Origin: Candidatus Aenigmarchaeota archaeon LH_S7
GTDB lineage: Archaea > Aenigmatarchaeota > Aenigmatarchaeia > QMZS01
Direction: 5' to 3'
NCBI GenBank assembly: GCA_023659895.1
Contig: JAGXOL010000003.1
Span: 1,549 to 65,548 of the forward strand
DNA length: 64,000 bases
The position numbers and the translations under genes are program-made. Positions 1 to 64,000 of this stretch are shown one piece after another (within the stretch, counting starts at the first letter, position 1; each line of letters opens with the position of its first letter). Under the pieces are notes generated by a model. It worked only from the letters and a program-made list of their open reading frames with translations. It was not told the origin of the DNA and searched no databases.

Positions 1-2
1 CT

Positions 3-3000
3 AATGAATTAGGAACTTATAATATAACAAAAATTTATCTGAATGATACCTCTGGAAATTTGAAAGAAATTGATTTAACAGATTTCTTTGAAATTATTGA
101 ATTAAACCTGAGTTCTTCACTCTCTAATCAATCAATAGAAATAAATAAAACACAAATTTTCTCCGCAAATATATCAGGAAATGCTTCCTCAATTTCTAAA
201 GTGGAAGCAAAAATTTCAAAACCAGATAATTCAACTGAAACTATAGACTTTAATTTTGAAAATAAAACCAATAATATTTATTTTTATACTAAAAATTACC
301 AAAATATAGACTTATCCGGAAATTATTCTGTAAATACAACAGTAATATTAAGCTCAAAAATCAATAAAACAGAGCAGGCGAACTTTAATGTATCTTATGG
401 AAACATTTTAATAAAAGCTGAAAACAGAACTCTTGTAAAGAATACCACTTACGATCTCCCAATATTTATTGTTCCTAACAAGGGTGATTTATTAAATATA
501 TCTGTAAACATATCCATAGAAAATGAAACCATTATAAACTCAACAAATAAAACAAATGATATAGGGGATATTTTATGGAAAGACAATTATCAGGGTAAGG
601 GAGTATTTTTCCCAATTAATTCAACAGCGAATGGAACTACAACGATAAATATAACAGCTTATTCTCCAAATCTGAATGAAAGCAAAAGTATAAATATTAC
701 AGTAATTCGGAAGGACGATACCCCTCCAGAAATAAACAAATTTAACTATTATAATCTTACAAACTTAAATGAAATAAACAAATTTTTAATAAATACCACA
801 GAAAATGAAACAGCAATAAAAAATGTTTCTGTTGAAGTAACATGGCCAAGTAATATTACCAAGAATATCTCTGCAAATTTGAATCCCAACAATTTGTATG
901 AACTAAATTTTAATGGAACAAATGAAAATGGAACTTACGAATTTAAAATTTATTCTTGTAATCTTGCAGATAACTGTGTGGATACAATAGCAGAAGAATT
1001 TAATGTAACAAATGAATATAAAACAGTTATACTTACCTACAATCCTTACAACAAAGGAGATAAAATAAATTTCAATGTATCTGTAAAAGATGTTAGAAAT
1101 TTACCTGTAGAAGGATTTAATCTAACTTTAGTACTTAACAAGGCTGGTGATGATGTTACCCTAGTTAACAATACTATTACAAACTTTGGAAGTTACCGGA
1201 TAGAACCAGAAGATGAGCCTGGAGCTGTCAAAGAAAAGGCTGATTCTACGAATTATACAATTTATGTAAATGTAACGAAAAACCGAAATAGTGGAGAATA
1301 TAATGAGAATTTTGTTGTCTCTGAAGAAATTCCTACAGAAATTATTTACCCGGAAACAGGGTACTATCCTCCAAATACAGGAGTAGATATGAATGTCTCT
1401 GTGGTAGATATGCACAGTGAAGTTGTAGAGGGTGCTGCTGTTACTGCTTATTGTCCAAAGTGCACTAAAGATTATGCAAGATTAACTTTTGATCCAGAAA
1501 CAGGACGTTATAAAGGCAGTTCTATATTTACAGCTCCAGATGAAGACTTTGAAATTTTTATTTATTCAAGTTCTTATTTTGGTGGAAACCTTGGTTATAC
1601 TGGAAGAATGTTTACAACAACTAAAACTACTACAGAACCTTCTGAAGGAGATGGAGGTGGAGGTGGAGGAGGTGTTCCAGGAATAACTAATTGCACCTGT
1701 AAAGAGTGGAAAGATAAAGGCTGTGGTTTATCTAACTGCTCCGCAACAGAGATGTATCAAACAAGAGTATGTAATCCTTCAGGTTGTTTAGCAGAAAAAC
1801 AATGTGTTTATAATCCTATTTGCAAACCAGAAAAAGATTTTAGAATTTCAATTGATCAAGAAATACTAGAAATTGAACAAGGAGAAACAAAAAAATCTTC
1901 CATAAAACTTGAGAATACTGGAGAAAAACTTTTAAAGTTAGGTATTTCTCTAGAGAAAGAATGCTGTGATTTAAATTATACAGAAAGATTAGAACTTAGG
2001 AAAAAAGAAATAAAAACAATGCCGATTTTAATTCATACAAAACTTTCTCAAAAGGTGGGGGATTATTTAGTAAAGTTTAAAGTAAAAAGTGAGGATATAG
2101 AAAAAGAAGAAAATTTGAAAGTAGTGGTTAAAGAAAATCCACTCATTTCTTACTTAAATTCAGTTAAAAAGAAGTTGCCTGAATTAAAAGATGAAGTTAG
2201 TGGATATAGAGAAGCAGGGGTTGATGTTACTGATTTAGAAAGAAGAACACAAGAGATAGAAACTCTTATTAAAGAATCAAATTTGAGTATAAAAACAGAC
2301 AATCTAGATAATTTAGAAAAACAAGTTGATGAAATTAAAACAAAAACTGATTATATAGATAGCAAACTAATAACTTTAAAAATAAGAAAGTTCCTACTTG
2401 AAAACAAATGGAATTTGGTTTTAGCAGCGATTATTATCTTAATATCTTCCTACTTAATAACCCAAGTTACCTACCCATATTTTAGACTCAGTAGGGAAAT
2501 AAAAAATTTAAAAGAGAAAGAGCAGGAAATTACAAACTCCAGAAAAGAAACAGAGAAAAAATATTTTTTAAGGAAGATTGATGAAAAAACATTTAGAGAT
2601 ATCATGGTTAAGACTCAGCAAAAGATTTACGAACTAAGAGGTAAGCTAAAAAGAAAAAAGAAAGCTAAAGCGAATTTCTTAAAAGAAAAATTGCTTCCAA
2701 CTGCCTTATTAAAGTGGGTTATATCTTTGCCAGTTTCTTTTTTTAGATATTCGAAAGGTTTGGTAACAAAATTAAAACATAAATTTGGAAAAATAAAACT
2801 AAAAAATAAAGTTAGAGATATAAAAAGGAAAAAACTTAAAATAAAACAAATTATAAGTGATCCTAAATTTTTTAATAGAGAAGTAACACTCAAGGGTGAA
2901 GTTTCATTTATTCAGAAGACCTCTGAAGGAGACTTTATTTACAAAATAAGAGATGAAACCGGAGATATTTATATTTTCAGTAATAAGAAACTTAAGGAGG

Positions 3001-3071
3001 GTGAAAATGTGATAACAGGAGTTTTACATAAATCTATGATTGGACAAAGGTATATAGAAATTAAAGTTTAG
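3..3071 (+). CDS. Large secreted/surface protein, 5'-truncated by the window edge. It has a sequon-rich ectodomain, poly-Gly linker, Cys-rich module, TM helix and Lys-rich coiled-coil tail.
   Basis: The 60..3071 frame stays open back to nt 3 (NELGTYNITKIYLNDTSGN precedes the listed TTG), so the gene starts upstream. Other features are dozens of N-x-S/T sequons, GDGGGGGGGVPG, CTCKEWKDKGCGLSNC..CNPSGC..CVYNPIC and the hydrophobic WNLVLAAIIILISSYLI. No family recognised. Confidence 0.6.
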   Translation, partial: NELGTYNITKIYLNDTSGNLKEIDLTDFFEIIELNLSSSLSNQSIEINKTQIFSANISGNASSISKVEAKISKPDNSTETIDFNFENKTNNIYFYTKNYQNIDLSGNYSVNTTVILSSKINKTEQANFNVSYGNILIKAENRTLVKNTTYDLPIFIVPNKGDLLNISVNISIENETIINSTNKTNDIGDILWKDNYQGKGVFFPINSTANGTTTINITAYSPNLNESKSINITVIRKDDTPPEINKFNYYNLTNLNEINKFLINTTENETAIKNVSVEVTWPSNITKNISANLNPNNLYELNFNGTNENGTYEFKIYSCNLADNCVDTIAEEFNVTNEYKTVILTYNPYNKGDKINFNVSVKDVRNLPVEGFNLTLVLNKAGDDVTLVNNTITNFGSYRIEPEDEPGAVKEKADSTNYTIYVNVTKNRNSGEYNENFVVSEEIPTEIIYPETGYYPPNTGVDMNVSVVDMHSEVVEGAAVTAYCPKCTKDYARLTFDPETGRYKGSSIFTAPDEDFEIFIYSSSYFGGNLGYTGRMFTTTKTTTEPSEGDGGGGGGGVPGITNCTCKEWKDKGCGLSNCSATEMYQTRVCNPSGCLAEKQCVYNPICKPEKDFRISIDQEILEIEQGETKKSSIKLENTGEKLLKLGISLEKECCDLNYTERLELRKKEIKTMPILIHTKLSQKVGDYLVKFKVKSEDIEKEENLKVVVKENPLISYLNSVKKKLPELKDEVSGYREAGVDVTDLERRTQEIETLIKESNLSIKTDNLDNLEKQVDEIKTKTDYIDSKLITLKIRKFLLENKWNLVLAAIIILISSYLITQVTYPYFRLSREIKNLKEKEQEITNSRKETEKKYFLRKIDEKTFRDIMVKTQQKIYELRGKLKRKKKAKANFLKEKLLPTALLKWVISLPVSFFRYSKGLVTKLKHKFGKIKLKNKVRDIKRKKLKIKQIISDPKFFNREVTLKGEVSFIQKTSEGDFIYKIRDETGDIYIFSNKKLKEGENVITGVLHKSMIGQRYIEIKV

Positions 3072-3199
3072 TCTACTATTTACATAACTTCTTCTTCATC
3101 TACCCTTTTGTAGCTATGCAATTCTTCTGGTTTGAGCCATAATTTAATTTTTTAGACTATTCTATCCACTAGTGTTTTTTAGAGAGTTAATTAAAAAGT

Positions 3200-4018
3200 T
3201 TAGACTAATTTCTTGAAAACTTTTGCAACCTTTTTATGGAGATTGTACCCCAAGATATTATTTATTCTAGGTAAATCGCAACAATAATTAAATTCATTGA
3301 ATAAATATTCTCCATTTTTATAGAAAAAGTCAAAAGCGCCTATATTCAAATTTATCTCCTTTGCCACTATATTTGAGTATTTTTTTAATTTGGAGTCCAT
3401 ATTGAACTTAAAAACATTTTCGTAGATAGAAGTCTTCCAATTGGTTTTAGTTGAAGACAAAGCAAACAAAGGTTTTTTGTTTAAAATAAAAACCCTAACT
3501 AGCTTATCAAAATTTATATAGTCTTCAATTAAGAAAGGATATGTTTTGTATGATTTTTCAAGTCTCTTCTTATATAAACTTAACAATTTCGGAGAAGTTT
3601 TTCTTATCTTTTCAACATAATAACCTGCTCTCCCAAGAATAGGTTTATAAATTTTGTTTTTATTTAATAAATTTCTCAATTTTGATTTAGGTAATAAAAG
3701 TTCAGATTCTAACATAGGAACTTTATCTTTAAGTAATTCGTAACAGAGTAACTTATTTTGAAAAGTTAGAACATTATCTGGTGTATCCACAAACCTGCTA
3801 CCTCTTATTTCAAAAATCTTAGAGATATAATAACTAAGCAACCCACAATTCTCATAAGGCATCATCCTTGAATAAACTAAATCATATTTTTTTGGGTTAA
3901 AGTCTTTATTCTTGGATACATCTATAACTTCAACATTGATATCTATTTTATTGAGTTCTTTTATTAACTTAGGTTCAAAGTTAGAACTTAAAGTCTCTGT
4001 TATTAACAAAACATTCAT
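3200..4018 (-). CDS. ATP-grasp fold ligase-like protein (RimK-type)
   Basis: 272 aa. The motif order resembles ATP-grasp enzymes: KPILGRAGYYVEKI, FLIEDYINFDKLVRVFILN, NWKTSIYEN, GAFDFFYKNGEYLFNEFN. Recognised from memory only. Confidence 0.5.
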   Translation of the reverse strand: MNVLLITETLSSNFEPKLIKELNKIDINVEVIDVSKNKDFNPKKYDLVYSRMMPYENCGLLSYYISKIFEIRGSRFVDTPDNVLTFQNKLLCYELLKDKVPMLESELLLPKSKLRNLLNKNKIYKPILGRAGYYVEKIRKTSPKLLSLYKKRLEKSYKTYPFLIEDYINFDKLVRVFILNKKPLFALSSTKTNWKTSIYENVFKFNMDSKLKKYSNIVAKEINLNIGAFDFFYKNGEYLFNEFNYCCDLPRINNILGYNLHKKVAKVFKKLV

Positions 4019-4041
4019 AAAAATAAAAATAGAAAAAAATA

Positions 4042-4602
4042 TTATTCTCCTGCTTGCTTCTGTTTTTCGGTTTTATTTTCTTCGGATGTACCTCCTCCGC
4101 CTGTAGCTGTCACAAACCAAACCAATACACCTATTATAATCAATATTATTGCCAATGCTAACAAATCCGTTCCAAATGTCATGAAAGTGAATGTAGGCCA
4201 TGAATAACCACTAATAATCGCTCCTGCTATCAAGATTATTGCTGCAACGACAGATAATTTTGCCCAACTAAACTCACCTTTTCCCTTTAATAAGTCAGGA
4301 TTTATTATTGTGAACAGCATTACTATTCCTATGATTACTGAAGCAAACATTACTATTGTTCCGCTTACTGATGCTAGGAAAGCACCAAATGCTGGTCCAA
4401 AAGATACTACTATTAAGAATCCTGCTACAATTCCTATAATCCCTGATACTCCTCTTGCTACTGGCTTATCAGCACCCCCAAAAATTTCACTTTTGATTAG
4501 CAAACCATAGAATATTGCGAAGCTGAAAATCCATGGGAATACTGTATTGAAAAGCATGGAGCATATGTTTGGATCCGTTATTATATTTCCACAAGTTACC
4601 AT
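4042..4602 (-). CDS. Polytopic membrane protein, unknown function
   Basis: 186 aa with about 5 hydrophobic helices and the tail GGGGTSEENKTEKQKQAGE. No family recognised. Confidence 0.5.
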   Translation of the reverse strand: MVTCGNIITDPNICSMLFNTVFPWIFSFAIFYGLLIKSEIFGGADKPVARGVSGIIGIVAGFLIVVSFGPAFGAFLASVSGTIVMFASVIIGIVMLFTIINPDLLKGKGEFSWAKLSVVAAIILIAGAIISGYSWPTFTFMTFGTDLLALAIILIIIGVLVWFVTATGGGGTSEENKTEKQKQAGE

Positions 4603-4659
4603 AAAATAATTTATTTAAATATATAAAAACTTACTTAATAATTTTAATAGGTTTAGATT

Positions 4660-6102
4660 ATGAAGGAAAAATTGAAGAAAATCTCAGATGTAGAATATTT
4701 AATTCCTAAGAGCTCCAGAGAAAAGATGAGAGTTAATGCTAAATTAATTTCCACAGATAAAATTCTGGAAGCTGCTGAGGATGAAGCAATCAAGCAATTG
4801 ACGAATGTGGCATGCTTACCAGGGGTTGTGGAGCCTGTCTACGGCATGCCTGATATTCACTGGGGTTATGGGCTTCCTATGGGGGCTGTAGGAGCTTTTG
4901 ATTCAGAAGAAGGTGTAATCTCAAGTGGTTGTACAGGTTTTGATATTAACTGCGGAATTAGGATGATTAAGACAAATTTGAGTTATGAGGAAGTAAAGCC
5001 AAAATTGAAAGAATTAATAGATGTTTTGTTTAAGCAGGTTCCTTCTGGTGTTGGAGCCAAAGGAAAATTGAAATTGGACAAGGATGAATTGGATGAAGTT
5101 TTAGTCAAGGGAGCAAAATGGGCTGAGGAGAATAATTACGCAACAAAAAAGGACTTGGAAAACATGGAAGAGAATGGGTGCATGGAAGGAGCAGATATAA
5201 ACAAGATTTCAGATACAGCTAAAAAAAGGGGGAGGCCACAATTAGGAACTCTAGGTGCAGGCAATCACTTTCTTGAAGTCCAGAAAGCAGATAATATTTT
5301 TGATGAGAAAACTGGAAAAGCTTTTGGTGTTGATGAGAAAGGTAATGTGATTATAATGTTGCATTGTGGTTCTCGTGGTCTAGGTCACCAGGTTGCATCT
5401 GATTACTTGCAGATTCATAGAAATGCTGTTAAGAAGCACAATATTTGGCTTCCTGATAATCAACTAGTTTGCGCACCTGCAAATTCCCAAGAAGGACAAG
5501 ATTATTATTCAGCTATGAAAGGTGCAGTTAATTATGCTTTTACAAACAGAACAGTGATGACCAGCTGGGTTAGAGAAGGTTTTGAGAAAGTTTTTGGAAG
5601 AAAGTGGGAAGACATGGGAATGGATTTGATTTATGATGTTTGTCACAATATTTGTAAGTTGGAGGAGCATGAAGTTGGAGGAGAAAAGAGAAATTTGTAT
5701 GTGCACAGGAAAGGTGCAACAAGGAGTTTGCCTTCTGGGCATTATCTACTACCTGATTCTTACAAAAATGTTGGACAGCCTGTTTTGATTGCTGGTTCAA
5801 TGGGAACAGCAAGTTATATATTGGTTGGTGGAGAGAAAGCAAAAGGTACTTTCTACTCAAGTGCTCACGGTGCTGGAAGAGTGATGTCAAGGAAGAAAGC
5901 AATAAGAGATTTCAGGGGGAATACAATTAGAGAAGATTTAGCTAAAAGAGGAATTATTGCAAAGTCCACAAGCCCAAAAGTTCTGGCTGAGGAAAGCCCT
6001 GATGCTTATAAGGACATTGATGAGGTTGCAAAAGCTGCAGATATTTCAGGTATATCAAAGAAAGTTGTGAGAGTTGTTCCAATAGGGGTTGTCAAGGGTT
6101 AA
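4660..6102 (+). CDS. rtcB: RNA 3'-phosphate/tRNA-splicing ligase RtcB
   Basis: 480 aa with diagnostic RtcB blocks PDIHWGYGLPMGAV, GFDINCG, GAGNHFLEVQ, HCGSRGLGHQVA, SSAHGAGR. Confidence 0.95.
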   Translation: MKEKLKKISDVEYLIPKSSREKMRVNAKLISTDKILEAAEDEAIKQLTNVACLPGVVEPVYGMPDIHWGYGLPMGAVGAFDSEEGVISSGCTGFDINCGIRMIKTNLSYEEVKPKLKELIDVLFKQVPSGVGAKGKLKLDKDELDEVLVKGAKWAEENNYATKKDLENMEENGCMEGADINKISDTAKKRGRPQLGTLGAGNHFLEVQKADNIFDEKTGKAFGVDEKGNVIIMLHCGSRGLGHQVASDYLQIHRNAVKKHNIWLPDNQLVCAPANSQEGQDYYSAMKGAVNYAFTNRTVMTSWVREGFEKVFGRKWEDMGMDLIYDVCHNICKLEEHEVGGEKRNLYVHRKGATRSLPSGHYLLPDSYKNVGQPVLIAGSMGTASYILVGGEKAKGTFYSSAHGAGRVMSRKKAIRDFRGNTIREDLAKRGIIAKSTSPKVLAEESPDAYKDIDEVAKAADISGISKKVVRVVPIGVVKG

Positions 6103-6125
6103 ATCAAAACCTATATTTTTAACAA

Positions 6126-6821
6126 TTATTTCTTCTTCCTCTTGCCTGTTCTCTTAGGTGCTATGCTGCCAACTTTTCTTCCAGGTGAGGCATGTCTTGA
6201 GGTTGAGGTTGATTGACCAGGTTTTGTCTTTCCACCATATGGATGATCCACAGGGTTCATCTTGCTACCAGAAGTTTTAGGGAATAAACCCCCTCTTGAT
6301 TTTATTCTTCTCCATTTTATTCCAGCTTTCAAAAATGGTTTTGAGACTCTTCCATAACCAGCAGGTTTGCCAACTATTGCCCTGCAATTATTTTTTAATT
6401 TCTTAATTTTTTTGGAAGGTAATTGAATATATGTATTTTCTTTCTCATGGGATTTGACTATAGCAAAAGTCCCTGAGGATTTGCAGTATTTACCACCATC
6501 TTTGTACTTTGATTCCATGAAATAAACAGAGGAGCCTTCAGGGATTTTACCTAAAGGAATTATATTGCCTAAAGCAGGTTTTGCTTCTGGGGAGATTTCC
6601 AATTCCTGTGAAGTTGTAAGGCCAACAGGAGCCACAACATATTCAGTTGAGTTATCCTCAAACTGGATTTTTGCTATAGGGGTATCTCTACCAGAAACAT
6701 GCTTAATATCAATAACCTTAGCTTTTCCTTCTTTTTTGGGTAGTTTTATCTCTTCCCTTTTTTTAGATCTGTAGGGAAAGGTTCCTTTACCTCTTCTCTG
6801 CGAAATAATTCTTTTTCCCAT
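6126..6821 (-). CDS. rpl2: Ribosomal protein uL2
   Basis: 231 aa. Motifs are GRDTPIAKIQFEDN, MNPVDHPYGGKTKPGQSTSTSR and a basic C-terminus. The gene stands alone, with no L23/S19 neighbours. Confidence 0.9.
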   Translation of the reverse strand: MGKRIISQRRGKGTFPYRSKKREEIKLPKKEGKAKVIDIKHVSGRDTPIAKIQFEDNSTEYVVAPVGLTTSQELEISPEAKPALGNIIPLGKIPEGSSVYFMESKYKDGGKYCKSSGTFAIVKSHEKENTYIQLPSKKIKKLKNNCRAIVGKPAGYGRVSKPFLKAGIKWRRIKSRGGLFPKTSGSKMNPVDHPYGGKTKPGQSTSTSRHASPGRKVGSIAPKRTGKRKKK

Positions 6822-6991
6822 AAACCTTTTATTGGCTAAATAATTTAAAAAGGTTTAATCCAAAAAAATGAAATTGGATAACAAAGGGTCTTAGCCCTGT
6901 AAAGAAATTTATATATATAAAAGAGTTATAATTATAAGACTCTATAAATTCCTGTTGGTTTGTCTGGTTTTTGTAGGATTGTTTAGTTAGT

Positions 6992-7105
6992 ATGGGCTGG
7001 AAGGTTTTGTTGGTTGTTGGGATTTTGGTTTTGATTTTAGTGTTTTCTGGAGGTTCTGTTCCTAGTGGAGGTTCTGTTCCTAGTAGTCCACCTGGATTGC
7101 CTTGA
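6992..7105 (+). CDS. Possible 37-aa small membrane peptide (MGWKVLLVVGILVLILVFSGGSVPSGGSVPSSPPGLP)
   Basis: Hand-translated ATG..TGA ORF below the track cutoff. It has one hydrophobic helix and contains a perfect 2 x 18 bp tandem repeat (7049-7066, 7067-7084). There is no other support. Confidence 0.2.
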   Translation: MGWKVLLVVGILVLILVFSGGSVPSGGSVPSSPPGLP

Positions 7106-7131
7106 TCTTTTAAGATACTATTAATTATATT

Positions 7132-7584
7132 TTAAGGGCAATCTGTTCCCTCATACCAATCGCAGTCTGTTGGGTCATCCTCTCTACAACAACAAACATG
7201 GTTTGGCATTGGTATGCCTTCACAAGAAGTTGGATCGGAGGCTTCTTCCAAGTTTACTTCTGCAGAAAGTCCACTACAATAAGCTTTTGCAGTAATCGCA
7301 CCATCAAATTTTTCTTCAAGTCCAGGATAATTAGTACTATCAAAATGATCATAATCATAACTGTATCTCCGCCAGTCCAAACATTCCTTCTGTAAATTTG
7401 CTTCAGAAGTTAATCCTTCTGCAGCAGGATTAAAAATTCCTGTAAAAAACAAAACTATAACTGCAAGTACCAGAACAGAGATAACAATTATAATAATTGT
7501 TTGAATAGATAGAGACACTCCTTTTAGTTTTATGATATTATTTAATTTCTTTAAGTTTACCAAACATTTTCTTATAAACTTCAA
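7132..7584 (-). CDS. Type IV pilin-like secreted protein with a Cys-containing C-terminal domain
   Basis: N-terminal KLKG|VSLSIQTIIIIVISVLVLAVIVLFF fits an archaeal class III signal peptide. The C-terminal block ECLDWRRYSYDYDHFDSTNYPGLEEKFDGAITAKAYC is paralogous to the 10204-10488 product. The listed start overlaps the 7538-7846 gene, so the true start is uncertain. Confidence 0.5.
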   Translation of the reverse strand: MKFIRKCLVNLKKLNNIIKLKGVSLSIQTIIIIVISVLVLAVIVLFFTGIFNPAAEGLTSEANLQKECLDWRRYSYDYDHFDSTNYPGLEEKFDGAITAKAYCSGLSAEVNLEEASDPTSCEGIPMPNHVCCCREDDPTDCDWYEGTDCP

Positions 7585-7846
7585 ATTTTTTTAAAGTTAG
7601 CAAATGCAATTCAAATTCGTAAGGTAATTTTAGTTCTTTCCTTATCTCTGCGATTATTTTGGCTCTTCTCAAACCTTTTTCTGGAATAGAGGACGAGCAA
7701 ATTAAAATATCTATATCACTGCAGGCACTGTACTTTTTTTTAATTACACTACCAAATCCATAGACATGAGTATCACCTAAAATTTTTGTACTTAGTTCTT
7801 TTATTTCTTTTGCATAAGTCTCCCAATTTTTAAAAACTTCATTCAT
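7538..7846 (-). CDS. Minimal nucleotidyltransferase (MNT-type, antitoxin-like)
   Basis: 102 aa with the GFGSVIKKKYSACSDIDILI signature (GS-x9-11-DxD). It overlaps the upstream HEPN gene by 4 bp. Confidence 0.75.
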   Translation of the reverse strand: MNEVFKNWETYAKEIKELSTKILGDTHVYGFGSVIKKKYSACSDIDILICSSSIPEKGLRRAKIIAEIRKELKLPYEFELHLLTLKKFEVYKKMFGKLKEIK

Positions 7847-8217
7847 CCTACTAACTGTATAATTTTCTGGACTACTTCTACAAGTTTTTTTATCTCCGCT
7901 ATTTCAAACTCTCTGGCAAAATACCTTGATGTTATATATGCATCTTCCAATAATGCTAATCCTAAACTTTCGTCCTCCAATAATTTTTTTGCTCTTTCAT
8001 CCAATTCTGCTACCTGTGATAATAGAATCCTCAAAGAATGTGTTTTTGGATAATATCCTTTTTTCTCTAACAAAAAAGATTTTAAAAAAAGTTGTGCCGC
8101 CTGTTCCAAATTAAAAGCTGCTAAATCAAAAATTTTTTTATTTGCTAAACTTTCAGCATTTTCAAAAAAATTTCTCGCTTTCTTCTTTAACAAGTTTGTT
8201 TCTTCTTTTGAACCCAT
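7843..8217 (-). CDS. HEPN domain protein (partner of the MNT)
   Basis: 124 aa, all-helical, with KTHSLRILL and EDAYITSRYFAREF resembling the PF05168-type HEPN signature. It is translationally coupled to the MNT gene. Confidence 0.7.
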   Translation of the reverse strand: MGSKEETNLLKKKARNFFENAESLANKKIFDLAAFNLEQAAQLFLKSFLLEKKGYYPKTHSLRILLSQVAELDERAKKLLEDESLGLALLEDAYITSRYFAREFEIAEIKKLVEVVQKIIQLVG

Positions 8218-8245
8218 AACTAAATATTTAAATACTACTTAATAA

Positions 8246-8569
8246 ATGAAAGGAATCAATTTGCCTGTAAATTCTGTGATTATAATTACTCTTGCAATAC
8301 TGGTTCTTGTTTTTTTAGGGTACATGTTCATCACAGGAACAAATCCTCTTCCCCAAACTGTAAAGCCAGAAAATGCTTTTAACATAGGATGTAAGAAATA
8401 TTTTGAAACCGAAAATTCTCCAGAAAATATTCCGGTCGGAGATATAAATAATGATGGAAACCAGGATAATTTACTTACCGCCTGCAGATTATATTACTCA
8501 AATGAAAGTATGGAAGCAGAGGGATGTGAGCAAAGGTGTAGGGATAGATTTCCCTATGTTAGTAGATGA
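8246..8569 (+). CDS. Type IV pilin-like secreted protein
   Basis: MKG|INLPVNSVIIITLAILVLVFLGYMF fits a class III signal peptide. The mature part contains Cys residues and the gene lies immediately upstream of the pilus ATPase. Confidence 0.5.
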   Translation: MKGINLPVNSVIIITLAILVLVFLGYMFITGTNPLPQTVKPENAFNIGCKKYFETENSPENIPVGDINNDGNQDNLLTACRLYYSNESMEAEGCEQRCRDRFPYVSR

Positions 8570-8713
8570 AACTCCCAACCGAGGTAGAGCCTTGGAGTAT
8601 CAAAAAAATAATTATTCTAACTGTTATGAAATTCCTATTAATCCACTCAAACAAACTGGAATACAAAATTGTTAAAAATTTAAATTAGATTTTTGTATTA
8701 ATTTTAAAGATAT

Positions 8714-10207
8714 ATGATTATGTTCAAAATTGAGGAAGCTACTCAAAAGATTAAAAGGTGTAAGGATTTAAAGAAATTGGATACCTCTTATTACTTGTTA
8801 AAACCTCACGCAAAAGTTCATTTATATTATGATAAAAAATCAAAAGAACTTGTTTATGAATTGAAAGAGCCTCAAACTAATAAAAAGGATGATGAAATAT
8901 CTGAACAACTTTATGATGATCTTCTGCAATTAATAGATTTGTCCCCCAAAGAAATTGAAAGCAGGGACAATTTGATTGATTTTTTGGAGAAAAAAATTAA
9001 ATATCTTATAAAGGAGCACGATTTTAAAGTTGGGGAAAAGAGATTCAAGAAAATAATGTATTATATTTATAGGGATTTTGTTGGTCTTGACAAGATAGAA
9101 CCTTTGATGCATGATGATTATATTGAAGATATTAACTGCAACGGAACAAACATTAACATTTACATAAAGCACAGGTTGTTTGGGAGTATGAGAACTAATA
9201 TAAAATATGAAGATACTACAAATCTGAAAAATTTTGTTATAAAATTAGCTCAAAGATGTAACAAATACATTACTTACACAAATCCTTTTCTGGAAGGTAG
9301 TTTAGAGGATGGTTCAAGGGTTCAGGGAACAATCTCAAAGGAACTCTCACCAAGAGGTCCTAATTTTTCAATAAGAAAATTCAGGAAAATTCCTTTCTCT
9401 CCAACAGAACTCATTTCTTTGAATTCAATTTCTTCAGAAGGTTTAGCTTATTTATGGTATTTAATAGAGAATCAGGCAAGTATATTGGTAATAGGTGGTG
9501 CAGGAGCTGGGAAGACTACTTTCATAAATACTTTATCAACCTTCATACCTCCTAAAGCAAAAATTGTTTCTATTGAAGACACAAGAGAGGTTAAACTGTT
9601 CCATGAGAATTGGATTTCCACTGTTTCAAGGGAATCTGTTGGGGGTCTAAAAATTGGGGAAGTTGACTTGTACAAATTACTCAGAGAGAGTTTTCGTGAA
9701 AATCCTGATTATGTAATAGTTGGTGAAGTCCGTGGTAAGGAAACTTATGTAATGTTCCAAGGAATTGCTTCTGGACATCCTACTTTATCCACTTTCCACT
9801 CTGAAGATCTTGAATCAGTTATCTCACGTTTGAAAACACCTCCAATTAATCTACCCAGTTCCCTAATTGAACTAATAGATTGTGTGGTTATCTTAACAAA
9901 AATTGAGAAAGGTAATAAAGTAACAAGAAGGGTCCTAAATGTTGAAGAATTGTTAAGTATTAACCCAAGAACTGGGAATATGGACACTACTAAAACACTT
10001 GCTTGGGACAGTAGTGGTAAGAAATTTAATTACAGTAAAGATAGCAGATTCTTGGATAAGTTGTCTTTGAGCCAGGATATATCTAAAGAAAAAATAAATA
10101 AGGAGATAAATAAGAGGAAAAAATTCTTGGACAATTTAGTAAAGAAGAAGGTCTTTGATATAGAGGATGTACAGAAAGAAATAGAAAAATACTATTCTAA
10201 ATTATGA
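8714..10207 (+). CDS. Type IV pilus/archaellum-type secretion ATPase (PilB/FlaI/VirB11 superfamily)
   Basis: 497 aa. Walker A is VIGGAGAGKTTFINTL, Walker B/Asp box is ENPDYVIVGEVRGKE, and the His box is GHPTLSTFHS. Confidence 0.85.
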   Translation: MIMFKIEEATQKIKRCKDLKKLDTSYYLLKPHAKVHLYYDKKSKELVYELKEPQTNKKDDEISEQLYDDLLQLIDLSPKEIESRDNLIDFLEKKIKYLIKEHDFKVGEKRFKKIMYYIYRDFVGLDKIEPLMHDDYIEDINCNGTNINIYIKHRLFGSMRTNIKYEDTTNLKNFVIKLAQRCNKYITYTNPFLEGSLEDGSRVQGTISKELSPRGPNFSIRKFRKIPFSPTELISLNSISSEGLAYLWYLIENQASILVIGGAGAGKTTFINTLSTFIPPKAKIVSIEDTREVKLFHENWISTVSRESVGGLKIGEVDLYKLLRESFRENPDYVIVGEVRGKETYVMFQGIASGHPTLSTFHSEDLESVISRLKTPPINLPSSLIELIDCVVILTKIEKGNKVTRRVLNVEELLSINPRTGNMDTTKTLAWDSSGKKFNYSKDSRFLDKLSLSQDISKEKINKEINKRKKFLDNLVKKKVFDIEDVQKEIEKYYSKL

Positions 10208-10488
10208 TAAACAAACATAAAGGTATGGAATTACCTTTTTCAAAAATAGTTGTGCTTATTCTTGCTGTTTTAGCAGTTTTGTTCATGCTGGGAGCAGTTT
10301 TCAATGTATGGGGAAATTTGGAACCAAGTATAAGTGACCAGCAACTTTATGGAGAATGTGCAAACTGGGCCTCTGAAGAAGAACCTTATAATAAGGAAAG
10401 TTTTAATGATGGGGACTATCCTGCTTTAGATAAAACTTATGATGGTAATTATGTAGATGCTAAAACTTTTTGCAAGCAAGAAACATGA
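10204..10488 (+). CDS. Type IV pilin-like secreted protein
   Basis: HKG|MELPFSKIVVLILAVLAVLFMLGAVF fits a class III signal peptide. ECANWASEEEPYNKESFNDGDYPALDKTYDGNYVDAKTFC is paralogous to the 7132-7584 product. The gene overlaps the ATPase stop (ATGA). Confidence 0.5.
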   Translation: MINKHKGMELPFSKIVVLILAVLAVLFMLGAVFNVWGNLEPSISDQQLYGECANWASEEEPYNKESFNDGDYPALDKTYDGNYVDAKTFCKQET

Positions 10489-11618
10489 GAGTAGATTGTA
10501 TTAGTTTGAGGAGGATATTCAATTCAAGGGGGGAAGAAACAACAGAGGCAATAATATTTTCAGGAGATAAGATTGGTATTGGTAGTTCCCCAAGTGGAGC
10601 TAGTGTGGGATCTAAGGAAGCTAAGTTGGTTGATTTAAATGAAGGTATGAAGAATTTTGAAGGGATTAAGAACAAATTTTGTGGAGATTTCTCGCAGGAA
10701 AGTTTTGATGAATTGTTAGAAAAAAACTTGGATAAGCTGGGAGGAAATATAACTACTGCTTTGTCTTTTGCTTATTTTAATTTGGATAAGGAAAGCTTGG
10801 TTTATAAAACTGAAGGAGAGATGCCTTATCCTTTGGGAAATGCTGTTGGTGGAGGAGTTCATTCAGGAAAAATGGAAATACAGGAAATCTTAGTTTTGCC
10901 TGTTAACGCTAAGAATGTTTATGAGGCAATCAAAACAAATTTTGAGATCTGGAAGGAAATAAAAGAAAAATACAAAGATAAATTCTTTGGAGTAAATGAT
11001 GAAGGAGCTTTAGTCATGGATTTTGGGAATGAGGAAGCATTAAAAATTGTTTCAGAGATTGCTGGTAAATACAAAGCGAGGATTGGTATTGATTTAGCTG
11101 CCAGTGAGTTGTTTAAGGATGGAGCTTACTGTTATGGTGAGAAAAAACTGAGTAAAGAAGATCAGTTTGAATTAGTTTCTAAATGGATAGAAGATTATGA
11201 TTTGTATTACATTGAAGATCCTTTTGAAGAGAATGACAATGAAAACTTCAAGAAATTGAGAGAAAAATTTGGTGATAAATGTTTGATTGTGGGGGATGAC
11301 CTTTTTGCAACTCATAAGGAAAACTTAGATAATGAAATCGCAAATTCTGTGATTGTAAAACCTAATCAAATTGGCACTATTAGTGGAGCTATCAAATGTA
11401 TTGAAAAAACTAAGAAACTAGGAATGGTTCCAGTTTTATCTCATCGATCTGGAGAGACTTGTGACACAACAATTGCTTTCTTATCCTTGCTGACTCCAAT
11501 CGCGAAGTTTGGGATTTCTCAGATTCGAGTTGCTAAGTTGAATGAATTGATAAGGATTTGGGAACTTTTAGAGATATGCAACAAGGACAAGGAGCCAAGG
11601 ATGGCTAAATTAAAGTAA
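10485..11618 (+). CDS. eno: Enolase (short, divergent)
   Basis: IFNSRGEETTEAIIF..SPSGASVGSKEA, VKPNQIGTISGAI and SHRSGETCDTTIAFLSL match enolase blocks. It is about 377 aa from the ATG at 10485, and the track start at 10470 is the alternative. Confidence 0.8.
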   Translation: MRVDCISLRRIFNSRGEETTEAIIFSGDKIGIGSSPSGASVGSKEAKLVDLNEGMKNFEGIKNKFCGDFSQESFDELLEKNLDKLGGNITTALSFAYFNLDKESLVYKTEGEMPYPLGNAVGGGVHSGKMEIQEILVLPVNAKNVYEAIKTNFEIWKEIKEKYKDKFFGVNDEGALVMDFGNEEALKIVSEIAGKYKARIGIDLAASELFKDGAYCYGEKKLSKEDQFELVSKWIEDYDLYYIEDPFEENDNENFKKLREKFGDKCLIVGDDLFATHKENLDNEIANSVIVKPNQIGTISGAIKCIEKTKKLGMVPVLSHRSGETCDTTIAFLSLLTPIAKFGISQIRVAKLNELIRIWELLEICNKDKEPRMAKLK

Positions 11619-11635
11619 ATTTTAGCACTTAAGTT

Positions 11636-12103
11636 ATGAGACTCAAATTATTCAAGAACAAGGAGCAGAGAAAGAAGTTCTTGATGAGCATTTTCGTGTT
11701 AATGATGTTTGGAAGTGTTTTCGCTTTCCTATTTGGTTATCCTTTCATGTCAGCAATGAATAATCCAGAAGAAACAGTTACTGAGCAGGACATGCTAAAA
11801 AAGTTTTCAAATCAAGGTATCTTTGAAGGAGAATTAAGTACCCGCGAGAAGAATTTTTTAATTCAAAAAGGTATCACTATAGGTACTTATTATTACACAG
11901 GTTCCTCAGATTCCTTTGAGCTGGAACAACTTGTTCAAAGATTAGGGAGACAATTAGTAATAGAAAAAGTTAAGGGGAACGAGACAAAGATTGAGTTTAT
12001 TAGTAACAGGGATTCTGTTATGGTTAAAAATATGAGTGATGAAAATGTTTTAAACGCTTTGTGTGAGGTTCTGTATCAGCCTCCTCCTGAGTGTGCTCCT
12101 TAA
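11636..12103 (+). CDS. Membrane-anchored hypothetical protein
   Basis: 155 aa with one N-terminal hydrophobic helix (FLMSIFVLMMFGSVFAFLFGY). No family recognised. Confidence 0.4.
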   Translation: MRLKLFKNKEQRKKFLMSIFVLMMFGSVFAFLFGYPFMSAMNNPEETVTEQDMLKKFSNQGIFEGELSTREKNFLIQKGITIGTYYYTGSSDSFELEQLVQRLGRQLVIEKVKGNETKIEFISNRDSVMVKNMSDENVLNALCEVLYQPPPECAP

Positions 12104-12128
12104 TTATTTATTATTTAAAGATTCTATT

Positions 12129-12329
12129 ATGGAAGATCCTCAGGTTTATATATTTATAGTAATAGGAGCTTTCTGTCTATTGATTGCAAGTTTGTTTGCT
12201 GGTAATGCTGAAAGCAATGTTCTTGGGGCAACAGAATTCTCCTTTAGCATAACCTTATTCATTTCATTTGTGCTAATAATCATAGGTGGAGTATTCTGGG
12301 TTTCTGCTGCAAAGATTTTGAACAAATAA
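12129..12329 (+). CDS. Small two-helix membrane protein
   Basis: The ATG at 12129 (MEDPQVYIFIVIGAF..) is more plausible than the track start at 12063, which overlaps the previous gene. Confidence 0.35.
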   Translation: MEDPQVYIFIVIGAFCLLIASLFAGNAESNVLGATEFSFSITLFISFVLIIIGGVFWVSAAKILNK

Positions 12330-12330
12330 T

Positions 12331-13290
12331 TTATTTTTCTATTCTAACACCCTCAGCATTAGGGCTTACATTTATAACCGCACCTAGTTGATTGATTGCT
12401 TTTTCCACACCTTTTCTTTTTTCCTCTGGTACCAAAGCTATCATGCAGTCTCCTCCACCAGCTCCTGAAAGTTTTGCTCCGTAAGCACCTGATTTTTTCG
12501 CTTTCTGGATCAAACTCTCAAGTTCCAAGGAGCTCACACCAAATGAGTTTAATAAACCATGATTAAAATTCATTAATTCTCCTAAGACTTCCAAATTACT
12601 GGTTTCAAAATGTTCTCTGCTTTGAGAAACAATTTTATCACTTATATCAAATTTAGCATCAATCAATTCCTTGTACTTTTCCCTTTTCTTTGCGAGACCT
12701 TTTACTAAAGTTGGTGTGTCTCCTTTAACCCCTGTGTAACCAACAACTAAAGGAAGCTTTTTGAGATTCATTTGCTTGATTTTCTTTCCACCTCCAACAA
12801 AATAAATTGTGCCTCCATAAATTGCAGCTGCAACATCAAAACCGCTTCCCACACTTTGTATGTCCAAGACTGTTTTGTAAGACAAGTCAAAAACTTCATT
12901 TTTACTCATCTCAACATTGAACAATTCTGAAAGACCTTTTATTGTGGAAACAGTCACAGCTGAAGAGCTTCCAAAACCGAACTTGCTTGAGAACTTGCTT
13001 TTTGTCTCAATATCTAATCCAGATCTTACATTGTATTTTTTGAAGAAGTTTTTAATTGCTGTTAAAACAAACTTGACTTCTTTTGGATTCTCCTTGTCTA
13101 ATTCTTCTGTGGAAGTTATATAAGTTCCAATTTTCATTTGCGGAGCATTAATTATAATTTTATTGTCTGTTCTTCTTTCCATGTTTACAGACATTCTGTG
13201 GTTTACAGCAGTAACGATACAAGGTCTTCCATAAACTACTGCATGGTCTCCAAAAAGCATTAGCTTTCCAGGTGCAGATATCCTCACCAT
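12331..13290 (-). CDS. mvk: Mevalonate kinase (GHMP family)
   Basis: 319 aa with APGKLMLFGDHAVVYG, GFGSSSAVTV and KLSGAGGGDC GHMP motifs. Confidence 0.85.
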   Translation of the reverse strand: MVRISAPGKLMLFGDHAVVYGRPCIVTAVNHRMSVNMERRTDNKIIINAPQMKIGTYITSTEELDKENPKEVKFVLTAIKNFFKKYNVRSGLDIETKSKFSSKFGFGSSSAVTVSTIKGLSELFNVEMSKNEVFDLSYKTVLDIQSVGSGFDVAAAIYGGTIYFVGGGKKIKQMNLKKLPLVVGYTGVKGDTPTLVKGLAKKREKYKELIDAKFDISDKIVSQSREHFETSNLEVLGELMNFNHGLLNSFGVSSLELESLIQKAKKSGAYGAKLSGAGGGDCMIALVPEEKRKGVEKAINQLGAVINVSPNAEGVRIEK

Positions 13291-13381
13291 AGTAGTTAAT
13301 CTAATATTATTTAAACTTAAAGTTTCAGTATATTCGCGGATTGTCGAGGATAAATTTAAAATAGGTTATTATACAATAGTT

Positions 13382-13867
13382 ATGAAACATGTAGTTGGTG
13401 TGAAATACAAATCAAGGGAAAATGGGATCTTTGTGTCTGAAAGGAGAGGTATTGAGAAGGAATATGCAGAGAAGAATGGGATCCCTCACGAGACTGTCTT
13501 AAACATTGTATTGAATGAAGAAGGTAAGATTTTAAGGATAATGCGTTCTTCAAGTAATTCAACTTACCCAGATTATAATTCTGTTCCTGCGGGACATGTG
13601 GATTGTGATGAAGATAAGTATGAGAAATTTAAAACGCTAATACCTGAATCATCTGATGAAGCAGCTTTGAGAGAGCTTGAAGAGGAGACTGGTTTTAAGC
13701 CAATTTCTTATAAGAGATTTAATGACAAAGTTGTTGATGGAAAGCATTTGGGTTATGTTTATGTTATGTGTGTTAAAGGAGATAAAGCTACATTCAATTA
13801 TGAGATAGACCCTAAAAATTCTGGATTTGAAACTCCTGAAAGGTATATTGAAAAAGTTGAAGAATGA
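13382..13867 (+). CDS. Nudix-family hydrolase with an interrupted Nudix box
   Basis: GHVDCDE (G-x5-E) is followed by a 19-residue spacer instead of 7, then RELEEETGF (REUxEExGU). NSVPAGHV loosely resembles the NSxCGHP region of type-1 IPP isomerase. The gene lies between two GHMP kinase genes. Confidence 0.65.
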   Translation: MKHVVGVKYKSRENGIFVSERRGIEKEYAEKNGIPHETVLNIVLNEEGKILRIMRSSSNSTYPDYNSVPAGHVDCDEDKYEKFKTLIPESSDEAALRELEEETGFKPISYKRFNDKVVDGKHLGYVYVMCVKGDKATFNYEIDPKNSGFETPERYIEKVEE

Positions 13868-13953
13868 AAATTTTACCCCATCTTCCAAAAAACTTTTTGA
13901 GGATTTTCTTGAAGAATATTCAACAACTGAAAAAACAAAAGATCTCTACGATT

Positions 13954-14967
13954 CTATGATCCAATCTTAGTTCCACCCACACCTAACTCTGTTTTATAAA
14001 CCTTGTAACCTTTTTCTTCGTAGATTTTCTTTAGATTATCAATTTGATCTTCTTTTAGCAAAACTATACAACAGCCCCCTCCCCATCCTCCAGTTGGTTT
14101 CGCGTACGAGTTATTTTTTATTGCGGTTTCAACAATGTCATCTAGTTTTTTTGTGGAAATTTTAAGTTTCTTTAACTCTCGATAGAAATTAACCATTGCC
14201 TTCCCTAATGAATTATAATCATGTGATCTAATTGCCTTTAAACTTTCTTGTGAAATTTGTTCAAGATCTTCTAAAATAGGCTCAACGAAAGAAGGATTTT
14301 CTTGTTTTTGTTTCTTCGCATATTCTACCATTTCTCCTGTTTTTGCGGGTTCACCACTTTCAACAATTAACAAAGGAGCTTTGAATTCTGTTTCTAAGGG
14401 TGTTATTCCTTCACTTTTCCTGTAAGTTATCCATCTTCCATTAGCAATTGTGTATGCATCAATTCCTGAGGGGGTTCCGTGAACTACTTTGTCCCCCTCG
14501 TTCGCGAAAAAACCTATCTCTTTTTTTGACAATTCTAAATCCAAAAATGTTGAAACCCCTTTTGCGATAGCATTGAAAACTGAAGAACTTGAACCAAGGT
14601 TTTTTGGGACTTTAGAATCAATCTCCACTCTTAGACCTTTAAAATCATATAATTCCATTATTTTTCCTACAGTCACGAAACTAGGTAACAAGCCACTTCC
14701 TTTGAAAAGTTTTTTCACCTTATCAATTTTTCCTTCTTCTTGAAAATTCGTGATTTTTTCAACAGTGTTAAAAATCTCATATTTACTCATTTCTTTCTCA
14801 ATTGAATAATTTCTTGAGATTATCTTTATTGAATTTCTTTTGTTAGGAAAAACTTTAACTGAAGTGTATTTTCCTATTGCGGTGGCTATCCCTAACTTAT
14901 CATAAACAACGGAGTGTTCCCCTAAAAGAATTATCTTTCCTGGGGCTTTTGAAATTATAGGACCCAT
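13954..14967 (-). CDS. Second GHMP kinase (mevalonate kinase paralog; candidate phosphomevalonate or other mevalonate-derivative kinase)
   Basis: 337 aa with APGKIILLGEHSVVYD, NLGSSSSVFNA and PTGGWGGGCCIVL. Substrate cannot be assigned from sequence alone. Confidence 0.75.
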   Translation of the reverse strand: MGPIISKAPGKIILLGEHSVVYDKLGIATAIGKYTSVKVFPNKRNSIKIISRNYSIEKEMSKYEIFNTVEKITNFQEEGKIDKVKKLFKGSGLLPSFVTVGKIMELYDFKGLRVEIDSKVPKNLGSSSSVFNAIAKGVSTFLDLELSKKEIGFFANEGDKVVHGTPSGIDAYTIANGRWITYRKSEGITPLETEFKAPLLIVESGEPAKTGEMVEYAKKQKQENPSFVEPILEDLEQISQESLKAIRSHDYNSLGKAMVNFYRELKKLKISTKKLDDIVETAIKNNSYAKPTGGWGGGCCIVLLKEDQIDNLKKIYEEKGYKVYKTELGVGGTKIGS

Positions 14968-15194
14968 TATATTAATAATACATTTTTTTTCTCTGTTTCT
15001 CTGAAAGACTTTGCAGAGCTGTATTTTTCTTGAAAGTACTGAGTTATTTCAGGTACGATTAAGGTTCTATACTCCTTGCTATTATTAATTTCATATGAAT
15101 CCATCAATTCTTCTTCTTTTTGCTCCCATTCATCTATAGGTACATTTATTATCTCTTCTGGGTCATCATCATTTATCTGTACATAAGCTGACAT
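14967..15194 (-). CDS. Small acidic hypothetical protein
   Basis: 75 aa, and its stop overlaps the start of the GHMP gene. No family recognised. Confidence 0.35.
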   Translation of the reverse strand: MSAYVQINDDDPEEIINVPIDEWEQKEEELMDSYEINNSKEYRTLIVPEITQYFQEKYSSAKSFRETEKKNVLLI

Positions 15195-15210
15195 TAAAAT
15201 AAAGATAACA

Positions 15211-16165
15211 TTACTTTAAATGTTGGCTTAATTCAAGTATATCTTTAAAAATGTAATCTGGGCCTAATGATTCTAAATGATGCTTTAATCCCATTCCTGA
15301 AAGAACTGCTATTGAATAAACTTGTGCATCTTTTGCAGCTAAGATATCAGTTGTTGAATCTCCAATATAAGCAACTTCTTTATTAGAATAACCCAAACTT
15401 TTATAAATTTTGGTGATTCCTTCTCCAGAAGGTTTTTTAGCTTCTTTATGAATAGTTTTGTATATTCTAATTGATAATTACTCATCTTTTAATTGTTTTC
15501 TTAAATTATTTAGGGTTGTTGGAATGGTTTCTTTCTTTTTGTATTGTTTTAACCCTTCCTCCAAATTTTTCCTAAAATCTTCATCAGATAACATTTCTAA
15601 AGTATCTATAAAATCATCTAATTCTTCTCTGACTCTTAGAAGATGAAAAACAGATTCTTCAATTATTCTTGACTCTGCAAAAATTTTTGGGTTTATTCCT
15701 TTTAATTCTCTGTGAAGAGACTTTTTTATTTGTTTCTCCATAATTTACTTTATTTTTATATATTAAAAACTAAAAAAAATTAGTATTGGATATAGTTATC
15801 TTCGGTTTTCTTGACCTCTTTTAGCTTTTTATTTGCCATAAATATATTTAAATACTTATTTCTTCCTTTTCTTTTAAAATCTCTTTCAAGTTTTCGTTTT
15901 GATTATTGATTGCAATCATTACTTTTATTAGGTTTTTTGATAAATTGTATTTACCTATCCCTCTCAGATTCCAAAGTTCCTTAGAATCGTAATTAAACTC
16001 TAAATCAGCTGCATTAAAACCTCTCTTAAGTCCTTCATACATTGCTAAACTTGAATCTCTGAATACTCCTCCTAAGTCAAAAACCAAAAGTCTTACTGTA
16101 CTTTGTAAAGACACAGGTAACACTTTCATAGAGGTATTAAGATAAAAAACTTTAACTAGTCTCAA
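15211..16165 (-). pseudogene. Disrupted HAD-superfamily phosphatase: separate N- and C-terminal fragments with the middle replaced
   Basis: The N fragment (15848-16165) carries a degenerate motif I, LLVFDLGGVF (DxG instead of DxD), plus cap helices. The C fragment frame is open from 15477 and reads KKPSGEGITKIY..VAYIGDSTTDILAAKDA (motifs III and IV). Motif II is missing. The fragments are in different frames and are separated by 370 bp. Confidence 0.6.
15478..15741 (-). CDS. 87-aa helical protein inserted within the HAD remnant (antitoxin-like C-terminus?)
   Basis: Its stop codon (15478-15480) is in frame with, and directly abuts, the HAD C-terminal fragment. DDFIDTLEMLSDEDFRKNLEEGLKQYKK resembles C-termini of small archaeal antitoxin-like proteins, which is a weak recollection. 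Confidence 0.35.
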   Translation of the reverse strand: MEKQIKKSLHRELKGINPKIFAESRIIEESVFHLLRVREELDDFIDTLEMLSDEDFRKNLEEGLKQYKKKETIPTTLNNLRKQLKDE

Positions 16166-16292
16166 CTGAATTCACCTATCTACTCTCAAACCCAAAAATT
16201 AAAAAAATCAAGGCTGAAACAAAAGCAAAAACATCACTGCCAAGGCAATACTTTTTAATCTTATAATAATACTAAGTAATTATATATAAAGA

Positions 16293-16540
16293 CTTTATAA
16301 AAGTTTTGCACTTTTAATATAAACCTTCCATAGCGGTTTTAACCACTTCCCTAATATCCCAATTTTCTCATACAATTCAATACTCCACTCAACAAACTTT
16401 CCAACAATTCTTCCTTTTACTGCTCTGACAAAGTGATTAAAACAAGGTTTGTTAAAGAGAGTTCTGAATTTTGACAAAGAAGGAATTATTGATATATTTG
16501 CTAAATATCCTTAAAAACTAAAAAGTGCAAAACTTATATA
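16293..16540. mobile_element. MITE-like non-autonomous element, intact copy (about 248 bp, about 20 bp imperfect terminal inverted repeats)
   Basis: The left end TATAAAAGTTTTGCACTTTT and right end AAAAGTGCAAAACTTATATA are reverse complements. The whole element recurs, split in two, at 29321-29438 and 30634-30775. Confidence 0.65.
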
Positions 16541-16550
16541 ATATAATTAG

Positions 16551-17672
<1,122 letters not shown>

Positions 17673-17687
17673 TCACTTAGATAAAAA

Positions 17688-17831
17688 TTAATTGTATTTC
17701 TTGAACCCTAGCTTCCTTGCAACAGCTCTGAAGCAGTGCCTGCAATAATTGATTTTGAACATAGTTATTACTCCACCATATCTTCCACACCTTCTACATC
17801 GAGCAGGAGATTTTTTCTTTTTCTCAGCCAT
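17688..17831 (-). CDS. rps14: Ribosomal protein uS14 (zinc-ribbon type), 47 aa, missing from the ORF track
   Basis: Hand translation gives [47 protein letters not shown], with CxxC..CxxC and a C-terminal GFxKY as in uS14/S29e. Confidence 0.8.
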
Positions 17832-17858
17832 AACTTACTAAAAAAATTAATAAATCCT

Positions 17859-18479
17859 TTATTGATATCCATGATTGTCTTCAGGAAGAACTTCAAAACC
17901 AGAGCCCATGAATAATTTTCTCATAAAATCTTTACAAGTGTTTATTGTTTCAGTAAAATACTCAAATGGACTTTCACTTTCATTAAGAAAGTGGGAATAA
18001 TTTTTTTCTGGTAAGAAACCTTCTATCCTGAAAATTTCAGGATTTGCAGTAGGATATATGTACCATTCAATATAAAACCTTTTTATATCAGGTAAATCCC
18101 CCAATATTCTTTCAAGGAATTCCTTATTTGAATTATAACCTCCATTAAGTAAAGCTATAGGATAAAATTTAATTCCACTCCAATCCAAATGAAAATATTC
18201 CCTTAAATTTTTTTCTTTCCCTTCACAAGGTTGACTAGAACTTCCTCTGCCTTCAAAAGGATCTTTTTCAAGACCAAATACATATTTTTGAGTATTTATG
18301 ATAATTTCTTTTTCTTGTTTATAACTCAATTCTAAATTTTCTTTTATTAATTTAGGATCCTTTTTCACGTAAATACCTCCTATATTAGTTACAGGCTCTT
18401 CTTCTGGGTCCGCTTTCTTTAAATAAAAATTTCTATTTAAGTTTGATTCAGGATATATAAAATCAGTTTTTGAATTCAT
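17859..18479 (-). CDS. Hypothetical protein
   Basis: 206 aa ORF upstream of uS14 on the same strand. No family recognised. Confidence 0.45.
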   Translation of the reverse strand: MNSKTDFIYPESNLNRNFYLKKADPEEEPVTNIGGIYVKKDPKLIKENLELSYKQEKEIIINTQKYVFGLEKDPFEGRGSSSQPCEGKEKNLREYFHLDWSGIKFYPIALLNGGYNSNKEFLERILGDLPDIKRFYIEWYIYPTANPEIFRIEGFLPEKNYSHFLNESESPFEYFTETINTCKDFMRKLFMGSGFEVLPEDNHGYQ

Positions 18480-18521
18480 AACTAATAGATAATCATTAAT
18501 AAATATTAAAACATTTTAATT

Positions 18522-18830
18522 ATGAAAATCCTTCTTTTTGTTTCTTCAAATTGTCCGCACTGTCCGAATGCGGAGAAAGTTGCTAAAAAGGTTGCTTATG
18601 AATACCATAAAAAAGGACTAAGCTTCAAAAAAGTGAGAATGAAGACCTCTGAGGGAAAAGAACTTGGAGCTAAGTATAACATAATGGCAAATCCAACAAC
18701 ATTATTTCTTGATGAGGATGATAATGAAATTCAGAGAATCACTGGAACTCCGGACGAGGATTCTTTCAGAAAAAAGATTGAAAAAAATTTTGAGCCAAAA
18801 AAGTCCTTATTCAAAAGATTATTTAGTTAG
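18522..18830 (+). CDS. Thioredoxin/glutaredoxin-fold protein
   Basis: 102 aa with an N-terminal beta-strand then SSNCPHCPNAEKV (CxxC active site). Confidence 0.65.
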   Translation: MKILLFVSSNCPHCPNAEKVAKKVAYEYHKKGLSFKKVRMKTSEGKELGAKYNIMANPTTLFLDEDDNEIQRITGTPDEDSFRKKIEKNFEPKKSLFKRLFS

Positions 18831-18842
18831 ACTTTTGAGTGT

Positions 18843-19604
18843 TTAAAAATGATCCTCAAAAACTTGTTTTTGAACCTGATAGAATACTCCAATCGGAATT
18901 TTTCCATTAAAACCATTAACTTTCTCCATTGCCTTTTCCAAATTGTCCAGGTCTTTTTCTTTCATCTCGCTAACCTTTTTATTTAGCTCCTGGTATGTAT
19001 TGTGAAAAGTCACGCAAGGTTGCATTACTTCTACCAGAGAAAATCCTTTGTGTTTAACAGCTCTTTTAATTAATTCTTTTAGATGATTTGCTTTCCCTGA
19101 ATAACCTCGTGCAACAAAACTTGCCCCGCTAGCAAGCATGATTTTTAATGGATTTATTGGCTCTTCAACACTTCCTCTAGGGGAAGACTTTCCTTTGAAT
19201 CCCTTTTCAGAGGTGGGTGTAAATTGTCCTGTGGTCAAAGCAAAAACCTCATTGTCATGAATTATCATTGTTATATCAGTGTTTCTTTTCGCGCTGTGTA
19301 TTAAATGTGCTATCCCTTCTGCATAGGAATCTCCATCCCCAGAAAAACCAATAACTTTCAAATCAGGATTTGCAAGCTTCATTCCAGTTAGAGGTGGTGG
19401 TACCCTGCCGTGTAAAGAATAATAACTGTTTACATTAATATAATCTATAATTTTTGCGTGACAACCTATCCCTGCTGCTAAAACAAAATTCTCCTTCTTG
19501 ATTCCTTCTTTGTCCATCTCTGTTATTGCCTGTTTCACAGCATTCATTATCCCAAAGTTTCCGCAACCTGGACACCAAGTTATCTTCGCGTTCGTATCTA
19601 ACAT
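18843..19604 (-). CDS. 2-oxoacid:ferredoxin oxidoreductase, beta (TPP-binding) subunit
   Basis: 253 aa with WCPGCGNFGI and the GFSGDGDSYAEGIAHLIHSAKRN TPP motif. It abuts the alpha subunit gene. Confidence 0.85.
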   Translation of the reverse strand: MLDTNAKITWCPGCGNFGIMNAVKQAITEMDKEGIKKENFVLAAGIGCHAKIIDYINVNSYYSLHGRVPPPLTGMKLANPDLKVIGFSGDGDSYAEGIAHLIHSAKRNTDITMIIHDNEVFALTTGQFTPTSEKGFKGKSSPRGSVEEPINPLKIMLASGASFVARGYSGKANHLKELIKRAVKHKGFSLVEVMQPCVTFHNTYQELNKKVSEMKEKDLDNLEKAMEKVNGFNGKIPIGVFYQVQKQVFEDHF

Positions 19605-19605
19605 T

Positions 19606-21273
19606 TTATTTCACCTCTTTTTTCAGCTGGGAATTTAACTCAGAAGGCTCAAATTCCCTACCATCATATCTTAATATTTTTTTATCTACTTTAATTCCAG
19701 TCTTTCCTGCAATTAGTTCACATAACTGACCAGTAACATTTCCCTCAACTCCAATAATCTTTTTCGCTTTTTTTAGTTGAGCCATAACTTTCTTTTTTGG
19801 AAAAGGTTCTAGGTAAATAATTTGAACAACCTTCACATTATTTAGACCTTTCACAGCTTCTAAAACACTACCTATTGAAGAACCCCAAGTAACAATCACA
19901 TTTTCTCCCTTACCATAAACCTTAATTGTTTCTAATCCATCAACCTCTTTTTCAATATGTTTCACTTTGGAGAATCTTTTATCCTGCATCTTTTTTATAT
20001 TTTCCGCATCCTCTATAGCAATTCCAAATTCATCATGCTCATAGCTTATACTTTTCACTACAACATTTTTTGTTCCAGGGAAAGCCAAAGGTGAAATCCC
20101 ATCCTTACTAATTTTATACCTTTTGTAATCCTTTCCTTTAAACATCTTTTCCTTTCCCTTTTTGACTTTTTTGTAATCAACAACAACATTCATCCAATTC
20201 TCACTCAAATTCTTATCAGCCATTAAGATTGCAGGGACTTGATATTTCCAAACCAAATTCAATAGTTCACCTGACTTGTAAAAAGCTTGGTCTGGAGTAC
20301 CTGGAGCAACCACTATTCTTGGGAATTCTCCATGACCTGCATTCAACAAAAAGTTCATGTCTGCCTGACACGTATAAGTTGGAACACCTGAACTAGGTCC
20401 TGCTCTCTGGCTTTCCACCACAACAATTGGATTTTCACTCATCCCAGCAAGACTAAAACCTTCTTGCATCAAAGCGAATCCACCACCAGAAGTTCCCACC
20501 ATTGTTCTTTTCCCTGCATATGCACTACCAAGTCCCATGTTAATCACGGAAATTTCATTTTCTGGTTGAACAACTTTTAGTCCATAGTCAGGAGCTTTCT
20601 TAGCTAAATAATGTAATATTGAAGAAGAAGGAGTCATAGGATAAGCAATATAAACTTCCATACCTACCTTAACTGCGCCTTCAGCAATTTCTTCATTACC
20701 TGTGGTTAGCTTTTTTGCTTTCCCTTTCTTTTTCAACTTTAAGAGTGGTTTGTAATTTTCTTTCGTATAATTATAAGCTAGTTTAGCAATCTTAACATTT
20801 GGCTCAGCTTTGTTCTTAAAAATAAGTTTGAAAACATGAGATAACTTATCAAAATCCAAGCCTAGCAAGTAACATAAAGCTCCAGCAAAAGAAGAATTTC
20901 TCATCCTTTTAGGAACATCAGCTTTTTTCATGAATTCTTCTGCAGGAATTCCAATTGAATTCTTATCCTCTATTTGAAAGACAGAGGAATCAAAAATTAT
21001 GTAATGCTCTTTCTTCAAGTCTTTTTTGTGTTTTTCCACAGTGTTTTTGTCCAGAGCAATTAAGATATCTGTTTCCTTGTAAGCTGCGTAAACTTTTTCT
21101 TCTGAAAAAGTAACCCTGTTAAAATTGTGTCCCCCACTTATTAGTGAGGGATAATCATCAAGAATAACAACATTATAACCAAGTTCATTAAGAAGCTCAC
21201 CTACAACCTTTCCAGAAGCTTTCACACCTTGGCCAGCTTTACCACCTAAAGTAATCGTATGAATCGAAGCCAT
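19606..21273 (-). CDS. 2-oxoacid:ferredoxin oxidoreductase, fused gamma-alpha subunit
   Basis: 555 aa. The N-terminal GGKAGQGVKASGKVVGELL is gamma-domain-like, followed by the alpha domain (YPMTPSSSILHYLA, GTSGGGFALMQEG). Confidence 0.85.
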   Translation of the reverse strand: MASIHTITLGGKAGQGVKASGKVVGELLNELGYNVVILDDYPSLISGGHNFNRVTFSEEKVYAAYKETDILIALDKNTVEKHKKDLKKEHYIIFDSSVFQIEDKNSIGIPAEEFMKKADVPKRMRNSSFAGALCYLLGLDFDKLSHVFKLIFKNKAEPNVKIAKLAYNYTKENYKPLLKLKKKGKAKKLTTGNEEIAEGAVKVGMEVYIAYPMTPSSSILHYLAKKAPDYGLKVVQPENEISVINMGLGSAYAGKRTMVGTSGGGFALMQEGFSLAGMSENPIVVVESQRAGPSSGVPTYTCQADMNFLLNAGHGEFPRIVVAPGTPDQAFYKSGELLNLVWKYQVPAILMADKNLSENWMNVVVDYKKVKKGKEKMFKGKDYKRYKISKDGISPLAFPGTKNVVVKSISYEHDEFGIAIEDAENIKKMQDKRFSKVKHIEKEVDGLETIKVYGKGENVIVTWGSSIGSVLEAVKGLNNVKVVQIIYLEPFPKKKVMAQLKKAKKIIGVEGNVTGQLCELIAGKTGIKVDKKILRYDGREFEPSELNSQLKKEVK

Positions 21274-21369
21274 AAACTATTATAACAGAAATATAAATAA
21301 TTTTTAGATTTATTCCACAATTGTATAAGGTTCTTACTATTATATTTATATTTTAAGGCAAATCTAATT

Positions 21370-21732
21370 ATGATTGATGATTCCATAACTAATCCTAAAT
21401 CTTACTCGGAGAATATGAATCTCCGAAATATACTTGTTGAAGGTCCAGAAGAAGTTGATCTTGATGAGGAAGAAAGAGAGGAGAGAGAAGGATGGACTTG
21501 CTTTAAGGAATATCAATATAAAGTAATAAAAGAAGATTTCCATCCATATCTTTTAAAGATTTTGTGCAACTATGGACCTCTTGGTGGTTCGGCTGTGAAT
21601 GATCCTTCAAATGGAGATATGTGGATTAAAGAAGGGAGCAATTATCCTGTTGGAAAGAACATGGAAGAATTAAAAATAGAAGACTTGTTCCGCCTCAGAA
21701 ATGTAGGGGATACAGAAATGTACCAAAAGTAA
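21370..21732 (+). CDS. Hypothetical acidic protein
   Basis: 120 aa ORF. No family recognised. Confidence 0.4.
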   Translation: MIDDSITNPKSYSENMNLRNILVEGPEEVDLDEEEREEREGWTCFKEYQYKVIKEDFHPYLLKILCNYGPLGGSAVNDPSNGDMWIKEGSNYPVGKNMEELKIEDLFRLRNVGDTEMYQK

Positions 21733-21894
21733 GGACCCTGATATATCAGGTACTCAAAGGATTTAATAATCTCAGCTAATCAAACATCTGAAAGCAAATT
21801 CAAAAGTTAGAAGAAATCTCGGTCTAAAAGGAGTTCCAGACAGATCAAGTATTAGTAGGTGGAAAGAAAGATACTCATATCTGCTGACTTTTTA
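21732..21894 (+). pseudogene. Possible remnant of a transposase N-terminus (DUF772/IS5-like HTH), frameshifted and truncated
   Basis: Two adjacent frames read RTLIYQVLKGFNNLS* and QLIKHLKANSKVRRNLGLKGVPDRSSISRWKERYSYLLTF*. The GL.GVPD.S.ISRW segment resembles InsH-type N-termini. This is a weak call from memory. Confidence 0.3.
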
Positions 21895-21977
21895 GTGGAG
21901 CAAGAGAGAAAATCTCATATATTTGAATACCTAAGAAATTATAGACTTATAAACTATAAATATATTTAAAGATAATT

Positions 21978-23639
21978 ATGACAGAAAACAAAAGACTAAT
22001 TTATAGGATTATAAAACCTTTATACACTTTAAAAACATTAACTATTATGTTATCTAAATCAAACAAAAGATTAATTTTTGGAATTTTATTTACTATAACA
22101 CTCTGTTTAGGTTACTTAACTGTTGCAAGTTATATGACAAGTCCAGAAGGATTAAATTATCCAAATCCAGGGCACTACCCTGGGCAAATAGGTCCAGGGA
22201 CTTTTAATGCTTCTGGTTACTCAAATCCAAACTGGACTTTCCCAGGGGATTTGAATGTCACAGGAAGTTGTGTTGGTTGTGGTGGAGATGGTGGCAGAGT
22301 GGCTTTATTTAAAGATAATGATGGAGATGGAGTTATTGGTTTTAAATTAACTCAAACTACTGGAGGAGTAGAAGTAGTTTCAATAGAGGATTGTAATGAT
22401 GGTAACAGCAATATTGTTGCTGCTCCTGATGGTACTTGTGATGGAGATGAAGATACTTTTGTAGATTTAGATGCGGGAGGAAATGATTGTGATGACAACG
22501 ATACTACAGTAGGAGCAGCTCTTACTTGCTACTGTGATTTAGATACAGATGGATATTTTTCCTTAGTTTCTACTTCAGTTTGTCAATCTTCTTGTTCTGC
22601 TGCTGGTTGTTCAGTGTCTTCAGGGAATGATTGCAATGATACTGATTCAAATATTATTTCTGCTACTGATGGCACATGCGACGGTGACGGAGATAATTTT
22701 ATAGATGTTACTGCGGGTGGTGCCGATTGCGATGACGAAGATAGCAGTGTTGGGCCTACCCTCACTTGTTATTGTGATTCAGATTCCGATACTTATTATT
22801 CTATAGAAGCTAGCTCTACATGTGCTACCAGTTGTGCTGCCTCTGACTGTCAAACTTCTTCCGGAAACGATTGTGATGACACTACCTCCAATATTACTTT
22901 AGCTTCCGATGGCACCTGTGATGGAGATGATGACGGATTTATAGATTACACTGCTTATGTTGAGCCTTCTGGAGATTGGACAGGATGGGATTTAGATGAT
23001 AATAACTCTGACTCTTCGGCAGGAGATTCTGGAACTATATTATATGTAACCTTAGAGAGGCATCGAGGGTGTTTCTGTCCTCATAATTGTCTTGTGAGTT
23101 GTAATACTAGAGGAGCAATGAATTCTTTTTGTGAAAATTCTAAACCCTCCAAACTTCAATGTAATAATATTCATGCCTTTATTAATCATCATGATTCTGA
23201 CATTATTGATATGCCCACTAATTTTGGATATGTTGATACTCGGCCTATATATTGGTACTATGGTACAGATCTGAAAAAAATGGCTAATGATTGGAGCGAT
23301 ATGTGTAATGGAAGTATTGAAGAATCTGCCCCAAGTAAAATAGAAGGTGAGTATCTTCCCCATCATGTTTGGACAGGTGATACCGGATATTGCGAAGCTG
23401 CTGGTACTGGGTATGAGCAAATTGCTCACAATGTTTGCTATTGGTGGGATGCTGGTACTCCTGAAAAAGAGGGAATAACAGGGTGGACTAGAGGAGGAAC
23501 TTTAGGAAGATATTGGTTACACACACCAGCATCAACAAATAAGGAACACCTATCCTGTTATCGCGATCTTGAGGAATGTCCTCCTGGTAGTGGGGAACCT
23601 TGTCCTTTACCTGGTCTATATTGTGCTTGTAATCCATAA
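21978..23639 (+). CDS. Secreted Asp/Cys-rich repeat protein (about 2.5 copies of an ~88-aa unit, MopE-like 'DCDD' metal-binding motif) with a Cys-rich C-terminal domain
   Basis: A TM/signal helix (LIFGILFTITLCLGYLTVASY) is present. The repeated unit is GNDC.D..SNI...DGTCDGD.D.F.D..AGG.DCDD.D..VG..LTCYCD.D.D.Y.S......C..SC.A..C..SS. The likely start is the internal Met at about 22047. Confidence 0.6.
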   Translation: MTENKRLIYRIIKPLYTLKTLTIMLSKSNKRLIFGILFTITLCLGYLTVASYMTSPEGLNYPNPGHYPGQIGPGTFNASGYSNPNWTFPGDLNVTGSCVGCGGDGGRVALFKDNDGDGVIGFKLTQTTGGVEVVSIEDCNDGNSNIVAAPDGTCDGDEDTFVDLDAGGNDCDDNDTTVGAALTCYCDLDTDGYFSLVSTSVCQSSCSAAGCSVSSGNDCNDTDSNIISATDGTCDGDGDNFIDVTAGGADCDDEDSSVGPTLTCYCDSDSDTYYSIEASSTCATSCAASDCQTSSGNDCDDTTSNITLASDGTCDGDDDGFIDYTAYVEPSGDWTGWDLDDNNSDSSAGDSGTILYVTLERHRGCFCPHNCLVSCNTRGAMNSFCENSKPSKLQCNNIHAFINHHDSDIIDMPTNFGYVDTRPIYWYYGTDLKKMANDWSDMCNGSIEESAPSKIEGEYLPHHVWTGDTGYCEAAGTGYEQIAHNVCYWWDAGTPEKEGITGWTRGGTLGRYWLHTPASTNKEHLSCYRDLEECPPGSGEPCPLPGLYCACNP

Positions 23640-24073
23640 TAGTAGAGATTATTTATCTTAATGACATTGGAAAACAAAAAGCTGATATCCTTAAATTTAA
23701 TGTGTTGAAATTTGTCCTTGAATTTCTAACGAAGTAAAATAATAATCAGTATGAATAAAAAAATTTAAACCTAATTTTAACAGCAGTAATTTTGATTTTG
23801 GGAGTAATATTAATTCTAAGTGGAGTCTATTTTTATTATTAGACTGAAGTAGGATCTTCAGAAGAATCTGCTGGAGGAAGATAAGCTTGTATTTACAGCA
23901 ATTGTTCATAGAAAAGAAGATATGTATGTTGCTGAATGTCTAGAAGGGGATTGTTAGTCGGTATAGAATCTAAAATAATAAGGTGGAAAGGTCTTTTTAG
24001 TGAAGTAATGAAAGAAAATTAAAGGATTTCCGAGAGCTAAATCCCTCATTATTTAATTTCGCACATATTTATT

Positions 24074-24335
24074 ATGGAAGTTGTGAAGGAAGCTGAAAAT
24101 AAATTCCTAAACAGGAAGGAGCTGGTTTTGAAGTTCCCTCACAAAGATGCTCCAACTCCCTCAAAAGAAGAAAGTGATTGAGAAGTATAAGGTAGAGGAA
24201 GGTAATGTGGATATAAGATATATTGCTTCACAAAAGAATATGAATCACTCTTTAGCTAAAGTATTTCTAAAGGAAATAAAAAAGGAAAAAAAGCAATCCG
24301 GAAAGAAGCAGTCTAAAAACGTTAAAAAATCTTAG
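24074..24335 (+). CDS. rps24e: Ribosomal protein eS24 interrupted by a +1 frameshift at about 24173
   Basis: The frame from the ATG at 24074 reads MEVVKEAENKFLNRKELVLKFPHKDAPTPSKEE, then SD*. Skipping A24173 continues as VIEKYKVEEGNVDIRYIASQKNMNHSLAKVFL.. (the track ORF 24147-24335). The joined sequence fits the eS24 pattern (EN.LL.RKE...H...TPS..EV). Confidence 0.6.
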
Positions 24336-25715
24336 TTTTTCTTTGTGGAGATCAACTTCAAGATTGTGAGTGAATAAAGGAGTCCAAATAAATGCTATTA
24401 CAAAGAAAATCACTGCAAGCCTTAACTCAAAGTACAAGCTCCAGAAACCTGTTAATAATAGAAGAGAAATAAGAATTGTTCTTAGTATTGGTACAACTGA
24501 AAATTTTTCATTATCATAGAAAAATATTCTTCTAAGGTTTTGAAGTTTTTCTCCACTTTCTTCATCTGTTTCTTCCTCTTTAGGTTCTTCTTCAAAATCT
24601 TCCTCAGGCTCCTCATCCACCACTTCCATTTCTTCCTCCACTTTTTTTCCAGATTTCTTTTTACTTCCTTCCCCTTTTTTCTTACCTGTTTCTTCTAGTT
24701 CCCTTTCATCAATTGGAATAATCTTTATCCTATCTGCTCTTTCAGTTCTGGAGAACTTGATATAACCTAGTCCTGGCTCAGTTAGGTTCTTAATTTTTCT
24801 AGGCTCTAGATTAAACTGTTTTGAGACGAACTTTGCATCCTTGTCAAGATTACACTGAAAACTTAATAAAACACCTGTGTTCGCGAGAACAGTTTCATTA
24901 AAATCACTTGGACGCTGGGAAGCAAGAATAACACCAATGCCATATTTCCTTGATTCCCGTAATAACTTGTCTAAAGGGGAATTCTCATACATCAATCTAT
25001 GAGCCTCGTCAATTATTGTGTACATTCTTATTTTCTTATTTCTTTCCAAAGAATAAATGTAATAGGATAATTTCTTTAGGAAAAATTCCGCGATAGTAGA
25101 TTTTACTTTTTCTGTGGGAAAGTCTTTCAACTCAACCACTGTAGTATCTTTAAACATATCTTTGTATTCAATGTTAGTTCCACCTGAGAATATATCAATG
25201 TCAAACAAGGCTTCTATCCTGCTTGTAAGGGAATTGATAACTGATTTATTTGAGGAATCTTCTTGCCTGTAAATGTTTTTCTCAACATCTTGGAAGGTAG
25301 GGAATTCCTTGTACCTTGCTTTCTTTTTCAAATCAATTCCATATTCCTGATAGCTTTGCCTGATTGCCTGCCTCAAAATTGATTCCTGTATTTCCCCAAG
25401 CTTAAAAATTTTCTTTATGATATCAGCAACTTCATAAATAATGTTTTCTGGCTTTTGATTCTCGTTGAATTCTAGAGGATTAATTGTTTTTTTCCTCAAG
25501 TCAAGAACATTTGTTGCAATATCAGAATATTCATTGTGGAAATCTATAATGAGGGAAGGAACCTTTTTTTGATTAAATTCACCTACAACAGATTTCAAAG
25601 TTTCAGTTTTTCCACTACCAGAAGTTCCCAATACAATCAAATGAGGATTTTTCTCAGCTTCTATGTCCCAATGAATGGGCTTGTCAATAACATTTTTTCC
25701 TAATAAAACTTTCAT
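24267..25715 (-). CDS. HerA/FtsK-superfamily (DUF87-like) ATPase with an acidic linker and a C-terminal three-helix membrane anchor
   Basis: Walker A is VLGTSGSGKTETL, Walker B is RMYTIIDEAHRL and the arginine-finger region is ILASQRPSDF. This is followed by the EEEMEVVDEEPEEDFEEEPKEEETDEESGE linker and hydrophobic helices (ILISLLLLTGFWSLYF, AVIFFVIAFIWTPLF, LLLSGLLFFLFYFL). Confidence 0.7.
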   Translation of the reverse strand: MKVLLGKNVIDKPIHWDIEAEKNPHLIVLGTSGSGKTETLKSVVGEFNQKKVPSLIIDFHNEYSDIATNVLDLRKKTINPLEFNENQKPENIIYEVADIIKKIFKLGEIQESILRQAIRQSYQEYGIDLKKKARYKEFPTFQDVEKNIYRQEDSSNKSVINSLTSRIEALFDIDIFSGGTNIEYKDMFKDTTVVELKDFPTEKVKSTIAEFFLKKLSYYIYSLERNKKIRMYTIIDEAHRLMYENSPLDKLLRESRKYGIGVILASQRPSDFNETVLANTGVLLSFQCNLDKDAKFVSKQFNLEPRKIKNLTEPGLGYIKFSRTERADRIKIIPIDERELEETGKKKGEGSKKKSGKKVEEEMEVVDEEPEEDFEEEPKEEETDEESGEKLQNLRRIFFYDNEKFSVVPILRTILISLLLLTGFWSLYFELRLAVIFFVIAFIWTPLFTHNLEVDLHKEKLRFFNVFRLLLSGLLFFLFYFL

Positions 25716-25738
25716 AATGTTTATTATAATAAAGAATT

Positions 25739-26290
25739 ATGAATAAGGAAGAAGCTCTTGAACTTGTCAGGGAAAAAATAAGTGATGAGAAAATACAGAA
25801 CCATTGTTTAGCAGTTGGTGCAATAATGAAGAAATTAGCTGAGAAGTTAGGAGAGGACAAGGAAAAATGGAAAATTATTGGATTGCTTCATGATTTGGAT
25901 TATGACCAAACCGCAGAAACCCCAGAAAAACACACTTTAGTTACGGAGGAAATTTTGAAAGGGAAGGTTGATTCTGATATCATAAGAATTATAAAGTCCC
26001 ATAACTATCAAAACCTAGGACTAACTCCGGAAAAGAAGGAGGAATATGCAGTAATCGCTTCTGATGCTTTGTCAGGATTAATTGTGACTACAACTCTTGT
26101 AATTCCATCAAAGAAACTGGAAGATTTGAAAGTTAAAAGCGTTAAGAAGAAATTCAAGCAAAATGATTTTGCAAAGAATGTAAGCCGCGAAGATATCATG
26201 TTCTGCGAGAAACTTGGACTAGATTTGAGCGATTTTATAGAGATTGGAATTGAAGGAATGAAAGAAATTTCTGATGAATTGGGTCTTTAA
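25739..26290 (+). CDS. HD-domain phosphohydrolase
   Basis: 183 aa with NHCLAVGAIM..IIGLLHDLDY (H..HD metal site). It is divergently transcribed from the HerA-like gene. Confidence 0.7.
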   Translation: MNKEEALELVREKISDEKIQNHCLAVGAIMKKLAEKLGEDKEKWKIIGLLHDLDYDQTAETPEKHTLVTEEILKGKVDSDIIRIIKSHNYQNLGLTPEKKEEYAVIASDALSGLIVTTTLVIPSKKLEDLKVKSVKKKFKQNDFAKNVSREDIMFCEKLGLDLSDFIEIGIEGMKEISDELGL

Positions 26291-26307
26291 AAAAATATAA
26301 AAATAAA

Positions 26308-27615
26308 TTATTTCACACTCAAAGAATTGGAAAAAACAAGCTTTGATATACTCTCTCTTTTATACTTAATCCTTGCAAGTGGGAATGAATATTTTCCACT
26401 CACACCAATTCTTGGAGTAACTTTGTAAGTGAACACACGAGTTTCCTTTGGTTCAATTCTTGAGATTTCCCAAACCAATTTTCTATCCTGTTTGTCTTTA
26501 ACAATTTTCTTTGGTTTGATTACTGAGAATTCCTTTTTCAAGTCAAAGATTGGTGGAACAAACTCCTCTAAGGTAATATCTGTTATCTCATGATTGGTTT
26601 TGTTTAAAACTTCCAAACAGATTTTTATCTCATGCCTTTCTTTAATTTCTTTAACCTTTGTTATAGCAGTTTTATTCAATTTCAAATCTTTTTTTGTCAC
26701 CCAATACAACATGAAACCAAGGAAACCTATTGCTATCAGAAGAACTGCTATGATTGAATAATTGTGGGAGTAAGTAATTGTATATGTTTGTTTAGGTCCT
26801 ATCTCAAATTCCCAAACATATTTATACCTTTCTCCCATATCAATCTTCTTGTCATAACCTGAAGCAGAGAAGAAAGGATCTTGTGATTTATCTACATAAA
26901 GAGTATATTGTTTTTCCTCAGAGATATCCCCTTCATTGTAATAATTTATCCTTTTTCCATAAGTTATAAAATAATCCCATTTCTTTTCCTCCTTAATTAT
27001 TTTTGAAGTTTTTTGATAGCTCTTTTCCTCACTAAATACAACTTCATGATCCTTAAACAATTTAAGTTCCATTTTGTAATTTCCAAGTCCTAAATCCAAA
27101 GTTTCTTCAAGCTTATTATCTGAAGGAGAAATTCTTTTATTGAATTTTTGAACCATTTTACCATCTTTGTAAATTTCCAATACCATGTCATAATAATTCC
27201 ATACCTCAAAATTCACTTTCAAGTCCCTCTCATTAAATGAGAACTCTTGTAGTTCAACCTCCTTTTGTTTTTCCAAAACCCTCACATCTAAATTTTTTGT
27301 GATTCTGTCTTTATTGGATTCCGCAACTAAAGTAACATCATAGGTTTTTGCTTCCACTTGTTTACCAGGGAAAATTATAACTTTAATGTATTTTTGTTCA
27401 TAAGGTTGCAAGAGAATTTGAGAGTAATAGAAAATTATGGAGTGGAGACCATCTGTTGAATAAATAGTGTAGTACAGACTTTGATTGTTGTTGTTTTCTA
27501 TTTGGAAATAGACTTCCTTTGAAGAACCCTTTTCAATCTCTATAGGATCCGCGAGAGAAATAGAAGAGATTAAGCAAAATGTGAGGAGAAAAACTATAAT
27601 AATCTCTTTTCCCAT
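26308..27615 (-). CDS. Secreted, membrane-anchored protein of unknown function
   Basis: The start was moved to the internal ATG at 27615 (MGKEIIIVFLLTFCLISSISLADP, signal-peptide-like). A TM helix IIAVLLIAIGFLGFMLYWV is followed by a beta-rich C-terminal domain. Confidence 0.5.
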   Translation of the reverse strand: MGKEIIIVFLLTFCLISSISLADPIEIEKGSSKEVYFQIENNNNQSLYYTIYSTDGLHSIIFYYSQILLQPYEQKYIKVIIFPGKQVEAKTYDVTLVAESNKDRITKNLDVRVLEKQKEVELQEFSFNERDLKVNFEVWNYYDMVLEIYKDGKMVQKFNKRISPSDNKLEETLDLGLGNYKMELKLFKDHEVVFSEEKSYQKTSKIIKEEKKWDYFITYGKRINYYNEGDISEEKQYTLYVDKSQDPFFSASGYDKKIDMGERYKYVWEFEIGPKQTYTITYSHNYSIIAVLLIAIGFLGFMLYWVTKKDLKLNKTAITKVKEIKERHEIKICLEVLNKTNHEITDITLEEFVPPIFDLKKEFSVIKPKKIVKDKQDRKLVWEISRIEPKETRVFTYKVTPRIGVSGKYSFPLARIKYKRESISKLVFSNSLSVK

Positions 27616-27663
27616 AAATAATGTAGATATTATATATATTATTTTAATACTTAAATAAATTTT

Positions 27664-27671
27664 TTTAAATA
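27664..27671 (+). promoter_or_regulatory. Candidate TATA box for the 16S transcript
   Basis: TTTAAATA lies about 65 nt upstream of the 16S processing stem. Many similar AT-rich words occur nearby, so support is weak. Confidence 0.25.
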
Positions 27672-27735
27672 TGATTATATTATAATCTAGGATTTTCGAG
27701 CCTTTTGGCAATGAAGTAGTCTAATGAAATAGGCT

Positions 27736-27747
27736 ACAGGATAGGAG
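27736..27747 (+). promoter_or_regulatory. 5' half of the 16S processing stem
   Basis: ACAGGATAGGAG is the exact reverse complement of CTCCTATCCTGT at 29274-29285, and the pair brackets the 16S gene. Confidence 0.6.
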
Positions 27748-27775
27748 GAGCATAACAAGGAGCATACCCCGCAAA

Positions 27776-29233
<1,458 letters not shown>

Positions 29234-29273
29234 AAAAAATTAAAAAGAGGTTTTATCCAAAAAATTGCTTAAG

Positions 29274-29285
29274 CTCCTATCCTGT
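29274..29285 (+). promoter_or_regulatory. 3' half of the 16S processing stem
   Basis: Reverse complement of 27736-27747. Confidence 0.6.
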
Positions 29286-29426
29286 GCGCCAAAATAATTT
29301 AGAAAATTGCTATAAAATACCTTTATAAAAGTTTTACACTTTTAGTATAAACCTTCCATAGCGGTTTTAACCACTTTTCTAGTACTCCCAATCTTTTCAT
29401 ACAATTCAATACTCCACTCAACAAAC

Positions 29427-29438
29427 TTTCCAACAATT
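29427..29438. repeat. Left copy of the 12 bp direct duplication TTTCCAACAATT flanking the nested insertion
   Basis: This 12-mer is present once in the intact element (16399-16410) and twice here (29427-29438 and 30634-30645), at the exact homology breakpoints. Confidence 0.75.
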
Positions 29439-30633
29439 TGAATTTAAATTTCAGTGGACACTGCTCAAAACAGGAGAGCCTTGAATGTGAGTAAATTATA
29501 ATTAATACTAAAAATTTCTATTGGAGAACGAAGTGTAATTGATATTGCCATGATTGTTAGTACTTCCTTCATTTTTAACCTCCTAACTTAATCCTATCCT
29601 TATTATAGAGACCATGGTTCTCAATTCTGATATTACATGTTACTTTATCCCCTCGCCACTCCTCTTTAAATTTTCCAATATAATATTCCTTAGGTTTAAG
29701 AGTAATATCCGTGTTAGCATAACTCAAGTAAACCGTTCCATCTGGTTCTATATTTGTAATTTTCATAAGAAATGGAAGATTTCGTGCATTTGGTAAGGTG
29801 TATATTGGAATTAAGCCCCCTCCACCGCCGCCACCTGGTTCTCCGAGTTCTATTATATTAAGGATTACCATTGATAATTCATTGTTTATTTCAAAATTAC
29901 AGGTTTCACATTCTAAAATTCCGGAATCGTTGTCGAAATGAAGTAGGGGCGGGAAATCTATCATTAATCGACTCCCTGAAATTTCTTGATGGAGACTGAG
30001 AAGGATATAGTCGTCTTGAGGTATTGATCTAGGAAAAACTGCATTTGTGCCATCCCATTCTACAACAACATTAACTTTATCTATATCCTGAATCTCCTCC
30101 AACATCTCACTTCCTGCCTTCATCCCCCACTCATCGCTTCCTTCCACCAACAATATCGCTTTCTCCTCATTCCAGGGATTACTCAAAATCTCCAAAATTC
30201 CTTTATTCTCTCCTGGATATTCCTCAGTTACCCTTGTCGCATCTGTCATATTATATACCTCCTCCAATATCACATTCGATTTTGACGTGCCAACTACAAT
30301 TAAATTATAAGAAGATTTAAAACTTTCAATTTTTTCCGATGATATAACTTCTGGCTTATTACCTATCAGATTTTCCAAATTAGTTGCTATCTCTTCTGCA
30401 CTCTCTTTCTCTATTTGAGAGGCGTTTTCACCAATTACGATTACCGTATTTTCCTTAAAAATCTCAGGAAAATCAGATAGCTTCAGCTCTTCTGCTGGTT
30501 GCGTTGGAGCTTGATGTTCTAAAAGAAAGTAACCAGCGATAATGCAAACCACAATTACTATTCCCAGTATTAAGATTTTCTTCTTCATAATTTATTACCT
30601 CCTCTTTAATTTAAAGTTTTTCGGCCTTTTTAA
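29439..30633. mobile_element. 1195 bp insertion carrying one antisense gene. No transposase and no obvious terminal inverted repeats.
   Basis: It is defined by loss and regain of homology to the intact MITE copy, and is flanked by the 12 bp duplication. Its gene has a strong SD, unlike neighbouring genes. Confidence 0.55.
29575..30588 (-). CDS. Membrane-anchored/secreted protein of unknown function encoded inside the rRNA spacer
   Basis: 337 aa. It has an N-terminal signal/anchor (KKKILILGIVIVVCIIAGYFLL), an internal EPGGGGGGGLIP linker and a CETC pair. AGAGGAGGT lies 8 nt upstream of the ATG (30597-30605). Confidence 0.6.
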   Translation of the reverse strand: MKKKILILGIVIVVCIIAGYFLLEHQAPTQPAEELKLSDFPEIFKENTVIVIGENASQIEKESAEEIATNLENLIGNKPEVISSEKIESFKSSYNLIVVGTSKSNVILEEVYNMTDATRVTEEYPGENKGILEILSNPWNEEKAILLVEGSDEWGMKAGSEMLEEIQDIDKVNVVVEWDGTNAVFPRSIPQDDYILLSLHQEISGSRLMIDFPPLLHFDNDSGILECETCNFEINNELSMVILNIIELGEPGGGGGGGLIPIYTLPNARNLPFLMKITNIEPDGTVYLSYANTDITLKPKEYYIGKFKEEWRGDKVTCNIRIENHGLYNKDRIKLGG

Positions 30634-30645
30634 TTTCCAACAATT
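30634..30645. repeat. Right copy of the 12 bp direct duplication TTTCCAACAATT
   Basis: See 29427-29438. Confidence 0.75.
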
Positions 30646-30777
30646 CTTCCTTTTACTGCTCTGATAAAATGATTAAAACAGGGTTTGTTAAAGAGAGTTT
30701 TGAATTTTGACAAAGAATGAATTATTGATATATTTGCTAAATATCCTTAAAAACTAAAAAGTGCAAAAGTTATAACC

Positions 30778-30785
30778 TTTATATA
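30778..30785 (+). promoter_or_regulatory. Candidate TATA box for an independent 23S transcript
   Basis: TTTATATA (archaeal TTTAWATA-like) ends about 25 nt upstream of the first base of the 23S processing stem (30810). It lies directly after the right end of the mobile element. Confidence 0.4.
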
Positions 30786-30809
30786 AATTTTTTTAAATGA
30801 GATATAGTT

Positions 30810-30893
30810 ATAGATAAAGGGGGTTCCTATTTCCTAAGGAATATGAATCTGTGGAGAGTGTTTATTGCTCAATGAAAGAGTAGGTGTAAGGAA
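30810..30893 (+). promoter_or_regulatory. 5' half of the 84 nt 23S processing stem
   Basis: ATAGATAAAGGGGGTTCCTATTTCCTAAGGAATATGAAT..GGTGTAAGGAA is the near-perfect reverse complement of 33846-33929, with two mismatches seen. Confidence 0.8.
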
Positions 30894-31359
30894 TAGAAAC
30901 ATCTATTTGCTGTTAAGCTATCTAGTGGATGGCTCGGCTTGATATCTGATGAAGGACGTGGCAAGCTGCGATAAGCCCTGGCGAGGTGCATGCTGCCTAA
31001 GAACCAGGGATTTCTTAATTGTTCCTTTTTAGGAACAGGAACGCGGAGAATTGAAACATCTTAGTACCCGCAGGAAAAGAAACCAATTGGAATTCCCTTA
31101 TTAGGGGCGACCGAAAAGGGATGAGAGCAAACCGAACACTTCCTCGTAAGAGAAAGTGAATGTGGTTTTAGGGTGTTCATACTTCCTTTAGAAATTGATT
31201 GAAATTCTCTGGAAAGAGATACCAAAGAGGGTGATAGTCCCGTAAATTGATTTTGAGAGGGAGATTTGAATTGACCCAGAGTATTATCGGTTAGGTTTCC
31301 GGTGAGAACTTGGGAGTCATTAACTTCTAACTCTAAATATAATTCAAGACCGATAGCGA

Positions 31360-31392
<33 letters not shown>

Positions 31393-31961
31393 GTAAAAGG
31401 GAGTAAAAAGAACTTAAAACTAGGTAGTATAGTATCCGTTTCGAATAACGGGGTAAGGAGTATAGGTCTAGGGCTAGACTAATCTTTTGAAGAGAGAAGT
31501 CGTAGCGAAAGCGAGTGCGAAAGTGCGTTAGTCATAGGCCTATTACCCGAAGCCGGACGATCTATTCTCGGACAGGGTGAAGTGTCTCGAAAGAGACATG
31601 GAGGCCCGCACCGTTGCTAGCGTGCTTTCTGCTCGGATGATCTGGGAATAGGGGTGAAAAGCCAATCGAGTTCGGTAATAGCTGGTTCCCTCCAAAATGA
31701 GCCGTAGCTCAGCTTGCCTTTTATAGGTTTATGTGTAAAGTTACTGATTGGGTAGTAGGGGATGAAAGTCTTCGCTACTCAGTCAAACTCTAAAGCGTAA
31801 ACCATTACTGAGGTAGAGTGGGGTTTGCCGGGGAAAGCTCGGTGACCAAAAGGGGAACAACCCTAACCAGCATTAAGGTCCTTAAATAGTGGCTAAGTAC
31901 ACTGAAGGTGTTCTTTCTCTAAAACAATAGGGAAGTAGGCTTAGAAGCAGCCATCCTTTAA

Positions 31962-32003
31962 CCCTTTCCGCTTCGCGCAAAGCGTTAACGGAAAAGGAAA
32001 GAG
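31962..32003 (+). other. 42 nt GC-containing hairpin insertion in 23S, between the conserved GCAGCCATCCTTTAA and AGAAAGCGTAATAGCTCAC
   Basis: The two flanking blocks are contiguous in E. coli and typical archaeal 23S. The insert is self-complementary (CCTTTCC..GCTT CGCGCA AAGC..GGAAAAGG). Confidence 0.6.
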
Positions 32004-33343
32004 AGAAAGCGTAATAGCTCACCTACCTAGAGGAAGTGCGCCGAAGATGGACGGGGTTAAGTCACTTACCGATATGTTGGTTGCCTTTTGGCAATGTAGG
32101 AGGGTGTCTTGGCAGGGCAGAAGTTTCTCTTTAAGGAGAAGTGGACCTGTTAAGAATGAGAATCTTACTGATAGTAACAGCAAAGTGGTGTGAGAATCAC
32201 CATCGCTAGAAGTGGGCAAGGGTTCCCTACCAATTACGATGAGGTAGGGATTAGTCCGTTCCCTAAGAGGATCCCTAACAGAAGTTTTCAAAGGGAAACA
32301 GGTTAACATTCCTGTACCACTAAGTTCTAATCTAACTGGTTAGTTCGGGATAACTTAACGCAAGCTAAGCATTGAAGTCCTTGGAGTCTCGTAATGAGGA
32401 GAAGAGGATGAAGGTGTGTGGCCTTCCTAGAGAAGGTTTAGGTGACTCCTGGATACATTGTAAGCCAGTTAGTAATATTGTTTAGTGACGGTACCCAGAA
32501 CTGACAAGCTATTTCGCACTATGAAGTAAATTAATGCAAAATGCTCAGGAAACAGGTGCCCACGTTGAGTAGGCGAAGGTGTGATAGGATAATCCTGTCT
32601 AGGGAATTCGGCAAATTAGTGGTGTATCTTTGGTAGGAACCATGCCTGTTCTCCTTCGGGAAGGACAGGTCGCAGTTACAAGGAGGGCCCGACTGTTTAA
32701 TTAAAACTTAGCTGACTGCTAGTCCGTAAGGATGTGTATAGTCGGTGAAGCCTGCCCAGTGCGGGTGTGTTAAACCCTTTTTCAAGAGGGTCAAGCCCCC
32801 GTAAACGGCGGCGGTAACCCTGACCGTCTTAAGGTAGCGTAATCCCTTGCCGATTAAACGTCGGCCTGCATGAAGGTCCAACGAGGCCCTCACTGTCCCA
32901 GACAGGAACCTAGTGAACTTTCCTTCTGGTGAAGAGGCCAGAGACTTCCAGTGGGAAGAATAGTCCCTGTGGAGCTTTACTGCAGCCTGCTGTTGTGGTA
33001 ATTTTTGGGGTGTAAAGAGTAGGTAGGAGCTTCGGCGAAAGTGTGACACTACCCTCCCTAAAAATTACTGCTTACTTTTTCGGAAGGACAGCAGTTGGTA
33101 GGCAGTTTGGGTGGGGCGCCACACCCCTAATAAGGTATCAGGGGTGCCCAAAGGTTAGCTCACCGGGGTCAGAAATCCCGGGAAGAGTGTAAACGCAAAA
33201 GCTAGCCTGATTGGATTCCTCCAAGTGCAGAATCCAAGTGCGAAAGCGTGGGTTAACGAAACGCGACCTCGCTTTAATGGCGGCTCGTAACTACAGAAAA
33301 GCTACCCCAGGGGTAATGGAGCTGTGGCCCCCGAGAGTACATA

Positions 33344-33432
33344 GAAGCCTTTTAAAAAAAAAGGCTTCAGCCAAAAAATTAAATCGCCTTCTTTTAAAGG
33401 CTTTTATAATTAATTGTTTTGGTGAGTGCAAA
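33344..33432 (+). other. AT-rich 89 nt insertion in 23S domain V at the helix 89 apical loop (about E. coli 2478/2479); intron or expansion segment
   Basis: CCCCCGAGAGTACATA and TCGACGGGG are contiguous in other 23S sequences. The insert begins with the hairpin GAAGCC-TTTTAAAAAAAAA-GGCTTC and is far more AT-rich than the surrounding rRNA. Confidence 0.65.
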
Positions 33433-33845
33433 TCGACGGGGTGAGTTGCTACTTCGTTGTTGGCTTGCCTCCTCCTGGGTGTGCAGAAGCACCCAAGGGT
33501 ACAGGGGTTTACTGTTTAAAGAGGCACGTTAGCTGAGTTAAGAACGGCGTGAGCCAGTTCGGTCTATATCTGCTGGAAGTGTTCTAGTCTGACAGGAAGA
33601 GAGCTTCAGTACGAAAGGAACAAGTTCTCGTGGCCACTGGTGTACCGGTCGTGATTGCGCTGCCGGGAAGCTAAGCCATCGCGGATAAGAGCTGAAGGCA
33701 TCTAAGCTCGAAGCCGCTCTGAAAAAGAGACTAATTCAGGTGCGGATAGAAGATCCGCTTGATAGAAGAGTGGTGTACGTACCAAGCTTCGGCGAGGTAC
33801 TCAGCCTGCTCTTACTAATTCCTAGACAGCAAATAGATTCTAAAT

Positions 33846-33929
33846 TTCCTTACACCTACTCTTTCATTGAGCAATAAACACCCTCCACAAATTCATATTC
33901 CTTAGGAAATAGGAACCCCCTTTATCTAT
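33846..33929 (+). promoter_or_regulatory. 3' half of the 23S processing stem
   Basis: Reverse complement of 30810-30893. Confidence 0.8.
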
Positions 33930-33943
33930 CTCTAAATAATTTT

Positions 33944-35017
33944 ATGAAGAAAACTGGAATTGCTGACTTGAGATTGTGTACTGGTCCAGTACCACACTAC
34001 AGAGAAATGGTTGAGATTGGGAAACCTTTAATTGAGACTTTAATTAATGAGTTTGGGACCAGAGAAACTGTGGAAAGATTTTCTAATCCTTCCTGGTATC
34101 AGTGCCTTGCCTGCTGCTTAGGATTTGAGTACCAATTCTCAGGGATGACAACTGTTGTATTGAAAGCTCTTAAGGATTCAATTGAAAACCAAAATTTGGG
34201 AATTGAAATCGCTGGAGGGAAAGGAAAGCTAAGTATAGGAGCACCAAAGGAATTAGAGAAATATGGTGAATCATTCAATCTTCCTGAGAAAAATCTGCAG
34301 GGAATGGTAAGCAACACAAAACTTTCCGCGAAGGTTGACAACACAGCAATTCAAGACTCTTATTCCTTGTATTTTCACACCGTCATCCTTGATGAGATAG
34401 GAAACTTCTCAGTGATTAATCAAGGAATGAACACAGGCTCGCAACTTGTGAGAAGATACCACTGGAGCAATCCTTCTGAATTAGATGATTCAAACATAGC
34501 TGGAAAAAAGGAAAATATGGTTTTGGATCTTACGAAAAGAAACTTGGAGGAAACAAGAAGAATGATTTTTGACTTGGCTAAAGAGAGCAACAAGACTGTA
34601 AATACTTATTTGAGATTGAACAAGGGAAGCTTCCAAACCAATTTACTTAATTTCGGGCAGAGAAACATAATTGAGTTACCTTATCATTTGAGATTTCCTA
34701 AGAAACTGAATGAGAAAGCTCTAGAGACAGCAAAGAATGCGAACAATTTCAAAGAATTTCTCTGCTCAAAAGGTGTTGGACCTTCTACAATACGAGGACT
34801 CGCTTTCATTGCAAACTTGGTTTACGGCTCAGAGATATCCTGGAGAGACCCTGTGAAGTTCTGCTATGCATATGGAACAAAAGCTGGAAAACCCTGGTAC
34901 GTTGAGAAAAGAGCAATGAGAAAAAGCGCTGAAATTATGAAAAACGCGGTAGAAAACGCAAAAATGGGGGACAAGAAGAGGAGAAGAGTGTTAAAGAGAT
35001 TATCAAGGTTTGTTTAA
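33944..35017 (+). CDS. Conserved archaeal protein, DUF763-like
   Basis: 357 aa. The N-terminal ADLRLCTGPVPHYREMV..FSNPSWYQCLACCLGFEYQFSGMTTVVLKALKDS resembles the DUF763 signature as remembered. Confidence 0.5.
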   Translation: MKKTGIADLRLCTGPVPHYREMVEIGKPLIETLINEFGTRETVERFSNPSWYQCLACCLGFEYQFSGMTTVVLKALKDSIENQNLGIEIAGGKGKLSIGAPKELEKYGESFNLPEKNLQGMVSNTKLSAKVDNTAIQDSYSLYFHTVILDEIGNFSVINQGMNTGSQLVRRYHWSNPSELDDSNIAGKKENMVLDLTKRNLEETRRMIFDLAKESNKTVNTYLRLNKGSFQTNLLNFGQRNIIELPYHLRFPKKLNEKALETAKNANNFKEFLCSKGVGPSTIRGLAFIANLVYGSEISWRDPVKFCYAYGTKAGKPWYVEKRAMRKSAEIMKNAVENAKMGDKKRRRVLKRLSRFV

Positions 35018-35074
35018 TTTAGTGAGTAAGATGATAGAAGAAGATGTGAGAAACAAAGCAAATAAAACAAGTAA

Positions 35075-35395
35075 TTAACCTAACTCCCGCAGAATATCTT
35101 TGTCTGACTCAAGCACAGGAATTTTTTCTTCCTTTAACTGTCTTACAAGAATCTTGTCAAAAGTCGTGACCTTCAAATTTCTTTTCTTAGCTGCTTCTAT
35201 TAATGAATCATCAGCTTTTTCTTTTTCAGTCTCAATCACCTTAAGCTTTTCAATCAGCGAAAGAAGAACTTTGTCTTTCTTTGCAAGTTCCTTGGCTTCC
35301 TCTATGCAGGGCTTTGTAGTTGCAATCTCTCCAACCCTGAAAAACAATTTTAATTTCTTGTATTCCAAAATCACATTCGTGTCAACCAGAATCAT
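35075..35395 (-). CDS. PIN-domain ribonuclease (small)
   Basis: 106 aa starting MILVDTNVILEY (PIN Asp), with later acidic residues (IEEAKE, TTFDKIL). It overlaps the RNase Z stop by 4 bp. Confidence 0.6.
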   Translation of the reverse strand: MILVDTNVILEYKKLKLFFRVGEIATTKPCIEEAKELAKKDKVLLSLIEKLKVIETEKEKADDSLIEAAKKRNLKVTTFDKILVRQLKEEKIPVLESDKDILRELG

Positions 35396-36270
35396 ACTTT
35401 CACTCTTTTCAAGTCCTTGGCAAGCACAACATTCTTGTAATCTTTAATCTTTTTCTCCAGCTCTTTCTGACTCGTGTACTTCCTGCTGATATGAGTCAAG
35501 TAAACTTTCTTCGCAAATTTTCTCAAGTTTAAAACATCCTCCAAAGTTGAGTGGTACTTGTCTTTTAAATCATCCCTGCTGAAGTATGTGCATTCATGTA
35601 TTAACACACTGTCTTTAGCAAATTTTTCCATTTTCTTCAGGTATTGGGTGTCCCCTGAATAAACCACCTTCTTTCCTGGGACTGTGTAGGAAACATCCCT
35701 TAAATTTATTGTTTTTCCATCTTTTTTGATTTTTCCCTTGTCTTTTATTTCGCGGCAATCCTTCCAGTTCAATTTTAGTTTCTTGATTTTCTTCTTATCT
35801 AATTTTAATTTTTCCCTTTCCTGAAAACGATAAGCAAAATTTTCCGTGGTGTGTTTCCCTTTCATTGCCTCCACTGAAAATTCATCCCCATCAAATACTG
35901 TTCCCTCTAAACAATCAACAAACTTTGTTTTGAAAGGTAGATGGAAGAACTTCAAGAGTTCAGGACCGATTTTCTTAGCTTTTGGTGCAACTATGGTTAT
36001 TTCTTTCTTGCGGCCCTCAAAAGCCATTGAAGTTAATAAACCAAAAAGGCCAATCCAGTGGTCAGCATGCCAATGAGATATAAAAATGTAATCAATTGAC
36101 ATGAAATTTATCCTAGCTTTTTGTAGTTGAGTTTGTGTTCCTTCTCCACAATCAAAAAGTATTGAGTAATCATTCCTTGAGTGGTATCTTAAATGTACAG
36201 CAGGATGTCTCCTTTTTATTGTTGGGATTGTTGTCCCTGTACCCAGGAAAGTGATTTCAACAGATCTCAT
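35392..36270 (-). CDS. rnz: Ribonuclease Z (tRNA 3' endonuclease, metallo-beta-lactamase fold)
   Basis: 292 aa with ITFLGTGTTIPT, the ISHWHADHWIG (HxHxDH) motif and a C-terminal LTHISRKY. Confidence 0.85.
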   Translation of the reverse strand: MRSVEITFLGTGTTIPTIKRRHPAVHLRYHSRNDYSILFDCGEGTQTQLQKARINFMSIDYIFISHWHADHWIGLFGLLTSMAFEGRKKEITIVAPKAKKIGPELLKFFHLPFKTKFVDCLEGTVFDGDEFSVEAMKGKHTTENFAYRFQEREKLKLDKKKIKKLKLNWKDCREIKDKGKIKKDGKTINLRDVSYTVPGKKVVYSGDTQYLKKMEKFAKDSVLIHECTYFSRDDLKDKYHSTLEDVLNLRKFAKKVYLTHISRKYTSQKELEKKIKDYKNVVLAKDLKRVKV

Positions 36271-36321
36271 AACTATTTTATCCCTAATTTAACTAATTCA
36301 TATATTGATAAATAATTGGTT

Positions 36322-37437
36322 ATGGAAAAATGGATACTAGTGCATTATGACGAGATTGCTCTCAAGGGAAAAAACAGATCTTTCTTTGAGAAAAAGTTAG
36401 CTTCAAATCTGAAAAAACTGCTCGGAGGAAAATTGCTAAAGGCCTATGGAAGGATATTGATAAAAACAGATTTAAAGGATAGAGAAATCAAGAAAAGATT
36501 GAGATTGCAGCCAGGGGTAGCAAATTTCTCTTTTTGTTACAAAGTACCTAACAAAATTGAAGAAATAAAAGAAACTGCCTTGGAACTCGCAAAAGAATCA
36601 AAAAGAAAAACCTTCAGAATTGATGCAAGGAAATCTGTTAAGTTCAAGAAAAGTAGCAGGGAAATAAATGAGATTGTGGGAGAAGAGGTTAGAACAAAAA
36701 CCAAGAAAAAGGTCAATTTGAACAAGCCAGGAATCACAATTTACATAGAACTCACTGAGAAAGGAACCTTCATTTACAAAGACAAGTTTAAAGGGGTTGG
36801 TGGACTCCCAATTGATTCTTCCGGAAAATTAATTTCTTTGATTTCAGGAGGAATAGATAGCCCTGTTGCATCCTACCTTGCAATGAAAAGGGGTTGCGAT
36901 GTTGTTTTGATTCATTTCTACAATGAAACCTTGTCAGAGCTGGATAAGATTAATGAATTGTTGGAAAAATTGAGGGGAATCAACCCAAAGATAAAACTTT
37001 ATATGATTCCATTTACGGAAATCCAGAGGAAAATCATTGCAAAAGTGAATTCGAAATACAGAATGATTATTTATCGCAGATTAATGAATCAAATTGCTGA
37101 GAAAATCGCTGAAAAAGATAATGTTAAGGGAATTGTTACAGGAGACTCTCTTGGACAAGTTGCTTCCCAAACCATAGATAACATGAGAGCAATAGATGAA
37201 TCAGTGAAAATACCTATCTTAAGACCTTTACTCACTTACAATAAAAATGATATAATAAAGCTGGCCCAAAAAATTGGAACTTATGAAATTTCAATTAAAC
37301 CTTACCAGGACTGCTGTTCTTTCATGGTAGCCCAACACCCGGAAACAAAAGCTAAAATAGATGTGATAAAAGAAGCTGAAAAGGGATTGAACAAGAAGAA
37401 ATTAATTGAAAAAGCCTTGGATAATTTAAATCTCTAA
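36322..37437 (+). CDS. thiI: tRNA 4-thiouridine synthase ThiI (THUMP + PP-loop)
   Basis: ILVHYDEIALKGKNRSFFE is at the N-terminus and the PP-loop is LISGGIDSPVASYLAMKRG. The ATG at 36322 is preferred over the TTG at 36316. Confidence 0.85.
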   Translation: MEKWILVHYDEIALKGKNRSFFEKKLASNLKKLLGGKLLKAYGRILIKTDLKDREIKKRLRLQPGVANFSFCYKVPNKIEEIKETALELAKESKRKTFRIDARKSVKFKKSSREINEIVGEEVRTKTKKKVNLNKPGITIYIELTEKGTFIYKDKFKGVGGLPIDSSGKLISLISGGIDSPVASYLAMKRGCDVVLIHFYNETLSELDKINELLEKLRGINPKIKLYMIPFTEIQRKIIAKVNSKYRMIIYRRLMNQIAEKIAEKDNVKGIVTGDSLGQVASQTIDNMRAIDESVKIPILRPLLTYNKNDIIKLAQKIGTYEISIKPYQDCCSFMVAQHPETKAKIDVIKEAEKGLNKKKLIEKALDNLNL

Positions 37438-37641
37438 ATTTTCTCTCATACTTCTTCTAGATAAAATTATATTTGAGAAGTAATCTTCTATGGTTGATTT
37501 AGAAGAAAAACCTCTGTTTAATAACTCAAATCATTTTTTGAAACAGATCAAAATAAATTTTTTGTATTTCTTGTAAATCTTTCAAAGGATCCTCCTAATC
37601 AAAAAATCCATTTCAGGGTCTATTATATTCTCATACTGATT

Positions 37642-38754
37642 TCATACTTGTCTCTCAATCAAGTAATTAACAAATTCTTTTAATAATTCTTTTGAACCAT
37701 TCTCCATTAGAAGAGGTTCTGCTTCTTTCCATGATGCTTCAACTATCTCTCTTGCTTTCTTCCTTGCGTAATCCAATGAACCATACTTTTCTAAAATCTT
37801 GATTGCCTCAACAATTTCTTTTTCATTATTTTCCTCCTTATCCAGAATCTCAGCTAGTCTTTCTTTGTCTTTCTCATTAGCTTTTTGGGAAGTATAAATC
37901 ACCATCAATGTTCTCTTACCTTCTTTAATATCATTGCCAAAAGATTTCCCAAAATTATTTCTAGCTTCATCCTTTAAGTCAATATCTAAAATATCATCTT
38001 GAATCTGGAATGCCACACCTAAAGCTTCAGCTATCTTACCAACCTTACTTATTGTTTCATTATTAGCACTTGCGCAAATCGCAGCAATCTTCGCGCTCAT
38101 TCTTGCAAGGCATCCTGTTTTGTAAGCGCACATCTGCAAATATTCACTTTCATCAATCTCCTTTGCCTTACCTTTGTGCCAATAAATGTCTGTTCCTTGC
38201 CCCAAACTCAAATTAACCATTTCTTGAACATAAATGTCATAAATTTTGTTTATTTGTTTCTCAGAAAGTTTATCCCTGTTTTTCTGAATAGCTAGTAAAG
38301 GAAAGAAATAAATAAAATTACCTGCGTTAATTGCAACATCCTCCCCAAACAGTTTATGCAAAGTTGGCTTCCCTCTTCTCAATTCTCCTTCATCTTCAAT
38401 GTCATCAACCATTATTGTTCCATTATGAACAAGCTCAGGGATTATTAACAAATCCTTAGGGAATTTTTCTTTCTTACCTCCTAAAGCTTCATAAATCAAC
38501 AAAAACAGAACAGGTCTCCATCTCTTACCCCCTCTGTCAAGAAAATCCCAGATAGGGTTAATTAATGTATTTTGAGTACTTTCCAAACTGTATCTATATC
38601 TTGGCTTCCCAAAAATAAACTCCATCCATTCCTCGCTAACTTTCCTTGGTAAATATGTTTCAATTAAATAATTTATTTCATGTTTCTTACTTTCAAGGAA
38701 TTCAATAATCTTGCCCTCTTTTATTTTAATAGGAGTTTGATTGTTATTCTTCAT
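37642..38754 (-). CDS. idsA: Polyprenyl (geranylgeranyl) diphosphate synthase
   Basis: 370 aa. The first Asp-rich motif is MVDDIEDEGELRRGKPT and the second is FQIQDDILD. Confidence 0.8.
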   Translation of the reverse strand: MKNNNQTPIKIKEGKIIEFLESKKHEINYLIETYLPRKVSEEWMEFIFGKPRYRYSLESTQNTLINPIWDFLDRGGKRWRPVLFLLIYEALGGKKEKFPKDLLIIPELVHNGTIMVDDIEDEGELRRGKPTLHKLFGEDVAINAGNFIYFFPLLAIQKNRDKLSEKQINKIYDIYVQEMVNLSLGQGTDIYWHKGKAKEIDESEYLQMCAYKTGCLARMSAKIAAICASANNETISKVGKIAEALGVAFQIQDDILDIDLKDEARNNFGKSFGNDIKEGKRTLMVIYTSQKANEKDKERLAEILDKEENNEKEIVEAIKILEKYGSLDYARKKAREIVEASWKEAEPLLMENGSKELLKEFVNYLIERQV

Positions 38755-38780
38755 GTTATTAATAATAAAAAACTTATAAA

Positions 38781-40073
38781 TTAATCTATTTTTTGTCTCG
38801 TTGATTGTCTAATCACCTTTACAGCCTCTTTTAATGTCATCAATTTTTCCTCCTTTCTGTTCATGTTCTTCAATTTCACTTTTTTATCTTTAATTTCATC
38901 TCCTCCAATGATTATACAGAAAGGAATCTGGTTTTTGTTTGCGAATTCCAAATTTTTGCTTACACCTTTTCCCATCAAGTTGAAATCCACATTCAATTCT
39001 TTTCTTAGCTCTTTCAAGACAGGTAGGTAATCTTTTTCCTTGAGTCCAACAGAAATTAAGTAGATTTGTACATTGGATTTCTTTTTAGGCTTCATGATGG
39101 AAACAATTGCATCCACACCAAAACTTCCTCCAACGGAAGGTAGTTCCCTGTCAAGCAAGTTTTTGAATAAATTATCATATCTACCTCCTGCTCCTAAGGA
39201 AGAAGTTGTTTCTTTTTTCTTTGAGAAGACTTCATAAATTGTACCAGTGTAATAGTTGAGCCCTCTGGCTAGTGAAGGACTTATCTTAACTGTTTTTAAT
39301 TTATAATTTTCAATCAAACCTAAAAGTTCTTCCATTTCCTCTAAACCTTCCTTACCATTTTTTGTCTCAAGTTTATTTTTCAAATTTTCAAGAATTTCTT
39401 TGTTCTTGCCTTTAATATTCAATATCTGGAACAATTTTTTGATTTGCTCTTCTTTCAGACCTTTTTCCTTGAGTTCTTTTTTAATTCCTTTTTCACTAAT
39501 CTTTTCCAATTTGTCTATTGTCAAAATAACTGAATTTTGGTTCTTTTTTATCCCAGCATATTCTAACATACCTACAAGAATCTTCCTGTTATTAATGAAT
39601 ATCTCAGTATCTAAACCAAGTTTCTTAAAAACCTCTTCATAGATTGCTAAGATTTCCAAGTCAGCTAATTTTGATTCTGCTCCAATCACATCAAAATCTG
39701 CTTGAGTGAACTCTCTTAACCTGGATTTTTTCAAAGGGCCATCCCTAAAGATTTTTCCAATCTCATATTTTTTGAAAGGAAGTTTCAAGTTTTGGTTTTC
39801 TGAAAGAAAAGGTGCTAAGGTAACAGTTAGTTCATATCTCAATCCCAAATCCCTTTTACCCCTGTCCTTTAATCTATAACATTCATCTAGAATTTCCTCT
39901 CCACAAATGTATTTAGAAGCTAATAACTTGTAAAGTTGTAAAACAGGGGTTTCTATTGGGTTAAAACCGTATTTCTGAAGCACTTCTTTTATGGTTTCCA
40001 GAATTTTCTCTTTTAAGATTTGCTCCTTTGTACTATAATATTTAGTCCCTTTCAGAGTTTCCACAGTTCTCAT
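38781..40073 (-). CDS. hisS: Histidyl-tRNA synthetase
   Basis: 430 aa. Motif 2 is FRDGPLKKSRLREFTQADFDVIG, the HisA-like block is RGLNYYTGTIYEV, and motif 3 is GAGGRYDNL. Confidence 0.9.
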   Translation of the reverse strand: MRTVETLKGTKYYSTKEQILKEKILETIKEVLQKYGFNPIETPVLQLYKLLASKYICGEEILDECYRLKDRGKRDLGLRYELTVTLAPFLSENQNLKLPFKKYEIGKIFRDGPLKKSRLREFTQADFDVIGAESKLADLEILAIYEEVFKKLGLDTEIFINNRKILVGMLEYAGIKKNQNSVILTIDKLEKISEKGIKKELKEKGLKEEQIKKLFQILNIKGKNKEILENLKNKLETKNGKEGLEEMEELLGLIENYKLKTVKISPSLARGLNYYTGTIYEVFSKKKETTSSLGAGGRYDNLFKNLLDRELPSVGGSFGVDAIVSIMKPKKKSNVQIYLISVGLKEKDYLPVLKELRKELNVDFNLMGKGVSKNLEFANKNQIPFCIIIGGDEIKDKKVKLKNMNRKEEKLMTLKEAVKVIRQSTRQKID

Positions 40074-40443
40074 AATAAAAGTTGTTTTTCTAAAAGGTCT
40101 TGAAAATCATCAAAAGAATATCAGCTTAGCTATAATCATAGGATAAGTTTCCATAATATTTGTTTTCTTAATTGGTTTATTATCTTTTTCTTTCAAGATT
40201 CCATTCAAGCTTTTTATTTCACCCTTATCCACCATTGAATTTAGATAGTAATTAGCAATGTTCTCCTAATAATCAGAAACAACCACCTTTGGTTTTAATG
40301 TCTCCCTTTTTTCAGAAAGCATAGTTTTCCAATAAGTGACTCAGGGCATATGTTTTTGAGTGAACTAAACCACCTTTGATATTCTTCATTTAGACCACCA
40401 CAATTTCATAATCTCAAAAAGTGTTTAAATCAAAACCAGAAAA

Positions 40444-41619
40444 CTAAAACCACATACCTGCTTGGAAATCCCACTTGTATCTCTGTTCATCATCCTGTTT
40501 CTTGTCAGATAAAATAATTCTCTCCATCTTGTCCAAGAGAATTTGCATTACATCCAAGGCATTGAATCCTTCATAATTAGCATTGTAAGTTTTCCCTGGA
40601 GATATAACTCTCATCCTTATCAAGAATCTTATATTATCCCCTTCAGGATTTCCAATTGTCTTAAAGTGAATTATGATACGCCCTTTTCCTAGAACCTTTT
40701 CCAGTTTTTCCGCAAATCTCCTGACAAATTTATTTATTCTGCCTATTTCAAAATCATCAATCTTTTCAAAATCTCCTGCATATTGCAATCTAAAACCCTC
40801 TTCAGTTTTTCTATGAAATTCAACATAAGTTTCAAGTAAATCCTTTTTTGTAACAATTCCATGGATTTTCTCGTTGTCATCCAGGATTAAGACACCTGAA
40901 ATATCATGCTTTTTCATTAACTCAATTGCTCTCCTTGTCTTTGCTTGGACTTTTACTGAGATTATTGGATAGCTCATCAGTTCTTTTACAGGGATTGAAG
41001 TTGAATCTATTTTTTCACCTGCTCTTTCCCCTCTCTGCGATCTGTTTTTAGGAATCAAGAACTTAGTGACAATGTCATGCATCGCAATCATACCAGCTGG
41101 TTTTTCATTTTTGACCATTGTGGCTCTTGAGATGTTATTTTCCCTGAAAATTGCGAGGGCTTTTCCCACACTATCATCTTCATTTAGGTTCACAAGGTCA
41201 GTTGTTGCAAATTCAATCACATTCAAATTACCATATTCTTCCTCAACAACTTTTGTTAAGAGATCAATGTCTTTGACAACTCCAACAACATTTTCTTTTT
41301 TCTCATCAAAAACAGGCAATACTTGTAAGGAATTCTCCACCATCATTTTAGCAACTTCATTTAAAGGCATTCCATAAGGAATTTTTGGAGCATTTTTTAC
41401 CAAAGTCTTAATTTTTGCTTGTGTTGGATCCATCATGCTCCTGTAAATCCATCTTTCAGAGACAACCCCTTGGTAATTTTTATTCTTATCCACAACTATT
41501 ATTAGCTCTGGCTTCTCCTGGTTGAACACACCAATAGCTTCTGACAAGGTATTTTCTTTATCTAATATTGTAAACTTCTCAGTAGTAATTTCTCCAACCT
41601 CCCCGATTTTTGCGCTCAT
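40444..41619 (-). CDS. CBS-domain protein (two CBS pairs plus a C-terminal domain)
   Basis: 391 aa with repeated CBS-like segments (..LPVFDEKKENVVGVVKDIDL.., ..GVLILDDNEKIHGIVTKKDL..). Confidence 0.7.
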   Translation of the reverse strand: MSAKIGEVGEITTEKFTILDKENTLSEAIGVFNQEKPELIIVVDKNKNYQGVVSERWIYRSMMDPTQAKIKTLVKNAPKIPYGMPLNEVAKMMVENSLQVLPVFDEKKENVVGVVKDIDLLTKVVEEEYGNLNVIEFATTDLVNLNEDDSVGKALAIFRENNISRATMVKNEKPAGMIAMHDIVTKFLIPKNRSQRGERAGEKIDSTSIPVKELMSYPIISVKVQAKTRRAIELMKKHDISGVLILDDNEKIHGIVTKKDLLETYVEFHRKTEEGFRLQYAGDFEKIDDFEIGRINKFVRRFAEKLEKVLGKGRIIIHFKTIGNPEGDNIRFLIRMRVISPGKTYNANYEGFNALDVMQILLDKMERIILSDKKQDDEQRYKWDFQAGMWF

Positions 41620-41648
41620 AAACCTTTATAAATAGAAAATTAATTATT

Positions 41649-41825
41649 ATGGGAGACAGTTTAGTTGTACAATCAAAAGTTAGAGAAGCAGTAAAAGCTG
41701 CAGGAGCAAATATGTCAGGAGATTTCGCAGATGGACTATCTAGCAAAGTTCAAGATATGGTAGCTCAGGCTGTAAATAGAGCAAAGGCAAACGGAAGAAA
41801 GACAGTAAGAAACTACGACTTATAA
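41649..41825 (+). CDS. 58-aa histone-fold-like DUF1931 protein, missing from the ORF track
   Basis: Hand translation gives MGDSLVVQSKVREAVKAAGANMSGDFADGLSSKVQDMVAQAVNRAKANGRKTVRNYDL. This matches the remembered DUF1931 pattern (..VV.SKV.E....G.N.SGDF.D.L...V......A..RAKANGRKTV...DL). Confidence 0.5.
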   Translation: MGDSLVVQSKVREAVKAAGANMSGDFADGLSSKVQDMVAQAVNRAKANGRKTVRNYDL

Positions 41826-41917
41826 TTTCTTTTTTTCCTTTTTTAACTCTTTTTATTTAATAGTTAAACTTTAATCAAAAATAATATTTTATGCGGGGGT
41901 AGCCAAGTCTGGTCAAA

Positions 41918-41936
41918 AGAAAGGATTCCAGAAAAA
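41918..41936 (+). other. Candidate D-loop intron (~19 nt; boundaries ambiguous within A-runs)
   Basis: 32 nt lie between the D-stem halves GCC and GGC, versus about 13 expected. UCUGG (41908-12) is complementary to CCAGA (41928-32). Confidence 0.45.
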
Positions 41937-41951
41937 GGCGCGAGACTCAAG

Positions 41952-42035
41952 GGAACTTTTAAAAAAAGTTCCATCAAAAAAAGAAGGGAACCTTTTAGAA
42001 ACAAAGCAAGATAACTACGAAAATATTGGTGGGAA
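41952..42035 (+). other. Canonical-position (37/38) tRNA intron, 84 nt
   Basis: It follows CUCAAG. UGGG just before the 3' junction can pair with loop CUCA (a 4 bp central helix) next to an AAA bulge, which is BHB-like. Confidence 0.7.
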
Positions 42036-42068
42036 ATCTCGTCCCTCAGTGGGTTCGGCGGTTCAAAT

Positions 42069-42283
42069 GGAACTTTTAGAAAAAGTTCCATCAAAACAAG
42101 CTTTTAAAAAAAGCTTGAGCAAAAAATGGAACTTTTAAAAAAAGTTCCATCAAAAAAAGAAGGGAACTTTTAGAAACCTCGAAAAACTTTGTTTTCGGAC
42201 CCCATAAACCCAAGGTTTATGAGGAAGGTTTTATCCAAAAAAGAAAAAAAGGTCTTCACCCCAAAGAAAAACGATACGGAAAT
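42069..42283 (+). other. T-loop/T-stem intron, ~215 nt (junction can slide up to 4 nt because AAAT occurs at both boundaries)
   Basis: GGCGGTTCAAAT is separated from its partner CCGCC plus the 3' acceptor CCCCCGCA by 215 nt. It starts with the same hairpin as the 37/38 intron. Confidence 0.6.
42097..42198 (+). repeat. Copy 1 of a ~102 bp hairpin-rich module (inside the T-arm intron)
   Basis: CAAGCTTTTAAAAAAAGCTTGAGCAAAAAATGGAACTTTTAAAAAAAGTTCCATCAAAAAAAGAAGGGAACTTTTAGAAACCTCGAAAAACTTTGTTTTCGG. It is more than 90% identical to 42297-42398, exactly 200 bp downstream. Confidence 0.85.
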
Positions 42284-42296
42284 CCGCCCCCCCGCA

Positions 42297-42398
42297 CAAG
42301 CTTTTAAAAAAAGCTTGAGCAAAAAAGGAATTTTTAGAAAAAGTTCCATCAAAAAAAGAAGAGAACTTTTAGAAACCTCGAAAAACTTTGTTTTTCGT
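42297..42398 (+). repeat. Copy 2 of the ~102 bp hairpin-rich module (starts at the first base after the tRNA discriminator)
   Basis: See 42097-42198. It contains the palindromes AAGCTTTTAAAAAAAGCTT, GGAATTTTTAGAAAAAGTTCC and CGAAAAACTTTGTTTTTCG. Confidence 0.85.
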
Positions 42399-42425
42399 GC
42401 CCTTATAAATATTGATTGATATGTT

Positions 42426-42764
42426 ATGGCAAAAAAGAAGGAGAACATGGTAGACAGTCTTTCAAAATTTGTCTCATTCGTAGCTTTGGTATTAGCAGCA
42501 GGAGTATTACTTTTAATAGGTTATTCATTGTACATAACCACCAATGGTTCTTCTACTCCAACACAGGATTTTTGTGGCTGGTCAACTAATGGAGAATGTG
42601 TTTATGATTCAGATTGTATTGCAGGAGGATGCTCTATCCAGCTATGTCAATCAAAAGATGAAGCTCCAGCAGTTACAACTTGTGAATGGAGAGACTGCTA
42701 TGATGCAAGCAAATATGGATTAACCTGCGGATGTGTAGATGGCAAGTGCCAGTGGTCAAAATAA
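42426..42764 (+). CDS. Small secreted eight-Cys protein
   Basis: 112 aa with an N-terminal anchor FVSFVALVLAAGVLLLIGY, then C-x5-C-x5-C-x3-C-x4-C...C-x4-C..C-x-C-x4-C spacing. Confidence 0.55.
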   Translation: MAKKKENMVDSLSKFVSFVALVLAAGVLLLIGYSLYITTNGSSTPTQDFCGWSTNGECVYDSDCIAGGCSIQLCQSKDEAPAVTTCEWRDCYDASKYGLTCGCVDGKCQWSK

Positions 42765-42793
42765 AGAAAGTTATTAAACAAACTAATATATTT

Positions 42794-43594
42794 ATGTCAA
42801 GCTCCAAAAAAACGAATAGATATTTGATTTTTACTGATTTGGATGGCACTTTACTTAACAGAAACTACTCTTCCCAGGGTGCTTTATCTGTCTTAAAAAA
42901 ATTGAAAAAGAAAAAAATCCCTGTAGTTTTCTGCACAGCTAAAACCAAATCTGAGCAGGAACTAATCAGGAAAGAACTTGGAATAAATGACCCTTTCATT
43001 GTTGAGAATGGCTCCGCAATTTACATCCCTAAAAATTATTTTGGAGAAAGAAAAGGGAAGCTGAAAGGAAAATATGAAATAATTGTTTTGGGTGTTGAAT
43101 CCAAAAAGATAAAGGATGAAATAGACAAGTTAAAGAAGAAATACAAAATAAAAAGTTACCACAATATGAGTGCTAAGGAAGTTTCAAAAAAAACTGGTTT
43201 AACACTTGAAGCTGCGAAAAAAGCAAAGAGAAGAGAATTTGGAGAAACAATAATTGAGTCAGACAAAGCTGCCTTGAGGGAACTGAAAAAGAAATTTAAT
43301 GTTGTGATTGGAGGTCGTTTCATGCAGGTTTTTGGTGAAGGTACTGACAAGGGAAAGTCAGTAAAAATTTTGTCCAATTTATATAGAGAATCTAGTGATA
43401 TAATTACTATGGGGATTGGGAACTCTTTTAATGATAAACCTATGTTAAAAGCTGTTGACAAGGCAGCAATAGTTAGAAACCCTGATGGAAATTATACTAA
43501 TCTTGGTTTGAAGAATATATACAAGGCAAAAGGAATAGGTCCAAGAGGATGGAAGGAAGTTGTTGAGAAATTTGTGTTAAATAGAAAACCATGA
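42794..43594 (+). CDS. HAD-IIB phosphatase, mannosyl-3-phosphoglycerate phosphatase (MpgP/YedP) family
   Basis: YLIFTDLDGTLLN, IPVVFCTAKTKSEQELIRKELGINDPFIVENGSAIYIP and GNSFNDKPML match the MPGP-family pattern. The start was set at the ATG at 42794. Confidence 0.8.
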   Translation: MSSSKKTNRYLIFTDLDGTLLNRNYSSQGALSVLKKLKKKKIPVVFCTAKTKSEQELIRKELGINDPFIVENGSAIYIPKNYFGERKGKLKGKYEIIVLGVESKKIKDEIDKLKKKYKIKSYHNMSAKEVSKKTGLTLEAAKKAKRREFGETIIESDKAALRELKKKFNVVIGGRFMQVFGEGTDKGKSVKILSNLYRESSDIITMGIGNSFNDKPMLKAVDKAAIVRNPDGNYTNLGLKNIYKAKGIGPRGWKEVVEKFVLNRKP

Positions 43595-46182
43595 AAAAAA
43601 CTAAAAAAAAGAAGTTTGGAAAAACAAATAAGGAAAAAGAAAGAATTTACTTAGCACCTCACAGCCATTATGATGCAATCTGGGTTTTTACTAAAGAGGA
43701 TTATTTCCACATTAACATTGATTTAATCCTGAAGAAAGCTGTGAATTTACTTGAGAAACAAAAGGATTACCGTTTTTTGATAGAACAGACTTATTTGTTA
43801 AGTGTTGTTGAAAGGAGGTATCCTGAATTATTCAAGAAAATCAAGGAAAATGTTAGGGAGGGAAAAATAGAGATTTCAGGTGGGGAATATTTGATGGCTG
43901 ATACTATGCTACCACAAGGAGAAACATTAATAAGAGAAATCATGTTTGGAAAGAAATTTGTAAAAGATACGTTTGGGGTTGATGTCCCTGTAATGTGGCA
44001 GGCAGACAGTTTCGGTTTGAATGCGCAATTACCACAAATTTACAGGAAAACTGGTTACAAATATCTTGCCTTTAGGAGGGGTTGTCCTTCTAATAAACCC
44101 TCTGAATTTTTTTGGGAAGGGTTGGATGGAACAAAAATTCTTAGTCATTGGATGCCTTTAGGGTATAGGGCAGGTTTAAACCTAAAGAAATTAGATCAAA
44201 ACTACAAAAAACTGAGAAAACTTGCCGCAACTAGCAATATTTTTATGCCTTCTGGTAGCGGGGTGACAATGCCACAGGAAGATACAACCAAAGTGGTGAG
44301 AGATTGGAACAAGAATCATAATGAAAAAATGAAAGTTTCCACACCATTGGATTTTTTCAAGAAGTTAGAGAAGGGTACTAAGAATTTAGTTACTAAAAAA
44401 GGTGAGATGTATTCTGGGAAGTATTCTGAGGTCTTCCCTGATAGTTCTTCAAGCAGGATTTGGATTAAGAAAACTTTGAGAGAATATGAAAATAAATTGT
44501 TGAGTTTTGAGAAGTTCTCTACAATAAACTTCCTAGTGGATAGTTATTATCCTGAGGAATTAAGGGATTGCTGGAGAAAAGTTTTATTTCTTGCATTCCA
44601 TGATGTAGTTCCTGGAACAGCTATTGACACTGGTTATGAGGAAGTTAGACAACACATAGGGTTCTTGGATAATCAATTAAAACTTCTCATACCTCACATA
44701 CTTAGATCCATTGCAGAGAATGATTCAAATAATGAGGAAGAAGGTAATATTATTGTTTTCAACCCTCTTTCCTGGGAGGTTTCCAATTGGGTAGAGGTTG
44801 ATTTGAGTTTTGATAAAGGAGAAATTAAGAATATTGAAGGTCTGAAATCTGGTGAGGAGGAACTGGATGTGGAACTAATGAACTTTTCAAGATATGAAGA
44901 TGAATCAATAAGAACCGCGAGAATAGGTTTTGTACCAAATGTGCCTGCTGTAGGTTACAAAGTTTACAAGATATTGCAGAGAAAACCCAAAACTAAAGAG
45001 AAAACTCTGAAAATAAAAGGTAACAAGATTGAAAATCCTTTTTTTAAAGTTGGGTTTTCCCCTAGTGATGGACTCATAAATGTTTGGAAAGACAAGGACT
45101 TTATTTGTAAAGGTAACGAATTAGTTTTGGAGGAGGAAAAAGGAGACTTGTATTATCATAAAAACGAGCTTGATAAACCTCTAAAAACAGAAGGGGGAGA
45201 AGGTGTGAAATATGGTTTTTTCAAAATCAGGGATTTTTGGATTGACAAGTCAGACTTGAGAAGAGTCATAAACATAAAAACCGATTACTATTCTTTAAGA
45301 TGGCCTTACCGTTTGTTAGACAAGATGGAACCTATTCTTTGGAAACACAATTTCATAAGTTTTGACAAGAAAATCATAGTTTACAGGGATTTGCCAAGAA
45401 TAGACTTCATAACTACTGTGAGAAATCAGCACCCTAGAATCAGATTAAGAACCAGATTTAACACATGCCTCAAGAATTCAAATTACACTTGCGAAACACA
45501 ATTTGGAAGCGTGGAAAGAAAAACAGATGAATTCTATTTGAAACCAAAAAACTGGGTGGAAAAGCCAAATGGAATCTATCCTTCTTTGAGATGGATAGAT
45601 TATAGTGATAAGAAAGGTGGAATAACTCTTCTTAATGATGGAATACCTGAGAATGAAGTCAGGGATGGGAATGTTTACCTTACTTTGCTAAGGTCTGTTT
45701 CAATGCTTTCTTCTGATGGTAGTTGTGGTCCTGCTGTTCCTGTTTTAGATGCAAGAGAATTAAAAAATTTTGAATTCAGATATTCTTTGTATCCTCATGA
45801 AGGTGATTGGAAAAAAGCTAAATCTTACCAGCAAGGACATGAATTTAATAGAAATTTGATTGCCTTACAAACTACTAAAAAGAATAAATTTAAGAGAGAA
45901 AGATCTTTCTTCAAAATAGAACCAAACAATGTAATTCTAACTTCAGTAAAAAAAGCAAACAACACTAAAAAAGGGAAGGAGATTATTTTAAGATTCTATG
46001 AAGCTTCGGGTAAAAAAACAAAAACTTCTATAAGTTTGTTCAAGAAACCTAAAAACATGGAGGTTGTCAATTTGCTTGAAGAGAAGGACAGGGAGTTTGA
46101 TAAAAAATTGAAAGTGAAAGACAAAACTATTTATTTGGATCTAAAACCTTTTGAGATAGTTACCCTTAAAATTAAATTATGA
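43591..46182 (+). CDS. Glycoside hydrolase family 38 alpha-mannosidase-like enzyme
   Basis: 863 aa. The N-terminal YLAPHSHYDAIWVF (GH38 HSHxDxxW), GGEYLMADTMLPQGETLIRE, WQADSFG and AFHDVVPGTAIDT blocks are present. Confidence 0.85.
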   Translation: MKKTKKKKFGKTNKEKERIYLAPHSHYDAIWVFTKEDYFHINIDLILKKAVNLLEKQKDYRFLIEQTYLLSVVERRYPELFKKIKENVREGKIEISGGEYLMADTMLPQGETLIREIMFGKKFVKDTFGVDVPVMWQADSFGLNAQLPQIYRKTGYKYLAFRRGCPSNKPSEFFWEGLDGTKILSHWMPLGYRAGLNLKKLDQNYKKLRKLAATSNIFMPSGSGVTMPQEDTTKVVRDWNKNHNEKMKVSTPLDFFKKLEKGTKNLVTKKGEMYSGKYSEVFPDSSSSRIWIKKTLREYENKLLSFEKFSTINFLVDSYYPEELRDCWRKVLFLAFHDVVPGTAIDTGYEEVRQHIGFLDNQLKLLIPHILRSIAENDSNNEEEGNIIVFNPLSWEVSNWVEVDLSFDKGEIKNIEGLKSGEEELDVELMNFSRYEDESIRTARIGFVPNVPAVGYKVYKILQRKPKTKEKTLKIKGNKIENPFFKVGFSPSDGLINVWKDKDFICKGNELVLEEEKGDLYYHKNELDKPLKTEGGEGVKYGFFKIRDFWIDKSDLRRVINIKTDYYSLRWPYRLLDKMEPILWKHNFISFDKKIIVYRDLPRIDFITTVRNQHPRIRLRTRFNTCLKNSNYTCETQFGSVERKTDEFYLKPKNWVEKPNGIYPSLRWIDYSDKKGGITLLNDGIPENEVRDGNVYLTLLRSVSMLSSDGSCGPAVPVLDARELKNFEFRYSLYPHEGDWKKAKSYQQGHEFNRNLIALQTTKKNKFKRERSFFKIEPNNVILTSVKKANNTKKGKEIILRFYEASGKKTKTSISLFKKPKNMEVVNLLEEKDREFDKKLKVKDKTIYLDLKPFEIVTLKIKL

Positions 46183-46511
46183 AAAGGCCTTGGGGAGAGT
46201 TTGATAACTTGGAAGAAAGCAAGAATTACAAAGTGAAAAAACTGGTTGTTTGGCCAGGAAAAAGATTGAGCTTGCAAAGACACAAACACAGGAGCGAACA
46301 TTGGATCGTGGTTAAAGGAAAAGCTAAGGTGACTTTGGATGAGGAGGTATTTACTCTTGAGAAAGGGAAATATATTTCTATAGAAGTTGGAAAAAAGCAT
46401 AGACTGGAAAATCCTGAAAAAGAGGTTTTGGAGGTGATTGAGGTTCAGGTAGGGGATTATTGTGGGGAGGATGACATTGAGAGGTTCTCAGATGATTATG
46501 GGAGAGACTAG
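46179..46511 (+). CDS. Cupin-type mannose-6-phosphate isomerase domain protein (type II PMI C-terminal domain)
   Basis: RPWGEF..YKVKKLVVWPGKRLSLQRHKHRSEHWIVVKGKAKV..HRLENP..IEVQVGDYCGEDDIERFSDDYGR. It overlaps the GH38 stop (ATGA). Confidence 0.8.
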   Translation: MKRPWGEFDNLEESKNYKVKKLVVWPGKRLSLQRHKHRSEHWIVVKGKAKVTLDEEVFTLEKGKYISIEVGKKHRLENPEKEVLEVIEVQVGDYCGEDDIERFSDDYGRD

Positions 46512-46551
46512 TGAAGAGTTATTTATTTTTTAATAAAAAATTCTTTTATTT

Positions 46552-47076
46552 ATGAAGCTAGAACTAGATATTATCCCTTTGGGAGAGAATAATAGGGATG
46601 TTATGGATGCCCTTAAGAGAGATCTCAAAGAGAAGAACTTTATTGTTAGGATTTTTGGAAGAATGAACATACCCAAGACATCTTTAAATTTCTATAGAAA
46701 GCAGTATGATGCTGATGTAATAGTTGATACATTGAGAAAAATGAGAGGAAATGTAATAGGTCTCACAAATGTGGATTTGTATGCCAAATCTTTAAATTTT
46801 GTTTTTTCTATTGCTGAATATGATGGTCCTTCCGTGGTTTCCACTTATAGAATGAACCCTACTTTTTACCAGGAAAAGCCTAATTTTGATGTGATGGTTC
46901 AAAGATTAGTGAAAGAAATCCTTTATTGCGTGGGAAGGATGCAAGGTCTGAATGAATGTCCTCATCCAAAATGCTTGATGCACAGATCTCGCTCTGCAGG
47001 TGATTTGGACTTCAAGAATGGAAACTTTTGCAAGGAATGTGAGATAAATAATACTCTTAAAGGAATTAATTTGTAA
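46552..47076 (+). CDS. Archaemetzincin-like protein with a degenerate HExxH site
   Basis: The overall pattern (RKQYDAD, GLTNVDLY..NFVFSIA, VVSTYRM, C-terminal C-x4-C...C-x2-C) fits archaemetzincin as remembered. However, the expected HExxHxxGxxHC reads KEILYCVGRMQG. Confidence 0.55.
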   Translation: MKLELDIIPLGENNRDVMDALKRDLKEKNFIVRIFGRMNIPKTSLNFYRKQYDADVIVDTLRKMRGNVIGLTNVDLYAKSLNFVFSIAEYDGPSVVSTYRMNPTFYQEKPNFDVMVQRLVKEILYCVGRMQGLNECPHPKCLMHRSRSAGDLDFKNGNFCKECEINNTLKGINL

Positions 47077-47085
47077 TATTTTATT

Positions 47086-47757
47086 ATGTGCGCAAAGAAA
47101 AAAGAAGCAGAGGTTGAAGAATCAAAGGAAACCACCAAAAAACAAAAAAAAGCAGAGAATGAAAAAGCTGTAAAAACTAAAAAAACAGAAGGAGAAGGGA
47201 AGAAAAAGGAAAAGAGAAAAACTTACAAAGGTGATGTGCAGGAAAACAAGGTGATTGTTTGGGGTATAGAGGATGCGAACGAGATTTATGATTTGGGTTG
47301 CTTCGGAAAAATCAAGGATGATGATAGGAATGAATTATCCTTAGAAGAAGCTATGTTATTGGTTAATAGAAACAGGTTAAATGTTAGAAAGAATGGAAGA
47401 AAAATAAGCAAGAAAAAGTTCTATGAATATGCTTGCTCAATGGATGATGAATTCCCTTGGAAATATCGTGTTTATGAGGATTTAAGAAATAGAGGTCTTC
47501 TTGCAAAGACAGGCTTTAAATTTGGTACTCACTTCAGAGTTTATGGTCGCGGAGTTAGATTAACCAAAGGACATAAAAATAGAAAAGAGCACACAAAATG
47601 GATTGTCCATGCAGTTCCTGAAACTTTCACTTGTTCATTACCTGAATTAGCTAGGGCAGTAAGGTTGGCCCACAACATCAGGGCAAAAATGCTTTGGGCT
47701 GTGGTTGACAAGGAAGGGGATGTGACTTATTATGAGATTGTTAGAAAAACACCTTGA
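47086..47757 (+). CDS. endA: tRNA-splicing endonuclease EndA with a Lys-rich N-terminal extension
   Basis: The C-terminal catalytic domain is YEDLRNRGLLAKTGFKFGTHFRVYGRG..HTKWIVHAV..AVRLAHNIRAKMLWAVVD (Tyr/His/Lys triad context). The first ~45 aa are KKKEAEVEESKETTKKQKKAENEKAVKTKKTEGEGKKKEKRK. Confidence 0.85.
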   Translation: MCAKKKEAEVEESKETTKKQKKAENEKAVKTKKTEGEGKKKEKRKTYKGDVQENKVIVWGIEDANEIYDLGCFGKIKDDDRNELSLEEAMLLVNRNRLNVRKNGRKISKKKFYEYACSMDDEFPWKYRVYEDLRNRGLLAKTGFKFGTHFRVYGRGVRLTKGHKNRKEHTKWIVHAVPETFTCSLPELARAVRLAHNIRAKMLWAVVDKEGDVTYYEIVRKTP

Positions 47758-47759
47758 TT

Positions 47760-48281
47760 ATGGACTTTTTTGATGTTTTGAAGGAACGGACTTCAATCAG
47801 AAATTTCAAGTCAGCAGAGTTGAAGAAAGATGATTTAAACAAGATTCTCATGGCTGCGAATTCAGCACCTTCTGCAGGTAATTTGCAATCCTATGAGATT
47901 GTTTTGATTAAGGACAAGGAAAAAAGAGATAAATTAAAAGATGCTTGCTTCCAACAACATTTTGTTTCACAGACTCCAGTGGTTTTAGTTTTTTGCGCGA
48001 ACAAGGAAAAAGCTTCTGTGAGATATGGGGAAAGAGGGGAAAAACTTTATTCAGTTCAGGATGCAACTATTGCTTGTTCTTATGCTCAACTAGCTGCAGC
48101 AGCTCTTGGTCTGGGTTCTTGTTGGGTAGGAGCCTTTGATGAAAATGAAGTAAAAAATATAATTGAAGCCCCAGATTATATAAAACCTGTAGCAATTTTA
48201 CCTATTGGTTATGCAAATGAAGAAACTCACCAAACTCCTAGAAGAAAGTTGGATGACCGGGTGAAGGAAGATGGTTTTTAA
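47760..48281 (+). CDS. Nitroreductase-family flavoprotein
   Basis: RTSIRNF, SAPSAGNLQ and SCWVGAF blocks are present. The ATG at 47760 is preferred over the TTG at 47754. Confidence 0.75.
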   Translation: MDFFDVLKERTSIRNFKSAELKKDDLNKILMAANSAPSAGNLQSYEIVLIKDKEKRDKLKDACFQQHFVSQTPVVLVFCANKEKASVRYGERGEKLYSVQDATIACSYAQLAAAALGLGSCWVGAFDENEVKNIIEAPDYIKPVAILPIGYANEETHQTPRRKLDDRVKEDGF

Positions 48282-48302
48282 TTATATAAACAAAATATAT
48301 TT

Positions 48303-48660
48303 ATGATAACTCCTAAAGAGAAAAAGAATACTTAAATATGCAAAAAAATATAGAGTTTCCTCCGCATTTTTATTTGGCTCTTCTCTAGAAAAAATAAATA
48401 CAATGACATAGATATTGGTATAAAAGGAATTAAACCAAAACTGTTTTTTAAAAAATTTATGATTAGTTTGTCTGAGAAAATTGAAGCAGAAAAGGATAAT
48501 ATAGAAAAAACTTTAAAGAATTTGGAAAAAGCAAGAGATAGAAAAGAAAAGTCTGTGATTGAACTATCTGCAGTTGCTGCATTTTACATAATATTTATAA
48601 TGGAATTGAGAATATTTTGAAAGAAGAAAATATAAAAATCTACCTGTCAAATATACTCCT
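48303..48660 (+). pseudogene. Decayed MNT/HEPN (MntA/HepT-like) toxin-antitoxin pair
   Basis: Across shifted frames the MNT part reads ILKYAKKYRVSSAFLFGSSLEK..NDIDIGIKGIKPKLFFKKF. The HEPN-like start follows as MISLSEKIEAEKDNIEKTLKNLEKA..ELSAVAAF / HNIYNGIENILKEENIKI. There are at least 3 frame disruptions and the remnant is truncated by the next gene. Confidence 0.45.
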
Positions 48661-48661
48661 T

Positions 48662-49348
48662 CTAACTCTCTTCTTTTTTCTCTCCGGCTTCACTGAAATA
48701 TTTTTCCCAAAGTTTTCCCTCTTCTTCTTTCAATTTCTCCAAATTTTCTAGACTTTCTACTTCTTCCCAGGCTTCCTTTGCCCTCTCATAACTTTCTGGA
48801 CCAGCAATTCTACCTCTTTCGGAGTTTATTGCAGCTTCTACCCTTTTATATAATTTATCTATATCTCCTATTCTTATATTCATTTCTCTATTAAGAAGAT
48901 TCAAACCAATATACTTTCTTCTATTTAAAAGGCTCTCAATAACACCCTTCTTTATTATTACTTCTGGTAGTCCTTCTATCACCCTTTCAGCAGAATAATA
49001 TGCTTTTGGGTCATCCTTTAATTTCTTAGTAATAAGTTCACGGTCTTCCTTCGGAAGTTTTTCTACATCTTCAGTTATTTCATTTCCTGCACTTCTAATT
49101 TTATACCTTGTATCTCCACATATATCTATATATACTTTTCCTGTTGTCTTTGCCATATCGTAGCAAGCATTCTGGAATCGTTCAATTTTTAAATATACCT
49201 GCTCTCCTTCTTCTGACAATTCTGGACTTACTCTTTCTTCTGACAACTCTGGGTTTATTGATCCCTTAGAAGATCCCATTATGCCATCATACACCTCCTC
49301 TCTCTTATCTCCTATCATATATTTATTTATATTTAAACAATTAAACAA
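48662..49348 (-). CDS. Hypothetical protein with a duplicated PELSEE segment
   Basis: 228 aa, largely helical and acidic. No family recognised, and the start is uncertain. Confidence 0.45.
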   Translation of the reverse strand: MFNCLNINKYMIGDKREEVYDGIMGSSKGSINPELSEERVSPELSEEGEQVYLKIERFQNACYDMAKTTGKVYIDICGDTRYKIRSAGNEITEDVEKLPKEDRELITKKLKDDPKAYYSAERVIEGLPEVIIKKGVIESLLNRRKYIGLNLLNREMNIRIGDIDKLYKRVEAAINSERGRIAGPESYERAKEAWEEVESLENLEKLKEEEGKLWEKYFSEAGEKKEES

Positions 49349-49382
49349 AAATTATTCTTGATAATTTTATTTTAAGTAATTT

Positions 49383-50147
49383 ATGGTTTCAGGATTAGTA
49401 GTTCTTGACAAACCTTCTGGATTAACCTCTTTTGATTGTGTGGAAAGAATACAGAAAATATTTGGAATTAGGAAAGTTGGTCATACAGGAACTTTAGACC
49501 CAAAAGTAACAGGAGTTTTATTGCTTTTGGTGGGGGAATCAAGAAAATTGGCACCTTTTTTTGAGAACATGGACAAGACTTATGTTGGAGTGATGCATTT
49601 ACATGATGAAATTGATGAAGATAGATTATCTGAAATCCTGGAAAGATTCAGAGGGGAAATCAAGCAGTTACCACCTAAAAGGTCAAGGGTTGCCCGGGTG
49701 GAAAGAAAAAGAAAAATTCACAAATTAGAGATTAAGAAAATCGAGAGAAAAGATATAAGTTTGGAAATAGAATGTGAGCACGGCACTTACATAAGAAAAT
49801 TATTCCATGATATTGGGGAAGAATTAGGTGTTGGAGCACATATGAAACATTTGAGGAGAACTGCGGTGGACAATTTTTCTGAGAAAGAAGCAATCACATT
49901 TGAAAAACTAGAAAAAAACAAGGAAAAATATCTAATTAGCAATGAAAAAATTATATCAAAACTAAAGACAAAGAAGATTGTACTTGATGAGGAAGAAGAT
50001 AAAAAAGTGAGGAATGGGGTTCCCTTAAAAAAAGATAAAAAATTAAAATCAGGAGAAATGATTGCGATTTTTGTTGGTTCGAAATTAAGAGCAATTGGAA
50101 TTGTAGATAAACAAAAAATTAAGATTAATAGGGTTTTACTGGATTAA
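49383..50147 (+). CDS. truB: tRNA/rRNA pseudouridine synthase, TruB/Cbf5 family
   Basis: GLVVLDKPSGLTSFD and KVGHTGTLDPKVTGVLLLLVGE (catalytic Asp motif), plus a C-terminal PUA-like segment. Confidence 0.85.
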   Translation: MVSGLVVLDKPSGLTSFDCVERIQKIFGIRKVGHTGTLDPKVTGVLLLLVGESRKLAPFFENMDKTYVGVMHLHDEIDEDRLSEILERFRGEIKQLPPKRSRVARVERKRKIHKLEIKKIERKDISLEIECEHGTYIRKLFHDIGEELGVGAHMKHLRRTAVDNFSEKEAITFEKLEKNKEKYLISNEKIISKLKTKKIVLDEEEDKKVRNGVPLKKDKKLKSGEMIAIFVGSKLRAIGIVDKQKIKINRVLLD

Positions 50148-50336
50148 ATTGATTAATATTTAATAAATTATGGGAATAGGTGAAATTAATATCTACAATA
50201 CTGAAGAATATTTGAAACAATCTATCCAGGAACTCTCTGAAGTCCAAGAAAAATTTGTACAATATCTTAGTCTTGTTGACTTAAAAATAGAATCTTCTGC
50301 GGACTCAGGGTTTTAAAATAAGTTAAAAATAAAAAA

Positions 50337-51413
50337 TTATTTAAACTTGTTCTTAAGTTTCTTCATTACTCCAGGCAAAGATGTGTATTCCATTTCCTCA
50401 TCAGGTAATCTGTGTGGTTGGAAAGGTCCATGTCTCCTTACATAGTTTGCTACATCATTTGCTTGCTCCCTTGCCTTGTCAAATCCTGGATCTGCAAAGA
50501 TATCTTCTGCTGCTGTGATTTTTGAGTTAGCTACCTGCAAACCTAGGCAAGTAACCCTTGGAGGTCCATCGAATCTTGTGCATCTCGCATCTTTCAAACC
50601 AACTGGCATTAATGGTCCATTATGAGACCCTCGCATCCATCCTGCAACCAAGAAAGGAAATGAGAATGGTTCAAGAACTTCACCAACTGCAGGAAATCCT
50701 GACTGGGCTCTTACTACAGCTACAGGATCATCTTTACCAACATATTTACCTGCCATTTGTGAAAGTTTTTGAGTTGAGGTTACTGCAGCTATTTCTTTTT
50801 TCTTGCTGTAAACTGATTTAATTACATAAGCATTTGGTGAACCAACTAAAGCAAGCAAGTCGTACATTTCCTCTGGTGTGCTTATTTTTACTGTTTTACC
50901 TTTCTTTGTATCCAAAACCTCAAACACAAATCCATCATGCATCTTTGGGTCAATTACCAATCCAGCAGTGTTGAAAGGGTCAGCAAAAATCTTGTAAATA
51001 GGAAAGTTCCATGCCCCAGCTTCTGTCTTATCAGCCATGAAAACTAGAACAGGATCACTCTTTCTTTCCTCAAATTCCATCTCAGCTGTTCCAGGGCCCA
51101 TTCCTTTCACATTTCCAGAGAAGGTGTTTTTCAAAATATCTTGACCAGCCCCATAATATTTTTCCTTTTTAGCAATCTTTGTGCATTTCATGAAAACATC
51201 CCAAGATAATTTATGAATTTGCTTGTTGTCCACTCCTTTGCAGTGAGTCATTATTAGTTGCAAGTCATCTCCGCAATGTGTAACATAGTAATCCTTAAGA
51301 ACTTTTGATTTCTTCAAGGTCTTTTTTGCCTCATCTATTAATTTTTGATTACATGTTGAATGACCTGGTGCTCCACCTACATCCGCTTTTATTACAGAAA
51401 TTGTCGTCTTCAT
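50337..51413 (-). CDS. fbp: Fructose-1,6-bisphosphate aldolase/phosphatase (class V FBPase)
   Basis: 358 aa with the N-terminal MKTTISVIKADVGGAPGHS, MRGSHNGPLMPV and FDGPPRV blocks. Confidence 0.9.
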   Translation of the reverse strand: MKTTISVIKADVGGAPGHSTCNQKLIDEAKKTLKKSKVLKDYYVTHCGDDLQLIMTHCKGVDNKQIHKLSWDVFMKCTKIAKKEKYYGAGQDILKNTFSGNVKGMGPGTAEMEFEERKSDPVLVFMADKTEAGAWNFPIYKIFADPFNTAGLVIDPKMHDGFVFEVLDTKKGKTVKISTPEEMYDLLALVGSPNAYVIKSVYSKKKEIAAVTSTQKLSQMAGKYVGKDDPVAVVRAQSGFPAVGEVLEPFSFPFLVAGWMRGSHNGPLMPVGLKDARCTRFDGPPRVTCLGLQVANSKITAAEDIFADPGFDKAREQANDVANYVRRHGPFQPHRLPDEEMEYTSLPGVMKKLKNKFK

Positions 51414-51442
51414 AATATTACTTTCTTATATAATTAAAGATT

Positions 51443-51676
51443 ATGAAAGATTTGTTCTTTATTGGAGTTATTTTGTTGATAGCTGGGATAATTTTAATAA
51501 CTTTGTCAGCAGTTTCAGGCTCTGAAGGTAAAACTAAATTTGCTTTCTTTGGATTTATTGGACCTATTCCTTTCGGGTTTGGAAATTCTGAAAACCTAAT
51601 GAAAATCGCTATAGTTGCTTCTATAATAGGAATAATTATTTTTCTTCTTTTTCTTAAGTATGTAGAGATAATATGA
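51443..51676 (+). CDS. Small membrane protein, DUF131-like
   Basis: 77 aa with two helices flanking FFGFIGPIPFGFGNS. It overlaps the Mre11 start (ATGA). The antisense 51418-51696 ORF is considered a shadow. Confidence 0.5.
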   Translation: MKDLFFIGVILLIAGIILITLSAVSGSEGKTKFAFFGFIGPIPFGFGNSENLMKIAIVASIIGIIIFLLFLKYVEII

Positions 51677-52788
51677 TAATAACTGCAGACTTCCATTTAG
51701 GATATGGTTATAACACAAAAAGAGAGAAAGATTGCTATTCTATTTTGGATGAGATTTTACAGGAAGAAGAAAATCTGATTCTTTTTGCAGGGGATATGTT
51801 TGATTCTAGAATACCAAGATTGGAAATTCTTTCAGAGGCAATGGGTTTTCTCACGAAACTTAAGGACAAAGAAAGCAATGTTAAATTGATAGAATGTGAT
51901 AAAAAGGTTAATAGGAGGACCTTGCAGGGAATTCCTTTTATCTCAATTTATGGTAATCACGAGAGAAGACCTAACCTGATAAATCCAATTCAGACCTTGG
52001 AGAGAGCTGGTTTGTTGATAAATCTGCACTGCGAGAAAATTGTTCTTGAGGTTGATGGAAAGAAAATTGCGGTTCACGGAATGAGCCATGTTCCTGATAA
52101 ATATTCAAAGGATGTGTTAAAAGAATGGAACCCTAAACCTGTAGAAGGAGCAACAAACATTTTATTGATGCACCAGAACATTGATCCTTTCATTTATTCC
52201 CCATTTGAAGATGTTAATTTGAAAGTTTCTGACTTGCCAGTTGGTTTTGACTACATTGTTAATGGTCACATTCACTGGAAAAATGAGGTTGATTTGGATA
52301 GTGGGAAATTGTTAATTCCTGGAAGCACAATTCCCACTCAATTAAACAAGAAAGAATCTCAAGTGAGGAAGGGTTATTTTTTGTTGAATGAGAAATTAAA
52401 ATTCAAGGAGATAAAACAAAGAAGTTTTTATTACAAGACTTTGGAAAGTAAGGAAGAACTTGAGAAATTCTTGGAAAGCGTTGAGAAAGAGGAGATTAAG
52501 CCAATTATTAAAATAAAAATAAAGAACACCTCTACTATTGATTTAAACATAATTGAGAAGAAATTTAAAGATCGTGGAATCTTGATTTTCCAGAGAGAAG
52601 TTGAGAAAAAGTTTGAGAAGCAGAAAAGTGAAATTTTGAACAAGCAGTTATCAGCGGAGGAATACGGTCAGAAATTATTAAGGGATAAGATGAAACTGGA
52701 GAATTTGGATGATTTGACTAATTCCATTCTGGAAGATGACTTTTCTGGAATAGAGAAAATCCTTAGAGAAAACTTTGAAAAGAAATAA
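51673..52788 (+). CDS. mre11: Mre11-type DNA repair phosphoesterase
   Basis: Calcineurin-like motifs appear in order: ADFHLG, AGDMFD, GNHE, LMHQN, GHIH. No Rad50 gene is adjacent. Confidence 0.8.
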   Translation: MIITADFHLGYGYNTKREKDCYSILDEILQEEENLILFAGDMFDSRIPRLEILSEAMGFLTKLKDKESNVKLIECDKKVNRRTLQGIPFISIYGNHERRPNLINPIQTLERAGLLINLHCEKIVLEVDGKKIAVHGMSHVPDKYSKDVLKEWNPKPVEGATNILLMHQNIDPFIYSPFEDVNLKVSDLPVGFDYIVNGHIHWKNEVDLDSGKLLIPGSTIPTQLNKKESQVRKGYFLLNEKLKFKEIKQRSFYYKTLESKEELEKFLESVEKEEIKPIIKIKIKNTSTIDLNIIEKKFKDRGILIFQREVEKKFEKQKSEILNKQLSAEEYGQKLLRDKMKLENLDDLTNSILEDDFSGIEKILRENFEKK

Positions 52789-52807
52789 ATATCTGTAGTT
52801 ATTAATT

Positions 52808-53161
52808 ATGGTATATAAATCCATATCTCCACTAATCTATAACAATCGTTATGCTACTAGAATAGGTCGTCTCTCAGATGAAATGAACTTAGGAATGGAT
52901 GCTTTCAGTAATGCTTATGTTGGAGCAGGCCTTAATAATAACTTTTTTATTAATTCAGGAATAAAACCTTACCAAAATTGTTACATCTCTCCTTTAAAAA
53001 ATATTGGAAAAAAATACTATGTCAAATTAATACCTGTTACTCCTAATTTTAAGGAATCATGGGATTTCTGTGAAAATGAATATATAATTCTACCAACAGA
53101 ATTTGAATATGAAAATTATTTCAAAGAAGGAGAAATAGCTATAATAAATAATTTTATTTAA
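52808..53161 (+). CDS. Hypothetical protein
   Basis: 117 aa ORF. No family recognised. Confidence 0.4.
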   Translation: MVYKSISPLIYNNRYATRIGRLSDEMNLGMDAFSNAYVGAGLNNNFFINSGIKPYQNCYISPLKNIGKKYYVKLIPVTPNFKESWDFCENEYIILPTEFEYENYFKEGEIAIINNFI

Positions 53162-53489
53162 ATATAATCTTTTCTCCTGAAGATTCTATCATGCACAAGC
53201 CAGAACAATTACCTTGGGTTGTTGTATTTAGAGAGCAAGAGTGAGGAGAGCCTGCAATAATTCTTAAAGGACTTGTTTCTATTCTGTAATCTCCCAATTC
53301 TATTTCTGCTTCCAATCTTTCACCTTCTATTTTTTTCAAGAAATTACAGAGTTTATCTGCTTGAACTTCTTGTAACTCAGCTTTTTTTTCAGAGATAAAA
53401 TCATTTGAGAAAGTATAGAGAGAGAAGAAAATCATCACTCCTGCAGCGAACAATAATACATAAACCACTGTTGGATGCACACCCTTCAT
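53154..53489 (-). CDS. Pilin-like/class III signal peptide protein
   Basis: MKG|VHPTVVYVLLFAAGVMIFFSLYTF at the N-terminus, with four Cys in the mature part. Confidence 0.4.
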   Translation of the reverse strand: MKGVHPTVVYVLLFAAGVMIFFSLYTFSNDFISEKKAELQEVQADKLCNFLKKIEGERLEAEIELGDYRIETSPLRIIAGSPHSCSLNTTTQGNCSGLCMIESSGEKIIFK

Positions 53490-53511
53490 ATATAAAATTT
53501 ATTCTAAAATT

Positions 53512-53895
53512 ATGAAAGCAGTTATTTCAAAAGGAGGAAAAAGCTTCCAGAAGGAAATAGATGAGAACCTAGTATATGGAAAGAAAATTGGAGACAAAAT
53601 AGAGGGTTCTATCCTAGGAATGGACAAGTTTGAACTCCAAATTACTGGAGGTAGTGATAAGGAAGGATTCCCTATGAAAAAGGGTGTTGAGGGCTCTTTA
53701 AGGAAAAGATTGCTTCTCAGTAGTGGAGTAGGATACAAACCAAAGAGAAAAGGAGTGAAGAGGAGAAAGAGTGTTAGAGGTCAAAGTGTTTCAGAGGAGA
53801 TAGCTCAGCTAAATTTGAAAGTTTTGAAAGAAGGAAACAAGAAATTTGAGCAGTTATTAAAAAAGGATTCTACTGAAGAAACTGCAGTTAAATAA
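53512..53895 (+). CDS. rps6e: Ribosomal protein eS6
   Basis: ELQITGGSDKEGFPMKKGV..RKRLLLS.GVGYKPKRKGVKRRKSVRG matches eS6. Confidence 0.9.
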   Translation: MKAVISKGGKSFQKEIDENLVYGKKIGDKIEGSILGMDKFELQITGGSDKEGFPMKKGVEGSLRKRLLLSSGVGYKPKRKGVKRRKSVRGQSVSEEIAQLNLKVLKEGNKKFEQLLKKDSTEETAVK

Positions 53896-54109
53896 AATAA
53901 TTTTAATCTATTATAACTATTATGGTGGACATCAAATCAAAAATAAGTTTGGTTTTAGTATCGTTATATGACATTCCACCCACCTCAGAAAATTTTATAA
54001 ATTTCAATACCAACCATATTTATGATGAAAGAAAGGTTCAAAGCAATTCCCACCTCGCATTTGATTTTGATTAAAGTTGGTATATATAAAAGAAAAAATA
54101 TAACTTTTT

Positions 54110-55066
54110 CTACCACCACTTCACACTTTCCTTAAATTTAGTTAGTTTTTCATCTTTTTCTGGCTTCCTAAACACAAATAAATGTTCATGTGCTAATAAC
54201 AAGAAATTATATTTTATAGACATATTTTTCCATAATGGCGCCGTTTTTGTATTATGTTGTGCTTTAATGATATTTTCTTTTAATATAAAACCAACATCTA
54301 AAAAGGACTGCATTATTCTAAAAGAAATTGGAATTTCATGTTTATGTCTTCTTGTGTCACCCATCAAAATTGCACAAAATTTTCCCGGTTTTAAAATCCT
54401 ATAAAACTCCTGTGCTACATTTTTCATTTCTTCGCAAAATTCGTTTACAGAACGAACTTTTGACAAATCTCTGTTTTCTTTGTGATTGGAATTTTTTGTA
54501 TAAGAAATAATATTTGCATAAGGTGGGTGTGTTGCAATCAAATCTATAGATTCATTCTTAATTAAGTTGAGATTTCTTGCATCACCCAAGTAAGTTTCCT
54601 GTTTTGAAATTGATTTTTCATTAAGAGAACTAAAATTTAATCTATCTCTTGTTAAAATTAATGCCTCTTTATTTATATCTATTCCAATACCCTTCCTTCC
54701 AGTTAATTCACATTCTATTAAAGTTGTTCCAGAACCAACAAAAGCATCTAAAATAGTATCGCCTTCTTTTGAATATCTTAAAATTAAATTTCTTGCTATT
54801 TGCGGGGCCCAGTTCCCTCTATATTTGGTGTTTAAATAATGAGTTGCCCATTTTCCTCTATTTGGAAAACTCCATATAGTTTTAGTTTCTAATTCAAAAT
54901 TCTCTGGTTGTAATACTTTAATCCGATTGTGATTTCCTATCTCCAATTCTGTGTCTTCAATTATGATTTTTTTATATTTAGAAACAAATATTTTATAATC
55001 TTTATCTGTTACTTCTTTCATTTTAATATAATTTTTTTCTTTCATTTGTTCACCTTTCTTCTTCAT
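54110..55066 (-). CDS. SAM-dependent DNA methyltransferase (N6-adenine or N4-cytosine type)
   Basis: Motif I is ILDAFVGSGTTLIE and motif IV is DLIATHPPYANI. It is preceded by an RHH gene and a candidate endonuclease on the same strand. Confidence 0.8.
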   Translation of the reverse strand: MKKKGEQMKEKNYIKMKEVTDKDYKIFVSKYKKIIIEDTELEIGNHNRIKVLQPENFELETKTIWSFPNRGKWATHYLNTKYRGNWAPQIARNLILRYSKEGDTILDAFVGSGTTLIECELTGRKGIGIDINKEALILTRDRLNFSSLNEKSISKQETYLGDARNLNLIKNESIDLIATHPPYANIISYTKNSNHKENRDLSKVRSVNEFCEEMKNVAQEFYRILKPGKFCAILMGDTRRHKHEIPISFRIMQSFLDVGFILKENIIKAQHNTKTAPLWKNMSIKYNFLLLAHEHLFVFRKPEKDEKLTKFKESVKWW

Positions 55067-55196
55067 TATTATTTATCCATTCTCTCATTAAAGTATTTAC
55101 CTTTGTTGAAACTTTTAGGTCTTTTTTCTCACACAATTTTTTAAACCCTTCAAACACTTCTTCATCAACTGTTACTGTAATAGGTATTTTACCCAT
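55050..55196 (-). CDS. 48-aa ribbon-helix-helix (CopG/MetJ-like) protein, candidate R-M controller, missing from the ORF track
   Basis: Hand translation gives MGKIPITVTVDEEVFEGFKKLCEKKDLKVSTKVNTLMREWINNNEEER, a beta-strand followed by two helices. It overlaps the MTase start by 17 nt. Confidence 0.6.
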   Translation of the reverse strand: MGKIPITVTVDEEVFEGFKKLCEKKDLKVSTKVNTLMREWINNNEEER

Positions 55197-55238
55197 TATA
55201 AATATTTATATTTATTTATTAATATAAATAATAAGTTC

Positions 55239-56072
55239 TTATTTTAAATTGCTCTTTAGATACCAAAGAGGTGCTAGATTTTCAACATATTTCTTATCTT
55301 TTTTGTTTTCTAATTTAACATATTTTGCTAATGGAGGCTGTCCTTTACAAACACTCATACACAAATTATCTATTTCTTTAGGATTATCTATAAATTCTCT
55401 AACCCAACCCTGAAAAAATAGTGTTGGTGGCTCAAATTTACTTTCTTTGTGGTAAACATATTCTTGCTCTATAATAAATAATTGAGCTAAAATACCTATA
55501 ATTGTAAGAGGGTTTAAAGAGTTTCCAAAACCTTCTTTTTTAATAGAATCTATTTCTTTAGAGGAAAGCAAATTTGAAAAATGTTCATATTGCTCTTTCT
55601 CAAGTTCTCCAAGTTCTTTTTCTGGATCTTTGCCATAGAAAATATTATCAAAAGCCAATAACAATTTTTCTTTTAGCTCTGGACGACTTCTTACTCTTAG
55701 ATTCAAGTCTATCATAACTCTTAAATGATTAGGTCTAAATTCTCGATTTCCTTCTTTAAGTCCTATCTGAAAATTCTTTTTAACATCATAATCCTTAAAT
55801 CTTGCAGAAAGTTTAGAGGGGCGGAATAATTGGACTTCTGTATTATCTTTTTTATATATTGTTATCTTAGTATCAAAAGGCAATTCTTTTACTGTGTTGA
55901 GCATTTTTGATTTGTCCATAAAATAAGTTAAATAATGATAAATATTTATGAAATAAGCAAATAATTCAAGATGTCCTAAATATAATTCTAAAGAGTTCAT
56001 AACAATGCCAAACCAATAGGATATTTTGAGATTTATTAATGCAGAGTTTAAAATAATAAAGTCAGAATTCAT
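55239..56072 (-). CDS. Candidate restriction endonuclease partner of the MTase
   Basis: The call rests on position only, since no clear PD-(D/E)xK could be assigned (IIEQEYVYHKE is a weak candidate). The likely true start is the internal Met at 55919 (MDKSKMLNTV..). Confidence 0.35.
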   Translation of the reverse strand: MNSDFIILNSALINLKISYWFGIVMNSLELYLGHLELFAYFINIYHYLTYFMDKSKMLNTVKELPFDTKITIYKKDNTEVQLFRPSKLSARFKDYDVKKNFQIGLKEGNREFRPNHLRVMIDLNLRVRSRPELKEKLLLAFDNIFYGKDPEKELGELEKEQYEHFSNLLSSKEIDSIKKEGFGNSLNPLTIIGILAQLFIIEQEYVYHKESKFEPPTLFFQGWVREFIDNPKEIDNLCMSVCKGQPPLAKYVKLENKKDKKYVENLAPLWYLKSNLK

Positions 56073-56270
56073 AGAAGAAGAATATAAAATTTTCTGTCGC
56101 GAATGTAGTATATAGATTAATGAAAAAATTCCATTAAAAAATAAAAAAATTAAAGCAAAATAATTTCGATTCTATAATTTCTCCATTACCTCCAAAAATT
56201 CTTTATCTCTTTTCAATATGAATTTAATATCTTTTTATTGCTTCACTCTTTTTTAATTAATTTTATATTT

Positions 56271-56483
56271 ATGAAAATCATAGAAGACACAATTCTGGCA
56301 GATATTTTAAAAGTAAAAGGTGCAGAAGAGATTTTAACAAACTTTAATGTTCCTTGTTTGGATTGCCCTTTTGCAAAATTTGAGATTGAAAATTTGAAAA
56401 TTGGGGAGGTCTGCGAAAAATACGGAATTAATACAAACAAATTGCTCGAGGAACTAAATAAGAATATAAAGGTTAAAAACTGA
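56271..56483 (+). CDS. DUF1858-like small redox-disulfide domain protein
   Basis: MKIIEDTILADILKVKGAEEILTNFNVPCLDCPFAKFEIENLKIGEVCEKYGIN. The start was set at the ATG at 56271. Confidence 0.5.
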   Translation: MKIIEDTILADILKVKGAEEILTNFNVPCLDCPFAKFEIENLKIGEVCEKYGINTNKLLEELNKNIKVKN

Positions 56484-56671
56484 AAAATTTTAATTTTCTA
56501 GAGATTATATGAGACACTATGAAGATGATGAGAAAATTGAGTTGCATAAACTAGAAAAATATTGGATGAGGGAGAGAGCTTAGAAGATTATAATGAAAAA
56601 AAGAATTACACAAGATATGCGATGAATTAATTAAAAATTTTGAATGAAAAATACTAAAATATTATTAAAGT

Positions 56672-57577
56672 TTATTTCTTTGCTTTCAAATACTTGAAAA
56701 CAGAGAAGGAAGCGATTGCACCTTCAGCGCAGGCAGTTACGATTTGCCTGAAACCTGCAGACCCTGTTGTTATATCACCTGCAGAAAAAACTCCCTCAAC
56801 ATTAGTTTCCATCTTTTCATTAACTTTGATGAAATTCTTTTCCAGTTCAACCCCTAATTTTTGCGCAATGCTCGAAGATGGAACATAACCTATTTCTACA
56901 AACAAACCATCTAATTCCATTTCCTCTTCTTTTCCATCTTTCTCCAAAACAACTTCTTGCAGCAGATTTTCTCCCTCAGCTTTCTTTACTACTGCATTAC
57001 ATATTATTTCCACATTCTTGTTTTTCAGTTTGTCCAAAAGAACTTCCTCACACCTTGGCTTTTCTCTCCTGTAAATGATGTAAACTCTTTTTGCGTGTTC
57101 CGCGAGTTCCAAAGCACTCATTGCAGCGGAATTGCTACCTCCTACAACAGCCACGGTCTTGTTCTTGAAGAAAGGTGCATCACAAATAGCACAATAAGAA
57201 ATTCCTTTTCCTATGAAATTATCCTCATTCTCAATTTTTAACTTCTCTTTTTTTGTTCCTAAAGCAAAAATCAATGTTTTCCCTTCATAAGTGTTATCTC
57301 TTGTGGAAATCTTGAACTTCCTATCTTTTTTTTCAGCTTTGATCACTTCCTTTTTCTTTATTTCTGCTCCAAAATCTTTCGCTTGCTTCTCAAATTTTTG
57401 AACTAGCTCAGGTCCAGAAATAGATTCATGACCAGGATAATTTTCAACATTGGTTGCATAACTTAGTACTCCAATGTCCCTAGCCAAGACCAAAGTACTT
57501 AGCTTGTTTCTCGCGGAGTATGTAGCTGCTGAGTATCCAGCAGGACCACCTCCAACAATAATCACATCATAGACCAT
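56672..57577 (-). CDS. trxB: Thioredoxin reductase
   Basis: DVIIVGGGPAGYSAA (FAD), the redox CAICDA motif, VVGGSNSAAMSALEL (NAD(P)H) and GVFSAGD. Confidence 0.9.
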   Translation of the reverse strand: MVYDVIIVGGGPAGYSAATYSARNKLSTLVLARDIGVLSYATNVENYPGHESISGPELVQKFEKQAKDFGAEIKKKEVIKAEKKDRKFKISTRDNTYEGKTLIFALGTKKEKLKIENEDNFIGKGISYCAICDAPFFKNKTVAVVGGSNSAAMSALELAEHAKRVYIIYRREKPRCEEVLLDKLKNKNVEIICNAVVKKAEGENLLQEVVLEKDGKEEEMELDGLFVEIGYVPSSSIAQKLGVELEKNFIKVNEKMETNVEGVFSAGDITTGSAGFRQIVTACAEGAIASFSVFKYLKAKK

Positions 57578-57604
57578 AAATTTGAATTAATTATTAAATA
57601 AATC

Positions 57605-57799
57605 TTAAACCTTGAACCTCGCAATTTCCTTAATCAAGTCTTTGTGAGTCAAGAACAATGTTCTGCAGCAATATCTTTCCAAACCCAAATCATCTAAAAC
57701 TTTCTTAGGTTCTTCCCCTTTCTCAACTCTCTTTTTGTAATCTTCCCACAAATGACCAACTACCTGGCCGCATCCAAAGCATCTCACAGGGATTATCAT
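57605..57799 (-). CDS. rpoN: DNA-directed RNA polymerase subunit N (Rpo10)
   Basis: [30 protein letters not shown] is the RpoN zinc-bundle signature. Confidence 0.9.
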
Positions 57800-58000
57800 T
57801 ATTATAATTACTTAAAATATTTAAATTACTTTCCTTTTTCTTGATCTCTCCAGAATTCTCTAATACAAGTCCAAAATAAATTCGTTATGCTCCATGGAAC
57901 TTCTCTTAGTTATCAGAGCGATAGACATTTCTTTCAACTAATTTGAACTTCTCTATTTCCTGCAAAAAAGAAATTATCTTTTCTAATCTATATCCAATTT

Positions 58001-58363
58001 TTATTCAACAAGAACTCCATTTAGAACTCCGTCTTGTCCAGGTCTGGAAGTCACTTTTACCTTACCTTTCTCAGTTTTCAAGATAACTCCTTTAGTTATT
58101 GTTTTTTTCCTGTTAAACTTAAAATTCGCTTTGTTCTCAACAACATCCTGTATTTCTAGTTTTTTTCCTCCAACATTCACGTATTGGGTGTTAAACAATT
58201 TACTCTTTAATTTACCACCTTTTGTCCTAATCTCACTCATTTTTTGCTCTCCTAATTTTATAGGAACAAGATAACCACCTCTCTGATATTTTTTCTTCTT
58301 TTTGTTGGATTTCAATCTTCGACCTGTCTTTTTCCTTCTGGATTTCAAATGCCAAAAAACCAT
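58001..58363 (-). CDS. rps8e: Ribosomal protein eS8
   Basis: SRRKKTGRR..KKKKKYQRGG..RTKGGKLK..ITKGVILKTEKGKVKVTSRPGQDGVLNGVL. Confidence 0.9.
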   Translation of the reverse strand: MVFWHLKSRRKKTGRRLKSNKKKKKYQRGGYLVPIKLGEQKMSEIRTKGGKLKSKLFNTQYVNVGGKKLEIQDVVENKANFKFNRKKTITKGVILKTEKGKVKVTSRPGQDGVLNGVLVE

Positions 58364-58416
58364 AATTTAGTAAAAAATTAATATTTAAATTCCTATTAAT
58401 TAAATTTTATTATTTT

Positions 58417-59808
58417 ATGCCTGAAAATAAAAATTTATTTGAAAAAGTAGTGAATCTGTGCAAGAGAAGAGGGTTTGTGTTTCCTTCATCTGAAATTTAT
58501 GGTGGATTTGCTGGTTTCTATGATTATGGTCCTATTGGTGTGGAAGTTATAAATAATATTAAAAAGGAATGGTGGAGAGCTATAGTGCAAGAAAATCTGG
58601 ATGTTGTAGGTATTGAGGGTTCTGTAATTACCCATCCAAAAGTGTGGGAAGCTTCAGGGCACACATCTGAGTTTACTGATTATTTAGTTGAATGCAAGAA
58701 GTGTAATGAATCTTTTAGAGCAGATCACTTGATAGAGGACAAATTGAAAAAGAAAGTAGAAGGATTTAAGAAAAAAAAGCTTGAAAAACTTATAAAGGAA
58801 AACAAAATTAAGTGTCCTAAGTGTAAAGGTGAACTTGGTGAAGTAAAGGAATTCAATTTAATGTTCTCAACTCAGATAGGGTCTAGTAGTCAGGAAAAAT
58901 CTTATTTGAGACCTGAAACAGCACAGCTAATTTACTTGAACTTCAAGAATGTTTTGGACACTAGCAGGCAAAAGATTCCTTTTGGTATTGCTCAGATTGG
59001 AAAAGCTTTCAGAAACGAGATTTCTCCCAGGGATTTTTTGTTCAGAACAAGAGAATTTGGGCAGATGGAAATGCAGTTCTTTGTTAGAAAGGAAGATGCT
59101 ACCAAATATTTCAAGAAATGGCAGAAAGCGAGAATGGATTGGTATTTGAATTTGGGGATAAAGAAGGAAAACATCCGTTTCAGAGAACACGACAAGAAAG
59201 AGCTAGCACATTACGCAAAAAAAGCTATGGATGTTGAATATAAATTTGATTTTGGTTGGAAAGAAATTGAGGGAATCCATAACCGTGGTGATTATGATTT
59301 ATCCCAACACGAGAAGTTTTCAAAGAAGAATCTGAAATATTTTGATGAGGAAAACAAGGAAAAATTCTTGCCTTGGGTAATTGAAACTTCTGCTGGTCTT
59401 GATAGGAACTTTATGGCTTTATTGATGGATGCTTACAAGGAAGAGAAAATTAAAGGGGAGAAAAGAGTGGTTTTGAAATTACACCCAAGAATAGCTGCTT
59501 ACAAAGTTGCTGTATTCCCTTTGGTTGGTAAAGATAATCTTCCTGAAAAAGCAAAAGAGGTTCATGCACTTGTTAAAGACTCATTCCATTGCTTCTATGA
59601 TGAGAAAGGTTCTATAGGAAGAAGATATAGAAGAATGGATGAGATTGGAACACCTTTCTGCGTGACTATAGACCATCAAACTTTGGAAGATGATACTGTG
59701 ACAATCAGGGATAGGGATTCAACAAGACAGGTAAGAGTTAAAATTAACAAATTGTTGGAAACTTTGAGGAAACTAATCAGTTTTGAGATTGATTTTAAGG
59801 AATTATAA
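58417..59808 (+). CDS. glyS: Glycyl-tRNA synthetase (archaeal/eukaryotic alpha2 type)
   Basis: RRGFVFPSSEIYGGFAGFYDYGPIG, LRPETAQ, FRNEISPR and ETSAGLDR blocks. Confidence 0.9.
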   Translation: MPENKNLFEKVVNLCKRRGFVFPSSEIYGGFAGFYDYGPIGVEVINNIKKEWWRAIVQENLDVVGIEGSVITHPKVWEASGHTSEFTDYLVECKKCNESFRADHLIEDKLKKKVEGFKKKKLEKLIKENKIKCPKCKGELGEVKEFNLMFSTQIGSSSQEKSYLRPETAQLIYLNFKNVLDTSRQKIPFGIAQIGKAFRNEISPRDFLFRTREFGQMEMQFFVRKEDATKYFKKWQKARMDWYLNLGIKKENIRFREHDKKELAHYAKKAMDVEYKFDFGWKEIEGIHNRGDYDLSQHEKFSKKNLKYFDEENKEKFLPWVIETSAGLDRNFMALLMDAYKEEKIKGEKRVVLKLHPRIAAYKVAVFPLVGKDNLPEKAKEVHALVKDSFHCFYDEKGSIGRRYRRMDEIGTPFCVTIDHQTLEDDTVTIRDRDSTRQVRVKINKLLETLRKLISFEIDFKEL

Positions 59809-59876
59809 CTTGTCAAACTTAGGTCAAAAGATCTTTTTTCAAAGAAACATTCTTTTTCCAATTCTCAATTTTCATT

Positions 59877-60335
59877 TTAAGGGTCTCTAACTTTTCCCAG
59901 GAAAGAATAAAAATCTTTATCAACCCCTGGATTAAAGTTTTCTCCAAATTCCTTATAATCCTTATCAATTAGTGCTCTGCCTAATTCCTTTTCAAGTTCA
60001 TATTTAGAGGTACATTCTTTTATAAGCTCTTTGTCAAAAACCTTTTTTGAGCATTCTTTATCTCTTGAAATAAACCCCTCTAAATCTTTTTCTGCAATAA
60101 AAGGATATACTCTGTTTTTTATTTTTTCTATTATTTGGCTTCCAGTTGAGTTATTGGAATCTATAAAGACAAAGATTTTATCAAAATTAAAATGTTTGCT
60201 CCCCACTAATCTCGGAATTTTTGTATTGTTTCCTGCTATCTTTATTTCGATCTTGATTGAAAATTTTTTGAAAAGATTTTCAAAAAATATTTTGTCATGT
60301 TTCCCTTCAACTACTACTATTTTTTTCATCTTCAA
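59877..60335 (-). CDS. Small Toprim-like protein (split-OLD / AriB / RloB-like partner of the upstream ATPase)
   Basis: 152 aa. KKIVVVEGKHDKIFFENL is a Toprim-type E-G-x-x-D start and KIFVFIDSNNS is a possible second acidic motif. It overlaps the ATPase gene by 29 nt. Confidence 0.5.
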   Translation of the reverse strand: MKMKKIVVVEGKHDKIFFENLFKKFSIKIEIKIAGNNTKIPRLVGSKHFNFDKIFVFIDSNNSTGSQIIEKIKNRVYPFIAEKDLEGFISRDKECSKKVFDKELIKECTSKYELEKELGRALIDKDYKEFGENFNPGVDKDFYSFLGKVRDP

Positions 60336-61401
60336 ATTCTTCTGTTAGCCAATAATCGCCAAGTCCTACTTCTAAGTTAATTAATTTCTTTTTTAATTCT
60401 TTGATTTTTGTTATCTTTGAGGAAAAGGTTTTTCCTTCTTTTTTTTCAATAACAAATATACTTGCGTCTTTAAGTTTCAAAAAATTTAAAAGAACTGGAG
60501 AATGAGTTACTGTAATTACCTGACTTTCAGAAATTTTAAATAAATCAACAATAACTTCTAAAGCATGGGAATAAGTAAAATTCTCTGGTTCTTCATAAAT
60601 CAAAACCTTTGGTTTTTTATTATCAATAACTGAAGTAAGCAAGGCTAAAGTTTTTAAAAAACCATCAGATAGAACAAAAGAATAATATCTTTTCCCGTTT
60701 TTTGATAGAAATCCTATAAGTTTGCCCTGAGGTGTAATTTCTATACCAATTTGCTCAAAATCATCAAATTCTTTTGCCATTTTTTCTATATTAAAATATA
60801 AGTTATCTCTTTCATTCCGCAATCTATGTAAGATCCAAAAAACATTTGTACCTTCTTTATCTATAATATCTATTTTTGGTTTTTGCTGTTCTTTCTTCAT
60901 TAGTTCTGGCCTAAAATCATAAATTACCCAATTTGATAAATAGTCCTTAACTTCTTTTAACCAATCAGATTCAATTAGATAGAAATTACCTCTAAAAAAT
61001 ATTGAATCGTGAGAACTATGAAGTCTCATATTACTTGGTGTGGTTATTTTATCATATTCTCTAATTATCTCTTTTCCTCCTTTCCTAACAACTTCTTTTG
61101 CAACACGAGCATATTCTTTTTCACCTTTTATCTCAACTTTATACTCAAAATTTTTGTTTTCAATGCTTATTTTTATATTTCTCCAAGTTTCTTTATTAAA
61201 TACTAAGTCAGAATAACCACCGGCATAATTCCTTACAAGATTATCTATCTCAAACTCTAGTATCTCTGATAAAAATGAAATTGCTTGTAAAATGTTACTC
61301 TTCCCGGAGCTATTTGGCCCTATTAACACGTTAAACTTATCTAATTCTAATTCAATCTTCTCCAAACTTTTAAAGTTCTCTATAATAAGTTTCTTTATCA
61401 T
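60307..61401 (-). CDS. ABC/SMC-type (AAA_15/AAA_21-like) ATPase of OLD/PARIS/AbiL-type defence modules
   Basis: IENFKSLEKIELELDKFNVLIGPNSSGKSNILQAI (Walker A), LSDGFLKTLAL (signature-like), VLIYEEPENF (Walker B) and VTHSP (H-loop). Confidence 0.75.
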   Translation of the reverse strand: MIKKLIIENFKSLEKIELELDKFNVLIGPNSSGKSNILQAISFLSEILEFEIDNLVRNYAGGYSDLVFNKETWRNIKISIENKNFEYKVEIKGEKEYARVAKEVVRKGGKEIIREYDKITTPSNMRLHSSHDSIFFRGNFYLIESDWLKEVKDYLSNWVIYDFRPELMKKEQQKPKIDIIDKEGTNVFWILHRLRNERDNLYFNIEKMAKEFDDFEQIGIEITPQGKLIGFLSKNGKRYYSFVLSDGFLKTLALLTSVIDNKKPKVLIYEEPENFTYSHALEVIVDLFKISESQVITVTHSPVLLNFLKLKDASIFVIEKKEGKTFSSKITKIKELKKKLINLEVGLGDYWLTEEFEDEKNSSS

Positions 61402-61511
61402 TATTGTACTTCATTTTTAATTATTAATTACTTTTTCTTAACTTTGCTACACTATTATAATTTATTTTAATCCAAAAGAACAAATAATAATTAAAAAATA
61501 TTAAAACCACT

Positions 61512-63152
61512 TTACATCCTTTCAGGAACCTCAATACCCAACAAGTTCAAACAATTTTCAAGAATCTCTCTTGTTTTCTTTACCAAATCCAATCTAAATC
61601 TTTCTTTCTCGCTTCCAATAACCTTGCAATTCTCATAAAACTTTGAAAATTCTGTGGAGAGTTCATAAGCGTAATTGCAGAGCAAATTTGGTTTTAACTG
61701 AGTTCCAGTTTTCTCAACAACCACAGGAAACTCCAAGAACTTTCTCAGCAAATTTCTTTCATGTTCATTAACTTCCTTAATTCCTTTTTTCTTGCTTTTT
61801 TCAGCTTTTTCCAGAATTGAATTGCAACGAACAGCCATGTACTGAAGGTAAGGACCTGTATTCCCTTCAAAGGAGATAGCTTTTGCAGGATCAAAATCTA
61901 TAGCTTTATTACGGTCAACCTTCAAAATTTCATATTTCAAAGCACTAACACCAATCTTTCTTGCAATTCTTTTAGTTTTTCTTTCACTCAAATCCGAACT
62001 CCTTTTTTTCACTTCTTTTTTTGCTTTTTCAGTTAATTCATCAACCAAATCATCAAGCAAAACATATTTACCTGCTCTAGAACTCATTTTCTTACCCTCA
62101 AAAGTTATAACATTGTAGCCCATGTGAACACAATTTGAAGCCCACTTATAACCAAGTAATTCTAGAATCTTGAACAATTGTTTGAAATAAGTATCTTGCT
62201 CTGAACTAACTGTCCAAATAGATTTTGATAAACCATATTTTTTGAATTTGTGAACAGTTAGAGCAAAGTCAGCAGTCAAATACAATCCTGTACCATCCTT
62301 TTTCAATACCACTATATTTGGTAAATTCTCTTTTTCTAAGTTAGCAATTATTGCACCTTCTTCCTCAAACCCAATTCCTTTGTTTAACAATTTCTTAGCA
62401 ATTTCCTTTCCTTTTTCCCTGAAATCACTTTCAAAAAAATCCACATCAAAGTAGATTCCCAATTTTTTGTATGTCTCGTTAAAACCTTTTTTAGAATAGT
62501 TTATCAACTTCTTCCAAAGAGCCTTCTTCTCCTCTTTCATTTCCAAGTTGTAAAGTATCTCTTGAGTCTCTTTGTTTATTTCTTCCTTTTCCTTCTCTCT
62601 GTGTAATTTAGCATAAATATAGGCTAATTCGTGATCCACTTTTTCTTTCTTTTTCACACCATACTTTTCAAGCGCGAGCATACCTTTAGCTACTTGCTTT
62701 CCCAAATCGTTATAGTAATTAGTTCTTATAGTTTTGTATCCTAAAGAACTTAATATTTCAGAAATAGAATCACCTAAAAAAGTTGTCCTTGCATTACCTA
62801 AATGCATTGCTTTGCAGGGATTGGGATGAGAGAATTCAACCATTATTTTTCCCTTATTAACTTTCTTTATCCTTTCCTTGAGGATATCATCCAAAATCTG
62901 CTCGTAATACAAATAGAAATTCAAATAACCTTTAACCGCCTCCACCTTTTTAAATCCTTTAGGTAATTTAATCTTCTTTTGAACTTCTTCAGCCAATCTC
63001 ATTGGATTTTTCTTTCTCTTCTTTGCTTCTACAAAACAAATATTTGAGGAAATATCACCCTGCTCACTTGGAAATTGAAAGTTCTCCTCTTTTATTTCTG
63101 GAAATTCTTTTTTCAATTCTTTCATTAATTTCTGAATAAGTGTTTGTAGCAT
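61512..63152 (-). CDS. argS: Arginyl-tRNA synthetase
   Basis: SHPNPCKAMHLGNARTTFLGDSI (HIGH-type), KMSSRAGK (KMSK-type) and a C-terminal DALR-like anticodon-binding region. Confidence 0.9.
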   Translation of the reverse strand: MLQTLIQKLMKELKKEFPEIKEENFQFPSEQGDISSNICFVEAKKRKKNPMRLAEEVQKKIKLPKGFKKVEAVKGYLNFYLYYEQILDDILKERIKKVNKGKIMVEFSHPNPCKAMHLGNARTTFLGDSISEILSSLGYKTIRTNYYNDLGKQVAKGMLALEKYGVKKKEKVDHELAYIYAKLHREKEKEEINKETQEILYNLEMKEEKKALWKKLINYSKKGFNETYKKLGIYFDVDFFESDFREKGKEIAKKLLNKGIGFEEEGAIIANLEKENLPNIVVLKKDGTGLYLTADFALTVHKFKKYGLSKSIWTVSSEQDTYFKQLFKILELLGYKWASNCVHMGYNVITFEGKKMSSRAGKYVLLDDLVDELTEKAKKEVKKRSSDLSERKTKRIARKIGVSALKYEILKVDRNKAIDFDPAKAISFEGNTGPYLQYMAVRCNSILEKAEKSKKKGIKEVNEHERNLLRKFLEFPVVVEKTGTQLKPNLLCNYAYELSTEFSKFYENCKVIGSEKERFRLDLVKKTREILENCLNLLGIEVPERM

Positions 63153-63172
63153 AATATTCTATAACATAATTT

Positions 63173-63418
63173 ATGGATAAAGAATTATTCTCAAATATTT
63201 TTTGGATTATAATTCTAATTGTTTTTGGGTTTTGTTTAGCTATCTTGTCTCGTATTTGGTTTGGAAGTTCTGATTTTCTATCAAAATTATTAGATTACTT
63301 CACTATGTTTACAGATATTTTTAGTGAAATTATTTTTAATCCTATAGGTATAATTTTTATAATTATGATAGTAATAATTATTTTGTTTTTGTTAAGTCTC
63401 AGAAATTTTTTGAAATAG
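63173..63418 (+). CDS. Small membrane protein
   Basis: 81 aa with two hydrophobic helices. No family recognised. Confidence 0.4.
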   Translation: MDKELFSNIFWIIILIVFGFCLAILSRIWFGSSDFLSKLLDYFTMFTDIFSEIIFNPIGIIFIIMIVIIILFLLSLRNFLK

Positions 63419-63496
63419 TAGTTATGTGTCAACATTTTTTATAAAAGTAAAAAATTGATTGGTAGATCAGTAGCAAAACTTTCTTTAAATTTCTCC

Positions 63497-63865
63497 TTAT
63501 TCTTTACTAATACTCAATTTAACTTTTCCATCATCATCAATTATTGAGTTCAATTTTATCTCATCAAACTTCCTCACCGTTAATACCACACTATTGCTGA
63601 CAAAATCCCTTATTTTTTCAGTTTCTTTAGAACAACCATAGAGGTCAAGGTGTGGTTTATCTTTCAATTTTGAGACAACCCCTCTTAATATGAATTCCAT
63701 TGGGTCAGAAATCTCTTTCTTTTCTCTTACCACTTTTAATCTACCAAAGCCTTCAACAATCCCTGAATCCACTTCATAAGGTTCCAAAGTGTTTAACAAG
63801 CTATCCATGTTTTCTCCTTCTCCTAGTTTCAAGAATATAATATTACCTTCTCTTGCAGATATCAT
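63497..63865 (-). CDS. PPC (DUF296) domain protein
   Basis: IIFLKLGEGENMDSLLNTLEPYEVDSGIVEGFGRLKVV resembles the DUF296/PPC pattern. Confidence 0.6.
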   Translation of the reverse strand: MISAREGNIIFLKLGEGENMDSLLNTLEPYEVDSGIVEGFGRLKVVREKKEISDPMEFILRGVVSKLKDKPHLDLYGCSKETEKIRDFVSNSVVLTVRKFDEIKLNSIIDDDGKVKLSISKE

Positions 63866-63920
63866 AATTAATACTAAGATTTCTTATAAAGATAAAAAAT
63901 TAATAAAAACAAATTTTAGG

Positions 63921-64000
63921 TCACAAATCCTCTTCGTCAAATTCCTCCTCTTCGTCATCAGGTTCATCAGGCTCCTCAGATTCTTCACTTTCATCAGGTT
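63921..64000 (-). CDS. 3' end of a gene with a highly acidic C-terminal tail (partial, continues beyond the window)
   Basis: The minus-strand frame reads ..PDESEESEEPDEPDDEEEEFDEEDL* with the stop at 63921-63923. The gene's identity is unknown. Confidence 0.3.
   Translation of the reverse strand, partial: PDESEESEEPDEPDDEEEEFDEEDL

Follow-up and report, generated by a model that had tools for sequence, protein, structure and literature searches.

A compact ATPase and Toprim-like gene pair in a DPANN archaeon, probably a stand-alone relative of split-OLD and HEC-01-like modules

A two-gene locus and its setting

What would an ATPase of the ABC type and its very small, Toprim-like partner do together between two aminoacyl-tRNA synthetase genes of an archaeon, and do they amount to a defense system of a kind that is not yet described? 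We addressed both questions for a locus in the window, i.e., the whole 64,000-nt stretch of DNA analyzed here. The archaeal origin of this stretch is shown by its 16S and 23S rRNA, and the closest relatives of its GlyRS come from Nanobdellati, Woesearchaeota, and Nanoarchaeota MAGs; the host is, as anticipated from the letters alone, a small-genome archaeon, and it belongs to the DPANN.

Both open reading frames of the pair are present on the minus strand, and all six motifs quoted in the original prediction translate exactly. The first gene (60307-61401) encodes an ABC-type (OLD/RecF/SMC-head-like) ATPase of 364 aa and 42.6 kDa, and the second (59877-60329) its small Toprim-like, DUF3226/DUF4276-type partner (150 aa counted from the ATG, 17.5 kDa, pI 9.05). 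The two flanking genes, on the same contig, are indeed aminoacyl-tRNA synthetases by their Pfam domains: a GlyRS gene (glyS, 58417-59808, plus strand) is convergent to the pair, and an ArgRS gene (argS, 61512-63152, minus strand) lies upstream and in tandem. The AT-rich spacer of 110 nt that separates the ArgRS stop from the start of the ATPase gene (61402-61511, minus strand) would either be the promoter region of the module itself or be crossed by read-through from argS.

The small gene had been proposed to encode 152 aa and to overlap the ATPase gene by 29 nt, a reading that starts at a TTG (60335). The overlap itself holds, but the start is most likely the ATG at 60329, two codons after this TTG, which is the start in the public gene call and in all three close relatives; the protein then has 150 aa and the overlap between ATPase stop and small-gene start spans 23 nt (60307-60329, minus strand). 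This overlap has the same length of 23 nt in the related loci L001 and L090 and measures 4 or 8 nt in most other family members. It indicates that the two genes would be co-transcribed, and translational coupling between them is probable. It also contains an A7 run, through which a frameshift or slippage fusion might be imagined; this option was unsupported, the run being A6 in L001, and was rejected because Met-Lys-Lys codons in an AT-rich genome explain the run. Compared with relatives, dN/dS was 0.13-0.26 over the two genes (0.13 for the ATPase, 0.23-0.26 for the small gene), and both genes are real, intact, and kept by purifying selection.

Family membership of the two proteins

The larger protein proved to be the OLD/RecF-like ABC ATPase that had been predicted. 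It matches Pfam AAA_21 (2.4e-24, 87.4 bits for a cut-off of 27, residues 23-306), AAA_15 (1.1e-15, 58.5 bits for a cut-off of 32.1), and SMC_N (44.6 bits, above the cut-off). Its best PADLOC match is HEC-01A (1.5e-38, residues 2-351): four HEC-01A models match at 1e-37 to 1.5e-38, the top three near full length and the fourth in two stretches, the best of which covers residues 144-358. Further PADLOC matches are to AriA (1.5e-26), AbiLi (2.8e-24), and mad3 (1.1e-23). The translated ATPase reading frame carries Walker A (GPNSSGKSN, 61294-61320), the ABC signature (LSDGF, 60658-60672), Walker B with the catalytic Glu (IYEEPE, 60583-60600), and the H-loop (VTHSP, 60496-60510), all on the minus strand. 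Every motif residue is invariant in an alignment of 37 homologues, and the ATPase retains, as judged from its sequence, all motifs for ATP binding and hydrolysis.

The matches of SMC_N and RecF to the ATPase N-terminus also bring up a housekeeping function, be it in repairing DNA or in maintaining the chromosome, in which a RecF/Rad50/SMC-like ATPase would work with a RecR-like Toprim protein in a reduced genome. RecR is a Toprim protein acting with the ABC-type ATPase RecF, which provides a precedent for such a pairing, and the pair is located among housekeeping genes. We nevertheless consider this role very unlikely: the RecF, Rad50, and SMC matches extend over no more than ~55-124 residues from the N-terminus, with scores far under the family cut-offs (RecF, 41 bits for a cut-off of 172), whereas candidate defense families provide the best full-length matches.

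A same-strand partner of 150-264 aa lies directly downstream in 42 of 65 related ATPase loci, and these partners match DUF4276 (25), DUF3226 (6), or OLD-like_TOPRIM (5). The small protein itself stays slightly below the Pfam cut-off for DUF3226 (25.1 bits vs. 27, profile positions 1-101 of 208) and is also below that for OLD-like_TOPRIM (18.8 bits vs. 23.2); two of its relatives, however, pass the DUF3226 cut-off of 27, with 37.6 bits for the close relative P0002 (63% identical) and 52.5 bits for the distant relative P0110. Like members of DUF3226 (PF11536), it has the "hhhVEGK.D..FF..L" N-terminal segment and the ..ID.. strand, although the match is confined to the first half of the profile's 208 positions. 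Neither Pfam DUF4276 (PF14103) nor PADLOC HEC-01B gave a direct match at E <= 1, the latter being reached by P0002 at 1.4e-3. An hhalign comparison of the profile of the small protein with that of the DUF4276 proteins paired with related ATPases gave a probability of 96.7% (E 3.5e-10, 100 columns); these DUF4276 proteins, encoded beside related archaeal ATPases, do match HEC-01B. PHROGs and NCBIfam searches with the small protein returned nothing, and PDB sequence searches with the protein and its profiles returned non-significant matches only (2p62, 1nui, 4iqn). The top PDB match for the family profiles, likewise non-significant, was 2P62, i.e., PH0156 of Pyrococcus horikoshii, which is probably a solved example of DUF3226. 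Alignments with fused OLD-like Toprim domains and with the T7 primase Toprim domain were in register but weak.

On the minus strand, E8 sits in VVVEGKHDK (60291-60317), at the place of the Toprim Glu after strand 1, and is Glu in 40 of the 42 partners, while D57, in FIDSNNS (60147-60167), is invariant (42/42); the two motifs singled out originally thus hold the two most conserved positions of the group. An acidic segment with E84 and D90 (60060-60083, minus strand) follows, position 84 being Glu in 38 partners and Asp in the other 4, with W or F at position 86 in 41, and an F..FL..V motif recognized from column conservation lies near the C-terminus (59880-59921, minus strand). The second Asp of the canonical DxD is Asn in the small protein (D57-S-N59), which is common in the family: of the 42 partners, 19 have D at this position and 10 have N, with H and E in 5 each. 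With 150 aa, the protein is the shortest of the 42 (median about 198), and ~43 residues present in P0110 are absent from it, mostly just before the conserved EKD.EG segment. It is best described from these alignments as a divergent, shortened, DUF3226/DUF4276-type Toprim-like protein, as the original prediction had supposed in broader terms, and it lies nearer to Pfam DUF3226 than to DUF4276. DUF4276 has been placed in the Toprim superfamily (PMC12065111); a literature search for DUF3226 found no papers.

Structure prediction was less informative. AlphaFold2 reached a pLDDT of 42 with 4 sequences and a mean pLDDT of 61 with 5, and in the model strands and helices alternate over residues 1-79 (four strands, three helices), with block means of about 76-83 at residues 1-40, 55-67 at residues 41-80, and <50 at residues 79-117. 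Foldseek searches of PDB and BFVD with this model returned nothing at E <= 0.001. Non-significant hits included the T7 primase Toprim domain (1nui_B, prob 0.99, rmsd 3.2 Å, 85 columns), the small Toprim proteins 2fcj and 2i5r, and the AriB chains 8v46_D and 8ux9_A, with CheY-like receiver domains ranking level with Toprim domains. The Toprim fold first proposed for the small protein is supported by profile homology, and by the predicted structure weakly (pLDDT 61, no match at that threshold).

An accessory module with few close relatives

The order of an ATPase gene followed by a small Toprim gene recurs on many unrelated archaeal and bacterial contigs; for instance, a 314-aa AAA_15/AAA_21 ATPase is encoded 8 nt ahead of P0110. 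Close relatives of the small protein itself number only four in libraries of 5.8 and 1.8 billion proteins, and profile searches with one, 4, or 5 sequences returned only P0001-P0004 and P0110. Nucleotide homology to the modules of relatives (76%) is limited to 59868-61418, starting 17 nt upstream of the ATPase ATG, and the modules of L001 and L090 adjoin other genes, all of them without a counterpart anywhere in the 64 kb of the window. Module GC is 0.27-0.28, compared with a window gene mean of 0.338 (SD 0.033). In L002-L004, which represent one lineage in three samples, the ATPase is truncated, with most of it lost, and the Toprim gene is intact despite this loss (dN/dS 0.19). Because of these different contexts in relatives, the low GC, the purifying selection, and the loss of most of the ATPase in one lineage, the pair is an accessory module and not part of the core.

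The surroundings of the module were also searched for traces of its arrival. In the nearest GTDB genomes (GlyRS 63-69% identical), no ArgRS, ATPase, or small gene was found within 8 kb of glyS; these genomes lack the glyS-argS adjacency, and therefore no "empty site" was found that would show the insertion proposed originally. The argS-glyS tandem of CPR bacteria was considered as a comparison and set aside as a different arrangement, irrelevant here. Searches for flanking repeats or target-site duplications around the module yielded AT-rich noise only, no mobile-element marks were found at the module, and an IMG/VR search for a virus association returned one weak relative only. Several of these observations also speak against the housekeeping role in repair or chromosome maintenance, namely the absence of a copy near glyS in the nearest genomes, the scarcity of close relatives of the small protein among billions of proteins, the ATPase loss in one lineage, and a GC content below that of neighboring genes.

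A patchy distribution and varied genomic contexts are likewise compatible with a selfish addiction or toxin-antitoxin-like module, which would persist because loss of the ATPase regulator unleashes the nuclease, without net defense, or with a decaying remnant. Pfam annotates AAA_21 as "putative AbiEii toxin, Type IV TA system", and in MADS, mad5 is deletable only if mad2 or mad3 is also deleted, so that the ATPase-containing part of that system can be toxic (bioRxiv 10.1101/2023.03.30.534895). The lack of phage protection by HEC-01 when tested would also fit. However, the lineage of L002-L004 lost the ATPase and kept an intact Toprim gene, the reverse of what is expected for a lethal nuclease restrained by its ATPase, and neither gene of the pair studied here is disrupted, both evolving under purifying selection. 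We thus regard addiction or decay as unlikely, while noting that addiction and defense are not mutually exclusive.

Relation to known systems and a possible function

The closest counterpart of the pair is HEC-01 (Hma-embedded candidate 01), which consists of an ABC ATPase (HEC-01A) and a Toprim/DUF4276 protein (HEC-01B). Both are two-gene, same-strand pairs with the ATPase first, the ATPase of 364 aa falls within the range of the HEC-01A profiles (363-464), and the partners conserve acidic residues of a metal-binding type; HEC-01B shares the metal-binding site of BpOLD (bioRxiv 10.1101/2024.01.29.577857). Two differences are that the small protein does not match HEC-01B directly, as described above, and that the pair is not embedded in an Hma system. 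The original suggestion of an undescribed subtype does not survive this comparison: an ABC ATPase with a small DUF4276/Toprim partner is already catalogued as PADLOC HEC-01 (bioRxiv 10.1101/2024.01.29.577857), and Pfam already lists DUF3226 as a family. The locus thus adds a compact new member to a candidate antiviral design that is in the catalogues, and does not constitute a new system.

A similar AAA15/21 ATPase and small DUF4276-like protein form MAD3-MAD4 of MADS, the only close analogue with genetic evidence that both genes are needed for defense, mad3 and mad4 each being required (bioRxiv 10.1101/2023.03.30.534895; PMC12065111). This likeness, together with the mad3 match of the ATPase in PADLOC and its MAD3 match in NCBIfam (3e-31) and the PADLOC mad4 match of the small protein (3.2e-4), could mean that the pair is the orphaned effector part of a larger restriction-like system (MADS, an Hma-embedded system, or a type I R-M system with RloA/RloB) whose partners lie elsewhere. 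HEC-01 was first found embedded in Hma systems (bioRxiv 10.1101/2024.01.29.577857), and about 4 kb from the pair, at 54110-56072, an unassigned ORF adjoins a gene for a type II DNA methyltransferase, the only other defense-like gene nearby. Yet MAD3 and MAD4 belong to an eight-gene, methylation-associated system, and no mad6-8 (mandatory in MADS), Hma, or type I R-M genes adjoin the module. The ATPase reaches 109 bits with the MAD3 model, whose cut-off is far higher (420), and membership in MADS was rejected on these grounds. Other archaeal members are also isolated pairs among housekeeping genes, e.g., L005/L006 between two DMRL-synthase genes. Overall, an orphaned sub-module seems distinctly improbable.

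Other relatives are more remote. As in PARIS (AriA/AriB; OLD class 4), the ABC ATPase and the Toprim protein are encoded by separate adjacent genes, but at 42.6 and 17.5 kDa they are smaller than AriA (~55 kDa) and AriB, a ~35 kDa DUF4435 protein (PMC11464382), the small protein having 150 aa where AriB has about 300. The HEC-01A match of the ATPase is far stronger than its AriA match, and the small protein has no Pfam DUF4435 match and reaches PADLOC AriB at 9e-3 only, so that an identity with PARIS, one of the assignments raised originally, is not upheld. AbiL (AbiLi/AbiLii), an abortive-infection system grouped with PARIS-like systems (PMC11464382), shares the two-gene layout of an ATPase and a small Toprim-like protein as well as the AbiLi match; AbiLii, however, matches the small protein at only 1.6e-3 over residues 32-88, with the region of the catalytic Glu outside. 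Fused OLD nucleases (class 1 OLD; class 2 GajA) combine the same two domains in single polypeptides of 500-600 aa with a dimerization insert. Four fused proteins of 504-512 aa (P0076, P0082, P0095, P0100) are almost identical to the window ATPase over their first ~45 residues, and their Toprim part shares the VEG..DK, ..D.D.., and LEG motifs with the small protein. Here, in contrast, there are two genes, ATPase identity is only 28%, and no GajB-type helicase is encoded next to them; a fused OLD or Gabija protein was rejected, given two separate reading frames with a stop codon between them and aminoacyl-tRNA synthetase genes as neighbors.

Taken together, we consider it reasonably likely that the pair is a stand-alone, split-OLD/HEC-01-like module in which an ATPase regulates a nuclease, and that this module is probably defensive. 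The defense role is inferred by analogy, an AAA15/21 ATPase with a Toprim protein being a recurrent defense design (PMC11464382). If OLD, Gabija, PARIS, and MADS3-4 are a guide, the ATPase and its Toprim partner would form a complex, in which an ATPase dimer may sense a trigger such as foreign nucleic acid or a viral protein. ATP binding or hydrolysis would then license the Toprim partner to cut nucleic acid by metal-dependent catalysis, the target possibly being DNA (cut by OLD and GajA) or tRNA (cut by AriB), and the outcome would be protection of this DPANN archaeon from viruses or other mobile elements. A bolder proposal, which we judge quite unlikely, is that no ATPase-Toprim immune pair has a complete Toprim effector smaller than the 150-aa protein, and that this protein defines a minimal, DPANN-restricted subtype with its own trigger and target, e.g., tRNA as in PARIS; the intact orphan copies persisting in L002-L004 hint that such an effector might act without the ATPase.

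The finding opens no new category, and the biological role is unproven even for the catalogued HEC-01 representative, which in E. coli gave no protection against any phage tried (bioRxiv 10.1101/2024.01.29.577857). The genomes of DPANN archaea are very small, and the virus defenses of this group are poorly charted. That one of them carries an intact ATPase-Toprim pair under selection shows that a widespread design reaches this group too, and with 42.6 + 17.5 kDa it does so in unusually compact form. A pair of this size could serve as a convenient minimal model for the control of a Toprim nuclease by an ABC ATPase, and it would also supply a first function for Pfam DUF3226.

Gene pair, host, and ATPase

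The ABC ATPase gene (60307-61401, minus strand, 364 aa, from the ORF reading of the window) and the small Toprim-like gene (59877-60329, minus strand, 150 aa, with the ATG start of the public gene call P0001) lie between two genes assigned through their Pfam domains: that of ArgRS (61512-63152, minus strand), 110 nt upstream of the ATPase gene on the same strand, and that of GlyRS (58417-59808, plus strand), convergent to the module. The motifs listed in the original prediction (GPNSSGKSN, LSDGF, IYEEPE, VTHSP, VVVEGKHDK, and FIDSNNS) were each translated at the expected place. The proposed overlap of the small gene with the ATPase 3' end was also found, but its dimensions (152 aa, 29 nt) are revised here to 150 aa and 23 nt: the start is most likely ATG 60329 rather than TTG 60335, because P0001 is 150 aa long, all relatives open with MKK, and the homologous locus L001 has an identical 23-nt overlap. 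dN/dS values against relatives (0.13 for the ATPase, 0.23-0.26 for the small gene) indicate that both are real genes under purifying selection. The overlap contains an A7 run (60317-60330, GATGAAAAAAATAG), and if the transcript lost one A, both proteins would be read as one chain (…EDEK-IVVVEGK…), resembling single-chain OLD proteins. The corresponding run in L001 is A6, and the simplest explanation of the A7 run is the Met-Lys-Lys codons.

The 16S and 23S rRNA genes place the window in archaea, and the nearest GlyRS matches are Nanobdellati, Woesearchaeota, and Nanoarchaeota MAGs (63-69% identity), so that the host is a DPANN-type archaeon. These rRNA genes (27776-29235 and 30901-33838) are ~1.7 kb apart. 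In the spacer lies a 337-aa ORF on the minus strand (29575-30588), whose sole match, S-layer-like, is below threshold. No tRNA gene was detected by ARAGORN in the whole 64 kb.

The ATPase exceeded the Pfam cut-offs for AAA_21 (87.4 bits), AAA_15 (58.5 bits), and SMC_N (44.6 bits). Its top PADLOC matches were to HEC-01A (1.5e-38 over residues 2-351), followed by PDC-M25A, PDC-M07A, AriA (1.5e-26), AbiLi, mad3, NsnB, Old, and GajA, which bears out the predicted architecture of OLD-group, AriA, and AbiLi ATPases. The NCBIfam MAD3 score (109 bits) was far under the 420 cut-off, NCBIfam RecF, SMC, and Rad50 matched the N-terminal part only, and PDB sequence matches (Ts OLD 6p74, GajA, SMC1A) did not extend beyond the first ~45-57 residues. 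A 37-homologue alignment showed no variation at the residues of Walker A, the signature, Walker B/catalytic Glu, and the H-loop, and the window ATPase has them all. It is accordingly a complete ABC ATPase of OLD-like type and probably active. The length of the protein is ordinary within its own clade of archaeal proteins (340-380 aa, ~30-35% identity). Four fused ATPase and OLD-like Toprim proteins of 504-512 aa (P0076, P0082, P0095, and P0100) are near-identical to the window ATPase over the first ~45 residues (MIKKLIIENF.S.EK.EL.L.KFN.LIGPNSSGKSNIL), with an overall identity of only 28%.

Recurrence of the pair and nearest known systems

We collected loci with relatives of the ATPase and examined 65 for a downstream partner. 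In 42 of these 65, an ORF of 150-264 aa on the same strand starts no more than a few bases from the ATPase stop codon (the overlap is 4 or 8 nt in most cases), and these partners begin with 'hhhVEG..D'. Family matches were to DUF4276 (25/42), DUF3226 (6/42), and OLD-like_TOPRIM (5/42). Where the closest archaeal ATPases have a DUF4276 partner, that partner matched PADLOC HEC-01B. The window small subunit is the shortest partner in the set (150 aa; median ~198). This recurrence and the HEC-01B matches place the module within a widespread two-gene design already catalogued as the candidate system PADLOC HEC-01, and it is therefore not the undescribed subtype originally envisaged. On a Methanomicrobia contig (L005/L006, 6001-7613), another isolated pair amid housekeeping genes, a related 358-aa ATPase and a 179-aa DUF4276 protein with a 4-nt overlap, lies between two paralogues of DMRL synthase (riboflavin synthesis).

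The nearest known entities are HEC-01 and Pfam DUF3226. PARIS, MADS3-4, fused OLD/GajA, and AbiL are more distant analogues: the DUF4435 of PARIS and the mad6-8 of MADS3-4 are missing here, and the pair has neither fusion nor helicase.

Family and predicted fold of the small protein

Direct profile matches of the small protein were marginal, both in Pfam (DUF3226, 25.1 bits for a cut-off of 27; OLD-like_TOPRIM, 18.8 bits for 23.2) and in PADLOC (PDC-M38B, 9e-6; mad4, 3.2e-4; AbiLii, 1.6e-3; AriB, 9e-3). Its family is tiny, with three relatives at 60-65% identity and a distant bacterial one, P0110 (193 aa), among the 5.8 and 1.8 billion proteins of the two libraries searched. These relatives settled the assignment: P0002 and P0110 scored 37.6 and 52.5 bits against DUF3226, and the P0110 gene sits 8 nt behind that of a 314-aa AAA_15/AAA_21 ATPase. 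Profile-profile comparison linked the family to the DUF4276 partners (96.7% probability, E 3.5e-10, 100 columns). The window protein keeps E8 (40/42 partners), D57 (42/42), E84 (E in 38, D in 4), D90 (25/42), and the C-terminal F..FL..L motif; at position 86 it has F (W in 39 partners, F in 2), and the second DxD position is Asn, the second commonest residue there (10/42). Weak alignments to the fused OLD-like Toprim domain and T7 primase made the E, D, and E positions coincide. DUF4276 has been placed in the Toprim superfamily (PMC12065111), and HEC-01B reportedly has the same metal-binding site as BpOLD (bioRxiv 10.1101/2024.01.29.577857).

AF2 models reached pLDDT 42 with four sequences and 61 with five (pTM 0.60). 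In the latter, strands and helices alternate over residues 3-79 (four strands, three helices), block-mean pLDDT drops from ~76-83 (residues 1-40) to 55-67 (41-80), and residues 79-117 are poorly modelled. Foldseek returned nothing at E <= 0.001; below significance, Toprim domains (those of T7 primase 1nui_B, with prob 0.99 and 3.2 A over 85 columns, of 2fcj and 2i5r, of AriB, and of viral DnaG-type Toprim and RloB-like proteins) were interspersed with CheY-like receiver domains of similar layered topology. The predicted fold is thus compatible with Toprim but not decisive, and it is homology that carries the Toprim-type assignment proposed at the outset.

Genomic context and proposed function

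Nucleotide similarity between the window and L001/L090 (76%) is limited to the module itself (59868-61418). The module neighbours in L090 are genes for LSM, SMC, the PolD small subunit, and a methylpurine glycosylase-like protein, and the 64-kb window has no counterpart of any of them. In three metagenome samples (L002 246-885, L003 783-1422, and L004 430-1069), the ATPase is cut to its last 68 codons beside an intact small gene (149 aa; dN/dS 0.19 in comparison with L001, where the pair is complete), which may be an orphan effector or reflect recent decay. This ATPase loss, the module-only similarity, the varied contexts, and the low GC of the module genes (0.27-0.28, window gene mean 0.338, SD 0.033) point to an accessory, exchangeable pair. 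The patchy distribution and gene loss, along with low family scores, contradict a housekeeping RecF/RecR-like repair pair, which we regard as improbable. A selfish addiction-type module is somewhat less so but still unlikely, as one lineage dropped the ATPase and retained the Toprim gene. It is also improbable that the pair is a sub-module orphaned from some larger restriction-like system; no partner genes adjoin it.

The module may have been inserted between glyS and argS, but no flanking repeats were found around it, and glyS is not beside argS in the nearest genomes. In ~40 Patescibacteria/CPR contigs (among L027-L085), argS directly precedes glyS and has the same orientation, unlike the convergent arrangement of the window; the window GlyRS is ~52% identical to these CPR-type proteins and the ArgRS only ~33%. 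Elsewhere in the window, a type II DNA methyltransferase gene (54110-55066, minus strand; PADLOC MTase_II 1.4e-86, Pfam N6_N4_Mtase) and an adjacent 277-aa ORF (55239-56072, minus strand), for which Pfam, NCBIfam, and PADLOC gave no match, are both poor in GC (0.27-0.28) and may form a type II restriction-modification pair (54110-56072) ~4 kb from the module. A 1003-aa ORF (60-3071, plus strand; GC 0.288, GC3 0.189) had no match in Pfam or PADLOC.

The ATPase motifs are intact, the acidic residues of the partner conserved, the genes tightly coupled, and the pair recurrent. By analogy with OLD, Gabija, PARIS, and MADS3-4 (PMC10568477, PMC11464382, bioRxiv 10.1101/2023.03.30.534895), an ATPase dimer would detect a trigger and license the Toprim partner, which would cut DNA or tRNA through metal-dependent catalysis and so limit viruses or other mobile elements. 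We hold this mechanism and defence role, taken as a whole, with moderate confidence. Defence itself is probable rather than established, because, as the main caveat, a HEC-01 representative protected against none of the phages used when it was assayed (bioRxiv 10.1101/2024.01.29.577857). Overall, the pair is a compact, divergent example of a known design in a DPANN archaeon, and its value lies not in a new principle but in its minimal size and the context it provides for DUF3226.
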